From positions 1-54,268 of the IMG/VR virus record IMGVR_UViG_3300004153_000002: a stretch of 54,268 nt of DNA; one strand, 5' to 3'. The notes under the pieces were generated by a model. It was not told the DNA's origin and did not search any database. It saw nothing but the letters and a program-made list of their open reading frames with translations. The translations under genes were made by a program, and so were the position numbers. Below are positions 1 through 54,268 of the stretch, one piece after another. The stretch's first letter is position 1; every line of letters begins with the position of its first letter. Source of the stretch: a virus. Taxonomy: Duplodnaviria > Caudoviricetes.

Positions 1-60
1 GAACAGCTTTTAAAGCAGTCTCCGTCGAATGAAGACCTGCAGTACATCATTGAGTATACA
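1..60 (+). repeat. Terminal near-direct repeat, left copy (59/60 identical to 54209-54268)
   Basis: Direct comparison of both ends; single A/G mismatch at 41 vs 54249; lies within an 81-bp-period coding repeat. Confidence 0.95.
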
Positions 61-375
61 AAGTTGAATAACGAAGCGGCGAAGGTGCTGTGTGAACGTT
101 TAGGTGTTCAGCCAGTCGATGAAGAAGCACTAATCAAGGAAATCGCTGAAGCTGTGATCGGCCAGCCAGGATCTTTGAATATGGACCACTGGCATTGTAG
201 AACTACTCATTGTTTGGCTGGATGGGCCTGTGTAATCAATCCGGTTGCCGCTGCAATAGAAAAGAACAATGACACCGAAACTGCGGGATGTGCCGTTTTG
301 CCTAATTATGCAAAACTGTTCTTCTCCGATAACGAAACCGTCCTGAACAAGCTGAAGGAAATTAACTCTAAATAA
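1..375 (+). CDS. 3' part of a repeat-containing protein spanning the contig junction; C-terminal His/Cys domain (LNMDHWHCRTTHCLAGWA)
   Basis: Frame 1 is open from base 1 (EQLLKQSPSNEDLQYIIEYT...) and continues the ORF starting at 54131. Confidence 0.8.
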   Translation, partial: EQLLKQSPSNEDLQYIIEYTKLNNEAAKVLCERLGVQPVDEEALIKEIAEAVIGQPGSLNMDHWHCRTTHCLAGWACVINPVAAAIEKNNDTETAGCAVLPNYAKLFFSDNETVLNKLKEINSK

Positions 376-376
376 C

Positions 377-595
377 ATGAACCACAAAGTTGATTTAGGC
401 ACGTTATCAATTGACATGTCCACCGGCAAAAGCTGCACAGCATTTTCTGTTATACTGAATGATAAAATCCTTCATGCGCAGGAAATAAATACCAGCAAGG
501 TCGAACAGGTAGCAGCAGTAATGACCTTGCTTGCGGCTGGTTTAATTATCCAGGATACAGCTGAAATATTTTTGACCCGTATCAACTCAAAGTAA
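377..595 (+). CDS. Hypothetical protein
   Basis: Tightly packed ORF in operon. Confidence 0.7.
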   Translation: MNHKVDLGTLSIDMSTGKSCTAFSVILNDKILHAQEINTSKVEQVAAVMTLLAAGLIIQDTAEIFLTRINSK

Positions 596-597
596 AA

Positions 598-2025
598 ATG
601 AAAATAAAAGATATCACACTGAACAACTTCGGCAAGTATGCGCAGGTATCTGCATCGTTCGACGATCGTGTTACCTACTTAGTTGGTCCCAACGGCGCAG
701 GCAAATCAACATTAGGATTCACCGGTGTGCAGTTCATGTTTGAAGGGATCGCAGAGAAGGCAACAAACGGCAAATCACCACTGATAGGCGAACGTTTCCG
801 CTTTATTGGTCCTGATGGCAAAAGCAGCAAAGGCGAAATGACCCTTTATGATGAACAAACAGGCGTGGAAGTAAAAGTCATACGCAATATGACCAAAGAC
901 GTCAATACAGTACGCTTTGAAGGTCCGGCCGGCATGAAGTTAGACCAGCCTTGGTTAACGGAGTTATTTAACGAATTTATGATTGCGCCTAAAAAGTTCG
1001 TTCAGCTGTCAGCATTTGACCAGGCCCGCGCATTGGGTATCGACACCACTACTTTTGATTCTAACATCAAGGCTTTAAAGGACCAGTACACCGGCATCAA
1101 TCGTGAGATCAAAGCTATGGGAACACTGGTTGAAGTTGAGTTCTGCAAAGAAGTCGATTTGACCGACCTGTCAGCACAGAAGGAAGCCGAACGTATGCGC
1201 CTGAATGAACTTTATAAAAAGAACAAGCAGGATAACAAGGAAGCAAAAGAAAAATATGAATCTGACCTTCAGTTGTGGAATGCTAAACTGGCCGCGCATA
1301 ACAAATCAATTGAAGACGGAAAAGATTGCGTTCAATCTGCCTATGATTCATTTGAAAAATTATTCACATCATTAGGTATTGATCCTAATGAATCTGTTGA
1401 AGGATCTTTGCAGGAAGCCATATTGATTTTGATAAATGAATTTGAAGGCAAGATCAAAAAACCACTTACCGCTGAACAGCTGGAAAAGTACACACCGAAA
1501 GTTCCTGAATATGTTGAAGAAATGCCAAAGGATGACACCATTCAGGCTATCGACAAACAAATTCTGGAAGCCAGTCAGACGAACAAAAAAGCTACTGAAT
1601 ATACGGCCTACCTAAAAAAGAAAAAAGACCTGGACGACTTGACAAAGCAGTTGACAGATAATAAGGCCCAACAGGATGCTGAAGTTGAAAAGCGCCTGAA
1701 CTACATTAAAACACTTCCATTCCCGTTTGAAAACCTGGCTGTTGACGAAGAAGGTGGCCTGACCTTCGATAGCAAACCAATTAAAGAACCATACTTCAGT
1801 ACCGGTGAACTGATTAAAATGGTTCCGATTCTTCTTTCTTCTTTAGGTCAAAAACTGAAGTTTGTGTTCTTGCAAGATTTTAACCTGCTGGATCTGAACA
1901 AACAACAGGATGTTGAAAAGTATTTAACTGATGCTGGCTATCAGCTGGTGATTGAGTACGTAGGTACCGAAGAACTGACAGATAAAAACTGCATCCTGCT
2001 ACAAGAACGCGTTATCACTAACTAA
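598..2025 (+). CDS. SMC/Rad50-like (SbcC-type) ABC ATPase with coiled coil
   Basis: N-terminal MKIKDITLNNFG, Walker A GPNGAGKST, long coiled coil, signature FSTGE, degenerate Walker B FVFLQD. Confidence 0.85.
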   Translation: MKIKDITLNNFGKYAQVSASFDDRVTYLVGPNGAGKSTLGFTGVQFMFEGIAEKATNGKSPLIGERFRFIGPDGKSSKGEMTLYDEQTGVEVKVIRNMTKDVNTVRFEGPAGMKLDQPWLTELFNEFMIAPKKFVQLSAFDQARALGIDTTTFDSNIKALKDQYTGINREIKAMGTLVEVEFCKEVDLTDLSAQKEAERMRLNELYKKNKQDNKEAKEKYESDLQLWNAKLAAHNKSIEDGKDCVQSAYDSFEKLFTSLGIDPNESVEGSLQEAILILINEFEGKIKKPLTAEQLEKYTPKVPEYVEEMPKDDTIQAIDKQILEASQTNKKATEYTAYLKKKKDLDDLTKQLTDNKAQQDAEVEKRLNYIKTLPFPFENLAVDEEGGLTFDSKPIKEPYFSTGELIKMVPILLSSLGQKLKFVFLQDFNLLDLNKQQDVEKYLTDAGYQLVIEYVGTEELTDKNCILLQERVITN

Positions 2026-2035
2026 ATCATAACGC

Positions 2036-2635
2036 ATGAACGAGAAAGTTGTAAAGAACGCGAAACTGACTTCTGTCAATTATTTGAACGTGCTGTATTA
2101 CGAAACTTACACCATCGGTTCTGAAGGCATTGAACAGGACCGTGAGCGTGAAATGTTGGTTAAATTTCATCACGACCCACATATTGACCTAAAGAAAGCC
2201 TTCGATGGTCTGAAATTTCACATGGCCTATTTATGCAAATTAGCGCCTGTTAAAGAACTTGAAGACCACTACGAAAAAGGAGAGGCCCACCCTGTTCTGT
2301 TTGAAATTTTAGTTACTGCTTTTTCGTTAGGTGGTTCAGGCGATCACTCAGGGGTAACGATCACAGGAGTTCGGCAACTGGACAACGGCAAAGTGATGAA
2401 CGTAAATACACCCTTCACTAAGTATCAGAACGAACATGAGCAGTATTTATACGGCGTAGAATTAGAAGAACATGTTCGTCGTTGTGTTCAAGAAGTAGTC
2501 CTTTACATTGAGGGAAAAACAGCGCCTTTTGATCCTGATAGTGAAGCAGAACAATTGTCGCTATTTCCTACCATTGATTATAGTTTAATCACTGATGACA
2601 TAGTCTATGGATTTGATGATGATGAAAATTTCTGA
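2036..2635 (+). CDS. Hypothetical protein with QLSLF clamp-binding-like motif and acidic tail
   Basis: 199-aa ORF; EQLSLF near C-terminus. Confidence 0.7.
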   Translation: MNEKVVKNAKLTSVNYLNVLYYETYTIGSEGIEQDREREMLVKFHHDPHIDLKKAFDGLKFHMAYLCKLAPVKELEDHYEKGEAHPVLFEILVTAFSLGGSGDHSGVTITGVRQLDNGKVMNVNTPFTKYQNEHEQYLYGVELEEHVRRCVQEVVLYIEGKTAPFDPDSEAEQLSLFPTIDYSLITDDIVYGFDDDENF

Positions 2636-2653
2636 TGATTGTAAACTTGTGAT

Positions 2654-2914
2654 ATGCCTAGACCTTCAAAATCCGTTTACAAATTCAATTCTAAGGGGAA
2701 ACTGATATCTTCCTTCGAATCAGTAACGGACGCAGTAACAAAAGAGGGCATCGAGTACAGATTACTGTACAACCGAATAGCAAAAGTCCAGCCCTATTCA
2801 GAATACTGGTACAGCTATTCACCGGATTTTAAACCACCAAAGATGGTGAAAGAAAAAGTGATTAAAGCCACTTTATTTGATATCATTGCATGGCAAAAAT
2901 TAATGAAATATTAA
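2654..2914 (+). CDS. NUMOD1/IENR1-like small DNA-binding protein
   Basis: VYKFNSKGKLISSFESVTDAV resembles the NUMOD1 motif. Confidence 0.55.
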   Translation: MPRPSKSVYKFNSKGKLISSFESVTDAVTKEGIEYRLLYNRIAKVQPYSEYWYSYSPDFKPPKMVKEKVIKATLFDIIAWQKLMKY

Positions 2915-2948
2915 ACCCGTCCGCAGTCGGTTACTGCACTTATTTTTT

Positions 2949-3557
2949 ATGAAAAAGATCATTTTAGCATTCAACATCGCAGACACTTTGGACGTAGCCC
3001 CGGGAAAATTGATTGAAGAAATCAAAATGCAATTGGGCTTTAAACTGGATATGTCGCAAATGGAAATTACGCAAATCGACATTCAGGACTTTACGGCTGA
3101 AGAACTTGAGTTGATTGTAGGCGAACCGACACCTTCAGAAGCAATCTTCGCGGTGCTGACCGCCCTGGCTAACAGCAATGAAGCAATCAGCATGTCGAAA
3201 CGTAAAGACCCGACAAAGGCGCTGGAAGTGGCCAACAAACTGATCGCTGCTAATAATTGGGACGAACCGCGTGAAGGATGGGAAAAACACATTGAGTTCC
3301 CGCAGTTGAATGAAGACATCGATCTTCGTAAAAAAGAACTGGTGAACACCTTATTCAGAAAAATGACGGCGCCTGAAGCACCTGTGACAACTGAACAGCA
3401 GTCACCGTCTGCTGTAAATGGCACGGACAATCTGGAAATTCCTGCTGCACCGGTAGTAAATATAGATACTATCGCCCAGGGTGACCCTGCTGCTGAAGCT
3501 GCTAACGGCGCGGCCGCTGGTGCTGAAGAAGAAAAAGATCCTTTCGAAAATCAGTAA
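2949..3557 (+). CDS. Hypothetical protein, acidic low-complexity C-terminus
   Basis: 202-aa ORF ending EEEKDPFENQ. Confidence 0.75.
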   Translation: MKKIILAFNIADTLDVAPGKLIEEIKMQLGFKLDMSQMEITQIDIQDFTAEELELIVGEPTPSEAIFAVLTALANSNEAISMSKRKDPTKALEVANKLIAANNWDEPREGWEKHIEFPQLNEDIDLRKKELVNTLFRKMTAPEAPVTTEQQSPSAVNGTDNLEIPAAPVVNIDTIAQGDPAAEAANGAAAGAEEEKDPFENQ

Positions 3558-3568
3558 CCTACAATCTG

Positions 3569-3598
3569 AAACAGCCGGCCAATTGGTTCGGCTGTTTT
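3569..3598 (+). terminator. Stem-loop, possible intrinsic terminator
   Basis: AAACAGCCG...CGGCTGTTTT directly after stop codon. Confidence 0.55.
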
Positions 3599-3612
3599 AC
3601 AAAAAATATCTG

Positions 3613-3843
3613 ATGGCTTATATATATCATCTTTGTTTAGAGAAAAATATATTGCCGACACAGGCTGATATTTTGCTTCAGGTAGGTACTGTATTCAGAC
3701 ATAAGGATATCGGCCTTTTCGTAGTAGACCACTACAGGAACAAAGAAGGTGAACGGGAAAAAAAATTTTCACAAATTGTCTATGTTGAATGTCAACAACA
3801 AATCAACACAGGCGCCAAACCAAAAGAACAAACAAATGGGTAG
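3613..3843 (+). CDS. Hypothetical protein (start reassigned to ATG 3613)
   Basis: In-frame ATG after hairpin; overlaps next start. Confidence 0.6.
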   Translation: MAYIYHLCLEKNILPTQADILLQVGTVFRHKDIGLFVVDHYRNKEGEREKKFSQIVYVECQQQINTGAKPKEQTNG

Positions 3844-4978
3844 AATATTTCACCAGGAAAACGTTCATCAGCTGAACATTCTTGACGATCGTTTTTACAC
3901 AGAAGATTTTGAAAATTATTATCCTTCTGTTACAACTGTGCTGGAAGTAATGCCGGACGGATATGGTCTAACAGTCTGGAAAAAAGACCTAGGACATGCA
4001 GCAGATGAAGTACTTCGCCGTGCTGGCACTGAAGGCCGCAAGGTTCACGACGCTATCCAGGCTATTTTAGAAGGTTACGAAATTAAGTGGATCGGAAACG
4101 GTTTTGCAAACCGTATGATCAGTGACAGCTACAACCTTTCTGAGTGGCAGTCCATCAGCAAATTCATTGAGTTTTGGGAGGCCGTACAGCCGCAGGTCAT
4201 TGCACTGGAATTGAAGTTGCTGTCGGTTAACCTGCGTTTAGGTGGTCAGATAGATTTGATTTGCCGTATCAAAGGCGAAATATGGATTATCGACTACAAA
4301 ACGTCGAATTACATGCACGAATCCTTCTGGCTGCAAATTTCTGCATATGCATCTATGTGGAACGAACAGCACCCGGAACACATGATCACCCGTTGTGGTA
4401 TCCTGCATCTGAAATCAGAACATCGTGGTCCTGACAAGACTGGAAAGTCAATTCAGGGTAAGGGCTGGAAGCTGTACCCAATGGAAGACAGCATCACACA
4501 TCACTTTGACTTTTTCCAAGTGCTTCGCCAGGTATGGGACAGGGAAAACCCGGACTACAAACCGAAGAACCTGAAGTTCCCGGACCGTTACAAGCTGAAC
4601 ACCATACCATCACCTGAAGTGGTGATCGTAAAGGCGGCTGTTCCGGCTGGCATGGAGCCACACAACGTGGGCATCGTTGGTAAAGATGGACTTTATGCAC
4701 CTGTGGTCGTAGAAGGGTCCATTCCTGCTGCACCAGCAGCACAGGTCGTAACCGCAACGGTCGTTTCTGTCAGTCCTGTTGATCAGGTAGCGGCACAACC
4801 AAACACAGAAAAACCAAAGCTGTTCATAGAAGATGGTGTGACACCAGCCCTGCAAAACGTGTCAGAAAAACTTTCTGAACTACAGGCGGCATCCGTTGTC
4901 GAAGAGGAAGAAGACCCGTTTGCCTCTGTTCCTTCGGCACCACCAGTTTCAAACCCTGTTAAAAAGATTGTATTATGA
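3836..4978 (+). CDS. PD-(D/E)xK (Cas4/RecB-like) recombination exonuclease with long disordered C-tail
   Basis: PSVTTVL, GRKVHDAI, GQIDL, IIDYKTS, LQISAYA motifs; start moved to ATG 3836. Confidence 0.85.
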   Translation: MGRIFHQENVHQLNILDDRFYTEDFENYYPSVTTVLEVMPDGYGLTVWKKDLGHAADEVLRRAGTEGRKVHDAIQAILEGYEIKWIGNGFANRMISDSYNLSEWQSISKFIEFWEAVQPQVIALELKLLSVNLRLGGQIDLICRIKGEIWIIDYKTSNYMHESFWLQISAYASMWNEQHPEHMITRCGILHLKSEHRGPDKTGKSIQGKGWKLYPMEDSITHHFDFFQVLRQVWDRENPDYKPKNLKFPDRYKLNTIPSPEVVIVKAAVPAGMEPHNVGIVGKDGLYAPVVVEGSIPAAPAAQVVTATVVSVSPVDQVAAQPNTEKPKLFIEDGVTPALQNVSEKLSELQAASVVEEEEDPFASVPSAPPVSNPVKKIVL

Positions 4979-5778
4979 TCAAATTTGAATTAAAAAGGCC
5001 ATTGGTAGCCTTAGACCTGGAAACGACCAGTGCAGATCCTAAAACGGGCCGTATTGTCGAAATGGCGCTAATCAAGATCGGCGTCGGTCCTGAAGGCAAA
5101 ATCACAAAAACTTCATCCCGGTTCAATCCTGGTATTCCGATCCCAACTGAAGCGTCCGACGTGCATGGTATCACGGACGATATGGTTGCAGATGAACCAA
5201 TGTTCAAAGACAAAGCGGAAAAGCTGCTGAACTTTATCAAAGATTGTGACATCTTAGGTTACAATTCTAACCGGTTTGATATCCCGCTCCTGTTCGAAGA
5301 GTTCGCCAGGTGTGGTTTAGCCTGGAATCTGGACGGTATCAAATTCCTTGATGCGTTTAAGATTTTCCAGATATACGAAAAGCGTGATTTGGCTGCTGCG
5401 GTGCTGCACTACACCGGTAAACCACTGGAAGGCGCCCACGGGGCATTGGCTGACATAGAAGCCACTATGGAAGTCTTCATGGAACAGCTGAAGCGCCATA
5501 CCGATTTACCTGACAGCATTGAAGGGCTGAATCTGGTTTGTAACAACGACAAAATCAGACTGGACCTTTACGGAAAATTTGCAATTGACGCAGCAGGTGA
5601 TTATATTTATACGTTCGGAAAGCACAAAGACAAAAAATGCAAAGACGTGTTAAAAGAAGACGCCGGCTACACCACATGGATGATGAATGCCGACTTTTCT
5701 ACTGACACAAAAGCATGGTGTAAAAAAATACACGATTCTTTGACAGCCACACCGATTGCACTGACAAGAACAGCATAG
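4975..5778 (+). CDS. DEDDh 3'-5' exonuclease (DnaQ/epsilon-like) with ExoX-like C-terminal domain
   Basis: LDLETT, GYNSNRFD, AHGALAD, FGKHK motifs. Confidence 0.9.
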   Translation: MIKFELKRPLVALDLETTSADPKTGRIVEMALIKIGVGPEGKITKTSSRFNPGIPIPTEASDVHGITDDMVADEPMFKDKAEKLLNFIKDCDILGYNSNRFDIPLLFEEFARCGLAWNLDGIKFLDAFKIFQIYEKRDLAAAVLHYTGKPLEGAHGALADIEATMEVFMEQLKRHTDLPDSIEGLNLVCNNDKIRLDLYGKFAIDAAGDYIYTFGKHKDKKCKDVLKEDAGYTTWMMNADFSTDTKAWCKKIHDSLTATPIALTRTA

Positions 5779-5813
5779 TTTTTATTTACTCACTTTCATA
5801 AAAAAACAACATC

Positions 5814-6503
5814 ATGGCCGAATTATCAAGTAGCCAGGGCAAAACCTTCCTTTCCATCAACGGAAACGGCAAATTGGCAAAAACAGCGACGGCAGAAACC
5901 GAAGGCGCTGTAAAAAACATTTATAACGCCGGCAAGCCGGACGAGAAAACAGTTTACCAGCTTGAATACAAGGCGATCAAAGGAATGATCACCGGCATGT
6001 ATTACAACAAACACGAACAGTACGGTGAAAGACTGAACGTTATCATCGATGACGAATATGCCCTTCAGCTGAAGGTTGGTTCACGGTATTACTACTCATT
6101 TGTGAAGACATTGCCGAACGTTGACTTTGCACAGCCGGTTACTTTCAACCCGTGGAGAAAAGAAAAGCCAGATGGCAAGATCAGCGCTGCACTTTATCTG
6201 AACCAGGGCGGCGGAAAGGATTCTTTACCGTGGCACTTTACAAAAGATATCCCTAATGGAATGCCTGAAATGGTCCAGAAAATGCATAAAGGTAAAATGG
6301 AGTGGGACGATACGGACATGCAGGTGTTTTGTAAAAAGTTCGTTGAAGATAATATCCTTCCTAAGCTTGCAAACAGAACCGTAAACACCGCTTCCGGTAA
6401 GACAACGAACATGGGTAACGTCGCCACAGCGAACACCCCGGCTGCTAATACATCCAGCAACTACCAGGTGAACAACGGCGCTGATGATGATCTTCCGTTC
6501 TAA
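5814..6503 (+). CDS. ssb: Single-stranded DNA-binding protein
   Basis: Flexible tail ending DDDLPF; replication-module context. Confidence 0.7.
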   Translation: MAELSSSQGKTFLSINGNGKLAKTATAETEGAVKNIYNAGKPDEKTVYQLEYKAIKGMITGMYYNKHEQYGERLNVIIDDEYALQLKVGSRYYYSFVKTLPNVDFAQPVTFNPWRKEKPDGKISAALYLNQGGGKDSLPWHFTKDIPNGMPEMVQKMHKGKMEWDDTDMQVFCKKFVEDNILPKLANRTVNTASGKTTNMGNVATANTPAANTSSNYQVNNGADDDLPF

Positions 6504-6529
6504 TAATTACTAAACTACTACCATACATC

Positions 6530-6559
6530 AACAGGTCAGGCGTTACGTCCTGACCTGTT
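6530..6559 (+). terminator. Strong hairpin after ssb (terminator or processing stem)
   Basis: AACAGGTCAGG/CCTGACCTGTT 11-bp stem. Confidence 0.6.
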
Positions 6560-6575
6560 TACAACTTCACTACGC

Positions 6576-8075
6576 ATGTTTCAATTACGTGATTATCAGG
6601 ACGACATTAGCACCCGCATGTGTGAAATACTGAAAACTTACAAGTTAGGGTATATCGCAATGGAAGTACGCACAGGAAAGACCTTTTGCGCCTTTGCTAC
6701 CTGTGAAAAGTTCGGCGCAAAGCACGTAAATTTTATAACTAAAAAGAAGGCCATCAAGTCAATAGAAAATGACTATGCCGAAATGAATCCTTCCTTCACA
6801 TTGGAAGTACTGAATTTCGAATCAATAGTAAAGTTCAAACGTGTAGTGGCCGAAACACTGGAAGAAGAAAGTAAGAAGAAGAAAAGAGAGTGGACACCCA
6901 ACTTTAAAGTACTGAAGCCCTCTATATGGGTAGTCGATGAAGCCGACAGCCTGGGACAATTCCCGAAGCCATCTGAACGTACTGAAATACTTATACAACT
7001 GGCTGAAGGTGATATCATCCTGTTTTTATCAGGTACGCCGCACCCTGAAACACCATCCCAACTATACCACCAGCTGAAGGTATCTTCCTTCTCTCCGTGG
7101 AAGGAACATAAAACGTTCTATGCGTGGGTACGTGCAGGTTATGTGAAGTTAAAAAAGCGCTTCATAAAAAACCGTGAACATAATGACTACACTGAAGCAA
7201 ATCATCAGCGCATAGCTGAAGAAACAGCGCATTTGTTCATCACCTATAGCCAGGAAGAGGCGGGATTTAAACAAAAGGTGCAGGAATTTATTCACTACAT
7301 CAAAATGAAGCCATCTACATACAACCTGGCCAACACGATCGTTAAAAAACGTGTGTACGTTGGCGCCAATGGTGAAGAGATCGTCGCAGACACGGCCGTT
7401 AAGGTGCAAAACAAATTACATCAGATATTTTCCGGTACAGTAAAGTTAGAACCTCAACTTGAAGATCAGCCAGACGGTACACAGCGTTTAGCAGCGCCAA
7501 AGACCATGAAGTTTGATGACAGCAAGGTTAAATACATACTTGAAAAGTTCGCTGGTAAAAAGCTGGTGATATTTTACAAGTTCATCGCTGAAGGTGAAAT
7601 GTTGAAGGCTGCTTTTGAAGGCCGCTGGACTGACAGCCCGGAACTGTTCAACGAAAGGGCTGACCTTATGTTTATTTGTCAGATATCTTCCGGCAAACAG
7701 GGTGTGAACGTATCTACTGCTGACCTTCAGATCATGTTTAACCCTGACTTTTCGGCAAATAGCTATTGGCAAGGCCGCGCACGTCAAATAACAAAGGACC
7801 GTGACCGTCCGGTAATAGTAATATGGCTGCTGGCAGAAAACGGAATCGAACAAAAGATATATGAATCAGTGATGAATAAAAAGGACTACACACTTCAGTA
7901 CTTTAAACGCGACTTCATGCCGTGGTTACTGAAGAAGGAAGCCGTTTTGCTCACCGCCAAACAACAGGAAATTGAATTGACAATTGCAGAACAGAAAGCT
8001 ATACCGCCACCGCCTTCACCCATTGCAGAACCACCCCAAAGGATAAACAATAATTTCGAAGATCCCTTTAATTAG
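6576..8075 (+). CDS. SF2 (SNF2-like) helicase
   Basis: LRDYQ Q-motif, RTGKT, VVDEAD, LSGTP, QGVN, QGRAR. Confidence 0.88.
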   Translation: MFQLRDYQDDISTRMCEILKTYKLGYIAMEVRTGKTFCAFATCEKFGAKHVNFITKKKAIKSIENDYAEMNPSFTLEVLNFESIVKFKRVVAETLEEESKKKKREWTPNFKVLKPSIWVVDEADSLGQFPKPSERTEILIQLAEGDIILFLSGTPHPETPSQLYHQLKVSSFSPWKEHKTFYAWVRAGYVKLKKRFIKNREHNDYTEANHQRIAEETAHLFITYSQEEAGFKQKVQEFIHYIKMKPSTYNLANTIVKKRVYVGANGEEIVADTAVKVQNKLHQIFSGTVKLEPQLEDQPDGTQRLAAPKTMKFDDSKVKYILEKFAGKKLVIFYKFIAEGEMLKAAFEGRWTDSPELFNERADLMFICQISSGKQGVNVSTADLQIMFNPDFSANSYWQGRARQITKDRDRPVIVIWLLAENGIEQKIYESVMNKKDYTLQYFKRDFMPWLLKKEAVLLTAKQQEIELTIAEQKAIPPPPSPIAEPPQRINNNFEDPFN

Positions 8076-8081
8076 TTAAGT

Positions 8082-8447
8082 ATGACAGGTAAAGTTATTG
8101 TCACCTACTACCGACACGCATCCGGCAACACAGGAACAGTGGATATCAGGTACACCAGCATTTTGCACCGTAAACAACTAATGGAGAATATCAAACTTCG
8201 TTATCCTAACAGCCCCATTGAATTTTCTATCATCCCTGACAGTGAACTTGATTACAGCCGTTTAATTCGTATTGAAAGCATGGCAGGTGGTTACAGATAC
8301 CGTGATGCAATTACGCATCTGTTTAGCGCCTGCACCGCATACGATTTGAAGCTGATACCTTATGCAGAGTTCCGCCGCCATTCCAGGCGGAAAGGTATTG
8401 CACTCAGCAGGTTTATATCGAAAGGATTTAGACCTTCAAAAAAATAA
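8082..8447 (+). CDS. Hypothetical basic protein
   Basis: ORF in operon. Confidence 0.65.
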   Translation: MTGKVIVTYYRHASGNTGTVDIRYTSILHRKQLMENIKLRYPNSPIEFSIIPDSELDYSRLIRIESMAGGYRYRDAITHLFSACTAYDLKLIPYAEFRRHSRRKGIALSRFISKGFRPSKK

Positions 8448-8480
8448 ACTTCATACGCATAGGCATGTAAAATATCTAAC

Positions 8481-8756
8481 ATGGCAGAAAGTAAAATTGA
8501 AAGAAAAAGTGTAGATCACTTACGCGCTCACGGCTGGCTGGTACTCAAATACGGTGTTGATGGATGGCCGGACGATTACTGCTGGCACCCACTCCAAAAG
8601 CGGACAGTCTGGTTAGAGTTTAAAGACTATAGCAAAGACCCTATCAATAAGGGATTACAGGAACACCGGCTAAATAAAATACGTAATGTGTGGAAGTGTG
8701 AAGCCTATGCCTGTAACAGTTTTCAAAGCATGATTGATCAACTTAAAAATATATAA
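8481..8756 (+). CDS. VRR-NUC domain nuclease (Holliday junction resolvase-like)
   Basis: ESKIE...GWPD...WLEFK...LQ pattern. Confidence 0.8.
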   Translation: MAESKIERKSVDHLRAHGWLVLKYGVDGWPDDYCWHPLQKRTVWLEFKDYSKDPINKGLQEHRLNKIRNVWKCEAYACNSFQSMIDQLKNI

Positions 8757-8758
8757 TT

Positions 8759-8989
8759 ATGAACGCTTTACAGCAAATAGCATTCGACTTGTTAGTTCAG
8801 AAATTAGCAGAACAACAAACTGATGTTGCGCAGATGCAGGAAATTGTTAAAAACTGTTCAGGTGTTATCACTATGTACCGTTTACCAGCACCAGAAGAAC
8901 GTAAAAAGTACGAAGAGGCTTTGCGGAATTACAGAACAGTCACTAATGAAATTAACGGTATAACCAGAGCGTTAAACGAAAATATATAG
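8759..8989 (+). CDS. Hypothetical coiled-coil protein
   Basis: ORF in operon. Confidence 0.65.
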   Translation: MNALQQIAFDLLVQKLAEQQTDVAQMQEIVKNCSGVITMYRLPAPEERKKYEEALRNYRTVTNEINGITRALNENI

Positions 8990-8990
8990 T

Positions 8991-9689
8991 ATGACTGCAA
9001 AGGACATTCAGCAAAAGGTTTTTTACCTGTTCAACAACCACCAATACCATTTATACAACTCATACGTGTATAATTGGGAATGTGACTACTTCAGTAGTAC
9101 AAAATCAAATAACGATTACGAAGTAGAAATCAAGATCAGCCGGTCCGACTTCTTTGCCGATTTTAAAAAGGATAAACATAGGATCTTCAGCGCCATCATG
9201 CGTGGTCAAACACACTTCGTTCATGACCTGGGGAATACGCAAGGCGACTTTATATGCGAATATAATCAGTTTACTTTATGCACCCCGCGATCGTTCAGAT
9301 ATAACGATGTTTTTAATAATAAACATGTAGATCATTTGAATAGTGGACATCGCGATCAATTTGAACATAACCAAATGCTGAATGGATACAAAGACTATTA
9401 CTTGACGAAGCACACGCGCAGAATGTATGCACAAGCGTCACGTATAAAAATTCAGGAAGTAGCCAGCATCATCACACCAAACGTGTTTTACTATGCATGT
9501 CCTGAAGGTCTGATCAAACCTGAAGAAGTCCCGGCATATGCAGGGCTGATTTACATAAGTCATTATGCACAAATTGTGAAAAAGGCGCCTTATATGCACA
9601 AGCGCCGGTTTGATCTGACCAAAGTGCTATTACAAAAATTCTATTACGAAACAGTTCGCCACCGGACAGAAAAGCTATTAAAAAGTTAA
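8991..9689 (+). CDS. MmcB-like PD-(D/E)xK nuclease
   Basis: ECD...YEVEIKISRSDFFADFKK and FYYACPEGLIKPEEVPAYAGLI. Confidence 0.75.
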   Translation: MTAKDIQQKVFYLFNNHQYHLYNSYVYNWECDYFSSTKSNNDYEVEIKISRSDFFADFKKDKHRIFSAIMRGQTHFVHDLGNTQGDFICEYNQFTLCTPRSFRYNDVFNNKHVDHLNSGHRDQFEHNQMLNGYKDYYLTKHTRRMYAQASRIKIQEVASIITPNVFYYACPEGLIKPEEVPAYAGLIYISHYAQIVKKAPYMHKRRFDLTKVLLQKFYYETVRHRTEKLLKS

Positions 9690-9693
9690 TATT

Positions 9694-10248
9694 ATGAACT
9701 ACACTGATGTTGCAATCTCAATGCACAATAACAATATCGTCGCTATACCAGTTCACAAAAGTAAAATTGCTGTATCTGCTGAATGGTCAAGGCTGGAATA
9801 TAAAACCAACAGCAGGCTGAAAACTCAAACACGGTTCGCCTACGACCATCATGGAATTGCCATTTTGACCGGCAAAGCATCCGACAACCTGGAAGCCATC
9901 GACATTGATTGCTATCATATGCAAACCACCAAATATGGTGGCGATCTTGCCCTTGATATCATGAAGAAAATAAAGGGATGTCCGCTACTGCGAATGGTTA
10001 TTTTCTGCATGATCAAAACACCCCGTGGCGGCTATCACCTAATATATCGCTGTGAAGAAGTTGGACCGCCTCAGTACCTTGCTACCATCAATGGCGAACG
10101 GGTTATTTCATCCAAAGGTGAGAAAGGCTACATCGTGACTTATCCGACACCAGGCTATGAGGCATTGCAGATACAGGATATCCCACATATTACGCCAGCA
10201 CAGCGCAATATGTTGTTTAGTATCCTACGTGCCTACAATCGCCCGTAA
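9694..10248 (+). CDS. Stand-alone Prim-Pol (bifunctional primase/polymerase) domain protein
   Basis: GIAILTG, LEAIDID, KTPRGGYHLIYR, GEKGYIVTYPTPGY; paralog of the next gene's N-terminus. Confidence 0.8.
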   Translation: MNYTDVAISMHNNNIVAIPVHKSKIAVSAEWSRLEYKTNSRLKTQTRFAYDHHGIAILTGKASDNLEAIDIDCYHMQTTKYGGDLALDIMKKIKGCPLLRMVIFCMIKTPRGGYHLIYRCEEVGPPQYLATINGERVISSKGEKGYIVTYPTPGYEALQIQDIPHITPAQRNMLFSILRAYNRP

Positions 10249-10299
10249 AGCATATTTGTGTTGATCTGGTATATTTTTTAAAATGGCAAAGACGATCGT

Positions 10300-12822
10300 A
10301 TGACCAATAAGTTGATAAAATCAGCGAAAGCATATTTAGAACTGGGCATTCCCGCAATACCACTGGACGCAAATAAACGTTCCATCCTTTATTGGAAGAA
10401 GTACCAGGAGCAGTTACCAACAGCAGATGAAATCGATCAGAATTTCTCATCAGCTAAAACGGTCGGTTTAGCCATCATCACCGGTAAAATATCCGGTAAT
10501 ATGGAAGCGATCGACGTAGACTGCAAATATGACCTGACCGGTACGCTGTTCGATGACATGATGCAAAGGGTAGTCGATGAAATGCCGGACGTGGCCGCAA
10601 AATTGGTTATTGCAAAAACAGTTAATGGTGGTTATCATATCATTTACCGTTCGCCTAAAATTGAAGGTAACCGTAAATTAGCCAGCCGTGAAACAACTGA
10701 AGAAGAGAAGGCGAAAAACCCACACGAAAAGCACAAGGCTTTAATCGAAACACGTGGTGAAGCAGGTTACATCGCAGCAGTTCCGACACCTGGTTATTCC
10801 TTCACATCAAACAGCATACGGGAAATTCCCGTTCTTACAAGCGAAGAAAGGGACCACCTGCATGAAATAGCGCGTTCGTTTAATCAAGTGGTTGAAATGG
10901 TATCCCACAAGTCACAGTTTATTGAGCAAAAGCCAATGAGCAAAAGCCCGTTTGCCGATTACAATGAACGTGGTGACATAGTACAACTGCTTACCAGTCA
11001 TGGGTGGAAATTCGTCTATGAACGTAACGATAAAGTGTATTTCCAGCGTCCAGGCGATACACAGGCAAAGACTTCAGGCGACTTTCATCGTGTCAAAAAC
11101 ATATTTGCCGTTTTCACGTCATCTACCATATTCGAAGTGAATAAAGGCTACAAACCATGTGCTGTATTTACCATACTTGAATGTAATGGCGACTACAAAC
11201 AGTCTTATAAAAAATTACTTGCCGCCGGATTCGGAGAAGCATTCCGCAAGATAGGGAATGAACAACGGCGCTTTGTTGAAAAGCAATTATCAACCGGGAT
11301 GACAACAGGCGCCGCAGCACTGGCAATGGCTGATAAATTTGCCATGACTGAAGAAGATGCAGAAAAGATCGTTAACGCCGTAGTAAATGAAGAAGAAGCC
11401 GGCATCAATGAATTTTGGGACTATAACGAAGCCCTTAACAAAGTGGCATTACCAAGGGCGAAGTTCGTTGACTTCCTGGAATCTAACGGCTTTGGACTGT
11501 ATTTTTATGATCAGTCATCACCGGTTTTTAAAGTCGTGCATAATGACCGTAACCGCCTTACAGAGGTGTCCAGTGAGCGCCTGCGTAAGTTCATCAAAGA
11601 TTACCTGATGTTATTCGAACCTGAAAGCGGTGTGTTGTACCCTAAACAGCTCCTATTAGAGTGTGTTTATAAGGATACCAAACTTTTCGGCGACGATATA
11701 CTTGAATTTGTTAATCATGTAAACCCTGACTTCCTCCGTGATAGCAAAGACGTTTGTTATTACCCGTTCAATAACGGCATTGTTGAGATCACCGCAAATA
11801 GTATGAAGCTGTTGAACTACGGTGATGTTAACAAAGTAATATGGAAGTCAGATATCCGCGACGCAAATATAGACCTTGAACCGACAGAAGATTTTGAATG
11901 TGAGTTTAGCGACTTCATTTTCAAAGTGTGTGGGCAAGATCCAGCACGTACACTTTCCGCTGTTTCTATCATAGGTTATTTGCTGCATAAATACAAGCAT
12001 CCGGCCAACGCATTCGCCGTTATACTCTGTGAAGAAACTGAAGACGATGCAAAAGGTGGCGGAACGGGTAAAGGGTTATTCGTAAAGGGTATTGAGCATA
12101 TGACCAACATAGAAACGATAGATGGTAAGAATTTCAAAATGGACAAATCCTTTGCCTTTCAGCGTGTAAAGATGGATACTAAAATAGTGGCCATTCAGGA
12201 CATTCAGAAGAACTTTAATTTCGAATTGTTCTACAGCATTATTACTGAAGGCATCACCATTGAGAAGAAGAACCAGGCTGAGTTATTTATTAACTATGAA
12301 GACAGCCCAAAGGTAATGTTCACATCCAATTACGGCATGAACGACAGCGGGAATCATGCTAAACGTCGTCAAAAGACCATTGAGTTCAGCGATTATTTCG
12401 GACCTGGCAAATCACCAGCTGACGAATATGGACACTTAATGTATGCAGATTGGGACAAAGACGAATGGAACCGGTTTTATAATTACATGTTTTATTGTGT
12501 TAAATACTATCTGGAATTTGGTGTTGCCGATGTTGATCAGGGTGATAAATATAAGCGAAAAAAAGTCAGCAATATGTTCACCCCGGAGTTCACAGAATGG
12601 TATCTTGATTTGGTCGAAAATGACAACCATGAGTGGCACCAAACCTCGGCACTGTATAACGATTTTTTAAATGTGAACGATTGGGACAAGAAGGAATATT
12701 CGCAAAAACGGTTCAAATTAGCCCTTAAAGTGGCGTCGGAGAACTTCAATATCGGGTTCGAAAGTAAGAAAAACCGACAGGCGGGGGGCAAGTATGAGAA
12801 CCGCTTTTTGAAAAAGATTTAA
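10300..12822 (+). CDS. Prim-Pol primase fused to SF3/D5-like helicase (replication initiator)
   Basis: MEAIDVD, KTVNGGYHIIYR, ETRGEAGYI; PFNNG, GGTGKG Walker A, IQD Walker B, FTSN sensor. Confidence 0.9.
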   Translation: MTNKLIKSAKAYLELGIPAIPLDANKRSILYWKKYQEQLPTADEIDQNFSSAKTVGLAIITGKISGNMEAIDVDCKYDLTGTLFDDMMQRVVDEMPDVAAKLVIAKTVNGGYHIIYRSPKIEGNRKLASRETTEEEKAKNPHEKHKALIETRGEAGYIAAVPTPGYSFTSNSIREIPVLTSEERDHLHEIARSFNQVVEMVSHKSQFIEQKPMSKSPFADYNERGDIVQLLTSHGWKFVYERNDKVYFQRPGDTQAKTSGDFHRVKNIFAVFTSSTIFEVNKGYKPCAVFTILECNGDYKQSYKKLLAAGFGEAFRKIGNEQRRFVEKQLSTGMTTGAAALAMADKFAMTEEDAEKIVNAVVNEEEAGINEFWDYNEALNKVALPRAKFVDFLESNGFGLYFYDQSSPVFKVVHNDRNRLTEVSSERLRKFIKDYLMLFEPESGVLYPKQLLLECVYKDTKLFGDDILEFVNHVNPDFLRDSKDVCYYPFNNGIVEITANSMKLLNYGDVNKVIWKSDIRDANIDLEPTEDFECEFSDFIFKVCGQDPARTLSAVSIIGYLLHKYKHPANAFAVILCEETEDDAKGGGTGKGLFVKGIEHMTNIETIDGKNFKMDKSFAFQRVKMDTKIVAIQDIQKNFNFELFYSIITEGITIEKKNQAELFINYEDSPKVMFTSNYGMNDSGNHAKRRQKTIEFSDYFGPGKSPADEYGHLMYADWDKDEWNRFYNYMFYCVKYYLEFGVADVDQGDKYKRKKVSNMFTPEFTEWYLDLVENDNHEWHQTSALYNDFLNVNDWDKKEYSQKRFKLALKVASENFNIGFESKKNRQAGGKYENRFLKKI

Positions 12823-12826
12823 GGGC

Positions 12827-13175
12827 GGACCAGATTCGGACCACATATTTTGGTAGTTTTTGGGCCTTTGGTTCCTATTTACGAACCTTTTTCGACAGTT
12901 GCATTGGCTCTGGTGGCTGTTTGGACCAATTCGGACCAAAAGTGAACCACGTTTTGGACCAGATCAAATCCGCCGTGGTGGCCATTTGGACCACATGGAC
13001 CAGATGTGTTGCACTTTTTTTAGCCCTATTTTCTATTTGTTTCCTTTACCCTTTAATTTATTATTTATTTATTTATACTAAATATAGAAGATAATGTGGT
13101 CCATGTGGTCCAAATAGCCACTAGCAAGGGTTTGATATGGTCCTACTTTTGGTACTTAACTGGTCCATGTGGTCC
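12827..13175. repeat. Putative replication origin A: oppositely oriented GGACCA iteron arrays around an AT-rich core
   Basis: 7 GGACC (12827-13001), AT-rich core ~13015-13095, 5 GGTCC (13098-13175), right after the primase-helicase gene. Confidence 0.75.
12870..12887. promoter_or_regulatory. Operator copy inside origin A (GGTTCCTATTTACGAACC), no matching -7 box
   Basis: 1 mismatch to the GGTTCGTA-TT-TACGAACC palindrome. Confidence 0.65.
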
Positions 13176-13226
13176 AAACGGTTTTTACAGTTAAAATACT
13201 ATCACTTTAATAAAAACTTAAATATC

Positions 13227-13883
13227 ATGGCAATTGAAACTTATCAGGACTTTTTTAAGGAGAATGGAATGATCGAAGAGCATAACCATCATTTCCACCG
13301 TTCGAATTATATCCATCCTACCTGCGTGATTTATCCTGGCGTTGTGATGCAGGAAAACAACTACTTCGGACCTTACTGTGTGATAGGCGCACCGGCAGAA
13401 CACAAAGAAGGGTGGAATCCACAAAACAGCGGCCGCGTTATAATTGGAAGTAACAATAAATTCACTGGTCATGTTACCATTGATTCGGCACTTACGTCTC
13501 CAGGGTTTACTAACATCGGTGATGGAATAATGATGATGAAACACTCACACGTGGGACATGATGCTACTATCTGTAATGATGTTATCTTGTCAGTAGGGGC
13601 TATCATTGGTGGACATGCGTTGCTGTGCATAGGTGTAAACGTTGGATGCGGTGCTTTTATTCATCAGCGTAAGGTTGTGGCGCCATACTGCATGATCGGT
13701 GCAGGCGCTGTGGTATCTAAACGGCTGAGGACAGATGCTTTCTTCATCTATGCTGGTGTGCCTGCAAAGCAAATCGGAGAAAATAAAATTCAGATGCAAA
13801 ACTTCACTTCTGATGAACTTGATATAATTTCTAATAACTTTAAACAAAATCTCACCGACTATGAACAATATACCAAGAAATAA
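13227..13883 (+). CDS. Hexapeptide-repeat acyl/acetyltransferase, LpxA-like
   Basis: Left-handed beta-helix repeats, HSHVGHD, GGH, YAGVPAK; start moved to ATG 13227 because upstream sequence is iteron DNA. Confidence 0.85.
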   Translation: MAIETYQDFFKENGMIEEHNHHFHRSNYIHPTCVIYPGVVMQENNYFGPYCVIGAPAEHKEGWNPQNSGRVIIGSNNKFTGHVTIDSALTSPGFTNIGDGIMMMKHSHVGHDATICNDVILSVGAIIGGHALLCIGVNVGCGAFIHQRKVVAPYCMIGAGAVVSKRLRTDAFFIYAGVPAKQIGENKIQMQNFTSDELDIISNNFKQNLTDYEQYTKK

Positions 13884-14604
13884 AGTAGTGATTTTACTAC
13901 TTTCTTTTGAACGATACGAATTGATGGCCCGTGCAGTTGCTGCCAACATCAAGAATGCCGGCGTTTCGGTTGACGTCATCGCCCTGGACCAGGGAAGCAA
14001 AGATCCACGCGTTATGGAGTACCTGAACACGGTTTGTGATCAGGTATACCAGTCTAAAAACAACATAGGGATAGCCGAAGGGTTGAATTTCCTGCTGAAA
14101 AAGGCGATGGATCAAGGCTACACCTACTTTCAATTCATGGCAAACGACATCGTGGAGCAATACAACTGGATAGCTAACAAAATAGTAGCATATGTGTGGC
14201 GTGAAGGTAAACCCTACGGTGTTCGCCATGGTATGCTGTCAACTTATCCCGGAAACGGGCCTATTCCGTCCGAACCGTGCCACGTTATCGGCCAGTTCAT
14301 GTTAACCCGTGATATCGTCGAAAAAGTGGGTTATTTCAAGAATTTCGGCACTTTATACGCTCCGATTGACAACGATTATAACGTTAGATGCGAAAAAATG
14401 GGTTTTCAGAACCGTTACCTGTATGATTTGAGGTCCACCCACATTGACCGGAATGACGAAATTTATGGATATGACAAGGCTGCACAGATAAAGCAGACAT
14501 GGCCAGTGCATGAAGCCGACAGCGAAAAATACACGGCTGAAAACGCCTTCATCGACTATCAGGACGGTGGCTATAACATCAACATGGTAGATGCAATACA
14601 GTAG
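13861..14604 (+). CDS. Glycosyltransferase family 2 (GT-A)
   Basis: ALDQGSKD, NIGIAEGLN, MAND, VGYF, DNDYNVR. Confidence 0.85.
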   Translation: MNNIPRNKVVILLLSFERYELMARAVAANIKNAGVSVDVIALDQGSKDPRVMEYLNTVCDQVYQSKNNIGIAEGLNFLLKKAMDQGYTYFQFMANDIVEQYNWIANKIVAYVWREGKPYGVRHGMLSTYPGNGPIPSEPCHVIGQFMLTRDIVEKVGYFKNFGTLYAPIDNDYNVRCEKMGFQNRYLYDLRSTHIDRNDEIYGYDKAAQIKQTWPVHEADSEKYTAENAFIDYQDGGYNINMVDAIQ

Positions 14605-14623
14605 GATGGCCGCATGAGGTTTG

Positions 14624-14652
14624 AGTACCTGAAGAAATTCAGGTACTTTTTT
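14624..14652 (+). terminator. Intrinsic terminator
   Basis: AGTACCTGAA-GAAA-TTCAGGTACT plus T-run. Confidence 0.75.
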
Positions 14653-14677
14653 GTTGTATATAGTATATTTTTGTTAC

Positions 14678-15247
14678 ATGCTGGATGATAGACAAATAAT
14701 GTTCTGTGAACTATACATCACCTACGGTAACGCTACGAAGGCCGCGAAGCAAAGCGGATATTCGGAGAACAACCCCGGCCAGGTAGGGCATGAACTTTTA
14801 AAGAATCCTGAGATTAAACAGTACCTCAAAGACCGGCATGAAGCGTTAAGAAAAAATCATGGTGTTGACAGGGATATGATGATTAACGAGTTAAAAAAGC
14901 TGATGACCTTCAATGTGAAGGAACTGTTCAATGATGATGACACACAGAAGGCTATGTCAGACATAACCGTTGATGCAGCAGCAGCCATCACCACTGTTAA
15001 ATTCGGTCAAGGTAAAGACACTTCAGGCAATAACGTATTGATAATCGAAGAGTATAAAACAGCGAATAAGATAGACGCCATATCTGCGTTAGCGAAGATG
15101 TTAGGCGTGGCTGGTCCTGAAGATCCAAGCAAGAACAAACAACTGTTGACAATTGATGAAATAGAGATCATAGACCACAACCCGGACGCAAACGAGAAGC
15201 CAGTATACGACGAACCTAAACCAATTACCGATGGGAATGCAGATTGA
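14678..15247 (+). CDS. terS: Terminase small subunit
   Basis: RQIMFCELY...NATKAAKQSGYS...LLKNPEI; KIDAISALAKMLG; upstream of TerL. Confidence 0.88.
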   Translation: MLDDRQIMFCELYITYGNATKAAKQSGYSENNPGQVGHELLKNPEIKQYLKDRHEALRKNHGVDRDMMINELKKLMTFNVKELFNDDDTQKAMSDITVDAAAAITTVKFGQGKDTSGNNVLIIEEYKTANKIDAISALAKMLGVAGPEDPSKNKQLLTIDEIEIIDHNPDANEKPVYDEPKPITDGNAD

Positions 15248-16481
15248 AGATTTGGGCGGGGGCCGTGGTAAGTTGCAGGCGACCAGAGTGTTTGGGCGTC
15301 TGCTGAATAATTTCAAACGTGCGTTGTTCAATGTGTTTGTGATGGAAGGGGGCAGCAGGTCCAGCAAAACAATATCCATCATCCAATTTTGGATGTTATA
15401 TGCACAACACAATGCAGCCAGCCCTAAACGTGTTGTTATCTGTCGCAAACGTGCCAGCTGGATCAAAGGAACGGTGTTGAACGACTTCATAAAAGTGCTG
15501 AAAGCATATGGCTGGTACAATGAACGCAGCCACAACAAAACACATAACATCTACACCCTGTTTGGAACTGAATTTTGGTTCATAGGGCTGGATGATCAAC
15601 AGAAATTACACGGCTTAACCTGCGATGCGTTCTGGATCAACGAAGCCATAGAGGCCAGCAACGATGATTTTGACCAACTGGAACAAAGATGTTCCGGTTT
15701 TGCTATTTTAGACTACAATCCGTCAGAGGAAGAACACTGGATATATGACAAGGTGATAAAACGTGATAACTGTAGCTTTATGCACAGTACTATGTTGGAT
15801 AACGCCTTCCTGCCATTGAACATGCGCCTGAAGATTCTGTCATACGAACCTACCGAAGCGAACTACAGACAAGGGACAGTCGATAAGCGCAAGTGGGATA
15901 TTTACGGTCTGGGTAAACGTGCTAAAATTGAAGGTCTGGTGTTTCCTGAAATCGAAATTGTACCGCGTATCCCTGAATGGGTTAAACACATTCCGCAAGG
16001 TCTGGATTTTGGATATACAAACGATGTTACTGCACATTCAAACACTGCATACTCCATACCTCACAACACTATATGGATACAGGAATTGTGCTATCAGACG
16101 CATATGTTGACGAAAGACATTATAGCACATATCAAGGCGAATAACAACCGTCAGAAGGTGATATCTGAAAGTGCTGATCCTCGTTTAATTGCAGAAATTG
16201 AAATGGCAGGTATCAATATATGGGGTATTGAGAAAGGCGCTGGTTCAGTGGTTGCAGGTATCGACAAAATGAAGGGAATGAAAATCTGTGTAACTGAAGA
16301 TAGCTACAACACGATAAAGGAGTTTAAAAACTACACCTACCAGCAGAACAAAGCAGGCAAGTTCCTGAACGTTCCAATTGATGATTTTAACCACATTATT
16401 GATGGCAGCAGGTACGTTACATTGAGTGAAATTTTAGGACAAGGCCAGCCGGGGACCAAATGGCGTGGCGCATTACATTAA
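15231..16481 (+). CDS. terL: Terminase large subunit, PBSX/SPP1-like
   Basis: GGSRSSKT, WINEA, DYNP, GLDFGY, NHIIDGSRY. Confidence 0.93.
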   Translation: MGMQIEDLGGGRGKLQATRVFGRLLNNFKRALFNVFVMEGGSRSSKTISIIQFWMLYAQHNAASPKRVVICRKRASWIKGTVLNDFIKVLKAYGWYNERSHNKTHNIYTLFGTEFWFIGLDDQQKLHGLTCDAFWINEAIEASNDDFDQLEQRCSGFAILDYNPSEEEHWIYDKVIKRDNCSFMHSTMLDNAFLPLNMRLKILSYEPTEANYRQGTVDKRKWDIYGLGKRAKIEGLVFPEIEIVPRIPEWVKHIPQGLDFGYTNDVTAHSNTAYSIPHNTIWIQELCYQTHMLTKDIIAHIKANNNRQKVISESADPRLIAEIEMAGINIWGIEKGAGSVVAGIDKMKGMKICVTEDSYNTIKEFKNYTYQQNKAGKFLNVPIDDFNHIIDGSRYVTLSEILGQGQPGTKWRGALH

Positions 16482-16484
16482 GAT

Positions 16485-16859
16485 ATGAAAAAGCTAAACA
16501 CTATCATTCCATTAGTTATTTATCCATTCGATATAATGTTTTCATTTGGCGAATCAGATAAAGAGTTAAAACGTGCTATGCGTGAGAACAATTTTAAGTG
16601 GAAGTTTGATTGCAAGTTCGTTGACGGAACAAATGGATATTTTAAAAAGACAAAGCAAGGCGGATTAATACGATTGAAGCATATGCCTATAGATCCATCT
16701 GGATACGCTATGTTACAGCACGAAATATTTCATGCGGTAGAAACATCGCTAAGTTATTTCGGATTTACTCTGACTGACGCTTCCTGTGAAGCCTATGCGT
16801 ATTTAATAGGATATTTAACAGAGAAAGTATATGAAATTTTAAAGGTTAAAAGACATTAA
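16485..16859 (+). CDS. Small HExxH metallopeptidase-like protein
   Basis: HEIFH followed by EAYAY. Confidence 0.6.
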   Translation: MKKLNTIIPLVIYPFDIMFSFGESDKELKRAMRENNFKWKFDCKFVDGTNGYFKKTKQGGLIRLKHMPIDPSGYAMLQHEIFHAVETSLSYFGFTLTDASCEAYAYLIGYLTEKVYEILKVKRH

Positions 16860-16864
16860 ATTTG
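16857..16864 (+). promoter_or_regulatory. Bacteroidota -7 promoter box (TAAATTTG) for the GT/portal transcript
   Basis: Exact TAnnTTTG ending 18 nt before ATG 16883. Confidence 0.5.
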
Positions 16865-16882
16865 CAGTAAATCAACAACAAC

Positions 16883-17917
16883 ATGACAGAGAAGATTAAA
16901 GCATTAGCAATAAACACAGAAAATTCAGGATGCAGCTATCATCGTATATTGCTGCCTTTTTTGTATGGCGGAAAGTACGTAGCTGACTTCACCAGTAACG
17001 ATATTAATGACCGGCTGAAGGAAGCTGACATTGTGGTATTTAACCGTGACTTTCCTGTTGGTGGATTACCGCACTTGAAGAAGCTGAAAGCACAATACGG
17101 TTTTAAAGTCTGTTTAGACCTGGACGACTACTGGCGTTTGTATCCTGGCCACTTTCTATACGATTATTACAAGTATCACAACATTGAACAAACGATCAGG
17201 GACAATATAAAGTTTGCTGACGTGGTAACGGTGACTACTGAACGTTTAGCAGCAAAGGTCCGCCAGTTGAATGAAAACGTACATGTGATACCTAATGCGT
17301 TGCCATATGGTCATGGTCAATTTGCGAAGCCTGCTGGCCTACCTAAACGCAAACAGTTTAATTTTATCTATGCCGGCCAGAAAAGTCACCTCCATGACAT
17401 CAAGACTATCAAAAACGACCTGTTAGAAGTTTCACGAAACCATTTGGATGCAGCCTTTACCCTGGCAGGGTACGACGAAGGCCGTGACGGTGTTTGGAAG
17501 AAGATAGAAGAGGCATTCACCAGCAATGGTAAACTTCGTAATTACACCCGGATCAACAACATGCCACTTGAAGCATATTTGAACGTACTGCGTGGTGCTG
17601 ATGCGGTAATTGTACCACTGGAAGAAAATGAATTTAACGGCTGTAAAAGCAATTTAAAGATATTGGAAGCAGGCGTGTACGCATTGCCTGTTATCTGTCA
17701 AAATACAGCCCCGTACAGTGATTGTGAGGCACCTGTTTATTTTGCCGAAACATCCGCAGATTGGAAATATTACATGGAACAGCTACTATCGGATAGATTT
17801 ACCGCTATGGCAAAAGGGCGGGAATTACAGGAGTGGTGCAGGCGCAATCACGATCTTGCATCATGGAACGAAAAACGTTTTCAAATCTTAAAAAACACTA
17901 TTCATGAAAATAACTGA
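16883..17917 (+). CDS. Glycosyltransferase, GT4-like (GT-B)
   Basis: GCSYHRI, DLDDYW, VIPNAL, VPLEENEFNGCKSNLKILEAG. Confidence 0.85.
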   Translation: MTEKIKALAINTENSGCSYHRILLPFLYGGKYVADFTSNDINDRLKEADIVVFNRDFPVGGLPHLKKLKAQYGFKVCLDLDDYWRLYPGHFLYDYYKYHNIEQTIRDNIKFADVVTVTTERLAAKVRQLNENVHVIPNALPYGHGQFAKPAGLPKRKQFNFIYAGQKSHLHDIKTIKNDLLEVSRNHLDAAFTLAGYDEGRDGVWKKIEEAFTSNGKLRNYTRINNMPLEAYLNVLRGADAVIVPLEENEFNGCKSNLKILEAGVYALPVICQNTAPYSDCEAPVYFAETSADWKYYMEQLLSDRFTAMAKGRELQEWCRRNHDLASWNEKRFQILKNTIHENN

Positions 17918-19334
17918 CTTTGTAAACATTGAAGCCTCTAAATTCCCTGAAATCATGACAGCCGTTAAAACATACGGTAAAAGTGATGTTATGAAGTGGC
18001 TGAAGCAGATGAACCCTATGGAACATGATGTGATGAAGACCGACATCAGGAAGGATAAAATCATCAATACCAGCAGCACCGACGGTCCTGAAAAGGCGTC
18101 CGATCTTAAAATTGTTAAGGTTGCCCGCATACCTTTTGCACTTCAGAAGCAGATTACAAGCCGTGCAGCGGCCTTTCTTTGTGGCAACCCTATCACATAC
18201 GAACATGCACCTTTAACAGATCAGCAGCAACCTATATTTGATGTCTTTACCAAGATAATCGACGACAATAAAGTTGATTACAAGAACATCGATCTGGCTA
18301 ATAAGATGATGGGAGAAACACAGGTTGCAGAAATATGGTATGCTGAAAAGGTGGCCGATAAAGACCCCGATTACTGGAATGATACCGCTGCCAAAGGAGC
18401 ACAGTATCGTTTGCGTATGAAGGTTGTCGCTGCCAGTTTAGGCGATGATTTATATCCCGTTTTTGACGATCAGGGTGACATGATAGCGTTTGGCCGTGGC
18501 TACAAAGTCAGTTTAGATAAAAAGACGGTTAACTACTTCGAACTATATGCACAGAATACTACCTACAAAGCAAATGATTCGTCTGGTAGTTACGTAATGA
18601 CACCCGAACCGAATCCGTTTAAAAAGATCAACATCGTTTATTACTGTCAGGATTTGCCAGAGTGGAGCGACGTACAGCCTTTAATTGAAAGGCTTGAAAC
18701 CAGTACCAGCAATACAGCTGATACAAATGATTATTTTGGTGCTCCGATCTTGCTGGCATATGGTAATGTTACCGGCTTCAGTGATAAGGGCGAACAGGGG
18801 AAGCTTTTGCAGATATCAGGCACAAACGGTAAAGTAGAATATTTGACATGGGAAACGGCGGCTGAAGCAGTTAAGAACGAAACGGATTTGCTGCTTCGCA
18901 TGATCTATAACTTAACAGACACGCCGAACATCAGCCTGGAAGAAATGAAAAGCGTCAACACGTTTTCAGGTGTAGCTTTAAAGATGTTGTTTTTAGCAGC
19001 ACACATGAAAGCCGCTACTAAAGCAGGTAATTTCGGTGAATCAGTTCAGCGTCGTATAAACTTGATCAAAGCTGCTATAGCTACCATTGCACCAAATATC
19101 AAGTCAATCACGCAAATTAAGATAGAACCGAAGTTTAAATACTTCCTTCCTGATAACCCTGCCGAAATGATTGATATATTAACCAAAGCGGTGTACGATA
19201 AACCAGTAATGTCACAGGAAACAGCAGTAGCCATGAACCCATTTGTGACTGATCCGAAGAAGGAAATAGAAAAGATGCAGGAAGAAGCAACCGCCGCAGC
19301 TGATGTGGCGCCAGGTAATTTAAACATTGACTAA
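17904..19334 (+). CDS. Portal protein, SPP1 gp6-like
   Basis: Size, position, DLYPVFD, TPNIS...SGVALKMLF, MSQETA. Confidence 0.9.
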   Translation: MKITDFVNIEASKFPEIMTAVKTYGKSDVMKWLKQMNPMEHDVMKTDIRKDKIINTSSTDGPEKASDLKIVKVARIPFALQKQITSRAAAFLCGNPITYEHAPLTDQQQPIFDVFTKIIDDNKVDYKNIDLANKMMGETQVAEIWYAEKVADKDPDYWNDTAAKGAQYRLRMKVVAASLGDDLYPVFDDQGDMIAFGRGYKVSLDKKTVNYFELYAQNTTYKANDSSGSYVMTPEPNPFKKINIVYYCQDLPEWSDVQPLIERLETSTSNTADTNDYFGAPILLAYGNVTGFSDKGEQGKLLQISGTNGKVEYLTWETAAEAVKNETDLLLRMIYNLTDTPNISLEEMKSVNTFSGVALKMLFLAAHMKAATKAGNFGESVQRRINLIKAAIATIAPNIKSITQIKIEPKFKYFLPDNPAEMIDILTKAVYDKPVMSQETAVAMNPFVTDPKKEIEKMQEEATAAADVAPGNLNID

Positions 19335-19345
19335 ACTGCTGTTGT

Positions 19346-20341
19346 ATGGTGATAGATACTGAAGACTTCTGGCAAAAATGGCTGTTGGATACGGAAGTCA
19401 AATTTCAGCTGACTGCAAAGAAAATATGGCACAATAAAATACTTGATATATCAAAGCTGGCAGACAAAGTAAAGTTTGTCGGCTTTGATATTAAAAAGTA
19501 TCCTTTCTTGAAAAAGCGTATTGAACTAACCCTTCGGGAGATAGCGAAGAAACTGCAAATAAACGTCGTTAACGGTATCAATCAGGCATGGGAGATATCA
19601 AACCATAAGAACACGGTCTTCCTTGATAAAAACCTAAAGGGATTCGAACTATCTGGTAAGGCAAAGCGGATCTATTACGACCCGAATTATGGCGCCCGTC
19701 AGCAGTTTATTAACCGGCAAGCTAAAGGGCTGAACCTTTCGGACCGAATCTGGCAGCATGTACAGGGCTTCCGGGGCGATATGGAAGCCGATATGCTATT
19801 AGGACTGAGTAACGGCATCCCGTCCAGGGAGATTGCAAAATTGATGCGCAAACACCTGTTAAACCCTGAACATAACCCTTCACCGGGACCAGGTGTGTAC
19901 AAATCACCACTGAAGAACGCCTTCAGGATGACCAGGACTGAAACGAACATGGCGTATCAGACTTCGGACTTCCTGCGTTGGAACAGCCAGCCTTTTGTGG
20001 TTGGTATTAAGATCACTATATCAAATGCGCACCCTGAACACGATGAATGTGACGCGCTGCAAGGTAAGTACCCGAAAGACTTCATGTTTGTAGGCTGGCA
20101 TCCACAGTGTTTATGCCATGCTACGGCTATATTGATCACCCGTGAAGAAATGGACAAATACCAGGATTCGTTATTTGACCAGGTGGATTGGGATGGTCAA
20201 TCAGTGAATAGTGTGAATGCACCACCTGACAAGTTCCACGAATATTTAGAGAAAAATAAAGAAAGGATCAATGGATTGAAGAATCCGCCATACTGGGTTA
20301 GAGATAATCCCAGTTACATGGATATTTTAAGTAAAAATTAA
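19346..20341 (+). CDS. Minor head protein (SPP1 gp7/Mu F-like)
   Basis: LSDRIW, RTETNMAY, CD..QGKYPK..GWHPQCLC. Confidence 0.85.
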   Translation: MVIDTEDFWQKWLLDTEVKFQLTAKKIWHNKILDISKLADKVKFVGFDIKKYPFLKKRIELTLREIAKKLQINVVNGINQAWEISNHKNTVFLDKNLKGFELSGKAKRIYYDPNYGARQQFINRQAKGLNLSDRIWQHVQGFRGDMEADMLLGLSNGIPSREIAKLMRKHLLNPEHNPSPGPGVYKSPLKNAFRMTRTETNMAYQTSDFLRWNSQPFVVGIKITISNAHPEHDECDALQGKYPKDFMFVGWHPQCLCHATAILITREEMDKYQDSLFDQVDWDGQSVNSVNAPPDKFHEYLEKNKERINGLKNPPYWVRDNPSYMDILSKN

Positions 20342-20342
20342 C

Positions 20343-20350
20343 TATATTTG
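20343..20350 (+). promoter_or_regulatory. -7 box (TATATTTG) for the candidate sRNA
   Basis: Exact TAnnTTTG immediately after the gp7 stop. Confidence 0.5.
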
Positions 20351-20354
20351 TCCT

Positions 20355-20449
20355 GTTGTTGATTTGCTCATTGTTTTTATCCAGATTCTTTCCATATCCT
20401 ATCTGTTGAAAAATTTAGCTACTGATTCCGGTCAGTGGCTATTTTTTTT
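20355..20449 (+). ncRNA. Candidate trans-acting antisense small RNA
   Basis: Bounded by a -7 box and a terminator; no ORF; 5' GTTGTTGATTT is complementary to ATCAACAAC leaders. Confidence 0.4.
20416..20449 (+). terminator. Intrinsic terminator
   Basis: TAGCTACTGA/TCAGTGGCTA stem plus T8. Confidence 0.8.
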
Positions 20450-20463
20450 GTTTATAAAATAAA

Positions 20464-20495
20464 TTTGGTTCGTATTTGCGAACCTATTATCTTTA
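20464..20495 (+). promoter_or_regulatory. Operator-containing promoter P1
   Basis: TTTG-N20-TATCTTTA with palindrome GGTTCGTATTTGCGAACC. Confidence 0.8.
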
Positions 20496-20513
20496 TCGAA
20501 TAAATTATAGGTT

Positions 20514-20750
20514 ATGGATAAAGAAATGAAATTTTCAGAAGAAAGGTTCGACCCTGCTTTTCCTATTAAGACAACCACGTTCGAACCAGGCGAAGCGACC
20601 TATTACGGCATATCTCGTCGCGGATACATTGCAGCGAAGGTGCTGGCCCAAATAGCGGCCACCTATACTTCACCTGCTGACGCGGCAAAGGAAGCTGTAA
20701 TGATGGCGGACGCCTTAATTGCTGAACTGGATAAAGAAGAACAGGTATGA
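20514..20750 (+). CDS. Small phage protein (PAFP...G-SRR-Y-AA...A---ADALIAEL type)
   Basis: Recognisable recurring phage small-protein pattern; first gene after P1. Confidence 0.7.
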   Translation: MDKEMKFSEERFDPAFPIKTTTFEPGEATYYGISRRGYIAAKVLAQIAATYTSPADAAKEAVMMADALIAELDKEEQV

Positions 20751-21055
20751 GAAAGAAACTGGTATATTTTACGTTTAATTTCAGGTTTGAAGTGATGAAC
20801 ACCCGTGATCTATTCGGGTTTAAGATGGGATATTCGGTTGTATCTCTGGCAATGGATGAAGCCCCTAAACAAGGGGATATCGTTCGCCTGAAGTATGCGG
20901 ACTATGAAAAGTGGGCAAAGGAAACCGGACTTCAATTTGATTATGTACAGAAATTTTGCAGAGTTAAGCAAGTATATCATATACCAGCTGATCAGCATGA
21001 CAGTACTGCAAACCACATGGTCACTTTTGTTGATTTGTCGGTGATTGAAAAATAA
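20747..21055 (+). CDS. Hypothetical protein
   Basis: ATGA-coupled ORF. Confidence 0.65.
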   Translation: MRKKLVYFTFNFRFEVMNTRDLFGFKMGYSVVSLAMDEAPKQGDIVRLKYADYEKWAKETGLQFDYVQKFCRVKQVYHIPADQHDSTANHMVTFVDLSVIEK

Positions 21056-21056
21056 A

Positions 21057-21088
21057 TTTGGTTCGTATTTACGAACCAAGTATATTTA
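21057..21088 (+). promoter_or_regulatory. Operator-containing promoter P2
   Basis: TTTG-N20-TATATTTA; palindrome 21060-21077. Confidence 0.85.
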
Positions 21089-21117
21089 CAACATCAACAA
21101 CAATAAAACACATTATC

Positions 21118-21372
21118 ATGAAGACTTCAAACATAGACCTGAAAAAGTTTGAATACATTGTTATCTCTTTAAACTCCTGTGGTCACACAGAAAGATATTA
21201 TGAAGCTGTTCCGGCTTCAATGACTAGCAGTTTGATTGATGAATATGTACGTGAGTTTTACGGTAGTCAGTCCGGTCAGAAATGGCGTACAGCTACACCG
21301 GCCGAAAGAGAGAATAATATATTTGAAATATCAGAAATTACGGCGCCTTTTTTAACTAAAGAATTAATATAA
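21118..21372 (+). CDS. Hypothetical protein
   Basis: ATG after A-rich leader of P2. Confidence 0.7.
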   Translation: MKTSNIDLKKFEYIVISLNSCGHTERYYEAVPASMTSSLIDEYVREFYGSQSGQKWRTATPAERENNIFEISEITAPFLTKELI

Positions 21373-21440
21373 TTTTCTTGTTTTGGTGTATTATCAAACC
21401 GGACCGGGTCTTTTGTCCCGGTTCATTTAAAACTACAGTA

Positions 21441-21704
21441 ATGAAATTAGGAGATAGGATATTTGTCAGATGCCACGCTAACAGGATCAGCCCTGCAAAG
21501 GTTTGGGCCATGTCCGAATTAACTACAAGTGAGTTGCTGCGTGATGGCATTGGACAAAGCATCACAAAAACTGCTGAAGTGACTATCAGAACCAAAGCAG
21601 GATTTTATAATCTTAATGAATTTGAAAGCTGGTCAGAGAATGAAGATGAACTTCGCACCAGCCCTTTCATTAGAAAAACCAACGACGATGGCCGGAAAAA
21701 CTGA
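21441..21704 (+). CDS. Hypothetical protein
   Basis: ATG 21441; overlaps next gene. Confidence 0.6.
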   Translation: MKLGDRIFVRCHANRISPAKVWAMSELTTSELLRDGIGQSITKTAEVTIRTKAGFYNLNEFESWSENEDELRTSPFIRKTNDDGRKN

Positions 21705-21945
21705 ATACCTGGTAAGCCTTGAAGCAAAGATGGGATATAACCGTAGGCGGAATATAAGAAAGGTATTTAAAAGCCTTCCAGCGGCCGTCAAGTTTGCCCA
21801 CAGGGCTATGGGATGGAAGGATGAACAAGACCCGCGCAACTGGAAAAACCGCCCTAAGAATAAGCACCCGTGGTGGGGAATTAGAATAACCAACTGGACC
21901 AATTACGAAACCTTACTTTCATTATACCTAGAAGACAATGGCTGA
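21688..21945 (+). CDS. Hypothetical basic protein
   Basis: ATG 21688; operon packing. Confidence 0.6.
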   Translation: MAGKTEYLVSLEAKMGYNRRRNIRKVFKSLPAAVKFAHRAMGWKDEQDPRNWKNRPKNKHPWWGIRITNWTNYETLLSLYLEDNG

Positions 21946-22204
21946 ACTAACACCATATAAACGCCCGGAAGGGTTAACCGTATCCGGTCCAGCTGGTGAA
22001 TATGGATATTATAACGTGATGAAGCCAGTCATCGGAGAGAAATACCACCTTTGTTGGGCAAAACGGGGCTGTGTGTGGCGTTTAATATCATTTGACGAAG
22101 ATTGCATTCACTGCAATCTCAAAACGCCTAAAACAGGTATGTATTTTCGTGGTAAAGTTGCCGATCTTCGTCACATCAGAAAGAACGAACAAAATCCGCA
22201 TTAA
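21938..22204 (+). CDS. Hypothetical protein
   Basis: Operon packing. Confidence 0.6.
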   Translation: MAELTPYKRPEGLTVSGPAGEYGYYNVMKPVIGEKYHLCWAKRGCVWRLISFDEDCIHCNLKTPKTGMYFRGKVADLRHIRKNEQNPH

Positions 22205-22205
22205 T

Positions 22206-22445
22206 ATGAGTACACACGGTGAATTATGGCCAAAACGAACAGGTTTGAAAGTTGAGTTCTTCCATGAATGTAGTGAAGGAATGCGGGTGATTCGTGGCAT
22301 TATACCTGCAAACGTGGATAAATCATTCATAAGAGATTGGGGAGTTAATTTAAAAACGCACTATTATATATGGTTTATTGATAGTGCAGGTAAAGAATGG
22401 CGAACAACTGTTAAAAAAGAACATGCCACATTATTAAACGATTAA
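22206..22445 (+). CDS. Hypothetical protein
   Basis: ATG 1 nt after previous stop. Confidence 0.6.
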   Translation: MSTHGELWPKRTGLKVEFFHECSEGMRVIRGIIPANVDKSFIRDWGVNLKTHYYIWFIDSAGKEWRTTVKKEHATLLND

Positions 22446-22457
22446 ATCCTATTTTAT

Positions 22458-22679
22458 ATGAAAAATTCCTACTACCAAGAAAAGAAAGATTATTCAGCGT
22501 ATCGGGAGCCAAAAACGGATCGGCAACGTAAGCACTGGAAAAAGCATGGCCCTAATTGGGACCGTTACTATCGACAGGAAACGTTACAGATAATGGGATA
22601 CATGGCGCTTGTGGTTCTATTGGCGATGCTGGCTATTGTATTATTAGGAATGGAGTTCAAAGCCTGCAATCGCATATGA
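22458..22679 (+). CDS. Small membrane protein
   Basis: C-terminal hydrophobic helix. Confidence 0.6.
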   Translation: MKNSYYQEKKDYSAYREPKTDRQRKHWKKHGPNWDRYYRQETLQIMGYMALVVLLAMLAIVLLGMEFKACNRI

Positions 22680-22942
22680 AACAACCTACCTGGCGGGATC
22701 ATTACGCACCGATTATAGCTGCTAAGATAAAAAGTATCATGGCTGAAGATCCTGCAACCACTATGACACGTTTACGCTACCTGTTAGGGCAGATTAACCC
22801 TGGACCCTATGGGCATCATAAAAAGACGTGGGCAAGTGAAGCCACCAGGCAGGTGAACGCCTTAACTCCTGAAGGACGTGAAAAGAACCGAATCAAAAAA
22901 TCTGGACCTAAACCACCTAACACACAAACAGAACTATTTTAA
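22676..22942 (+). CDS. Hypothetical protein ending QTELF
   Basis: ATGA-coupled start at 22676. Confidence 0.65.
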   Translation: MKQPTWRDHYAPIIAAKIKSIMAEDPATTMTRLRYLLGQINPGPYGHHKKTWASEATRQVNALTPEGREKNRIKKSGPKPPNTQTELF

Positions 22943-22957
22943 CCAATTAAATTGCAA

Positions 22958-23146
22958 ATGATGCTATACACAGTCAAGTATTCCGCAGCCACGTACAGTG
23001 GCACCAGAAAAGTCAGTGCTGATGATAAAGAAGAAGCCATCAGGAAAGTTCGTAAAATGATACGTAGTGAAATGACGTTATCAATGTATTCGGACAGTTA
23101 CAAGGTCATTGCAGAGCAGGAAGAGGACAACGGATTTGATGAATAA
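22958..23146 (+). CDS. Hypothetical protein
   Basis: Last ORF before terminator. Confidence 0.6.
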   Translation: MMLYTVKYSAATYSGTRKVSADDKEEAIRKVRKMIRSEMTLSMYSDSYKVIAEQEEDNGFDE

Positions 23147-23178
23147 CGTTTTTTTAGTTGGCATGGATTATAAACAGT

Positions 23179-23202
23179 AGGCGGGTATCAACCCGCCTTT
23201 TT
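23179..23202 (+). terminator. Intrinsic terminator
   Basis: AGGCGGGT-ATCA-ACCCGCCT plus T-run. Confidence 0.8.
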
Positions 23203-23220
23203 GGTGTTTTTTAAAATAAA

Positions 23221-23252
23221 TTTGGTTCGTATTTACGAACCAACTATATTTA
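23221..23252 (+). promoter_or_regulatory. Operator-containing promoter P3
   Basis: TTTG-N20-TATATTTA; palindrome 23224-23241. Confidence 0.85.
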
Positions 23253-23282
23253 CATCATCAATAACAAAATACACACAAAACT

Positions 23283-23585
23283 ATGAACAAGACAGTTACC
23301 ATCGGAGAGAGCCGGGACCGCTCAAAAGACAAGGTTTTTAACCTGACCTTAATTGCTGTAAGTGATGGCGAAACATGGAAGGACGACTTCGCTACAGCCC
23401 AACAGACTGAAGCCGCTGCACTGGTTTATGCAAGAAAGATGTTCCCTTATTGCGCTGTAGTTCCATCCCGGAAGATCAGCACCAGTCCACGCGGCCTGCT
23501 ATGGCATGGCGTGGCTATAGGCTTTGCAGCGGCATTCTTTCTGGTTACTGTTGTAGTGGCTATCTACCTTCCGAAATTAATCTAA
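23283..23585 (+). CDS. Hypothetical protein with C-terminal TM helix
   Basis: First ORF after P3; hydrophobic C-terminus. Confidence 0.65.
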   Translation: MNKTVTIGESRDRSKDKVFNLTLIAVSDGETWKDDFATAQQTEAAALVYARKMFPYCAVVPSRKISTSPRGLLWHGVAIGFAAAFFLVTVVVAIYLPKLI

Positions 23586-23626
23586 TTACCTACCGGCGCC
23601 CCGTAAGGCGCCATAACATTTATATA

Positions 23627-23983
23627 ATGAACGTTCAAACGTCAGAAGACAAATACAGCATAAACAGGCAAGGTTTAGGAACTATTAGTGCAAAAAATCT
23701 ACTGGATGCCATGTGCATTGCAATTGAATTTTCACGCCAGCCAAACGTAGAAAAATATGATGCTTGCTGTCTTCAGGTAAAGGAAGATGGCACCTTCAGT
23801 GTATTAAACAGGTGCTATAGTAATACTTCTTTTTCTCAGCCGGTTACTTATGGATTACGTTATGACCTGATGACTGTAAAGTCTTCTGATTATCCTGGTC
23901 AGCCAGTGCCGTTCAGTATTGCACACTTTTGTGTTACTTTTGGAATACCTATCACTAACAGTGCTATTGCTGAAAACAAATAA
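23627..23983 (+). CDS. Hypothetical protein
   Basis: ATG 23627 after a small GC hairpin. Confidence 0.6.
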   Translation: MNVQTSEDKYSINRQGLGTISAKNLLDAMCIAIEFSRQPNVEKYDACCLQVKEDGTFSVLNRCYSNTSFSQPVTYGLRYDLMTVKSSDYPGQPVPFSIAHFCVTFGIPITNSAIAENK

Positions 23984-23985
23984 CT

Positions 23986-24114
23986 ATGGATATTTCCGAT
24001 TTGTGCTTAAGGATAGGCGCTGTTTATTTATCCATTGCAGCTGTTACGCTGCTGCATCAAATTTGTATTGAAGTGAAAATTTATTTATCTGACAGTAAAA
24101 ATTACCGTTTATGA
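23986..24114 (+). CDS. 42-aa hydrophobic mini-protein (not in ORF track)
   Basis: MDISDLCLRIGAVYLSIAAVTLLHQICIEVKIYLSDSKNYRL; fills the gap exactly and is ATGA-coupled to the next gene. Confidence 0.55.
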   Translation: MDISDLCLRIGAVYLSIAAVTLLHQICIEVKIYLSDSKNYRL

Positions 24115-24692
24115 CCTGGTTAAACAAAGTATGGTTACAATTCGTCGGAGCAATGCAGGAGTTCCGGCGTGATATCAAAGAATCGTCGGAGATAGTGGAA
24201 TTGCGCCAAAAGTGCAATGAATACTATAAGATGATGTGTTTATTGCAAGATCAAGTTCAGATACTTCAGCACATCGGTGAAGTTAGGAACATAAGAAAGA
24301 ATCAAGACGACATTCTGAATAAACTGGCGGATCATCTGGCCGCGCTGAAGGATGTGAAACATACCTGGAAGCCGGAAACTTACGAAAGGGATAAAATGCT
24401 TACCGCTGCTGCTGAAGGGCTGGCCTATCATAATAAAATTGGAGATATGCTAAAAAGTGGGAAAATTGAATTTCCACTTGATGAAGGTACGGCGTATGAT
24501 ATCACGCCGCCGGTGCAGACAGAAGACATAGACAAATTTGACACCTGTAAGGTGGTTTTCAAACAGTCTGACCAGCGTGAAGCGCCTTGTTACCAGTGTG
24601 ATACTGGTGAATACAAATTAACCGGTACTGACCCCGGTGGCACGCAGCGTTATGAATGCAACTTCTGTGGCGATAAAGTTTCATTCCCATGA
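24111..24692 (+). CDS. Coiled-coil protein with C-terminal Zn-ribbon
   Basis: CYQC...CNFC. Confidence 0.7.
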   Translation: MTWLNKVWLQFVGAMQEFRRDIKESSEIVELRQKCNEYYKMMCLLQDQVQILQHIGEVRNIRKNQDDILNKLADHLAALKDVKHTWKPETYERDKMLTAAAEGLAYHNKIGDMLKSGKIEFPLDEGTAYDITPPVQTEDIDKFDTCKVVFKQSDQREAPCYQCDTGEYKLTGTDPGGTQRYECNFCGDKVSFP

Positions 24693-24937
24693 GAAGGCGA
24701 CTGGACATAGAGCGCCAAACACGTTTGGAGCCTAAGAGAATGCAAGCGGCATACAAAGCCATCTTAGATGCTGGATATAAGCCGGAAATACTGAGTTTTA
24801 AAGACCAGTTGAGTAAAGCCATAGTCTTTTACTATAAAGGCAATAAGATCACGTATTATGCCTATTCAGGATGGCACACAGGTAAAGGGATCACAGACGG
24901 CCGTGGCTTAAAAAATCTTTTAAAACAAATAGAATAG
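24689..24937 (+). CDS. Hypothetical phage protein
   Basis: ATGA-coupled; YSGWHTGKGITDGRGL. Confidence 0.7.
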   Translation: MRRRLDIERQTRLEPKRMQAAYKAILDAGYKPEILSFKDQLSKAIVFYYKGNKITYYAYSGWHTGKGITDGRGLKNLLKQIE

Positions 24938-24992
24938 AATATTTTAACTATTTTAGATCGTCATTTCAATTAAAAACCAAATAAAAAGTAAA

Positions 24993-25445
24993 ATGAAACA
25001 TTTAAATGCAGCCTTATTATTTTCAGTGTTGGCAGCTTCGTTTTTTTTGTCCCCGAATAACAGTTATGCAAGCCCTGACAATAAAAAGGATTTATCTATT
25101 TCAATTGGTTTAAATTCTCAAATCAAGACTATTTTTGATGAATTTAAATTCACAGACATCGGTACTGTTATTTCTTTTTCATCCCGGAGAGGTATAGTAG
25201 TAGGCGACTATGTGAGGTTGTCTTCTTACCCTGCTAATGACTGTTTTGAATGGTATGCAATTTACAGTGCATGTAATTATTTCAACAATCCGTGGTGGTT
25301 AACTTTGCCTAAAGTTAGAGTTATTGCAATAGGAACTTTAACCGGGTGTTCAGAAACGGCACAACCATATTACAGAGTAGAAACGATTAGCGGTTGTTAC
25401 ACTCAGACTTCGTGGCCCCAGGCTCATTGTACCAAAGTGCCATAA
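24993..25445 (+). CDS. Exported Cys-containing protein (moron-like)
   Basis: N-terminal signal peptide ending SYA; AT-rich; followed by terminator. Confidence 0.65.
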   Translation: MKHLNAALLFSVLAASFFLSPNNSYASPDNKKDLSISIGLNSQIKTIFDEFKFTDIGTVISFSSRRGIVVGDYVRLSSYPANDCFEWYAIYSACNYFNNPWWLTLPKVRVIAIGTLTGCSETAQPYYRVETISGCYTQTSWPQAHCTKVP

Positions 25446-25494
25446 ATAGAAAATACCGGAAAAATCCCCTGTTGATTATTGACCAAACAGTATT

Positions 25495-25522
25495 AAAAAC
25501 CCTGACCCCTGTCAGGGTTTTT
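25495..25522. terminator. Bidirectional-type intrinsic terminator
   Basis: AAAAACCCTGAC-CCCT-GTCAGGGTTTTT. Confidence 0.8.
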
Positions 25523-25542
25523 AATGCGTATAAGAAAATATA

Positions 25543-25574
25543 TTTGGTTCGTATTTACGAACCATTTACATTTG
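25543..25574 (+). promoter_or_regulatory. Operator-containing promoter P4
   Basis: TTTG-N20-TACATTTG (perfect consensus); palindrome 25546-25563. Confidence 0.85.
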
Positions 25575-25593
25575 TTGTATAATTAACAACACA

Positions 25594-26001
25594 ATGAAAA
25601 AGAAACTATTTTATCGTGTCTGCAACGTACGGACCTATCAGGGGTTATGGTATAGCTTTAATGGCGACTTTACGGGCCTTATTCATAAGAAGTTCGACTT
25701 CTGTACAAATAATACCCTACCTATGCCGCATGACCCGGAAATAATCGGTTACCTGTCAGCCATGGACAAGCTGGAAGATATATTCCACTGGTTCAGCAGG
25801 GAAGACATTATTCGCCTTCAGGATTTTGGCTTCTTCCTGTATGAGTATGAAGCTACTGATTATAGACAGCATCAAAACCACTGGATATTCGAAAAGAACA
25901 CTGCCAGGGTATTGAACCGGATATCATACAATGATGTGACGGACCTGAACCGCGGTGATGATCCATTCAAAAAAGAACTTTCACTAAAACAACATTTATA
26001 A
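25594..26001 (+). CDS. Hypothetical protein
   Basis: First ORF after P4. Confidence 0.7.
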   Translation: MKKKLFYRVCNVRTYQGLWYSFNGDFTGLIHKKFDFCTNNTLPMPHDPEIIGYLSAMDKLEDIFHWFSREDIIRLQDFGFFLYEYEATDYRQHQNHWIFEKNTARVLNRISYNDVTDLNRGDDPFKKELSLKQHL

Positions 26002-26003
26002 TT

Positions 26004-26234
26004 ATGGAAAAGAAAATTGTAATTCGTGACTATGCTAAAAGATCAACCAACCAGGGAGAAACGGAACTTGAAAATGTTACCGAAGGAATTGATTACTACG
26101 TTGGTGATCGTGGTGGTACCAGGTTTAACATTCGATTCAGTGACGACGGTATTACTATTCACAAAACTGGCGACAACATTGACGAAGGAATTGTTTTTTC
26201 GTCGTCTGCGTCGAACACGGTCAATTTACGCTAA
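26004..26234 (+). CDS. Hypothetical protein
   Basis: Operon packing. Confidence 0.65.
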   Translation: MEKKIVIRDYAKRSTNQGETELENVTEGIDYYVGDRGGTRFNIRFSDDGITIHKTGDNIDEGIVFSSSASNTVNLR

Positions 26235-26542
26235 TGGTATACGTAGACGACTATAAAGCACCTATGGGTAAAATGATCATTTCCCATATGTTCGCTGATA
26301 CCTCTGAAGAACTGCTTCAGATGGCGACACAGTTGGGAATTGATCATAAATATATCCAGTTCCCCGGAACGCCTTCAGAATGCTTTAATGTCTGCATGAA
26401 GGACCGCACGGCGGCAGTGATCAAAGGAGCCAGGAAAACAACCTTCCTTCAGTTCACCAAGCTATCTGACCTAAAAAAAAGGAATATCAAAAGACTGGAG
26501 CAGGGCAAGCCCTTGTTAAACCTTCGTATTTATCACAAATAA
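26234..26542 (+). CDS. DUF4031-like protein
   Basis: MVYVDD...SHMFADTSEEL..MA..LG pattern. Confidence 0.7.
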   Translation: MVYVDDYKAPMGKMIISHMFADTSEELLQMATQLGIDHKYIQFPGTPSECFNVCMKDRTAAVIKGARKTTFLQFTKLSDLKKRNIKRLEQGKPLLNLRIYHK

Positions 26543-26569
26543 ACAACACCGGCGGGTTACGCACATTTT

Positions 26570-26761
26570 ATGGCAAACAATGCAGGTAATACAGGTACTG
26601 GCATTTTAGGTACACTGTTCATCATTTTTTTAGTACTGAAAATATGCAAAGTTATTAACTGGTCCTGGTGGTGGATCACGGCGCCCCTGTGGGGATATGT
26701 GGCCATTGTAGTTGTATTTGTCCTGATCATCCTATTAGCAAAAGTTTTTTCACGCAGTTAA
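26570..26761 (+). CDS. Small two-TM membrane protein
   Basis: LFIIFLVLKI..VINWSWWWITAPLW. Confidence 0.75.
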   Translation: MANNAGNTGTGILGTLFIIFLVLKICKVINWSWWWITAPLWGYVAIVVVFVLIILLAKVFSRS

Positions 26762-26790
26762 AAAAACCCGGACACGGTATGTAATTTATT

Positions 26791-27093
26791 ATGGCAAGCC
26801 TTATAATAGACAGTCCACAAACCACCGAAACGGTGCAGCTTAAAAACGCATCTCCTTCTCGCGGTGTATATGCGTATTTTTATAAGAACAAAACTTACCT
26901 TTTGACAAATTCTTTTGAAAAAGGGTTCACTTCTTTTTACTTCATTTGTCTTGACGACCCAATGAAAACACCTGTCCAGACAGGATATGGATTTTCTGAC
27001 TCCGTTAAGACTGCAATGTCAGCAGGGCATAACGTATTTTTATTTAATGACTTTAATGAGTTGGCTCAACAAATAGCTGAGCCGGCATTTTAA
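26791..27093 (+). CDS. Hypothetical protein
   Basis: Flanked by repeated intergenic linkers. Confidence 0.65.
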   Translation: MASLIIDSPQTTETVQLKNASPSRGVYAYFYKNKTYLLTNSFEKGFTSFYFICLDDPMKTPVQTGYGFSDSVKTAMSAGHNVFLFNDFNELAQQIAEPAF

Positions 27094-27121
27094 AACACCC
27101 GGACGCGGTACGTAAATATTT

Positions 27122-27307
27122 ATGGGAAATATCGCTATCAACATCCAGTGTGAAACAGTAGGCGAACTAATCGGCCACCTTCACAAAATTGAAGAAGACA
27201 TCATCAGCAAAGGTATTGACGCCGATGAGGATGTACTTCTTTTGGCTGAATTTACACTTGATGATAACAACTGTTATGGAGAACATACAGTTGAAATTTT
27301 ACAATAA
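27122..27307 (+). CDS. Small acidic protein
   Basis: ORF; DNNCYGEH. Confidence 0.65.
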   Translation: MGNIAINIQCETVGELIGHLHKIEEDIISKGIDADEDVLLLAEFTLDDNNCYGEHTVEILQ

Positions 27308-27495
27308 TGGAACGCCGGTACATATATCACGGCGACCGCATGACCGATCAGCAGTACAGAAAACAGATCTGTACTGCTGTTTTACGTCCTGATGGTAAAT
27401 GCATCAGAGGTAAAAACGGGAATATGCTGGTCAGGTTTGAAAGTGGCATTACCTGCGTGGCGATAGCCAGATTGTTAAGGAAGGTAAAATGTTAA
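27307..27495 (+). CDS. Small basic protein
   Basis: TAATG coupled; GKCIRGKNGNMLV. Confidence 0.65.
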   Translation: MERRYIYHGDRMTDQQYRKQICTAVLRPDGKCIRGKNGNMLVRFESGITCVAIARLLRKVKC

Positions 27496-27497
27496 TT

Positions 27498-27758
27498 ATG
27501 AAAAATGCAGCCACCATACAGGCATTAGCAGCCAGGCTACAAAATGAAATAACTAAAAATAGGGATGTTAGTAGATTTGATGAAATATATGCAGACATAG
27601 AAATGAGAGTAGGAAGGGAACCTTTTCTTGTATCATGGAGATATAAGGGCCTTTCTGAAGGGGTTATTAAAATGCTTACAGACAATAAATTCACAGTCTT
27701 AAAGGCTGACTTTATTACAGATGAAGGCCAGTACTATTGGGTTAAATGGGCTGAATAA
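27498..27758 (+). CDS. Hypothetical protein
   Basis: Operon packing. Confidence 0.6.
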   Translation: MKNAATIQALAARLQNEITKNRDVSRFDEIYADIEMRVGREPFLVSWRYKGLSEGVIKMLTDNKFTVLKADFITDEGQYYWVKWAE

Positions 27759-27765
27759 AAATAAA

Positions 27766-27797
27766 TTTGGTTCGTATATACGAACCACTTATCTTTA
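27766..27797 (+). promoter_or_regulatory. Operator-containing promoter P5
   Basis: TTTG-N20-TATCTTTA; perfect 18-bp palindrome GGTTCGTATATACGAACC. Confidence 0.85.
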
Positions 27798-27829
27798 CAA
27801 CATCAATCACAAAAACACAAACAAACACC

Positions 27830-28180
27830 ATGAAAAAGTTATTCTTCCTTTTTGCACTGATCCTTTCCTTTGTTACTTCATTTGCTGGACCTGTTCAACC
27901 TGCAAAGCCTTGTTATGATGACGCTGTGATCCCTTCATATGCTCGTTGTTTTTATGTCACTTTCGAAGTGGTTTGTTGTGATGGGATTAAGCGTTCTGGA
28001 TATTTAGGAAGCAATGTTGCTTCAGGGGTACCGTCTGAAGCCAGTTTAAAGAACTCAATCGGTATGCAGCTTCACGCTATCCCTAACAATGTGGTTATCA
28101 AATTGAGGACAAATATATCTACAGCTGATTATCGTGATATGTTCGCCGGTCAGTATGGTAAAGTGATTGTTCACAAATAG
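27830..28180 (+). CDS. Exported small Cys-containing protein
   Basis: Signal peptide MKKLFFLFALILSFVTSFA. Confidence 0.7.
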   Translation: MKKLFFLFALILSFVTSFAGPVQPAKPCYDDAVIPSYARCFYVTFEVVCCDGIKRSGYLGSNVASGVPSEASLKNSIGMQLHAIPNNVVIKLRTNISTADYRDMFAGQYGKVIVHK

Positions 28181-28264
28181 ATTAAACTCCCCGCAGCGAT
28201 AAACGGATATAATAAGTGAAATAAAATACCCGCCCGGCTAATAACCGGGCATAAAATAAAACTC

Positions 28265-28627
28265 ATGAACTACGAAGAAAACGTACGCAAGGTGGCTGAA
28301 TAAATAGCAAAAGATCACTGGGATAAGGTGTTGAGTAACTTTTATAAAGAATCAAATTATCTTGAATGGCTGCAACAGCAAATGCCCCATTTCGAGTCAG
28401 CTGCCCGTATCGCTGTTGCTCACATTGATGAAGAATTAATCTTCCTATTGGACTATTTCTTAGGCCCGAATTATTCTAGCGAAGATTTGAATAATTACAA
28501 GCTGCAACGCGGCCTTATCCCTGCTCCGGAATGCAAGCATGAACACCTTATAGACATACCACGCGGCAAGAATGGGGGAAGATACGGGCCGCGCTGTAAG
28601 GATTGTGGAGTATTTGTACAGTGCTAA
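28265..28627 (+). pseudogene. Zn-finger protein interrupted by in-frame TAA at 28301-28303 (or truncated CDS from GTG 28328)
   Basis: MNYEENVRKVAE*IAKDHWDKVLSNF... in frame with ORF 28328-28627. Confidence 0.5.
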
Positions 28628-28652
28628 TTAACTCACCATCAAACGAACAGGA

Positions 28653-28901
28653 ATGACGTTAACCATAAGATTTGATGACCAATCTATAAGTTACGCACAT
28701 GGGGTTGAATTTGGCCGTATGCTTGCAAAAATGGAAAGTAAAATGCCAGTTGTAAGCAATGGGCTCTTCCCTGTAAGAGAAGAGAACCTAAACGTGCTTA
28801 TATCAGCGTGTAAGGAATATGGGTATGAATACAGCCAAACCAGGAGCCTTGTAGATGGTTGGATTGAGTTTGTCGCAACATATCGATTAATAGTTAATTA
28901 A
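28653..28901 (+). CDS. Hypothetical protein
   Basis: Between two 32-bp direct repeats. Confidence 0.65.
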   Translation: MTLTIRFDDQSISYAHGVEFGRMLAKMESKMPVVSNGLFPVREENLNVLISACKEYGYEYSQTRSLVDGWIEFVATYRLIVN

Positions 28902-28922
28902 CTCACTATTAAACGTACAGAA

Positions 28923-29171
28923 ATGAAAGCAATCCTCTTTGAGGAAAGATGCGGCGTTAAAGTGATTCGCTGTGAAAGATGCGGTGCAAGTATCAATCCT
29001 AAAAAGATTAAAACGTTAGAGTTATCTCTTACAGATGGTAATTACTACGTTGTGTTACCAAAAGGGCATGAATCGCAAGGCGGCTTTAACTTTGGCACTA
29101 CATGCGCAACGGCCCAAATAAAAGAAACTATAGAGAACCTTAAAACCGCCCCGGCGAACCGGGATAAGTAA
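28923..29171 (+). CDS. Small Cys-containing protein
   Basis: CERC...FGTTCA. Confidence 0.65.
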   Translation: MKAILFEERCGVKVIRCERCGASINPKKIKTLELSLTDGNYYVVLPKGHESQGGFNFGTTCATAQIKETIENLKTAPANRDK

Positions 29172-29173
29172 GT

Positions 29174-29359
29174 ATGAAACAAGAATTATCATTTGAACAA
29201 TGGATGAACGAGGTATTGACCATTGGTATTAAATTGGGCCTATTTCATGATGAAACAACCTTCCCGGATGTGGATACTGATGCGCTCAGAGAAATTTACT
29301 ACGATGATGGGTATTCCCCGGAAGACGCAGTACACGAAGAATTAACCGCTGATCAATAA
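29174..29359 (+). CDS. Small acidic protein
   Basis: SFEQW...YYDDGYSPEDAV. Confidence 0.65.
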   Translation: MKQELSFEQWMNEVLTIGIKLGLFHDETTFPDVDTDALREIYYDDGYSPEDAVHEELTADQ

Positions 29360-29369
29360 AACGCAGAAC

Positions 29370-29573
29370 ATGGAACAGATACAGCAACATGAGTGGGTGA
29401 GAAAACCCGGAACTGAAACTTTTAGTGTTTGTTCCCTATGTGAATGCGTCAGACTGGACGGTGATCTTATCTCAGATCATACGTATAGAGCTAAAGGAGG
29501 GAAGTTTCAATATGAGCAACCCGCATGCATCCCCAGAACAATAAACGCCCCGCTGCGTCAAGCGGATAAATAG
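29370..29573 (+). CDS. Small Zn-finger-like protein
   Basis: HEW...CSLCEC...PAC. Confidence 0.6.
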   Translation: MEQIQQHEWVRKPGTETFSVCSLCECVRLDGDLISDHTYRAKGGKFQYEQPACIPRTINAPLRQADK

Positions 29574-29575
29574 AT

Positions 29576-30706
29576 ATGGCAAAAGAAAAGTTTGAAGACA
29601 GGCGCCTGACCGGTACGATAAATGTGGCATGTAAATATGACGACGGAAACGTTCGCTACTGGACCGCTGACAAAGCTGAAGTGGTTGCGCATATTGTATC
29701 AATAGTAAATACTTACAGCCGTAAAGGCTACGTACTTACTTTGCGGCAACTTCATTACCAGTTAGTTTCCCGCAACTGGATCATCAACCATGATACAGCA
29801 TATAAGAAATTAGGATCTATCCTGGACGATTGCAGATATGCCGGTGTTATAGACTGGTCAGCGATAGAAGACCGTGGTCGTGTACCTTACCTGCCATACT
29901 ACGCAGATGATGCAGCAGACGCCGTGGAAGACATCACAGCGTCGTTCAGGATCAATAGACAGGAAGGACAAACCAACTACGTTGAGTTATGGACTGAAAA
30001 AGATGCCCTTTCCGGTATATTAAAACGCACTACGCAGAAATACCACGTACAGCTGGTCGTCAACAAAGGGTACACATCAAGTAGCGCCATTTACGGTGCT
30101 TATGAACGGGTAGTTGAAAGAATACTTAATGGCCAGAAAGTCAACATCCTTTATTTTGGTGATCATGATCCATCAGGACTGGACATGATACGCGATATCC
30201 GTGACCGCCTTAGTTTCTTCCTATCACGTGGTGATACCTTGCGGGCAAGTGAACGTTTTAACTCACTAGTTGAAGACTGGTGGATCAACAGCGGTAATGA
30301 CATTTACGACCTGGTGAGCATGAAGTTTTGTGAAGAAAAGGTGCTGAAGTTAATGAACGATGATGACAATGAAGGTTTATTCGATGACTTCAATGCCGGT
30401 AAGGTCGCTTATTATCTGTTCGATAATGAACTGTTCACCGTCCGTGCAATAGGGCTGACTATGGACCAGATCGAAGAACACCTTTTACCGCCCAATCCAA
30501 CGAAGATGACCGATAGCCGTGCAGCGAACTATGTTAAGGAGTTCGGCCGTACCTGTTGGGAAGTAGATGCGCTCAATCCTGAAACGTTAACTGAAATTGT
30601 TGAATACAATATCACCCAACAGATCAACATGGATGTTTATCAGAATGCGCTGGACCGTGAAGCAATGGAGAAACAAAAATTGATTGATTTTAAAAACCAA
30701 CTCTGA
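29576..30706 (+). CDS. Spo11/Topo VI-A-like (JetD-like) TOPRIM protein
   Basis: LTLRQLHYQL winged-helix motif, VELWTEKDAL, YFGDHDPSG, EVDAL. Confidence 0.75.
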   Translation: MAKEKFEDRRLTGTINVACKYDDGNVRYWTADKAEVVAHIVSIVNTYSRKGYVLTLRQLHYQLVSRNWIINHDTAYKKLGSILDDCRYAGVIDWSAIEDRGRVPYLPYYADDAADAVEDITASFRINRQEGQTNYVELWTEKDALSGILKRTTQKYHVQLVVNKGYTSSSAIYGAYERVVERILNGQKVNILYFGDHDPSGLDMIRDIRDRLSFFLSRGDTLRASERFNSLVEDWWINSGNDIYDLVSMKFCEEKVLKLMNDDDNEGLFDDFNAGKVAYYLFDNELFTVRAIGLTMDQIEEHLLPPNPTKMTDSRAANYVKEFGRTCWEVDALNPETLTEIVEYNITQQINMDVYQNALDREAMEKQKLIDFKNQL

Positions 30707-31014
30707 TGATCACAAAAGAAACCTGTGTTAAAATATGGAATGCCTGGAATGAGATTGAAAAGTCTGAACAGTTAATTAAGGATATGGCTGAAAGACTAAG
30801 TGAAGACGAAGCAAAGAATCCGCCGACCCTATATAACGCTTTTGGCGACAAAAAAGGTCTACAGTTGGGTGTACCATCTGGAAAGGATAGTCATCAGATA
30901 TTTGGTGTTAGCATTGAATTGGGAGTTCAGGTAATAGAAGCGCACATCGAAAAAAATAAAAAACGTCTGGAAGAACTGAAGGCAATCGCTAAAATTGAAC
31001 TAAAAGGCAAATAA
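30706..31014 (+). CDS. Hypothetical coiled-coil protein
   Basis: TGATG coupled. Confidence 0.7.
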   Translation: MITKETCVKIWNAWNEIEKSEQLIKDMAERLSEDEAKNPPTLYNAFGDKKGLQLGVPSGKDSHQIFGVSIELGVQVIEAHIEKNKKRLEELKAIAKIELKGK

Positions 31015-31535
31015 TGAAACAGCTATACCCGAATTTTCAAAATGGCTGGACGGTGTGGCATCCATCCTATAAAAGCAGTACTGTACACAAAGCATATCAA
31101 TATAAGGATGGTGGCGAAATATTCACTTTTGTTCATCATACAAATGATGGCAAACCGTTCGTGTATCACACTGGTGACTGTGAAGGTGCAGACGTTGTAT
31201 ACATGGAGTTTCTGAAGGATGGCGATATGATTCTGACTACAGACGGCGTTTATGAAATTGGCTACCAGGTGATGTCAGTTGAATGGTTCATGATATATTA
31301 CACTAACGAACAGCCTAAATATGGTGCCGAACCTACTATGAAGGCTCTTAATGAAATGGCAGCATCAGCACCGTTTGTTACACGTAAACAGGACGTCTTT
31401 GAAAATGAAGGTGGATTTGTTACAGTTAGATCAAATACGTTTGACGCTTCAGGCGGATGTTACTATCCGACAACAGAAAAGAAAAGTTCATGGCTCACAA
31501 GGCTGTGGCGATTTATAACATCTAAATTTAAATAA
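31014..31535 (+). CDS. Hypothetical protein
   Basis: TAATG coupled. Confidence 0.7.
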   Translation: MKQLYPNFQNGWTVWHPSYKSSTVHKAYQYKDGGEIFTFVHHTNDGKPFVYHTGDCEGADVVYMEFLKDGDMILTTDGVYEIGYQVMSVEWFMIYYTNEQPKYGAEPTMKALNEMAASAPFVTRKQDVFENEGGFVTVRSNTFDASGGCYYPTTEKKSSWLTRLWRFITSKFK

Positions 31536-32173
31536 TGCAAGCAATCGAACATTACAACCGGAATTTCACATTCGGCACCGCAGTCGGCATGACTGAAGAC
31601 GAATGTCACGCACTGCACGTCCAGAAAGGACAGCTTCAGTTTGGCCCTGACGGCAATAAATTCCCGGTGATCTTATCCGGGTGGAGGCTGACACCTGAAG
31701 AACTGAAGATCATCGCTGAAACAGGCATTATATGGCTGTCTATCTGCGGTGAAGGCATGCCACCTGTTAGCCTATATGCGGAAAACCCATTGTTTCCAGT
31801 TGGGATGGTTTACAATAATGGTAAGGAATCATGGACACATGGCGACATTGAAGAGCATGACCACATCAGTGTACGTGTATTGGGGCCATGCCCAACATGT
31901 GGCGGTAAAACAATTGCGTCACCATTGGATGATAAAGCCCCGTGGCGTTGTCTGGATAACACCTGCTTAGATCAGCGGCCCGCTCACAATCCGAAAGGGC
32001 TTTTATATCCGTGGTGGTGGAATAAAGGTATCCAGGTATGGCCCGAAGGGAATGCGTGGGTGGCGTTGGACGAAACCTTCGTGGATCTTCAGCAGTCAGT
32101 ATGCGGATTCGGTACAACACCAGCAGGAGCAGCAATAGCCTATTCGGTTGAAAAGGCAAAATCAAGTAAATAG
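31535..32173 (+). CDS. Composite hypothetical protein with central Zn-ribbon
   Basis: WRLTPEEL..PPV block, CPTC...CLDNTC, GNAWVAL..LQ..GFG block. Confidence 0.7.
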   Translation: MQAIEHYNRNFTFGTAVGMTEDECHALHVQKGQLQFGPDGNKFPVILSGWRLTPEELKIIAETGIIWLSICGEGMPPVSLYAENPLFPVGMVYNNGKESWTHGDIEEHDHISVRVLGPCPTCGGKTIASPLDDKAPWRCLDNTCLDQRPAHNPKGLLYPWWWNKGIQVWPEGNAWVALDETFVDLQQSVCGFGTTPAGAAIAYSVEKAKSSK

Positions 32174-32195
32174 AGAAACATTTTAATATAATAGT

Positions 32196-32228
32196 AAAAT
32201 ACCCGTCGTAACTGACGGGTATTTTTTT
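32196..32228 (+). terminator. Intrinsic terminator closing the accessory island
   Basis: AAAATACCCGTC/GACGGGTATTTT plus T-run. Confidence 0.85.
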
Positions 32229-32251
32229 GTATTTTATAAAATTTAGATATT

Positions 32252-32259
32252 TACCTTTG
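32252..32259 (+). promoter_or_regulatory. -7 box (TACCTTTG) for the capsid operon, no operator
   Basis: Exact TAnnTTTG just upstream of scaffold ATG. Confidence 0.6.
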
Positions 32260-32275
32260 CGAAAAATACAGTTAT

Positions 32276-32983
32276 ATGGCTCACAAAGACAAAATCCTTG
32301 CAAATTTGAAGGGTAAACACCCAAAGGTGCAGGCGAGTGTTCTTGAATTTATCGTTAACAAATTAGACCCAAAGGTCACTACGGAAGAAGATGTGGAAAC
32401 CGTCATCAAGGCTTTCGAAGATGGACCAATTACCGTGGCAGACATTGCCGCCCAAATCGGTAAAGAAGGGGATAAAAGAGTTAGCGAAGCATTGAAGAAA
32501 AAGGAAGACCCGAAGGCTGACCCCAAAGCTGACCCGAAGGCTGACCCCAAAGCCGACCCCAAAGCGGACCCGAAGGAAGACAACAATCCCGATCCTTTGG
32601 CACAAGTCCTGAAAGAACTGCAAGGCATGAAGGCTGAAATAACCAGCCTGAAGACCGAAAAAACAGTTAGTTCAGCGACAGAAAAATTGCTTGCACGTGC
32701 GAAAACTGAAAAGATCCCTGCACACCTATTACCATCCATCGCAACTGAAGATGAAATCGACGCTGCGATTGAAACCGGTAAAACAAGGTTAGGGGAAGTA
32801 AAACAGGAACTTGCGAACGACGGCTTTGGCCAGGTAACACCGCCAGGTGGCAGCAATGTTGTCGCCAAAGGTGCGGACGGAAAAGTTGACCCGAAGGCTG
32901 TAGCGGCTGACATCACTGGATTTGTGAACAAAACATTGACTGCACAAGGTAAACCACCAGTAGTAACCGAAGTAAAACAATAA
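32276..32983 (+). CDS. Head scaffolding protein
   Basis: Position before MCP; GDKRVSEA; coiled coil; DPKA repeats. Confidence 0.75.
   Translation: MAHKDKILANLKGKHPKVQASVLEFIVNKLDPKVTTEEDVETVIKAFEDGPITVADIAAQIGKEGDKRVSEALKKKEDPKADPKADPKADPKADPKADPKEDNNPDPLAQVLKELQGMKAEITSLKTEKTVSSATEKLLARAKTEKIPAHLLPSIATEDEIDAAIETGKTRLGEVKQELANDGFGQVTPPGGSNVVAKGADGKVDPKAVAADITGFVNKTLTAQGKPPVVTEVKQ
32507..32578 (+). repeat. 12-bp coding tandem repeat x6 (DPKA)
   Basis: GACCC(G/C)AA(G/A)GCN units. Confidence 0.9.
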
Positions 32984-32987
32984 TTAC

Positions 32988-33575
32988 ATGAAACAACCAA
33001 CACGCGAAATCATCAGTTCAGGTAACACGGTATGGAAAAGGGTTGACCATACTGAAACCGGCGGCTTTACGCTGGATACAACTAACCTTCCTATAGGTAG
33101 TTATATCCGTGCTGGTGCCATGATGACTTTCGATGCTTCAACCCGAATGGCTACCGTCATTCCTTCAGCTGTTTTAGCTGAATCAGCGGCCAACAATGCT
33201 ACAGTGTATCGTGTAGCAAAAGGCTCTATCTTTACCGTAGGTAAGAACATGGCCGCTACTGTCGGTGGTACCTCTTATCCTATTACAGCTATCGACACCA
33301 CAGGTTCTTCCAGCTATGACAGTGTAACCCTTTCTACCACGTTAGGTGTGGCGCTGGCTGCTGGCGCGTCTCTTTTCCTTTCTAATGCGGCCGGACCTGC
33401 TGCGGGTGCTTATACAGGCACAGTAAAAGGTTTGCTTCACGATGACACGTTAATTGACAAAGGCACAGCTGTCGATGTGGTAACGCATGGCGTTATTTAT
33501 GCCCGGCGTGCTCCCGGAGTGCCCACCAGTGTTAGAACCCTGTTACCGCTGATTATCTTTTCCGAATCCTTCTAA
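32988..33575 (+). CDS. Head decoration protein
   Basis: Between scaffold and MCP; GGFTLD; Ala/Thr/Gly-rich. Confidence 0.65.
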   Translation: MKQPTREIISSGNTVWKRVDHTETGGFTLDTTNLPIGSYIRAGAMMTFDASTRMATVIPSAVLAESAANNATVYRVAKGSIFTVGKNMAATVGGTSYPITAIDTTGSSSYDSVTLSTTLGVALAAGASLFLSNAAGPAAGAYTGTVKGLLHDDTLIDKGTAVDVVTHGVIYARRAPGVPTSVRTLLPLIIFSESF

Positions 33576-33636
33576 GGCTTGGAAAAGTCAGTCAAAGGCT
33601 TTTAAACACATTACAAACCTTTAATTCAAATAGAAA

Positions 33637-34719
33637 ATGGCAGAATTATCAATCTTAGAACCATACACAAGCCAGCTACAAGTGGTCGTTGACAACGCGC
33701 TTGGGTTGTTCGCTCCGACCTGGTTCGAAAAATACTTCACCATCGACAGCAAACAGGCTACGTTAGATTATGAAACGGTAATTGGCCGTCAGCGTATCGA
33801 AGCAGCGGCAACTGTGGCGTCCCGTGATGGTGAAACGCCTTTACGCGCAAGGCCAGGACTGGAAAAGCTGAAAGGCGAAATCCCTGTTCTGAAGGAAATG
33901 TTTACCATGTCTGAAAAAGACTTCCGTAATTGGGAGATCCTGAAGGCATTAACCACAAACGACGCTGCGAAGAAAGACGCGATGCTGAAGTTGCTATTTG
34001 ATGATCTGACAAAGGCTGGTAACTCAGTAATGAAGCGTATGGACATTTTCTGTCTTCAGGGTATTTCCACAGGCCAAATTTCTTTGGATGTGGCAATCAA
34101 CCCGGATGGTGTTGTATGGGTTGACCCTATCGACCTGCTGGCACCGGATGCGAACTTCTTCGATTCTGCTGTTAGTTGGGCAGACAACGTGAATGCCGAT
34201 CCGTTCGAAGACATTTTGACTGTTGTTACTGCTGCTACTGCTTCCGGTAAATACTTCTCAAAAATGTTGATCAGCCAGAACATATGGATGAAGTTAATGC
34301 GGAGCCAGAAACTTATCAGCTTAATTGCTGCTTTTTCTGGTCAGCGTGATATCACCAATATGCGTCCGACGCTGAAGAACGTGAACGACTACCTGACAGA
34401 ACAGGCATGGCCTGTTTTTGAAGTGGTTGAACAGATCATAGGTATAGAAAAAGACGGCAAGGTTGGTACGATCAAACCATTTAATCAGAACAATGTTGCC
34501 TTCGTCCCTGCTGGCATCTTAGGTACCATCAAGCAGGCGATTGCTATCGAAGAAATTCGAAAAGTCGAAAAAGTGGCTTACGCTGACTTTAAAGGTGCAT
34601 TACTTTCCAAGTGGGCGCAGAACGAACCGTTCCGTGAATACACGAAGGTAGAGTGGAACGCCTTCCCGTCTTTCGATGCTATCGACAACATCTACTATCT
34701 GACCGCAATCCACGCATAA
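33637..34719 (+). CDS. Major capsid protein (HK97 fold, lambda E-like)
   Basis: Size, position, TPLRAR, GEIP, FVPAG, C-terminal P..AID. Confidence 0.85.
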   Translation: MAELSILEPYTSQLQVVVDNALGLFAPTWFEKYFTIDSKQATLDYETVIGRQRIEAAATVASRDGETPLRARPGLEKLKGEIPVLKEMFTMSEKDFRNWEILKALTTNDAAKKDAMLKLLFDDLTKAGNSVMKRMDIFCLQGISTGQISLDVAINPDGVVWVDPIDLLAPDANFFDSAVSWADNVNADPFEDILTVVTAATASGKYFSKMLISQNIWMKLMRSQKLISLIAAFSGQRDITNMRPTLKNVNDYLTEQAWPVFEVVEQIIGIEKDGKVGTIKPFNQNNVAFVPAGILGTIKQAIAIEEIRKVEKVAYADFKGALLSKWAQNEPFREYTKVEWNAFPSFDAIDNIYYLTAIHA

Positions 34720-35042
34720 TGAACGCGAAGGAATATTTATCTGCACAACTGGCCAGATTTGGCATTGAAGATCAGGACATTGATTTGATCCTGTTGGATA
34801 ATGGCATTGATCCTGGCTTCGTTGTGTCCGGTAAGCCTGAAACTATCGTCATGAAAACGGCGATGTTTCAGGCTTTGCCATCTATGATGGCCGGATTAGT
34901 TGACATCACGGAAGGTGGTTATTCACGCAAGTGGAATACCACGGCTTTGAAACTTTGGCTGACTTCACTGGCTTCACAAATAGGGATACAAGATCCCTTC
35001 ACTGAACCACCCGCGAACATCACCGGTAAAAGTATGTGGTAA
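34719..35042 (+). CDS. Head-tail adaptor
   Basis: TAATG-coupled to MCP; ITEGGYSRKW. Confidence 0.7.
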   Translation: MNAKEYLSAQLARFGIEDQDIDLILLDNGIDPGFVVSGKPETIVMKTAMFQALPSMMAGLVDITEGGYSRKWNTTALKLWLTSLASQIGIQDPFTEPPANITGKSMW

Positions 35043-35371
35043 TGATAGATGTAGTTCAATATCCGCACACGCTGACCGCGAAAATTATCGGACCTGGTAC
35101 AAAAGACGCTATGGGAAATCCCATTCCCGGCACCGAAACCAGCAGGGTTCAGAAATGTAGGGCTGAAGCGCCGAACGTGAAAACAGAGCCAATAAAAAAC
35201 AATGACGGGGAATCATTGGATTTTAGCTGGATTGTCTACATGCCTTTTGGTGTTGCCAAACTTGCTGAAGGAACTGAAGTTTCAATCACTGACAAAGATG
35301 GTTCTTTGTTTTGTTCAGGGACGGTTAAACGTTTTTATAACGGTCAGTTAAACACGCGCTTGTGGCTTTAA
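35042..35371 (+). CDS. Head closure protein
   Basis: QYPHTL...DAMGNPI...CRAE; synteny. Confidence 0.65.
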   Translation: MIDVVQYPHTLTAKIIGPGTKDAMGNPIPGTETSRVQKCRAEAPNVKTEPIKNNDGESLDFSWIVYMPFGVAKLAEGTEVSITDKDGSLFCSGTVKRFYNGQLNTRLWL

Positions 35372-35898
35372 ACAATTTTCGCCCGCAATTCACTAACGAA
35401 CAGCTACGCGCTGTTCTTCGTGAAAAAATGGAGATCATAAAGGTCGCATTAATTGCAGAAATGGAATATGCAGGCGAACAGGGTATAAGTGAAGCGCGTG
35501 ATCCGTCGGACGAAGAAAAGAATTACACCGACCGTACAAGTAATTTACGCAAGTCAACCGGTTACTTCATTTTTGATAACAACCTTGTGGTTCAGGGTAA
35601 TTTTCAGGAAGATGACGCGGCCGGTGGCCGTTTCTCCCGTGGAAAGCCTAACCGAAGAAATCAAAAAAGGAAGAACGCCACGACGGGCGCTAATGTCGGT
35701 CGCCAGAAGGCGCATGTCATTGCAAACGAATATCCAACAGGGCTGACGTTTGTAATGGTTGCCGGTATGATTTACGGGGTATATGTTGAAGCAAAAGGTT
35801 ACAATGTGCTGACGCCTGCTAGTTTGATTGCGGAAACAAATATTAAAAAGCAATTCGCCCGCTTAGTGAACCGAATAAACAAAAAAGCAAGACAATGA
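35362..35898 (+). CDS. Neck protein (HK97 gp10-like)
   Basis: YTDRTSNLRKS, VAGMIYGVYVEAKGYNVL. Confidence 0.75.
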   Translation: MALNNFRPQFTNEQLRAVLREKMEIIKVALIAEMEYAGEQGISEARDPSDEEKNYTDRTSNLRKSTGYFIFDNNLVVQGNFQEDDAAGGRFSRGKPNRRNQKRKNATTGANVGRQKAHVIANEYPTGLTFVMVAGMIYGVYVEAKGYNVLTPASLIAETNIKKQFARLVNRINKKARQ

Positions 35899-36305
35899 TC
35901 ACCCCTTTTAAATTGATGGACATAGTTTATACTGCTGTTAAAAATAGTTCGCTGGCCACTGAAGTGACTGGCGATATCTATAAATTAAACCGTCCTTTTG
36001 ATTCTAAAACGGAAGACATCATCATCAACACTTTAACTGTAGGTAACCAAGCGGTTCAAACTGGTATTGTAAATGTGAATATCCATGTTAAAAACGTTTT
36101 ATTGGGGAACGGATCTAACCAGGACAACACACATGCAGACTTTCCGCGTATGGATCAACTAACAGAGTTATTCCGCCCTGTTCTTAACGGCGTTTATATC
36201 GATCAGGTTTGGTTTGAGATACAAAACATTAATATCATCCCCGAAGAAAATATTCCTGAACATTTCATAAACTTCAGGATAGTTTTTTTCACCAAAAACG
36301 TTTAA
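35895..36305 (+). CDS. Tail terminator
   Basis: Synteny; RP..S..EDIIIN..VNVNIHV. Confidence 0.65.
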   Translation: MITPFKLMDIVYTAVKNSSLATEVTGDIYKLNRPFDSKTEDIIINTLTVGNQAVQTGIVNVNIHVKNVLLGNGSNQDNTHADFPRMDQLTELFRPVLNGVYIDQVWFEIQNINIIPEENIPEHFINFRIVFFTKNV

Positions 36306-36308
36306 TAT

Positions 36309-36818
36309 ATGGGTACTACGTCAATAGGTTTGGCGCAATTAAGAATGGGAGCCGTGGCCAACGATGGCGGGATGGGTACTGCATTAACAGTGCTCAGTTC
36401 TACCGTTGTTGATACTGCAGTCCTAACTAATGAAGCGCCAACGGAAACGGATTTTCCTATTGAAGAACAGGACGATCCTATTTACAGCACCTCAGTTGCC
36501 GGTAAGCGCACTATCGCATGGAGTACGTATGATGTTACGCCGGATGCGCTGGTTCGTGTTTTAGGCGGTACAGTAACCGTAGATGGTTCTGGTAACAATG
36601 TGTACAATGCTCCGATCAATACGCCACAGCTTTACGTATCAATCGAACTGACTACTTTAGAAGGTGACGTGGTGCGTCTGGTTAAGGTGAAGATCAATTC
36701 TGTGATAGAATGGAACTTCCAGAAATCAAAGCTGGCACAGGTGAATATCACCGGAACGATACTGAAGCCTGACAAGGCCAATACGCCGCCGTTGACTATC
36801 ACTAAAAAGGCCCTGTAA
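36309..36818 (+). CDS. Major tail tube protein
   Basis: Synteny, size, EEQDDP. Confidence 0.75.
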   Translation: MGTTSIGLAQLRMGAVANDGGMGTALTVLSSTVVDTAVLTNEAPTETDFPIEEQDDPIYSTSVAGKRTIAWSTYDVTPDALVRVLGGTVTVDGSGNNVYNAPINTPQLYVSIELTTLEGDVVRLVKVKINSVIEWNFQKSKLAQVNITGTILKPDKANTPPLTITKKAL

Positions 36819-37300
36819 TGAATGAAGATAAAAAAAAGGTGTTCGCAGATGTTGCGGACACCTTAACAGACAAACCTACCATCCTACGTGTAGATATTTT
36901 ATACCCGAACAGGCTGCAAAGATTTTTAATGTTTTTTAGGCTAATGAAGCGATACAAGACATTTAAAATTTATGCAGCCTGTATGGCTTCCATGATCAGG
37001 ATCAGCAAATTGCTATTAGACATCGATCCTGAATGTTTCAAAGAAAAAGACAGTTTCCTTCGTGCGAACTGGCAGGTAATGAATGATAGTGGTCGGGCCT
37101 TGTGTGAGGTAATCGCCATTGCAATAAAAAACAAAGAAGAAGAGCCGACCGAACAGGAAATTCTTTTCTTTTTAAATAATCTTACGGCCGCAGAGGTTAA
37201 AGGGATTCTGAATATCATATTGCATAAGATCAACGTACAGGATTTTATGTTCTCTATAGTGTCGGTAACCGGCATGAATCTAATCAACCCGAAGGGATAA
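36818..37300 (+). CDS. Tail assembly chaperone (gpG-like)
   Basis: Between tube and tape measure genes. Confidence 0.75.
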   Translation: MNEDKKKVFADVADTLTDKPTILRVDILYPNRLQRFLMFFRLMKRYKTFKIYAACMASMIRISKLLLDIDPECFKEKDSFLRANWQVMNDSGRALCEVIAIAIKNKEEEPTEQEILFFLNNLTAAEVKGILNIILHKINVQDFMFSIVSVTGMNLINPKG

Positions 37301-37527
37301 ACAATAGCCTTTGGACCACTATCGGTGGATTAATTAAATATTTCAGATTCTCTTTTAAAGAAATAATGTATGAAATATCATGGCCTAATTTACACATGTT
37401 GTCTGCGTCCATTCCATCGTATGACGATGAAAAAAATAAAACTGTTAAGGGCCAAAAGCAAACGACAGCCAAGGTGCCTGAAGTGATCAGTACAGCAGAA
37501 CAAATACAAGACTTTTTCAAATTTTAA
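37228..37527 (+). CDS. -1 frameshift extension of the tail chaperone (gpT-like), not in ORF track
   Basis: -1 frame open 37228-37527 encoding ...GINNSLWTTIGGLIKYFRFSFKEIMYEISWPNLHMLSASIPSYDDEK...DFFKF. Confidence 0.65.
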   Translation, partial: DQRTGFYVLYSVGNRHESNQPEGINNSLWTTIGGLIKYFRFSFKEIMYEISWPNLHMLSASIPSYDDEKNKTVKGQKQTTAKVPEVISTAEQIQDFFKF

Positions 37528-37539
37528 AACCTAAATAAA

Positions 37540-40500
37540 GTGGCAGCAGGTGTACAAAATGGATCTTTGGCGTTTGTCGCTACCGTGGATTACAGTCAGC
37601 TTGAAGAAGCCATCGCACGTTTAGAGGGCAAGATATCTGACTTCACCAAAACGGCGAACACTCAGACAAGGGCGGTAGAAGATTTAGCGAAAAAGGCTGG
37701 TCAGGCTATCGCCGCTTATTTTACCCTTGACGCTGCGACGAACTTCATAAAGAAAATGGCCACGGTCCGTGGTGAATTTCAACAAATTGAGGTTGCGCTG
37801 AATACGATGTTAGGCAGTAAGGAGAAAGCCGATAAATTGATGGCGCAGGTCGTTCAGTTGGCGGCTCAAACTCCTTTTGGATTAACTGATGCCGCACAGG
37901 CTGCGAAACAATTATTAGCTTATGGGTTTGCTGCCGACCAGGTGGCTGATTCGATTAAAATGGTAGGTAATATTGCGGCTGGTGTATCTGCACCGTTAAA
38001 TGATATTGTTTACCTATATGGCACCTTACGGACGCAAGGAAGGGCATACAGCCAGGACATTAAACAGTTTACCGGTCGTGGTATTCCAATCGTAGCTGAA
38101 CTGGCGAAACAATTCGGCGTTACTGAAGATAAAGTCAATACGCTGGTAGCTGCTGGAAAGGTAGGTTTTCCGGATATCGAAAAGGCTTTCCGCTCTATGA
38201 CTGGCAGCGGTGGCATGTTCTTCAATCTGATGGAACAGCAGAGTAAAACACTGACTGGCCAAATAAGCAACTTGTCCGATGCGCTTGACGTAATGTTCAA
38301 CGAACTTGGTAAAAGCCAGGAAGGCTTACTCTCTGCTGGTATATCTGGCCTTACATATTTAATTCAGAATTACCAGAGTGTTATCAAGATAATAGAAGTT
38401 CTAATTGCTGCATATGGAACCTACAAGGCGGCTATTATATTAGTGAATGTATTTACAACCTACCAGGCTACAGCAGCTACAGCCGCCGCACTTGGTATGG
38501 GAGAATTAACCCTTGCTACTTTTCTCTATGATGGCGCTGCAAAGATTGCGGCTGCAACAACCGCATTCCTTAACAAAACAATGTTATCCAACCCTTACGT
38601 AGCTATTGCGACGGTTTTAGCGGCTTTGGTAACAGCATTGTATGTTTATTCAAATGCAGGTGAAGAGGTAAAAACAACTAACGATATATTAGCCCAATCA
38701 AACAAAAACGTAGCAAGTACAATAGCGGCACAGGAGGCGGCAATAACTCCTTATGTGGCTATACTTCAGAATGCTAAAACTACAGAAGAAGAAAGGATTA
38801 TTGCGTTAAAAAAACTTAACGACATCAGTCCTCAACTGGTTGCCGGATTAAATGCACAGTCGTTATCCCAAAAGGAGTTAACAGAAAATGTAAATAATTA
38901 CGTAGAAAGTTTGCGTAATAAAATAAAAGCAGAATCAAATCAAGCTAACGTTAAAGAAAGTTTAGACCAGGAAGAGAAGTTTAGAAAGCAGATTGAGAAT
39001 GTAAAAAAACTTCAGGATGAAGAACGCAAAAGAGATCCTAAAGGGTTCTTCGGTAGCGACAATTCTAAAGCTATAGAGGCTAATGTAAATACTCTTCAAC
39101 GATCTATAGATAATACTACTAAATTATTAGAAGATCAGAAGAAGGTTACAAATGAACTGGCTGGCATATCTGTTAGCGCTGAAGCTGACAAAACAAAGGC
39201 AATTAAAAAATCAAATGCTGAGTTAATAGCCGGTACAAATTCATTAGATGATTTGAAAGCCGTTGTGGACGAACTTAAATTGCAATACAGTAAAGCCAAT
39301 ACCACGGAACTTCGTAATTCACTTACAAAGGATCTTCAGGCAGCTGATGCACGTAAAATTATACTTGATCCATACGGCAACCAGAAAAAGTCTGCAAAAG
39401 AAGCAGCCCGCGAAGTCAGTAAGCTGGCATCGCTAATGGAGAAAATAAAAGACCTTGAAGCAAAAGGCGCCGGCATAATTGGCGGTACTGAAGAACGTAA
39501 TAAAAAGAATATTGAAAACGATGTTGACAAGCTGATTGCTGATGCTAAAAAGATAAATGCAAGACCTGAGATATTAGCACGTATACGTATTGCAGGCGGT
39601 CTGCTGATTGACGATGCTACTAAAAAGTTGTTAGAGCGGGAAGCACAGAATTATACATCTGCCAATATATCAAATATCAATACTGATATAAATAACGTTC
39701 GGTTTGATCCTGAGCGTGAACTTGAATTAAAAAAGCAGGCTATTAAGGAACAACTGAAATTAGACCTGGCTGCAAATGAAGCGGTGGCGGATGATTCTGT
39801 TGATAGTAAAGTAAAGATGATAGCGAAGGAAGCGGAACTTCGATCTAAAGCCCGCAAAGATGCTTTTAACCTTGATGCTGAAGACGAACGTCGCAAACTG
39901 GATCTTTCTATCAATAATATCAAGTCACAAAATAATATTCTTAACATCCAGGACAACCGTATTGTAAAGGATGATACTAGTACTATTAATGAAAAGTATG
40001 AAGCCCAACAGCGGATTTTAGAACGTAACCAGAAAGCTATAAAAGAACAGATAGCCTTATGGAAACGTTTCGGCGCGGCTGGCTTTGGCAACATCGATGA
40101 TGTTACAAAGCAGCTGGAAGATTTGGGCCTTCAGATGAATGAAGTCAACGAGCAGGGTGCTGACCTGGATAAAAATCACCTGAAGGAAATCTTCGATCAA
40201 TTACCGAATATCCTTTCAAATAGTTCTACAGCGTTGCGGGCGTTTGCAGATGGTATCAGGGACACAAATAAAGGGCTGGCTGATACCCTGGACACATTAA
40301 ACGACCTGATTGACGGCTTCGGTGGTATTGCCCAACTGGCCGGCGCCGTGGGCAGCAACATAAAGGGTGGTAAGCTGGACGCCAAAGCAGCGGGCAGCGC
40401 GGCCGGTAGCATTGGCGGGTTGATTGGTACAGGTGCGGCAATAGGTGCTGCCTTTGGGGGTGTTGGAGCTGTTGTAGGCGCTGCGGTAGGCGCCGTGGTA

Positions 40501-41556
40501 GGTGGTGTCATCGCAATCGTTAAAGGCGGTAAAAAGGTACGGGAATCGCTGGAAAAGACATATCAGGCGATATACTCCTTCCAGGTGAACCAGGAATTAG
40601 GAGAATACCGTATCAACCAGCTGTTACGTGACAGATTGGTCATGAAGGCAAAGGAAACGGACCTGACCCTTAAACTGATCAAAGCACAGCGGGAAGCATT
40701 AGCCCTGGCAAATGAGCAGAATAAAGCGGATCAGGCACGTTTACTGACCTTACTGCAGGGTGAAACTTTCATTTCCAGTGTAGGCACCAAAAAATATGGC
40801 GGCTTCCTGGGACTGTGGAGAAAGACCGAAGCGGTCAACCAGTATAGTTCACTTTTAGGCATGACCTTCGACCAGATACAGAAATTGTACGAATCAGGTC
40901 AGTTGGATGGAAAGGCAAAGGAACTGTTCGAACAACTGAAGGCCATACAGCAGGAAGGCGGCGATATACAGCAGCAGTTAGATGATTTAAAGAACAAAGC
41001 AAATGAAGTGTTCACCGGTACCACTTCCGATAGTATAACCGATTCTATCATAGATGGATTTAAGAACGGGGAATTCGCTGTAGGCGACTTTGCTGACAAT
41101 TTTGAAGACCTGATGCGCAATGCTGCATTAAACGCACTTAAATTTCAATTTCTGGAAGGTGCAATAAATGATTTTTACGATCAATTTGCAGCAGCTTCAG
41201 AAAGCGGTGGTGGATTAACAAAATCAGAAATTGCTGATCTTCAGGAAAAATATAACCAAATCATTAAAAATGCGAATGACCAGTTTCAACAGTTGCAGGA
41301 TGTCACCGGAATAAACCTGGCAGAGAACGACAATTCAAACACCTTGTCCGGGGCCGTAAAAGGGATCACCGAACAGCAGGCCGATTTATTAGCCGGTCAG
41401 TTTGGTGGACTTCGGTTCACGGCCATGCAGCAGTTATCTGTTATGAACAGTCAATTGTCTGTACTTAACGAAATTAAAAGAGACACCGCATTCTTATCTA
41501 ACATCGACGCTAAACTTCGACACATTCAGGATTTTGGCGTTAAATTAATTCCTTAA
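37540..41556 (+). CDS. Tape measure protein
   Basis: 1338 aa; TPFGL..AAKQLLAYGF tape-measure domain; Ala/Gly TM stretches. Confidence 0.93.
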   Translation: MAAGVQNGSLAFVATVDYSQLEEAIARLEGKISDFTKTANTQTRAVEDLAKKAGQAIAAYFTLDAATNFIKKMATVRGEFQQIEVALNTMLGSKEKADKLMAQVVQLAAQTPFGLTDAAQAAKQLLAYGFAADQVADSIKMVGNIAAGVSAPLNDIVYLYGTLRTQGRAYSQDIKQFTGRGIPIVAELAKQFGVTEDKVNTLVAAGKVGFPDIEKAFRSMTGSGGMFFNLMEQQSKTLTGQISNLSDALDVMFNELGKSQEGLLSAGISGLTYLIQNYQSVIKIIEVLIAAYGTYKAAIILVNVFTTYQATAATAAALGMGELTLATFLYDGAAKIAAATTAFLNKTMLSNPYVAIATVLAALVTALYVYSNAGEEVKTTNDILAQSNKNVASTIAAQEAAITPYVAILQNAKTTEEERIIALKKLNDISPQLVAGLNAQSLSQKELTENVNNYVESLRNKIKAESNQANVKESLDQEEKFRKQIENVKKLQDEERKRDPKGFFGSDNSKAIEANVNTLQRSIDNTTKLLEDQKKVTNELAGISVSAEADKTKAIKKSNAELIAGTNSLDDLKAVVDELKLQYSKANTTELRNSLTKDLQAADARKIILDPYGNQKKSAKEAAREVSKLASLMEKIKDLEAKGAGIIGGTEERNKKNIENDVDKLIADAKKINARPEILARIRIAGGLLIDDATKKLLEREAQNYTSANISNINTDINNVRFDPERELELKKQAIKEQLKLDLAANEAVADDSVDSKVKMIAKEAELRSKARKDAFNLDAEDERRKLDLSINNIKSQNNILNIQDNRIVKDDTSTINEKYEAQQRILERNQKAIKEQIALWKRFGAAGFGNIDDVTKQLEDLGLQMNEVNEQGADLDKNHLKEIFDQLPNILSNSSTALRAFADGIRDTNKGLADTLDTLNDLIDGFGGIAQLAGAVGSNIKGGKLDAKAAGSAAGSIGGLIGTGAAIGAAFGGVGAVVGAAVGAVVGGVIAIVKGGKKVRESLEKTYQAIYSFQVNQELGEYRINQLLRDRLVMKAKETDLTLKLIKAQREALALANEQNKADQARLLTLLQGETFISSVGTKKYGGFLGLWRKTEAVNQYSSLLGMTFDQIQKLYESGQLDGKAKELFEQLKAIQQEGGDIQQQLDDLKNKANEVFTGTTSDSITDSIIDGFKNGEFAVGDFADNFEDLMRNAALNALKFQFLEGAINDFYDQFAAASESGGGLTKSEIADLQEKYNQIIKNANDQFQQLQDVTGINLAENDNSNTLSGAVKGITEQQADLLAGQFGGLRFTAMQQLSVMNSQLSVLNEIKRDTAFLSNIDAKLRHIQDFGVKLIP

Positions 41557-41557
41557 A

Positions 41558-42034
41558 ATGGCTTACAAATATAGCATAGACGGCCGCGACTTGCAGGCCA
41601 TTTACGGTATCACTGTCAGTTCAGGAAGTGAAGATTTTCTTCGCTTTCCTGACCGCAAGGACAGCACAGAACATGACTGGTCCGATAGAAACGGAATTGA
41701 TAAGGATACGTCACGTGTATTTTTTAAAGACCGGCCGATCACATTGAACTGTAATTTAATTGCTGACAATGAAAGCGACTTTTGGATAAAGTATAACGCC
41801 TTTCTTTCTATGTTGGCGCAACCCGGTGAACGTCGCCTTGAAATATCTGAATTTAACGCGAACTACTACGTGATATATATAAAATGCGATTCGTTCACCA
41901 GGTACACGGGCTTAGCTTCAGCAGTTGACAAAGTGGCCTGTAAATTTACATTATCTCTGCGTGAACTTCACCCACAGGCCGACGCTTCAAATCAATACCT
42001 AATTTCCGAACCTGGTATATTCATCATCACATGA
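41558..42034 (+). CDS. Distal tail protein (Dit-like)
   Basis: Follows TMP; IDGRDL...YG, HDWSDRNGID. Confidence 0.7.
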   Translation: MAYKYSIDGRDLQAIYGITVSSGSEDFLRFPDRKDSTEHDWSDRNGIDKDTSRVFFKDRPITLNCNLIADNESDFWIKYNAFLSMLAQPGERRLEISEFNANYYVIYIKCDSFTRYTGLASAVDKVACKFTLSLRELHPQADASNQYLISEPGIFIIT

Positions 42035-43602
42035 GTTTTAACATAGCACTTTATCGGAACCAAAACGCACCGCAGCTGATATACAACTTAACTACACTAA
42101 ATGGTGGTAGTCAGTCCAAAGCGATAATGGGAGATAACAAAGTCACCTTCACAATTAAATCATCTAGTATGATTTATTTCCGAATAGGTGACTTTGCTGA
42201 CATTTTCAATGAGCGTTACTACATTATGAACGTTCCTATTGCAGATAAATCGTCATCACGTGAGTATGACTACAGCGTTGTCATGTATGCAGATTACTAT
42301 CAGCTGAACAAAACGCAATACATGTTCTATAATGAGAACAACGAGTTGCGTGAAGGCAATTTCTCATTGATGGGTAACCCGACAGAATTTATAGACAAGG
42401 TTGTTGAAAATGCTAACCGTGTTAGTTCTGGATGGTCACGCGGTGAAGTGATACCAGGTATTTATAAAAACATGACGTTTGCTGGTGAAACATGCCTTGC
42501 TGCATTACAGCGTATTGCTAATGAGTACGACACCGAATACAAAATTGAAGGAAAGAAAATCCATTTGGCAAAGCGTGGACGTAATACCGGTATCACTTTA
42601 CAAAACGGATACGACAAAGGGCTGTACACCATCAGGCGTGAACCGATAGATAACAGTTCTGTTACCACACGACTGTACGCATTCGGATCAGCAACAAACC
42701 TTCCTGAAGATTATCGCAACGGCGCAACACGTTTGCTACTTCCTGGTACAGATGGATACATTGAAAAGAATGTGGCCTTATATGGCATAGACGAAGAAAC
42801 AAAAACATTTGATGATATTTTCCCGCATCGTGAAGGAATAGTCACTTCAGTGAATGGATTGAATGTATACCAGTTTTCTGACAACGCCATCGATTTTGAC
42901 GTTAACGACTACAAACTATCTGGTGTGAATGTCAAGGTAACTTTTAATACTGGTCAGCTTGCCGGATATACCTTTGATGTTAATAAGTTCGATAACCTAA
43001 CAAAGACCTTCACCATCCTGAAAAACAAAAGCGAAAAGAGTATTGATATTCCGTCAACTACTTTTAAAGCTACCATCGGTGATAAATATGTATTGGTTGA
43101 CTTGAAAATGCCGCAATCTTACATTGATGCAGCGGAAGCCGAATTGTTGACACAGGCTACATCTTATCTGAATGAAGTGTCTAATCCGATTCTGAAATAC
43201 ACCGTTACCACCGATCCTACTTTCATGCGTAAAAATAATATCGTGCTGTCACCAGGCGATAAGATTTGGATCTTAGATACCGAACTTGAAGTTTCCAGGG
43301 CAATCCGGATCAATGACATGACCCGTTCGTTCGATGATGAATACGATTATAACGTACAGTTATCTGACGAATCTATCAGCGGGGTGCTGGAAGCTATCAA
43401 CAACGGCATTGATGGTGCAAATCGTGGCGTTCAGGATTTAGCCAATCAGGTTGACGACCGGTCAAAGGAAAACAAATTCGTCGGCGACATCACTATTGAG
43501 CAAGGGACCGCCATCTTCCCTGATATGCAGGTTAAACCAGTAGGAATGACCACGGTGGCTATCGTCATGGGAACTGATGGTAAATTGTACAAAGCAAGTT
43601 AG
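42031..43602 (+). CDS. Tail hub/Tal-like baseplate protein
   Basis: TRLYAFGSATNLP, FDDIFP, TGQLAGY, GDKYVL..MPQSYI. Confidence 0.8.
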   Translation: MSFNIALYRNQNAPQLIYNLTTLNGGSQSKAIMGDNKVTFTIKSSSMIYFRIGDFADIFNERYYIMNVPIADKSSSREYDYSVVMYADYYQLNKTQYMFYNENNELREGNFSLMGNPTEFIDKVVENANRVSSGWSRGEVIPGIYKNMTFAGETCLAALQRIANEYDTEYKIEGKKIHLAKRGRNTGITLQNGYDKGLYTIRREPIDNSSVTTRLYAFGSATNLPEDYRNGATRLLLPGTDGYIEKNVALYGIDEETKTFDDIFPHREGIVTSVNGLNVYQFSDNAIDFDVNDYKLSGVNVKVTFNTGQLAGYTFDVNKFDNLTKTFTILKNKSEKSIDIPSTTFKATIGDKYVLVDLKMPQSYIDAAEAELLTQATSYLNEVSNPILKYTVTTDPTFMRKNNIVLSPGDKIWILDTELEVSRAIRINDMTRSFDDEYDYNVQLSDESISGVLEAINNGIDGANRGVQDLANQVDDRSKENKFVGDITIEQGTAIFPDMQVKPVGMTTVAIVMGTDGKLYKAS

Positions 43603-43827
43603 GACCACATGGACCAGAGCCGGACCACATACCGGACCATATCAAACCCTTTCTAGTGGCGGTTTGGACCACATGGACCACATTATTGTATACTCTATGT
43701 AAATAAAATAAAAATATTATTATAATAGGGAAAGCAATAGAAAAAGGTCCGAAAATGTGGTGCAACTGGTCCGATCGGCCACCACAGCAGATTTGATCTG
43801 GTCCGGGTTTTGGTCCGAACGTGGTCC
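43602..43827. repeat. Putative origin B: inverted homolog of origin A
   Basis: 6 GGACCA, AT core, 5 GGTCC; 43663-43686 is the exact reverse complement of 13091-13114. Confidence 0.75.
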
Positions 43828-43860
43828 GATTTAGAAGGATTTTTTCAAAATTGAGTTAAT

Positions 43861-43868
43861 TACCTTTG
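43861..43868 (+). promoter_or_regulatory. -7 box (TACCTTTG) for the tail fibre operon
   Basis: Same octamer as before the scaffold gene. Confidence 0.55.
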
Positions 43869-43890
43869 ATATAATCTAAAAAATTAATAA

Positions 43891-45207
43891 ATGGCTATAG
43901 TTAGAGGGTTTATAATCGGCACCGCACAGGAAATACAGGTGGAATTACAGACCGCCCGCATTCCTGAGTTACCGCCATTTACTGACGTTCAGGACGATGA
44001 CGTCATTGCAGGATGGGACCGGTCGGAGAACGAAACACGTTACATGACCATAGCAATGATGCGGAGTAAGATTATAGGCGATGGCACCACGCAGCCGCCT
44101 GTTCTTACTAACGGTACCATACAACTTGTAGTTGATGCAACTCACGCCGGGCAATATCGCTGGGATTTGCCCACCATAGCCGGCCAGGATTTCATTTTAC
44201 AGCGGCGTATGGTTGGTGACCTATTAGGTGGCGAAACAACGCCTGAGTATGAGATCATTTCTACAGGTGGCTTCCTGCTGGTTGGGGATGCCCCAAAAAT
44301 GCGTGAAGGTGAAGTGTTTATTCTGAAGCTGGTAAAACTACAGGGAGGCGATGCCGGAGTAATTGAAAGTTCAGGTGGACTATTTACCGGAATTGTATTG
44401 ATAGATACGTCAATTGCATATAGTGAAGTACATGAACGCAAGGTGTTAAATATCGCCGGAGGAACTAACCGAATTACATACACCCTTCCTTCTATTTTGA
44501 ATGTTAAGGATTCTGCTATCATCCCTTTCGAAACATCTGGCATCAATTCGGTTCAAACTACTATTACCACGGTAGATAATCAAATGATATACTTTAACGG
44601 TGGCGCATCCAATACAATTTGGATGGGATCAGGCGAAATACTATGGCTTCAGCAGGGGGAAGATGGATGGTATGTAATATCGATGTATGGTAATTTCCAA
44701 AGTGTAGGAGAAGTAGAATTTGGATATAAAAAGAAAAAAAATTCTCTGGAATTAAACGGTGATCTGGTACTTCGCGCTGACTATCCACGTTTATGGAATG
44801 AAGTTGCTGGATATGGCAATTCAATTGTAACTGATTCTTTGTGGAATCCTGGTAATCCATCTGACATGAGTTATAAAGGGTGTTTTAGTTTAGGCACCAA
44901 TTCAACTAATTTTAGATTGCCTGATGTGCGTGGGCTATTTGTCAGATTTACTGATGAAGATGGCACCGGAAGAGACACGAATGAAAGAATATATCCACAT
45001 GCGGGTGGATATCAGGAAGATTCAATAAAAGCATTTCAAATAACGATACCTAAAGCTAAACTATCTACTACTGATGCAGGTTCAGGAGATTTGAAATTAA
45101 CAACTGGTGGGGATTCATCACCAGGTTCTGATTTTACTATTAATTATGGTGGATTAGGAGAAACTAAACCGAAAAATATTTATTTAACTGGATATGTAAA
45201 AGCATAA
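43891..45207 (+). CDS. Tail fibre protein with collar domain
   Basis: LNG..VLRADYPRLW, FRLPDVRGLFVR, ETKPKNI. Confidence 0.8.
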   Translation: MAIVRGFIIGTAQEIQVELQTARIPELPPFTDVQDDDVIAGWDRSENETRYMTIAMMRSKIIGDGTTQPPVLTNGTIQLVVDATHAGQYRWDLPTIAGQDFILQRRMVGDLLGGETTPEYEIISTGGFLLVGDAPKMREGEVFILKLVKLQGGDAGVIESSGGLFTGIVLIDTSIAYSEVHERKVLNIAGGTNRITYTLPSILNVKDSAIIPFETSGINSVQTTITTVDNQMIYFNGGASNTIWMGSGEILWLQQGEDGWYVISMYGNFQSVGEVEFGYKKKKNSLELNGDLVLRADYPRLWNEVAGYGNSIVTDSLWNPGNPSDMSYKGCFSLGTNSTNFRLPDVRGLFVRFTDEDGTGRDTNERIYPHAGGYQEDSIKAFQITIPKAKLSTTDAGSGDLKLTTGGDSSPGSDFTINYGGLGETKPKNIYLTGYVKA

Positions 45208-45210
45208 ATC

Positions 45211-45597
45211 ATGGCAGTAGAATATCAAAAATCATATTTAGACATCGAACATGATGCTAAAATTTCAGTAACAGGTGAATTTTCCCTTCCTGAATTAGTA
45301 GATTTAATTACACCTCCGGTAGGTGAAAACGCGATCGGCATGAAAGAAGGTCTGCAGTATAAATGGAATCGAATTACAATGGTATGGGAACCGGTTGGAG
45401 GCGGAGTTGACGCTATTGAAGTAAGTACAGCTTTTGACAGTAGCGCAATAACAAGTCAGTTTTTGACAGCTACATATCCTGACCAAAAAAAAATTATTTT
45501 TACTAATTTGACTGACTTGCCCGATAATGTAATGACAGTAAACCAAACTACGTCTGGCGAATGGTATGCAAATTTATATAGTAATAAATTACCTTAA
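45211..45597 (+). CDS. Hypothetical tail-associated protein
   Basis: Operon position. Confidence 0.6.
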   Translation: MAVEYQKSYLDIEHDAKISVTGEFSLPELVDLITPPVGENAIGMKEGLQYKWNRITMVWEPVGGGVDAIEVSTAFDSSAITSQFLTATYPDQKKIIFTNLTDLPDNVMTVNQTTSGEWYANLYSNKLP

Positions 45598-45606
45598 AAA
45601 AAAAGT

Positions 45607-47841
45607 ATGAAAAACAGATTGTTAATTATTATTCTATTAATATTCCCTTCTTTTTTATTTGCACAGAAATACCAATCCGCGCCTAATACACAGGCTAAGT
45701 ATTTAAGGGCTGATTCTGGCTTAATTATACCAGACGACACAACTACATCTACAGTCAACACCACTGACAGTTGCCGCCGCATCGCAAAGAAGAATAATAT
45801 ACTTTACGCCTACAATTGTGATAGTGCAAAATGGATAATTGTACAAGGCCGGTCTAGATCATTGCAGGAAACTACAAATACAGGTGATACAACTAAAAAT
45901 GTAATTTCTTATACTGGATTCGATAACATCCCAAATGTAACAGGGCTTACAATTGGTAGAGGTATTATGTATAGTGGTAGCATATTTGGCGGTACAAAAG
46001 AAGATTTGCAGCTACTTACTAAAACATATACAATAAATGCTACAGGAGGTATGCAAGTTATTTCCGGAAATGGATTTGATATATCTTCATCTGGCAGCAA
46101 AGGCAGATTACAAGCAGACTCCATAGAATTTGTATCTAACACGTCCGGAATCGCAGCCAAATTTAATTCATGGGTAAGTGGCTTTGATGCAAGATTTCCA
46201 AAGGAATTTATCACTAAAACACAATTAGACTCATTGGCGGCAAATGCAATAGATACTACGTCCTTAAGCAATAGGATTAATGGTAAAGAGCCTTTAATAA
46301 GTTCCGGAGCAAATACACAATATTGGAGAGGGGATAAGACGTTCCAAACTCTTAATATTGCGGCTATTCCTGGATTAATTGATAGTTTTAGGACAGCTTC
46401 AAACGGATTAAAAAAAGTGGTAAATGTTATAAAATTAGGCGGCAATTTAACCGAGTCTACTATATTAAGAACAGATAGCTTTAACTTGCGAATTTTAAAT
46501 AACCGTCCAGCATTTATTGAGTTTCAGAGAACAGGAGCGGGTTTAAATGTTGGGTCATCTGTAGCAAGTGTGGGTATGCATGGCAACCCCGAAGCTAATC
46601 TGTGTTTTAATATGGATTATACGGACGGGATACATCGACTTTACGATACTACTAAAGGAGCTATGTGGTTAGCGTTAGGCGCTGGTACACTTGCAGCGGG
46701 TAATATAGGAGCTGTTCAGTATGCAGTGCCAAATTCAAATCCAGCTACAGACGTTTGGAGCTCGATAGGTGCGCCGTATGCACTGTGGTGGAAATCAGTA
46801 GGTTTGAATGCTCAATTCGCTGTAAATAACAATGTCAATAGAACTGTATTTGATGCAAACATGATGATAGTACGCGCTGCCGCACAGGCTAATTTAGGCG
46901 GTTTGGGTGACTTCGTGCTAGATGGCAGTGCCACGAAGGGGCAAGTAGCTAAAGTATATGTTAATCTTTACAATACTGGAAACTCTTACATATCTCCCGG
47001 AGGTGGAAATATTATAGCGGGCCCAGATACTTATGCACCTGTTGAAAAACTATCTGTCTATGGAAGTATTGAAACCAGAAGCAATGCGGCTTATACGAAT
47101 AATATTGCCCAGGGATATATTGCATTTCGTGATTTTAATGGTAAAGCATCTGCATCAATAGGAAGGACTTCTACGGTAAACAAAGATTTATACTTTACCA
47201 ATAGCATAGGCACTAAATCTAAATTTATAAATATGCCCGATACGGCACAGGGCGGAAGCGCCCTGGCTTATGTTTCAATGATGATAGATTCGTCAAGAAA
47301 CGTATCCATAGGAGACACTACCCCAACTGCACGTTTCAATGTGACTGGCACTGTAAAATTCAACGTACCATCTGCGGCGAAGTGGGATTTGTACAAAAGA
47401 GATAGTGCAACGGGGTTCCTTGCTCCTATAGCTGCGGGCACACCTGGCCAAGTTTTGACAGTAGGGTACGGAGGAAATCCCGGTTGGGCAGGTATCCAGC
47501 AGGGATCAGATACGAGCAGGGTGAAATATGAAAAAGTTAAAAAAGCAATAACTGCAAATACTACAATGGACAGTACAGCTACTAAATGGCTAATAGATTG
47601 CACTAGCACCGATGTTACAATTACCCTTCCTGATGCATCTATTTCACCATATTGGATAAGTACTGGTACCAATGTGGGTTATGGCATTAAGTACTATATT
47701 TTAAGAACTGACAATACTGCACATGTACTGACCATTCAGGCGGGCGGAACTCAGAAAATAGACGGACAAAGTAATTTTTCCATCTATAATAATTCATACT
47801 TAAATTTATTTTCAGATGGTGCGAACTGGTACAGTAATTAA
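45607..47841 (+). CDS. Tail fibre/spike-like protein carrying a Sec signal peptide
   Basis: MKNRLLIIILLIFPSFLFA|Q; QYWRGDKTFQTL, GQVLTV..G.P.W, ITLPDA...IDG fibre-type motifs. Confidence 0.7.
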   Translation: MKNRLLIIILLIFPSFLFAQKYQSAPNTQAKYLRADSGLIIPDDTTTSTVNTTDSCRRIAKKNNILYAYNCDSAKWIIVQGRSRSLQETTNTGDTTKNVISYTGFDNIPNVTGLTIGRGIMYSGSIFGGTKEDLQLLTKTYTINATGGMQVISGNGFDISSSGSKGRLQADSIEFVSNTSGIAAKFNSWVSGFDARFPKEFITKTQLDSLAANAIDTTSLSNRINGKEPLISSGANTQYWRGDKTFQTLNIAAIPGLIDSFRTASNGLKKVVNVIKLGGNLTESTILRTDSFNLRILNNRPAFIEFQRTGAGLNVGSSVASVGMHGNPEANLCFNMDYTDGIHRLYDTTKGAMWLALGAGTLAAGNIGAVQYAVPNSNPATDVWSSIGAPYALWWKSVGLNAQFAVNNNVNRTVFDANMMIVRAAAQANLGGLGDFVLDGSATKGQVAKVYVNLYNTGNSYISPGGGNIIAGPDTYAPVEKLSVYGSIETRSNAAYTNNIAQGYIAFRDFNGKASASIGRTSTVNKDLYFTNSIGTKSKFINMPDTAQGGSALAYVSMMIDSSRNVSIGDTTPTARFNVTGTVKFNVPSAAKWDLYKRDSATGFLAPIAAGTPGQVLTVGYGGNPGWAGIQQGSDTSRVKYEKVKKAITANTTMDSTATKWLIDCTSTDVTITLPDASISPYWISTGTNVGYGIKYYILRTDNTAHVLTIQAGGTQKIDGQSNFSIYNNSYLNLFSDGANWYSN

Positions 47842-49483
47842 GTTATTTATACTTGCACTTCTATTCCCTGTAATATCAAGTGCACAAAACGTAAGGACTT
47901 CATTTAGCCCTCTTAATAATAAATGGAAAGGGCTACATCAGGGTGATTTTGTAGAGGGAAAGCCTATTATGAGATTCGGCACTCTCCCCCTTAAAGGGTC
48001 TATTGCCGCTTCATTATTAACGCTCACTTTTAACTACAACGATAGCACGTTAATTAAGAATCCACGCTTGGTAGGTTTAGGAAGTTCTACATTAGCAGGG
48101 GTTCAACCCACAGGATCTAGCTCCTACCCCTCTGTAATACAAGCGCGATTTTCAACAAATGGATATACCCTTTCATTTTGGAATTATTCTTTAGGTGGTC
48201 AAACATCCGCACCTATAAGGCCAATGTCAGATGGGGGCACGGCTGGCGTAAGTGTAGATGATGCACTATCTCAGTCACCGGGAATTATACTTCTGGATGA
48301 ACCTACAAACTGGGTCGCAAGTTACGACACTGCCACCCAGGCCAGTTACTGGAAATTAATATTTAGATATGCTTGGACCCGTGGCGCTATAGTAGTAGTA
48401 AATGGATCTCGACCACGTTCAAATTACAATTCCGATCCTACACACTCATCACGCCTTTGGAATTTTCGCAGAACGATAGCCTTGGATGATACATTAAGAG
48501 TGATAGCAAATAACGACTATATGAGTTTCCTGCAATACGGAACAGTAGCCAGGATGGACACAACTATAGCTTATAGTGACAGTGTACACATGACGGCTCC
48601 TGGTATTGTAAGGCTGGAAAATGATCAGTGGCAGTTTTGGAAGAAATCATTTTTCGTGCCTGTAACTGCGTTTAAGACATACGTTGTTTATTCTTCAACT
48701 GACAGTACAACATGGTCATATTTTGATAGTACTTCTACTGGGAATTTAGCAGTTAAATCTTATACCGCACCGGTTGCAGCAACATGGTATAGGGTCTTTG
48801 GACGATACAAAGACAACTCAGTTACCCCTAACAGTATAATCAAGATAACGCCTGTCTCTGTTGATTCTGTGGCGGCTCAATTCAATTTTAATGCTACAGC
48901 ACAAGGCGTAACAGGATGGACAGATGTTAGCGGGGACCCGCATTTAACCGTTATTACCGCTACTGATAGCAGACGCAGTATAAGCGTGTCTTCTGTGTCC
49001 ACAACGAAGTGGAATCCTAACGGCAACAACTCAGTAAATAGTGGTGGTGCTACAGCCGGTAATCCTTCTTTTATATTTGGAAGTACGGTTACTGCTTCGT
49101 ATTGGTTCAACAATGGACTGAAGACCACAAGCGCCCCTTATGACTTCACTTATGCAGCGAATGGATACAATGTTCTTATAAGCGGCTTAACTCCTGGGAC
49201 CCCATATAAATTAGAGTTTCTAGGGAGTAGGCTTACTTCACAAGTAGCGGCAACCGATAGGCAAGCAGGATATTGGGTCACTGATGCGAATGGCACTACG
49301 AATACAACTCTTAATGTAAAAGGCAATACAGCAAATGTTGCTACATTCACTTATCAGGTAGCAGACGGGTCAGGTAGATTGTTTGTAGGCATATATTGCC
49401 CTGTAGGGGGAAATAGTACTAATACTTATCAGTATGGATATCTAAATGGATTAAGGATAACTATACAATCTTTTCCTAATTAA
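47816..49483 (+). CDS. SGNH/GDSL-like esterase with C-terminal beta domain and a signal peptide
   Basis: LFILALLFPVISSA|Q; block I GLGSST, block II LGG, block III TN, block V DSVH. Confidence 0.7.
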   Translation: MVRTGTVIKLFILALLFPVISSAQNVRTSFSPLNNKWKGLHQGDFVEGKPIMRFGTLPLKGSIAASLLTLTFNYNDSTLIKNPRLVGLGSSTLAGVQPTGSSSYPSVIQARFSTNGYTLSFWNYSLGGQTSAPIRPMSDGGTAGVSVDDALSQSPGIILLDEPTNWVASYDTATQASYWKLIFRYAWTRGAIVVVNGSRPRSNYNSDPTHSSRLWNFRRTIALDDTLRVIANNDYMSFLQYGTVARMDTTIAYSDSVHMTAPGIVRLENDQWQFWKKSFFVPVTAFKTYVVYSSTDSTTWSYFDSTSTGNLAVKSYTAPVAATWYRVFGRYKDNSVTPNSIIKITPVSVDSVAAQFNFNATAQGVTGWTDVSGDPHLTVITATDSRRSISVSSVSTTKWNPNGNNSVNSGGATAGNPSFIFGSTVTASYWFNNGLKTTSAPYDFTYAANGYNVLISGLTPGTPYKLEFLGSRLTSQVAATDRQAGYWVTDANGTTNTTLNVKGNTANVATFTYQVADGSGRLFVGIYCPVGGNSTNTYQYGYLNGLRITIQSFPN

Positions 49484-49512
49484 TACCTATCCTTTCATAT
49501 AAAAAAACAAAA

Positions 49513-49860
49513 ATGAAAAAAATCGTAGACTTTATCATCCACAATGGCGCCGACATACTGGCCCGCTTTACAACCAAGTCACCCACGTTGTTTAAAAACC
49601 TGCAAAAGGTGTTCGGTATTTTGGCAACGGTTGCGGGAGCTGCATTGTTTTTAATTGACCACGGAGTGTGGAATCCCTCTTTTGCCCCGCTTGTAGTTGA
49701 GTACGGCGGCTACCTGATAGCTATTGCGACCACTGTGTTCGGTGTGAGTGCCTTACCTGTGAAAGATGTAGCAGCGAAGGAAGAGAAGAAGGAAGCCATT
49801 AAAGCGGCTGTAGTAGGCGACCGCCCGCCACCACGTCAAAGGAATATCGATGAACAATAA
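49513..49860 (+). CDS. Holin-like membrane protein
   Basis: Two TM helices, charged C-terminus, start of lysis region. Confidence 0.6.
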   Translation: MKKIVDFIIHNGADILARFTTKSPTLFKNLQKVFGILATVAGAALFLIDHGVWNPSFAPLVVEYGGYLIAIATTVFGVSALPVKDVAAKEEKKEAIKAAVVGDRPPPRQRNIDEQ

Positions 49861-50377
49861 GACAAACAACATCCTGGCAATAGCCGGATTAACATCATCC
49901 CTGGCAGCTTACCAATTATGGAAGCTGCTATGGGATGATTTTTGCTATCAGGCATTAGGGATGGCTTTGTTATTCCTGTTCGCTTTGTGTTATAATTTGG
50001 GGAAACAAATATTTTGGGTAAGGAAAACAATGTTGATCGGTTTAGGAATCAGCCTTTACAATCTGTTTGATGAATGGTTTTTAAGTCCTATGCACTGTTA
50101 TAAAATGGAATATTATAACTTCGGTTTGATCGTATTTTTTATTTTTTTGCCTGAAATTCTGGTACTTTTACGACATATTCAAACCGTATTCCTAGACTGC
50201 TACTGGAAAGTACAGTTATACACTGCATTAAAAACCCTCGTAAATGGATCTGACCCTCATAACAAGGTTATTCAATACCATGAAAAACAAAAAAGGTGGT
50301 TGGGGCGTGGCATTAGCCGCAACTTCTCTTTTAATTTCATGTTTCGTTTCACGCATAAAAGAAAACAGAAAAGATAA
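49850..50377 (+). CDS. Multi-pass membrane protein (lysis region)
   Basis: About 4 hydrophobic segments. Confidence 0.55.
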   Translation: MNNKTNNILAIAGLTSSLAAYQLWKLLWDDFCYQALGMALLFLFALCYNLGKQIFWVRKTMLIGLGISLYNLFDEWFLSPMHCYKMEYYNFGLIVFFIFLPEILVLLRHIQTVFLDCYWKVQLYTALKTLVNGSDPHNKVIQYHEKQKRWLGRGISRNFSFNFMFRFTHKRKQKR

Positions 50378-50549
50378 GGACGAGGCAAAGATCGAAGCAA
50401 AGGAATATCGTCAGATATTGATTGAAGAACTAAGAAAGGATTTTAACGCTAGTGCAGCCCCTTTGAAGGAACAAGTTAAACAATATCAAAAGGCAGTGGA
50501 TACTTTAAATAATAAAGTAGATACTATCACACAAAACAGTAAATTATGA
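50244..50549 (+). CDS. TM plus coiled-coil protein (holin/spanin-like)
   Basis: N-terminal hydrophobic helix then coiled coil; ATGA-coupled to next gene. Confidence 0.55.
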   Translation: MDLTLITRLFNTMKNKKGGWGVALAATSLLISCFVSRIKENRKDKDEAKIEAKEYRQILIEELRKDFNASAAPLKEQVKQYQKAVDTLNNKVDTITQNSKL

Positions 50550-50926
50550 AACAGATATTCGGCGCTCTTTTTTTTGTTGTGGTTACTTCAACCAGCTTCA
50601 GTAATGGTCCGTGTATTACATGCATTGATACCATACCTACTGATTCAGAAATGATCATTAAGGTTTATAAAGAAGCTGCGGCGCCGCTTATAGACTCTAT
50701 TCGACGGGACCTTGCAGCTGAAATAGACGAAACGAAACATAAACAGGACAGTTTGGCACTAGTTGTTGATTCGATATATCAGGAAACTTTTAAGAAGGAA
50801 GTGACGCTTTTGATAGACAAGTGGGTGGACGAAAAAGGAAAGGCGGTTCGCTACTTTTGGAAATATTTTTTGTATCCCAACGGGGATACGTTATTTTCAC
50901 GTACAATACCAAAAATACCTAAATGA
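50546..50926 (+). CDS. Exported/membrane-anchored lysis-region protein
   Basis: N-terminal signal-like segment; coiled coil. Confidence 0.6.
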   Translation: MKQIFGALFFVVVTSTSFSNGPCITCIDTIPTDSEMIIKVYKEAAAPLIDSIRRDLAAEIDETKHKQDSLALVVDSIYQETFKKEVTLLIDKWVDEKGKAVRYFWKYFLYPNGDTLFSRTIPKIPK

Positions 50927-51513
50927 AACGTTTATTATTAACAACCTGCATCGCCATCCTGTTCGTGTCGTGTATGACCGAAAAAAAAGCAGTCAATTAC
51001 CTCACAGACCATGGAAAATTACCGGCAATTTGTGCCACTGCGTTCCCCTCTATCGACTCGGTAGGGGATTTATTTTTTTTGCCGGACAGTAGTTCCCCTA
51101 TCAATATCGACCATACAGCCGATTTAAGCACTTTAGAACTACGGGGGGATAGTTTACTTGCATTACTGGCCGAAAAGAGAAAAGAGGCGTCCGCCATTAG
51201 CAATGATTGTGCTGATGTGGTGTTATCCTTCATGCGACAGGTGGATTCACTGCAACGATCGATCAAAACCCTACGCAATGCCTACAAACCACCGAAATCG
51301 GATACCGTCACCGGCATATTACCGCACTACAACTTAAATCCGCCTGAACTGGCAGCATGTCAAATCGCATTGAACGATCAAAAGTCAATGGCTGACAAGG
51401 CAACAACTGAACGGGACGTTTACAAACAGTTGTTTTATTATGCCCTGGCAATAGTGATTGGGCTGATAATTATATTCTCACTTATTGTATTTCTTAAATT
51501 TGTAAAAAAATAA
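50923..51513 (+). CDS. Lipoprotein with C-terminal TM helix (unimolecular-spanin architecture)
   Basis: Lipobox FVSC at residue 17; C-terminal LFYYALAIVIGLIIIFSLIVFL-KFVKK. Confidence 0.65.
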   Translation: MKRLLLTTCIAILFVSCMTEKKAVNYLTDHGKLPAICATAFPSIDSVGDLFFLPDSSSPINIDHTADLSTLELRGDSLLALLAEKRKEASAISNDCADVVLSFMRQVDSLQRSIKTLRNAYKPPKSDTVTGILPHYNLNPPELAACQIALNDQKSMADKATTERDVYKQLFYYALAIVIGLIIIFSLIVFLKFVKK

Positions 51514-51517
51514 ACAT

Positions 51518-52042
51518 ATGATACCTAAAAAATACGAATGGCTTAATAACGAGCCCGGACCGAAAATGTTACTTGCTGCATTATCCCTGTTCGGGGTGGC
51601 TGAGATACCTGGCAAAAGGAACAACCCTGTCATCCTTGATTGGGCTAAACAGTTGAAAGTGGATAATATCTACACAGCTGATGAAATAGCCTGGTGTGGT
51701 TTGTTTATGGCCATTGTGGCGACCGCTGGTGAAAAGGTAATACCGCAGCAGTTCCTTTGGGCGCTTAACTGGACTAAGTTCGGCGTACCAGTTCAGGTTG
51801 CCATGTTAGGTGACGTACTGGTATTTAAACGTGAATCAGGTGGCCACGTTGGGCTATACGTTGGAGAAGATAAAGGATATTACCATGTATTAGGTGGTAA
51901 CCAGGGCGATTGCGTAAGCATAACTCGGGTAGCTAAATACAGGCTGGCAGGTATCCGTCGTCCTAAATATATTAATCAGCCTGACAATGTACGTGTGATC
52001 CAAATGGGTGCTGATGGCGTCATTTCTACTAACGAACAGTAG
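51518..52042 (+). CDS. Endolysin, TIGR02594 (NlpC/P60-CHAP-like) family
   Basis: GVAEIPG..NNPVI, DEIAWCGLF, GHVG, VLGGNQ. Confidence 0.88.
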   Translation: MIPKKYEWLNNEPGPKMLLAALSLFGVAEIPGKRNNPVILDWAKQLKVDNIYTADEIAWCGLFMAIVATAGEKVIPQQFLWALNWTKFGVPVQVAMLGDVLVFKRESGGHVGLYVGEDKGYYHVLGGNQGDCVSITRVAKYRLAGIRRPKYINQPDNVRVIQMGADGVISTNEQ

Positions 52043-52064
52043 AATAGGTGTAGGTTATTAAAAT

Positions 52065-52095
52065 GGTCCCTGGTATCAACCAGGGATTTTTTTTT
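52065..52095 (+). terminator. Intrinsic terminator ending the late operon
   Basis: GGTCCCTGGT-ATCA-ACCAGGGATT plus long T-run. Confidence 0.85.
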
Positions 52096-52112
52096 GTTTT
52101 AATAAAAATAAA

Positions 52113-52144
52113 TTTGGTTCGCATTTACGAACCACATATCTTCG
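52113..52144 (+). promoter_or_regulatory. Operator-containing promoter P6
   Basis: TTTG-N20-TATCTTCG; palindrome GGTTCGCATTTACGAACC. Confidence 0.8.
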
Positions 52145-52173
52145 CTCTATCAACAACAGCAAAAACAAAAAAA

Positions 52174-52380
52174 ATGAAAAATATTTTCGCTCCAATCGCT
52201 TTAGACACACAGGTTCCAACAGCTGAAAGCATTGACAAAGCTTTTAAATTGGGTTCAGAAAGCAGGAAAGACGGATTGACATCTATTATACAGAACAGCA
52301 GCTTCCTTGATTTGCTTACCCTGCACGGTGGGCACATTGAACCATTAGTTGCTGGATTTAACAAGGGATACAGGTCATAA
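52174..52380 (+). CDS. Hypothetical early protein
   Basis: ATG after P6 leader. Confidence 0.65.
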   Translation: MKNIFAPIALDTQVPTAESIDKAFKLGSESRKDGLTSIIQNSSFLDLLTLHGGHIEPLVAGFNKGYRS

Positions 52381-52388
52381 AAAATAAA

Positions 52389-52420
52389 TTTGGTTCGTAT
52401 TTACGAACTACATACTTTTA
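52389..52420 (+). promoter_or_regulatory. Operator-containing promoter P7
   Basis: TTTG-N20-TACTTTTA; GGTTCGTATTTACGAACT. Confidence 0.8.
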
Positions 52421-52440
52421 CAGAATCAACAACAGGCAAA

Positions 52441-52869
52441 ATGCTTCATCAAGAAATAAACATTTCACTTCGTCAATCTGCGAACTTACAACAACTTGCA
52501 GAGTATTTGCTTCAACCAGGTATCCAAGAAGTTTTTGACATGACGACCTATGTAAAAGGTGGCGGTAGTCCATGTAATCACGACCATGCAGGCGTGGCAG
52601 ATGCAATAGGGCATGGACCACGTGCAGGTATCGAACCGTTGTTTGGTGAAGAATGGATGCAGTATGTTGAACGGTGCTTCACCGGTATAGATCCTGATTG
52701 GTGTATGTTCAATTTCTTGTTCGCTCAGGAGTGGGCAGAGTTCGATAATACACCCGAAGGTGTAGCAGCCCGCATCGCTTATGTGCTGAGCAATGGTTGT
52801 CCCTGGTTAGGCAGTGAATTTCTCTTCTTACCGGAACAAGTAACTGAACTGGTAAGTCTTTATAAATAA
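52441..52869 (+). CDS. Hypothetical early protein (FDM...AIGHGP...FLF...DNT type)
   Basis: ATG after P7 leader. Confidence 0.7.
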   Translation: MLHQEINISLRQSANLQQLAEYLLQPGIQEVFDMTTYVKGGGSPCNHDHAGVADAIGHGPRAGIEPLFGEEWMQYVERCFTGIDPDWCMFNFLFAQEWAEFDNTPEGVAARIAYVLSNGCPWLGSEFLFLPEQVTELVSLYK

Positions 52870-52926
52870 CTGTATGTCCGAATGCTGAAACGATTAGTAC
52901 TAATCAAGTAAGCGGCCGGTATACAT

Positions 52927-53063
52927 GCGGTGGTGGTGAAACTGGCAAACACAGTGTGATCGTATGCACACTGAAGCATTTTAATACATGCGCATGTATT
53001 AAAATTCGATCCCTGCAAAGGATAGTTCGCTTCTTCCCTGTTCGACTCGGGGCCACCGCACCA
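52927..53063 (+). tRNA. Atypical tRNA-Leu-like RNA with 8-nt anticodon loop and 64-nt branched variable region, encoded CCA
   Basis: Acceptor GCGGTGG/CCACCGC-A-CCA, D-arm GTG-AAACTGGCAAA-CAC, T-arm CCCTG-TTCGACT-CGGGG. Confidence 0.75.
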
Positions 53064-53166
53064 GCCGGATAAAAACACATAACATGCCTGTAACCGTTCT
53101 GTTGGTATGTATTGGCCTTTATGGGCACTGAAAAATACAATGTTCGGCTGAACAAGTCAGCCACCT

Positions 53167-53280
53167 GGCAGGGTAGCTTAGACGGTATGTATGAAGAATA
53201 CATTACAAGCGGTGGAGGCATACTCTATGACATGTTACTTAGCGGTGCATTTTAGGCGGGTTCGATTCCCCCACCTGCCA
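53167..53280 (+). ncRNA. Second tRNA-like RNA with a hairpin inserted in the D-loop and a long variable arm
   Basis: GGCAGG/CCTGCC acceptor, TA-GCTT...AAGC D-stem, GGG-TTCGATT-CCC T-arm. Confidence 0.6.
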
Positions 53281-53305
53281 CGAATCAAAACCAATATTAT
53301 CAATT

Positions 53306-53590
53306 ATGACTACATTAACAACGGCGGAGTACGCCGAACTTAGCGGCATCACACAACGGGCTGTTCAAAAGTCTGTTAAAAAGTGTGTTGACCAGCACCG
53401 GGAAGAAAGAAAAATCCCGCCTGATAAACAGGTGACCGTTACCAAAATAGACAACAAAGCCCTTGTAGCTATTGAGAAGATTGAGTTCTTCGGCAAAACG
53501 GCACAACTGGTAATGGAAAAGGATTACAAAAGGAAGATTGCAAAATCTATTCCCGATCGTTTGAAAAAAGTAAGATCTAAAGTAAAATAG
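53306..53590 (+). CDS. Helix-turn-helix DNA-binding protein (excisionase/MerR-like HTH)
   Basis: LTTAEYAELSGITQRAVQKSVKK. Confidence 0.75.
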   Translation: MTTLTTAEYAELSGITQRAVQKSVKKCVDQHREERKIPPDKQVTVTKIDNKALVAIEKIEFFGKTAQLVMEKDYKRKIAKSIPDRLKKVRSKVK

Positions 53591-53592
53591 AA

Positions 53593-54099
53593 ATGACAAC
53601 CATCTTGACAGAACTTCATACAGCAACACCTGAGAAACTTCAGTTTGAAATCAAACGTTTAAAACGAAATTTAGCTGTAGTGAACAGTAAATTAAAAGAT
53701 CGTCAAATTGAAATAAAATTGATGCAGGATGAAGTTAAGAAAATTAAAAAAACCTTCGCCATCGACGCTTCAGGTGTTGAAAATCCGAATTACGAAAAGG
53801 TGGTTAACATAGCTATTAGAAAACAAGATACTATCGAAGATCTTCGCCGTTCACATAAAGCTGAACTTTCATCAATTACCACCAGACACAAAAAAGCGCT
53901 TAAACACGCCCACATGATCATAAAAGACGCTTACGATCACGGCTTCCGTAGATCATCGTTTTTAGCTGATCCTGGCAGCGTTAGAAAGCGTCCTTTTACA
54001 TTGAAGGAACTACAGGTGTATTATTTGGGTGCTGAATGCCATTGTTCAGACTGCGAACAGCACTTTGATGAATGTACCTGCGTTAAAACAATTGAGTAA
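53593..54099 (+). CDS. Coiled-coil protein with C-terminal Cys cluster
   Basis: Heptad pattern; CHCSDC...CTC. Confidence 0.7.
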   Translation: MTTILTELHTATPEKLQFEIKRLKRNLAVVNSKLKDRQIEIKLMQDEVKKIKKTFAIDASGVENPNYEKVVNIAIRKQDTIEDLRRSHKAELSSITTRHKKALKHAHMIIKDAYDHGFRRSSFLADPGSVRKRPFTLKELQVYYLGAECHCSDCEQHFDECTCVKTIE

Positions 54100-54130
54100 A
54101 TCCAACAAACCCCCAATTAAAAACACGAAA

Positions 54131-54268
54131 ATGGAATCAATGTTGAATAAGTCGAATAAAGACCTGCGGTACATCATCCGGTGGACAGATTTGAAACAGG
54201 TTGCAGGAGAACAGCTTTTAAAGCAGTCTCCGTCGAATGAAGACCTGCGGTACATCATTGAGTATACA
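54131..54268 (+). CDS. 5' part of the 27-aa-repeat protein, continuing at base 1
   Basis: MESMLNKSNKDLRYIIRWTDLKQVAGEQLLKQSPSNEDLRYIIEYT; open to the contig end. Confidence 0.8.
   Translation, partial: MESMLNKSNKDLRYIIRWTDLKQVAGEQLLKQSPSNEDLRYIIEYT
54209..54268 (+). repeat. Terminal near-direct repeat, right copy
   Basis: 59/60 identical to 1-60. Confidence 0.95.

What the first reader, a model, noticed from the sequence alone, without database searches (positions are those of the whole stretch)
52927..53063. 137-nt tRNA-Leu-like RNA with a giant branched variable arm and a non-canonical anticodon loop
Seen: a full cloverleaf scaffold with a perfect 7-bp acceptor, A73 plus encoded CCA, U8, G18G19, an A15:U48 pair and a TTCGA T-loop. 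The anticodon stem GTGTG/CACAC closes an 8-nt loop (ATCGTATG). The variable region is 64 nt: GAAGC/GCTTC closes a junction holding a perfect 28-bp palindrome (ATTTTAATACATGCGCATGTATTAAAAT, 52978-53005) and a second hairpin. Established: A73, A15:U48 and a long variable arm are bacterial tRNA-Leu features, and bacterial LeuRS largely ignores the anticodon. Inference: a chargeable but non-decoding tRNA mimic, for example a decoy for anticodon nucleases or tRNA-sensing defences, an aminoacyl donor, or a dimerising scaffold. Standard tRNA finders would probably miss it.
Basis: partly seen in the sequence, partly recalled or inferred. Interest (0 to 1): 0.8.

Follow-up and report, generated by a model that had tools for sequence, protein, structure and literature searches.

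The report
Oversized leucine-tRNA look-alike in soil phage
A soil phage carries a 137-base gene built on a leucine-tRNA frame, with a spoiled codon-reading loop and a 54-base insert in its extra arm, so it joins the long-known but unexplained tRNA look-alike RNAs of phages.

Summary
Window 52927-53063 is a full class II tRNA-Leu frame: 7-bp acceptor, A73, encoded CCA, Leu-type D-arm, intact T-arm, a 5-bp anticodon stem closing an 8-nt loop, and a 64-nt variable region holding a perfect 28-nt palindrome. ARAGORN (default) and Rfam miss it. A covariance model I built from 56 ordinary tRNA-Leu genes matches it end to end (59.9 bits, E 1e-14), placing a 54-nt insert in the variable-arm loop and one extra base in the anticodon loop.

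It is therefore a tRNA-Leu derivative that cannot decode normally. Whether it is a working RNA or a relic is open. I found no divergent ortholog, so covariation could not be tested, and no RNA run holds it.

Among 75 distinct tRNA-like genes sharing its D-arm, all 9 with variable regions of 26 nt or more lack a Leu anticodon. One such lineage shows compensatory changes. The closest described relatives are phage T5 RNA1-type 'tRNA-like stable RNAs'.

Earlier notes of this scan report leucine-tRNA look-alikes in many other phage genomes. This one is a new variant: anticodon hairpin kept, variable arm expanded. The charging and decoy ideas remain untested.

The parts
52927..53063 (+). 137-nt tRNA-Leu-derived tRNA-like gene (A73 at 53060, encoded CCA at 53061-53063)
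   Evidence: Sequence. R1 full-length hit 52927-53060, 59.9 bits, E 1e-14. ARAGORN with its intron option returns exactly these ends.
52927..52933 (+). acceptor 5' strand GCGGTGG, pairs with 53053-53059 CCACCGC
   Evidence: Pair probabilities 0.97-0.99.
52934..52952 (+). T8 G9 and Leu-type D-arm GTG-AAACTGGCAAA-CAC
   Evidence: The 17-mer is identical in 59 ordinary tRNA-Leu genes.
52954..52971 (+). anticodon-like hairpin GTGTG-ATCGTATG-CACAC with an 8-nt loop; can extend to 7 bp as CAGTGTG/CACACTG (52952-52973)
   Evidence: Pair probabilities 0.98-0.99, extension 0.92-0.98. R1 places one extra base in the loop.
52972..53035 (+). 64-nt variable region: T, stem GAAGC (52973-52977) / GCTTC (53029-53033), TT
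   Evidence: R1 aligns GAA/TTC as the variable-arm stem, with 54 nt where the model has 3.
52978..53005 (.). perfect 28-nt palindrome ATTTTAATACATGC|GCATGTATTAAAAT, symmetric through its centre
   Evidence: As RNA, a 12-bp hairpin of -8.0 kcal/mol; self-duplex -35.9.
53009..53023 (+). small hairpin ATCC-CTGCAAA-GGAT
   Evidence: Included in the cloverleaf scored. The MFE forms a 3-bp version.
53036..53052 (+). T-arm CCCTG-TTCGACT-CGGGG
   Evidence: Pair probabilities 0.59-0.83.
53167..53280 (+). second, more degenerate tRNA-like element: G7-A66 and C50-C64 mismatches, hairpin in the D-loop, CAT flanked by GG, no CCA
   Evidence: Read. Only its T-arm (53258-53270) matches models (R1 7.8 bits). 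In the X10 relative, 53062-53280 is replaced by 108 other letters.

Best explanation
The element is a phage gene derived from a class II tRNA-Leu. It keeps the whole upper body (acceptor stem, A73-CCA, D/T elbow) and intact lower stems. It has lost normal decoding: the loop has 8 nt and no Leu anticodon. It also carries a 54-nt, two-hairpin insert in the loop of the variable arm.

Most likely mechanism (inferred, not shown): it is transcribed with the upstream 159-aa gene, since I found no promoter-like or terminator-like site of its own. The host's tRNA-maturation enzymes then cut it out (RNase P at 52927, 3' trimming to the encoded CCA). It persists as a stable tRNA-shaped RNA of about 137 nt. 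It would act through its upper body, as a substrate or competitor for tRNA-binding enzymes and possibly for LeuRS, and as a cutting mark that separates the flanking messages. It would not act on the ribosome.

It belongs to the loose class of phage 'tRNA-like stable RNAs' built on a Leu frame, such as T5 RNA1. Its variant features are that the anticodon hairpin is kept and the variable arm is expanded.
For: 1. Descent from tRNA-Leu. R1 gives a full-length match, 59.9 bits, E 1e-14, the only hit in 54 kb. T5's genuine tRNA-Leu scores 62.6 bits with the same model.

2. All five stems are intact: 25 pairs, of which 24 are Watson-Crick and 1 is G-T, with 0 mismatches. All LeuRS determinants named in PMC9976931 are present.

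3. Ordinary decoding is unlikely. The loop has 8 nt and the variable region is 64 nt, against 5-19 nt in the 59 ordinary tRNA-Leu genes that share the D-arm.

4. The pattern recurs. Of 75 distinct D-arm-sharing sequences, 9 have variable regions of 26 nt or more, and none of the 9 has a Leu anticodon.

5. One such lineage is under structural selection. L005 and L008 differ by compensatory double changes in the anticodon stem, the variable-arm stem and the T stem. Variable-arm stems differ in sequence but stay paired across 5 members.

6. There is a described precedent: T5 RNA1 is annotated 'tRNA-like stable RNA with unknown functions' and has a Leu-type D-loop.

7. Context. The element lies in a 436-nt gap (52870-53305) between two same-strand genes; by my ORF list (which also counts a doubtful 50-aa ORF at 53191-53343) it is one of only 8 gaps over 150 nt in the window. 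There is no terminator-like site on the + strand in 52500-53700. The nearest upstream TAnnTTTG box on the + strand is at 52385-52392.

8. A close relative in run X10 keeps the element's 3' end (53040-53061, 1 change in 22) even though the next 219 nt are replaced.
Against: - No divergent ortholog was found: IMG/VR, JGI metagenomes (only L050, which is the same genome), 401 Bacteroidota genomes. Structure-preserving evolution of this RNA is therefore untested.
- R1 was trained on genes chosen because they share the element's own D-arm 17-mer, which inflates its score.
- The neighbouring element 2 is visibly decayed, and in a relative it is replaced. This fits a tRNA cluster in decline.
- The palindrome is symmetric through its centre, which an RNA hairpin does not need. 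ATACAT/ATGTAT occurs 6 times in 52870-53305 against 0.26 expected, including sites outside both tRNA-like bodies. This points to a DNA-level role for the insert.
- The variable-arm stem has low predicted probability (0.05-0.06).
- None of the 48 + strand ORF products scanned against Pfam (of 80 ORFs listed) matched a tRNA-related enzyme.
Confidence: 0.45

Rival explanations
1. Relic: a former phage tRNA-Leu gene inactivated by a one-base gain in the anticodon loop and a palindromic DNA insertion in the variable-arm loop. It is still recognisable because the damage is recent, and it has no role as RNA.
For: - Element 2 next door has two stem mismatches, G at position 33 and no CCA.
- In the X10 relative, 53062-53280 is replaced by 108 other letters.
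- Other genes with the same D-arm show disruptive events: a tRNA nested inside a tRNA frame (L045) and 5'-half stumps (L047, L052, L053; L082).
- No ortholog and no RNA holder were found.
Against: - There are 0 mismatches in 25 stem pairs. The anticodon stem GTGTG/CACAC differs on both strands from every ordinary relative yet is perfectly paired.
- By my ORF list the window has only 8 gaps over 150 nt in 54 kb, so an inert 436-nt gap would be unusual.
- Analogous expanded forms are maintained with compensatory changes.
Confidence: 0.3
2. DNA-level reading: the 28-bp palindrome and the ATACAT repeats are binding sites for a phage regulator, for example the 94-aa HTH protein encoded at 53306-53590. 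They would lie in the control region between the lysis genes and the following genes. The tRNA-like frame is only the substrate in which the sites sit.
For: - The dyad symmetry is perfect through the centre.
- ATACAT/ATGTAT occurs 6 times against 0.26 expected, and this is the densest 436-nt stretch of the window. ATACATGCG occurs 3 times and GGTATGTAT twice.
- Both inserts (element 1 variable arm, element 2 D-loop) are inverted repeats of the same TGTAT/ATACA word.
- The downstream protein has a weak KorA-type HTH match (E 0.003, 18.2 bits, below the 26.7 cutoff).
Against: - The two inverted repeats have opposite half-site orientation and different spacing, so they are not one operator design.
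- The motif was found after the fact. With about 2,000 hexamers and about 120 windows, the corrected significance is marginal.
- No Bacteroidota-type -7 box lies in 52393-53305.
- The HTH match is below Pfam's threshold.
Confidence: 0.15
3. A decoding tRNA after all: either a four-base (+1 frameshift) reader using the 8-nt loop, or a Tyr-type tRNA (GTA in the loop, A73, long variable arm).
For: - The loop ATCGTATG contains GTA preceded by an extra C.
- Bacterial tRNA-Tyr is class II with A73 (recalled).
- Earlier notes of this scan report phage tRNAs with an extra C before the anticodon (unchecked).
Against: - The position after GTA is T, not a purine.
- The 64-nt branched variable region is over three times the largest seen in the 59 ordinary relatives.
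- The D-arm is Leu-type.
- I did not look for four-base sites in the phage genes.
Confidence: 0.05
4. Intron-containing tRNA: the insert is spliced out to give an ordinary tRNA.
For: ARAGORN with its intron option returns 52927-53063 as 'tRNA-Arg(tcg) with a 47-nt intron'.
Against: - That parse needs a mismatched anticodon stem (cagtg/ccctg) and a weakened D stem.
- There is no group I intron or other Rfam match.
- 47-54 nt is far below the size of group I introns (recalled).
- Removing the variable-arm insert would still leave the 8-nt loop with no Leu anticodon.
Confidence: 0.03

Closest known systems
Phage T5 RNA1 (AY543070 30501-30644, annotated 'tRNA-like stable RNA with unknown functions'); by recollection also the T4 stable RNAs C and D
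   Same: Phage-encoded and about 140 nt. It has a Leu-type D-loop (AATTGGTAGA), a T-arm and paired ends, extra folded sequence between the D-arm and T-arm, and no usable anticodon.
   Different: - In the MFE fold, T5 RNA1 is expanded in the anticodon-arm position and keeps a short variable-arm-like hairpin. Here the anticodon hairpin is short and the variable arm carries the insert.
- T5 RNA1 lies in a large tRNA cluster, whereas this phage has no ordinary tRNA gene.
- No sequence homology beyond tRNA features was shown; R1 gives T5 RNA1 only 17.3 bits.
Ordinary bacterial and phage class II tRNA-Leu (Rfam RF00005)
   Same: Acceptor, A73, D-arm, A15-U48, G18G19, A20a, variable-arm stem flanked by Y44 and TT, T-arm. 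Full-length R1 match.
   Different: The loop has 8 nt with no NAG/YAA anticodon. The variable region is 64 nt against 5-19 nt. It is not detected by RF00005 or by default ARAGORN.
Class II tRNAs with non-cognate anticodons: nematode nev-tRNAs (PMC3333845, abstract seen in the listing) and bacterial allo-tRNAs (PMC5389517, abstract start seen)
   Same: A Leu/Ser-type long-arm scaffold whose synthetase ignores the anticodon, combined with an anticodon that is not Leu or Ser.
   Different: Those have normal 7-nt loops and are proposed decoders. Allo-tRNAs have 8/4 or 9/3 acceptor/T branches, whereas this element is 7/5 and has a far larger variable region.
The 'TGT' lineage found here (L005, L007, L008, L062, L131, two copies in L185)
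   Same: The same Leu-type D-arm in the five contig copies, and the same layout Y44-stem-insert-stem-TT. Variable regions are 27-73 nt, with a non-Leu loop. It is missed by Rfam, and ARAGORN finds nothing in L005, L008 and L185.
   Different: Acceptor TGTnnGG, G73, and a conserved 7-nt loop YYGTCNC. It occurs in bacterial MAGs as well as viral contigs. It shares no protein genes with this phage.
Frameshift-suppressor tRNAs with 8-nt anticodon loops (sufD/sufJ class; recalled, and named in earlier notes)
   Same: One extra base in the anticodon loop.
   Different: Those are otherwise normal tRNAs. Here position 37 would be a pyrimidine and the variable region is branched and 64 nt long.

Membership tests
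Canonical tRNA (Rfam RF00005 / ARAGORN) | Detected by the family model or by a standard finder | tested here: not met
   Rfam gave 0 at gathering and no tRNA match at E<=10 in 52700-53500. ARAGORN default gave 0 genes.
Canonical tRNA (Rfam RF00005 / ARAGORN) | Four cloverleaf stems, with the T-loop and D-loop elbow nucleotides | tested here: met
   (7+3+5+5 pairs, TTCGA, G18G19). R1 alignment.
Canonical tRNA (Rfam RF00005 / ARAGORN) | 7-nt anticodon loop with U33 and a purine at 37 | tested here: not met
   The loop is ATCGTATG, 8 nt.
Class II tRNA-Leu | Full-length match to a tRNA-Leu covariance model | tested here: met
   R1 gives 59.9 bits, E 1e-14, positions 1-82 of 82. Caveat: the training set was chosen by the shared D-arm 17-mer.
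Class II tRNA-Leu | E. coli LeuRS determinants A73, A15-U48, G18G19, A20a and T-loop partners (PMC9976931) | tested here: met
   All are present by position. Charging itself is not testable here.
Class II tRNA-Leu | Leu anticodon (NAG or YAA) at positions 34-36 | tested here: not met
   The loop ATCGTATG holds no such triplet in register.
Phage tRNA-like stable RNAs (T5 RNA1 type) | Phage-encoded, tRNA-type ends and elbow, extra folded sequence, no usable anticodon | tested here: met
   The window is a virus record with terminase, portal, capsid and tape-measure genes. Structure. T5 RNA1 was compared.
Phage tRNA-like stable RNAs (T5 RNA1 type) | Accumulates as a stable processed RNA | not testable with these tools
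   No RNA run was listed.
Phage tRNA-like stable RNAs (T5 RNA1 type) | Sequence homology to T5 RNA1 beyond general tRNA features | tested here: inconclusive
   R1 scores T5 RNA1 at 17.3 bits over 1013-1097 of L184. No direct alignment was made.
Allo-tRNA (PMC5389517) | 8/4 or 9/3 acceptor/T-stem branch | tested here: not met
   The element is 7/5.
Intron-bearing tRNA | Removing the insert restores a canonical tRNA; a recognisable intron class | tested here: not met
   The ARAGORN intron parse has a mismatched anticodon stem. There is no intron family in Rfam matches. The 8-nt loop would remain.
Frameshift-suppressor tRNA | 8-nt loop in an otherwise ribosome-competent tRNA, with matching four-base sites | tested here: inconclusive
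   The 8-nt loop is present. The 64-nt variable region argues against ribosome use. Four-base sites were not searched.

The most novel reading that the evidence does not exclude
The RNA is a leucylatable tRNA body that never enters the ribosome. It displays a self-complementary hairpin that could pair two copies. The phage would use it early in infection as a decoy or sponge for a host tRNA-directed defence or tRNA-binding enzyme, or as a private aminoacyl donor. On this reading, variable-arm expansion together with a disabled anticodon marks a wider, uncatalogued class of non-decoding Leu-frame RNAs in phages and Bacteroidota.
Probability: 0.15. Interest if true: 0.8.

Novelty: new variant of a known kind. 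Interest (0 to 1): 0.45.

Why it matters
Phage tRNA-like stable RNAs have been annotated in T5 for two decades and still have no assigned function. This element is a clean case. Every determinant for processing and, by E. coli rules, for leucylation is kept, while decoding is disabled. It is also the only tRNA-type gene ARAGORN or R1 can find in the phage.

The wider result may matter more. Among genes that share one tRNA-Leu D-arm, long variable arms go only with non-Leu loops (9 of 9 against 0 of 59 ordinary genes). This suggests that once a Leu-frame RNA leaves translation its lower half is free to grow. That gives a simple rule for finding such RNAs, which standard finders and Rfam miss.

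If charging or decoy action were shown, it would link these RNAs to the current work on phage tRNAs and tRNA-targeting defences.

Tried and rejected
**Orthologs**
- blastn (distant mode) of 52850-53320 against 50,697 phage records gave no match.
- The search for related loci in IMG/VR with three flanking proteins, and with an alignment of the upstream protein and its two homologues, gave none.
- The exact 24-mer (acceptor plus D-arm) gave 0 in genome contigs.
- The 18-mer palindrome core gave 0 in IMG/VR.
- The metagenome scan returned only the same genome (L050, 100% over 4,819 nt).
- A search of 401 Bacteroidota genomes gave 2 marginal short matches outside the element.

**Expression**
- No RNA holder was listed.
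- Read laying on X9, X10, X11 and X5 gave no contig across the element, and holes prove nothing there.
- X10 record 1 joins a tRNA 3' end to a D-arm 19-mer followed by a Leu(CAG)-type loop. Its acceptor does not fit record 2, so I treat it as another organism's tRNA cluster.

**Tandem-duplication idea**
- Local alignments among element 1, the spacer and element 2 score 16-22 against shuffle means of 14.5-15.4 and shuffle maxima of 22-28, which is not significant.

**Antisense target of the 8-nt loop**
- CATACGAT has 4 sites against 1.37 expected, and one of them is the loop itself. Rejected.

**Telomere-resolution or integrase site**
- No recombinase, integrase or protelomerase appeared among the 48 + strand ORF products scanned against Pfam, of 80 ORFs listed. 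The 32 ORFs not scanned are mostly under 135 aa.

**Minus-strand ORFs**
- The two minus-strand ORFs over the element (105 and 72 aa) match no family.

**'G34-U35-N36-U37' theme**
- The pattern scan returned only the lineages already known plus one chance hit.
- The L185 copies have C or G at position 37, so U37 is not a rule.

**Other checks**
- A kissing loop between the 8-nt loop and the other loops was checked by eye only; no complement of 5 nt or more was seen.
- PMC10690425 (passages) mentions viral tRNA-like candidates only in general terms.
- Supplementary files of papers were not opened and may list similar RNAs.
- With filters off, R1 reported a shorter alternative (52927-53017, 33.6 bits). 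I rely on the full-length default result and note the discrepancy.
Full report
**What is there**

The window is an IMG/VR virus record of 54,268 bp, rated linear and 75% complete. It has terminase, SPP1-type portal, major capsid and tape-measure genes. Its nearest portal relatives are Porphyromonas and Riemerella phages at 32-36% identity. The same DNA occurs in soil and rhizosphere runs. All convincing genes lie on the + strand.

Between the 159-aa gene (52390-52869) and a 94-aa gene (53306-53590) lies a 436-nt gap without a credible ORF. By my ORF list (which also counts a doubtful 50-aa ORF at 53191-53343) it is one of only 8 gaps over 150 nt. The flagged element occupies 52927-53063.

**Checking the observation**

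- acceptor GCGGTGG/CCACCGC, A73 and CCA;
- T8, then D-arm GTG-AAACTGGCAAA-CAC;
- anticodon stem GTGTG/CACAC with the 8-nt loop ATCGTATG;
- a 64-nt variable region closed by GAAGC/GCTTC, holding the perfect palindrome 52978-53005 and the small hairpin ATCC-CTGCAAA-GGAT;
- T48, then T-arm CCCTG-TTCGACT-CGGGG.

The palindrome has 14-nt arms, 100% complementary, with no spacer. It is unique in the window.

ARAGORN in default mode finds no tRNA anywhere in the window. Rfam finds nothing at gathering thresholds and no tRNA match even at E<=10 around the site. The prediction that standard finders miss it is therefore correct. ARAGORN with its intron option does return exactly 52927-53063, but as 'tRNA-Arg(tcg) with a 47-nt intron', which needs a mismatched anticodon stem. 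I take from this only that the ends are tRNA-like.

**Homology to tRNA-Leu**

The D-arm 17-mer TGGTGAAACTGGCAAAC was scanned in three collections:
- IMG/VR: 42 loci;
- JGI metagenomes, with a 62-92-nt gap to GTTCRA: 18 loci.

After parsing for a paired acceptor and a T-arm, 75 distinct tRNA-like sequences remain, the window's included. They divide as follows:
- 59 are ordinary tRNA-Leu genes, with Leu anticodon, A73 and a variable region of 5-19 nt.
- 6 have short variable regions but other triplets: GTT, GTC, TTA, and CTA three times.
- 1 is a parsing artefact, a 5' stump followed by a whole gene (L082).
- 9 have variable regions of 26-73 nt, and none of them has a Leu anticodon.

From 56 of the ordinary genes I built covariance model R1. 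Over the whole window it gives a single hit at E<=1: 52927-53060, 59.9 bits, E 1e-14, covering all 82 model positions. The alignment puts one extra base in the anticodon loop and 54 nt where the model has 3 in the variable-arm loop. T5's genuine tRNA-Leu scores 62.6 bits with the same model.

Two caveats apply. The training genes were chosen because they share the element's D-arm, which favours it. With filters off the program reported a shorter alternative of 33.6 bits.

**Folding**

- The MFE is -45.5 kcal/mol, z -2.62; 4 of 200 shuffles fold as well.
- Pair probabilities: the acceptor (0.97-0.99), the anticodon hairpin (0.98-0.99) and the palindrome (0.82-1.0) are firm, and the T stem is mostly formed (0.59-0.83).
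- The D stem (0.02) and the GAAGC/GCTTC stem (0.05-0.06) are not favoured. The anticodon helix tends to extend by two pairs at their expense.
- In the 56 real tRNA-Leu controls the D-stem pair probability has a median of 0.04. The cloverleaf lies a median 0.9 (maximum 4.7) kcal/mol above the MFE, and 4 of 56 are at or above 3.1.

The element is at the weak end of what real tRNAs show, but inside the range.

**Can it be charged, and can it decode?**

The review PMC9976931 (passage 'Leucine identity') makes three points about E. coli:
- A73 is crucial for leucine identity, but the anticodon and the long variable arm are not.
- A15-U48, G18G19, A20a and the D/T-loop tertiary pairs are essential.
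- Variants lacking both the anticodon arm and the variable arm remain active.

All these determinants are present here. C2-G71, which the same review lists as an antideterminant against SerRS, is present too. Charging by LeuRS is therefore a reasonable inference, but from E. coli rules only, and it was not tested.

Normal decoding is unlikely. The loop has 8 nt, holds no Leu triplet in register, and would put a pyrimidine at position 37. The branched 64-nt variable region is more than three times the largest among the 59 ordinary relatives.

**Is it a working RNA or a relic?**

This is the open point.

For a working RNA:
- There are no mismatches in 25 stem pairs.
- The anticodon stem differs on both strands from all relatives yet is perfectly paired.
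- The genome is compact.
- A close relative in run X10 keeps the 3' end (53040-53061, 1 change in 22) although the next 219 nt are replaced by 108 other letters.
- There is an analogy in the 'TGT' lineage: L007, L005, L008, L062, L131, and two tandem copies in a Mucilaginibacter MAG (L185). It has the same layout, with variable regions of 27-73 nt and a conserved loop YYGTCNC. It shows compensatory double changes in the anticodon, variable-arm and T stems between L005 and L008. Its variable-arm stems differ in sequence but stay paired. It has no Rfam match.

For a relic:
- The second element (53167-53280) has two stem mismatches, G at position 33, a hairpin in its D-loop and no CCA.
- That second element, with the spacer before it, is what the X10 relative has replaced.
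- Other genes with this D-arm show plainly disruptive events: a nested tRNA in L045, stumps in L047, L052, L053 and L082, and a 22-nt insert in the anticodon loop of L055.

Covariation of this RNA is therefore untested.

**A DNA-level signal in the same region**

The hexamer ATACAT/ATGTAT occurs 6 times in 52870-53305 against 0.26 expected from its 32 occurrences in the window. This is the densest such stretch. The sites are:
- directly 5' of the element;
- twice in the palindrome;
- once in the spacer;
- twice in the D-loop hairpin of element 2.

The 9-mers ATACATGCG (3 times) and GGTATGTAT (twice) recur. The palindrome is symmetric through its centre, which an RNA hairpin does not require. 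The downstream 94-aa protein has a weak KorA-type HTH match (E 0.003, below Pfam's cutoff).

This keeps alive a reading in which the inserts are protein-binding DNA. Against it, the two inverted repeats have opposite half-site orientation, the motif was found after the fact, and no Bacteroidota-type -7 box lies in the region.

**Comparison with what is known**

The T5 record annotates RNA1 (30501-30644) as 'tRNA-like stable RNA with unknown functions'. Its sequence has a Leu-type D-loop and a T-arm, with extra folded sequence between them. That is the closest described kind. The lead came from earlier notes of this scan, which report leucine-tRNA look-alikes in many other phage genomes. I checked only the T5 part myself.

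This element differs in keeping a short anticodon-like hairpin and placing the expansion in the variable-arm loop. It is not:
- an allo-tRNA, since it is 7/5 rather than 8/4 or 9/3;
- a recognisable intron-bearing tRNA;
- a member of any Rfam family.

I found no published description of variable-arm-expanded Leu-frame RNAs in four searches of the paper library that returned results. Those searches were word-based and supplements were closed.

**Verdict**

The element is a tRNA-Leu derivative that cannot decode normally. It is most likely a processed, stable tRNA-shaped RNA acting through its upper body (confidence 0.45). A recent relic (0.30) and a DNA-level role for the insert (0.15) are the serious rivals. 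It is a new variant of a known but unexplained kind, and of moderate interest.

Noticed in passing
L007 2000-2095 (+), L005 7666-7769 (-), L008 7667-7770 (-), L062 2865-2979 (+), L131 7058-7199 (-), L185 2504-2616 and 2704-2819 (+): A conserved lineage of class II tRNA-like genes. Features: acceptor TGTnnGG, G73, a 7-nt loop YYGTCNC, and variable regions of 27-73 nt whose stems covary. It occurs in viral contigs, a Sphingobacteriales MAG and, as a tandem pair, a Mucilaginibacter MAG. There is no Rfam match. ARAGORN finds nothing in L005, L008 and L185, and calls L007 'tRNA-???'. G73, G2-C71, G10, GTC and C38 match what I recall of E. coli tRNA-Asp identity.
   Followed up: partly
window 53167-53280: A second tRNA-like element with G7-A66 and C50-C64 mismatches, a hairpin inside the D-loop, CAT flanked by GG, and no CCA. 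Only its T-arm matches models. In the X10 relative, 53062-53280 is replaced by 108 other letters.
   Followed up: partly
window 52870-53305: ATACAT/ATGTAT occurs 6 times against 0.26 expected. ATACATGCG occurs 3 times and GGTATGTAT twice. The inserts of both tRNA-like elements are inverted repeats of TGTAT/ATACA.
   Followed up: partly
L010 1651-1774 (-), the same sequence as L011 9453-9576 (+): A 124-nt Leu-type tRNA-like gene in which an irregular long hairpin replaces the anticodon and variable arms. It starts 6 nt after a phage tmRNA gene. R1 scores it at 48 bits.
   Followed up: no
L055 5135-5241 (+): A tRNA-Leu(TAA)-like gene with an insert of about 22 nt, forming a small hairpin, inside the anticodon loop. 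R1 scores it at 68.2 bits. The insert is too short for a group I intron.
   Followed up: no
L045 (- strand); L047, L052, L053; L082: A complete tRNA-Leu gene is nested between the 5' and 3' parts of another tRNA-like frame (L045). 5'-half stumps of tRNA-Leu sit directly before whole tRNA-Leu genes in the other loci.
   Followed up: no
L004, L006, L009; L029, L030, L034, L041; L051, L066, L136; L173; L115; L143: Leu-type scaffolds carrying other triplets: GTT with T37 and G73; TTA and CTA (stop-codon readers); GTC with A73; TGG and AGG with 32-nt and 26-nt variable regions.
   Followed up: no
window 21050-21087, 23214-23251, 25536-25573, 27759-27796: A repeated palindromic motif AAATAAATTTGGTTCGTA..TACGAACCA that contains a TAnnTTTG box.
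   Followed up: no
window 1-68 and about 54200-54268; L050 39-106: The source contig (54,541 nt) runs past the window's end into a copy 95.6% identical to the window's first 68 nt. This suggests a terminal repeat or a circularly permuted genome.
   Followed up: no
window 52390-52869: The upstream 159-aa protein has only two homologues among 5.8 billion proteins (87% and 66% identity, Logan assemblies only). It has invariant Cys and His residues and no Pfam or PHROG family.
   Followed up: partly
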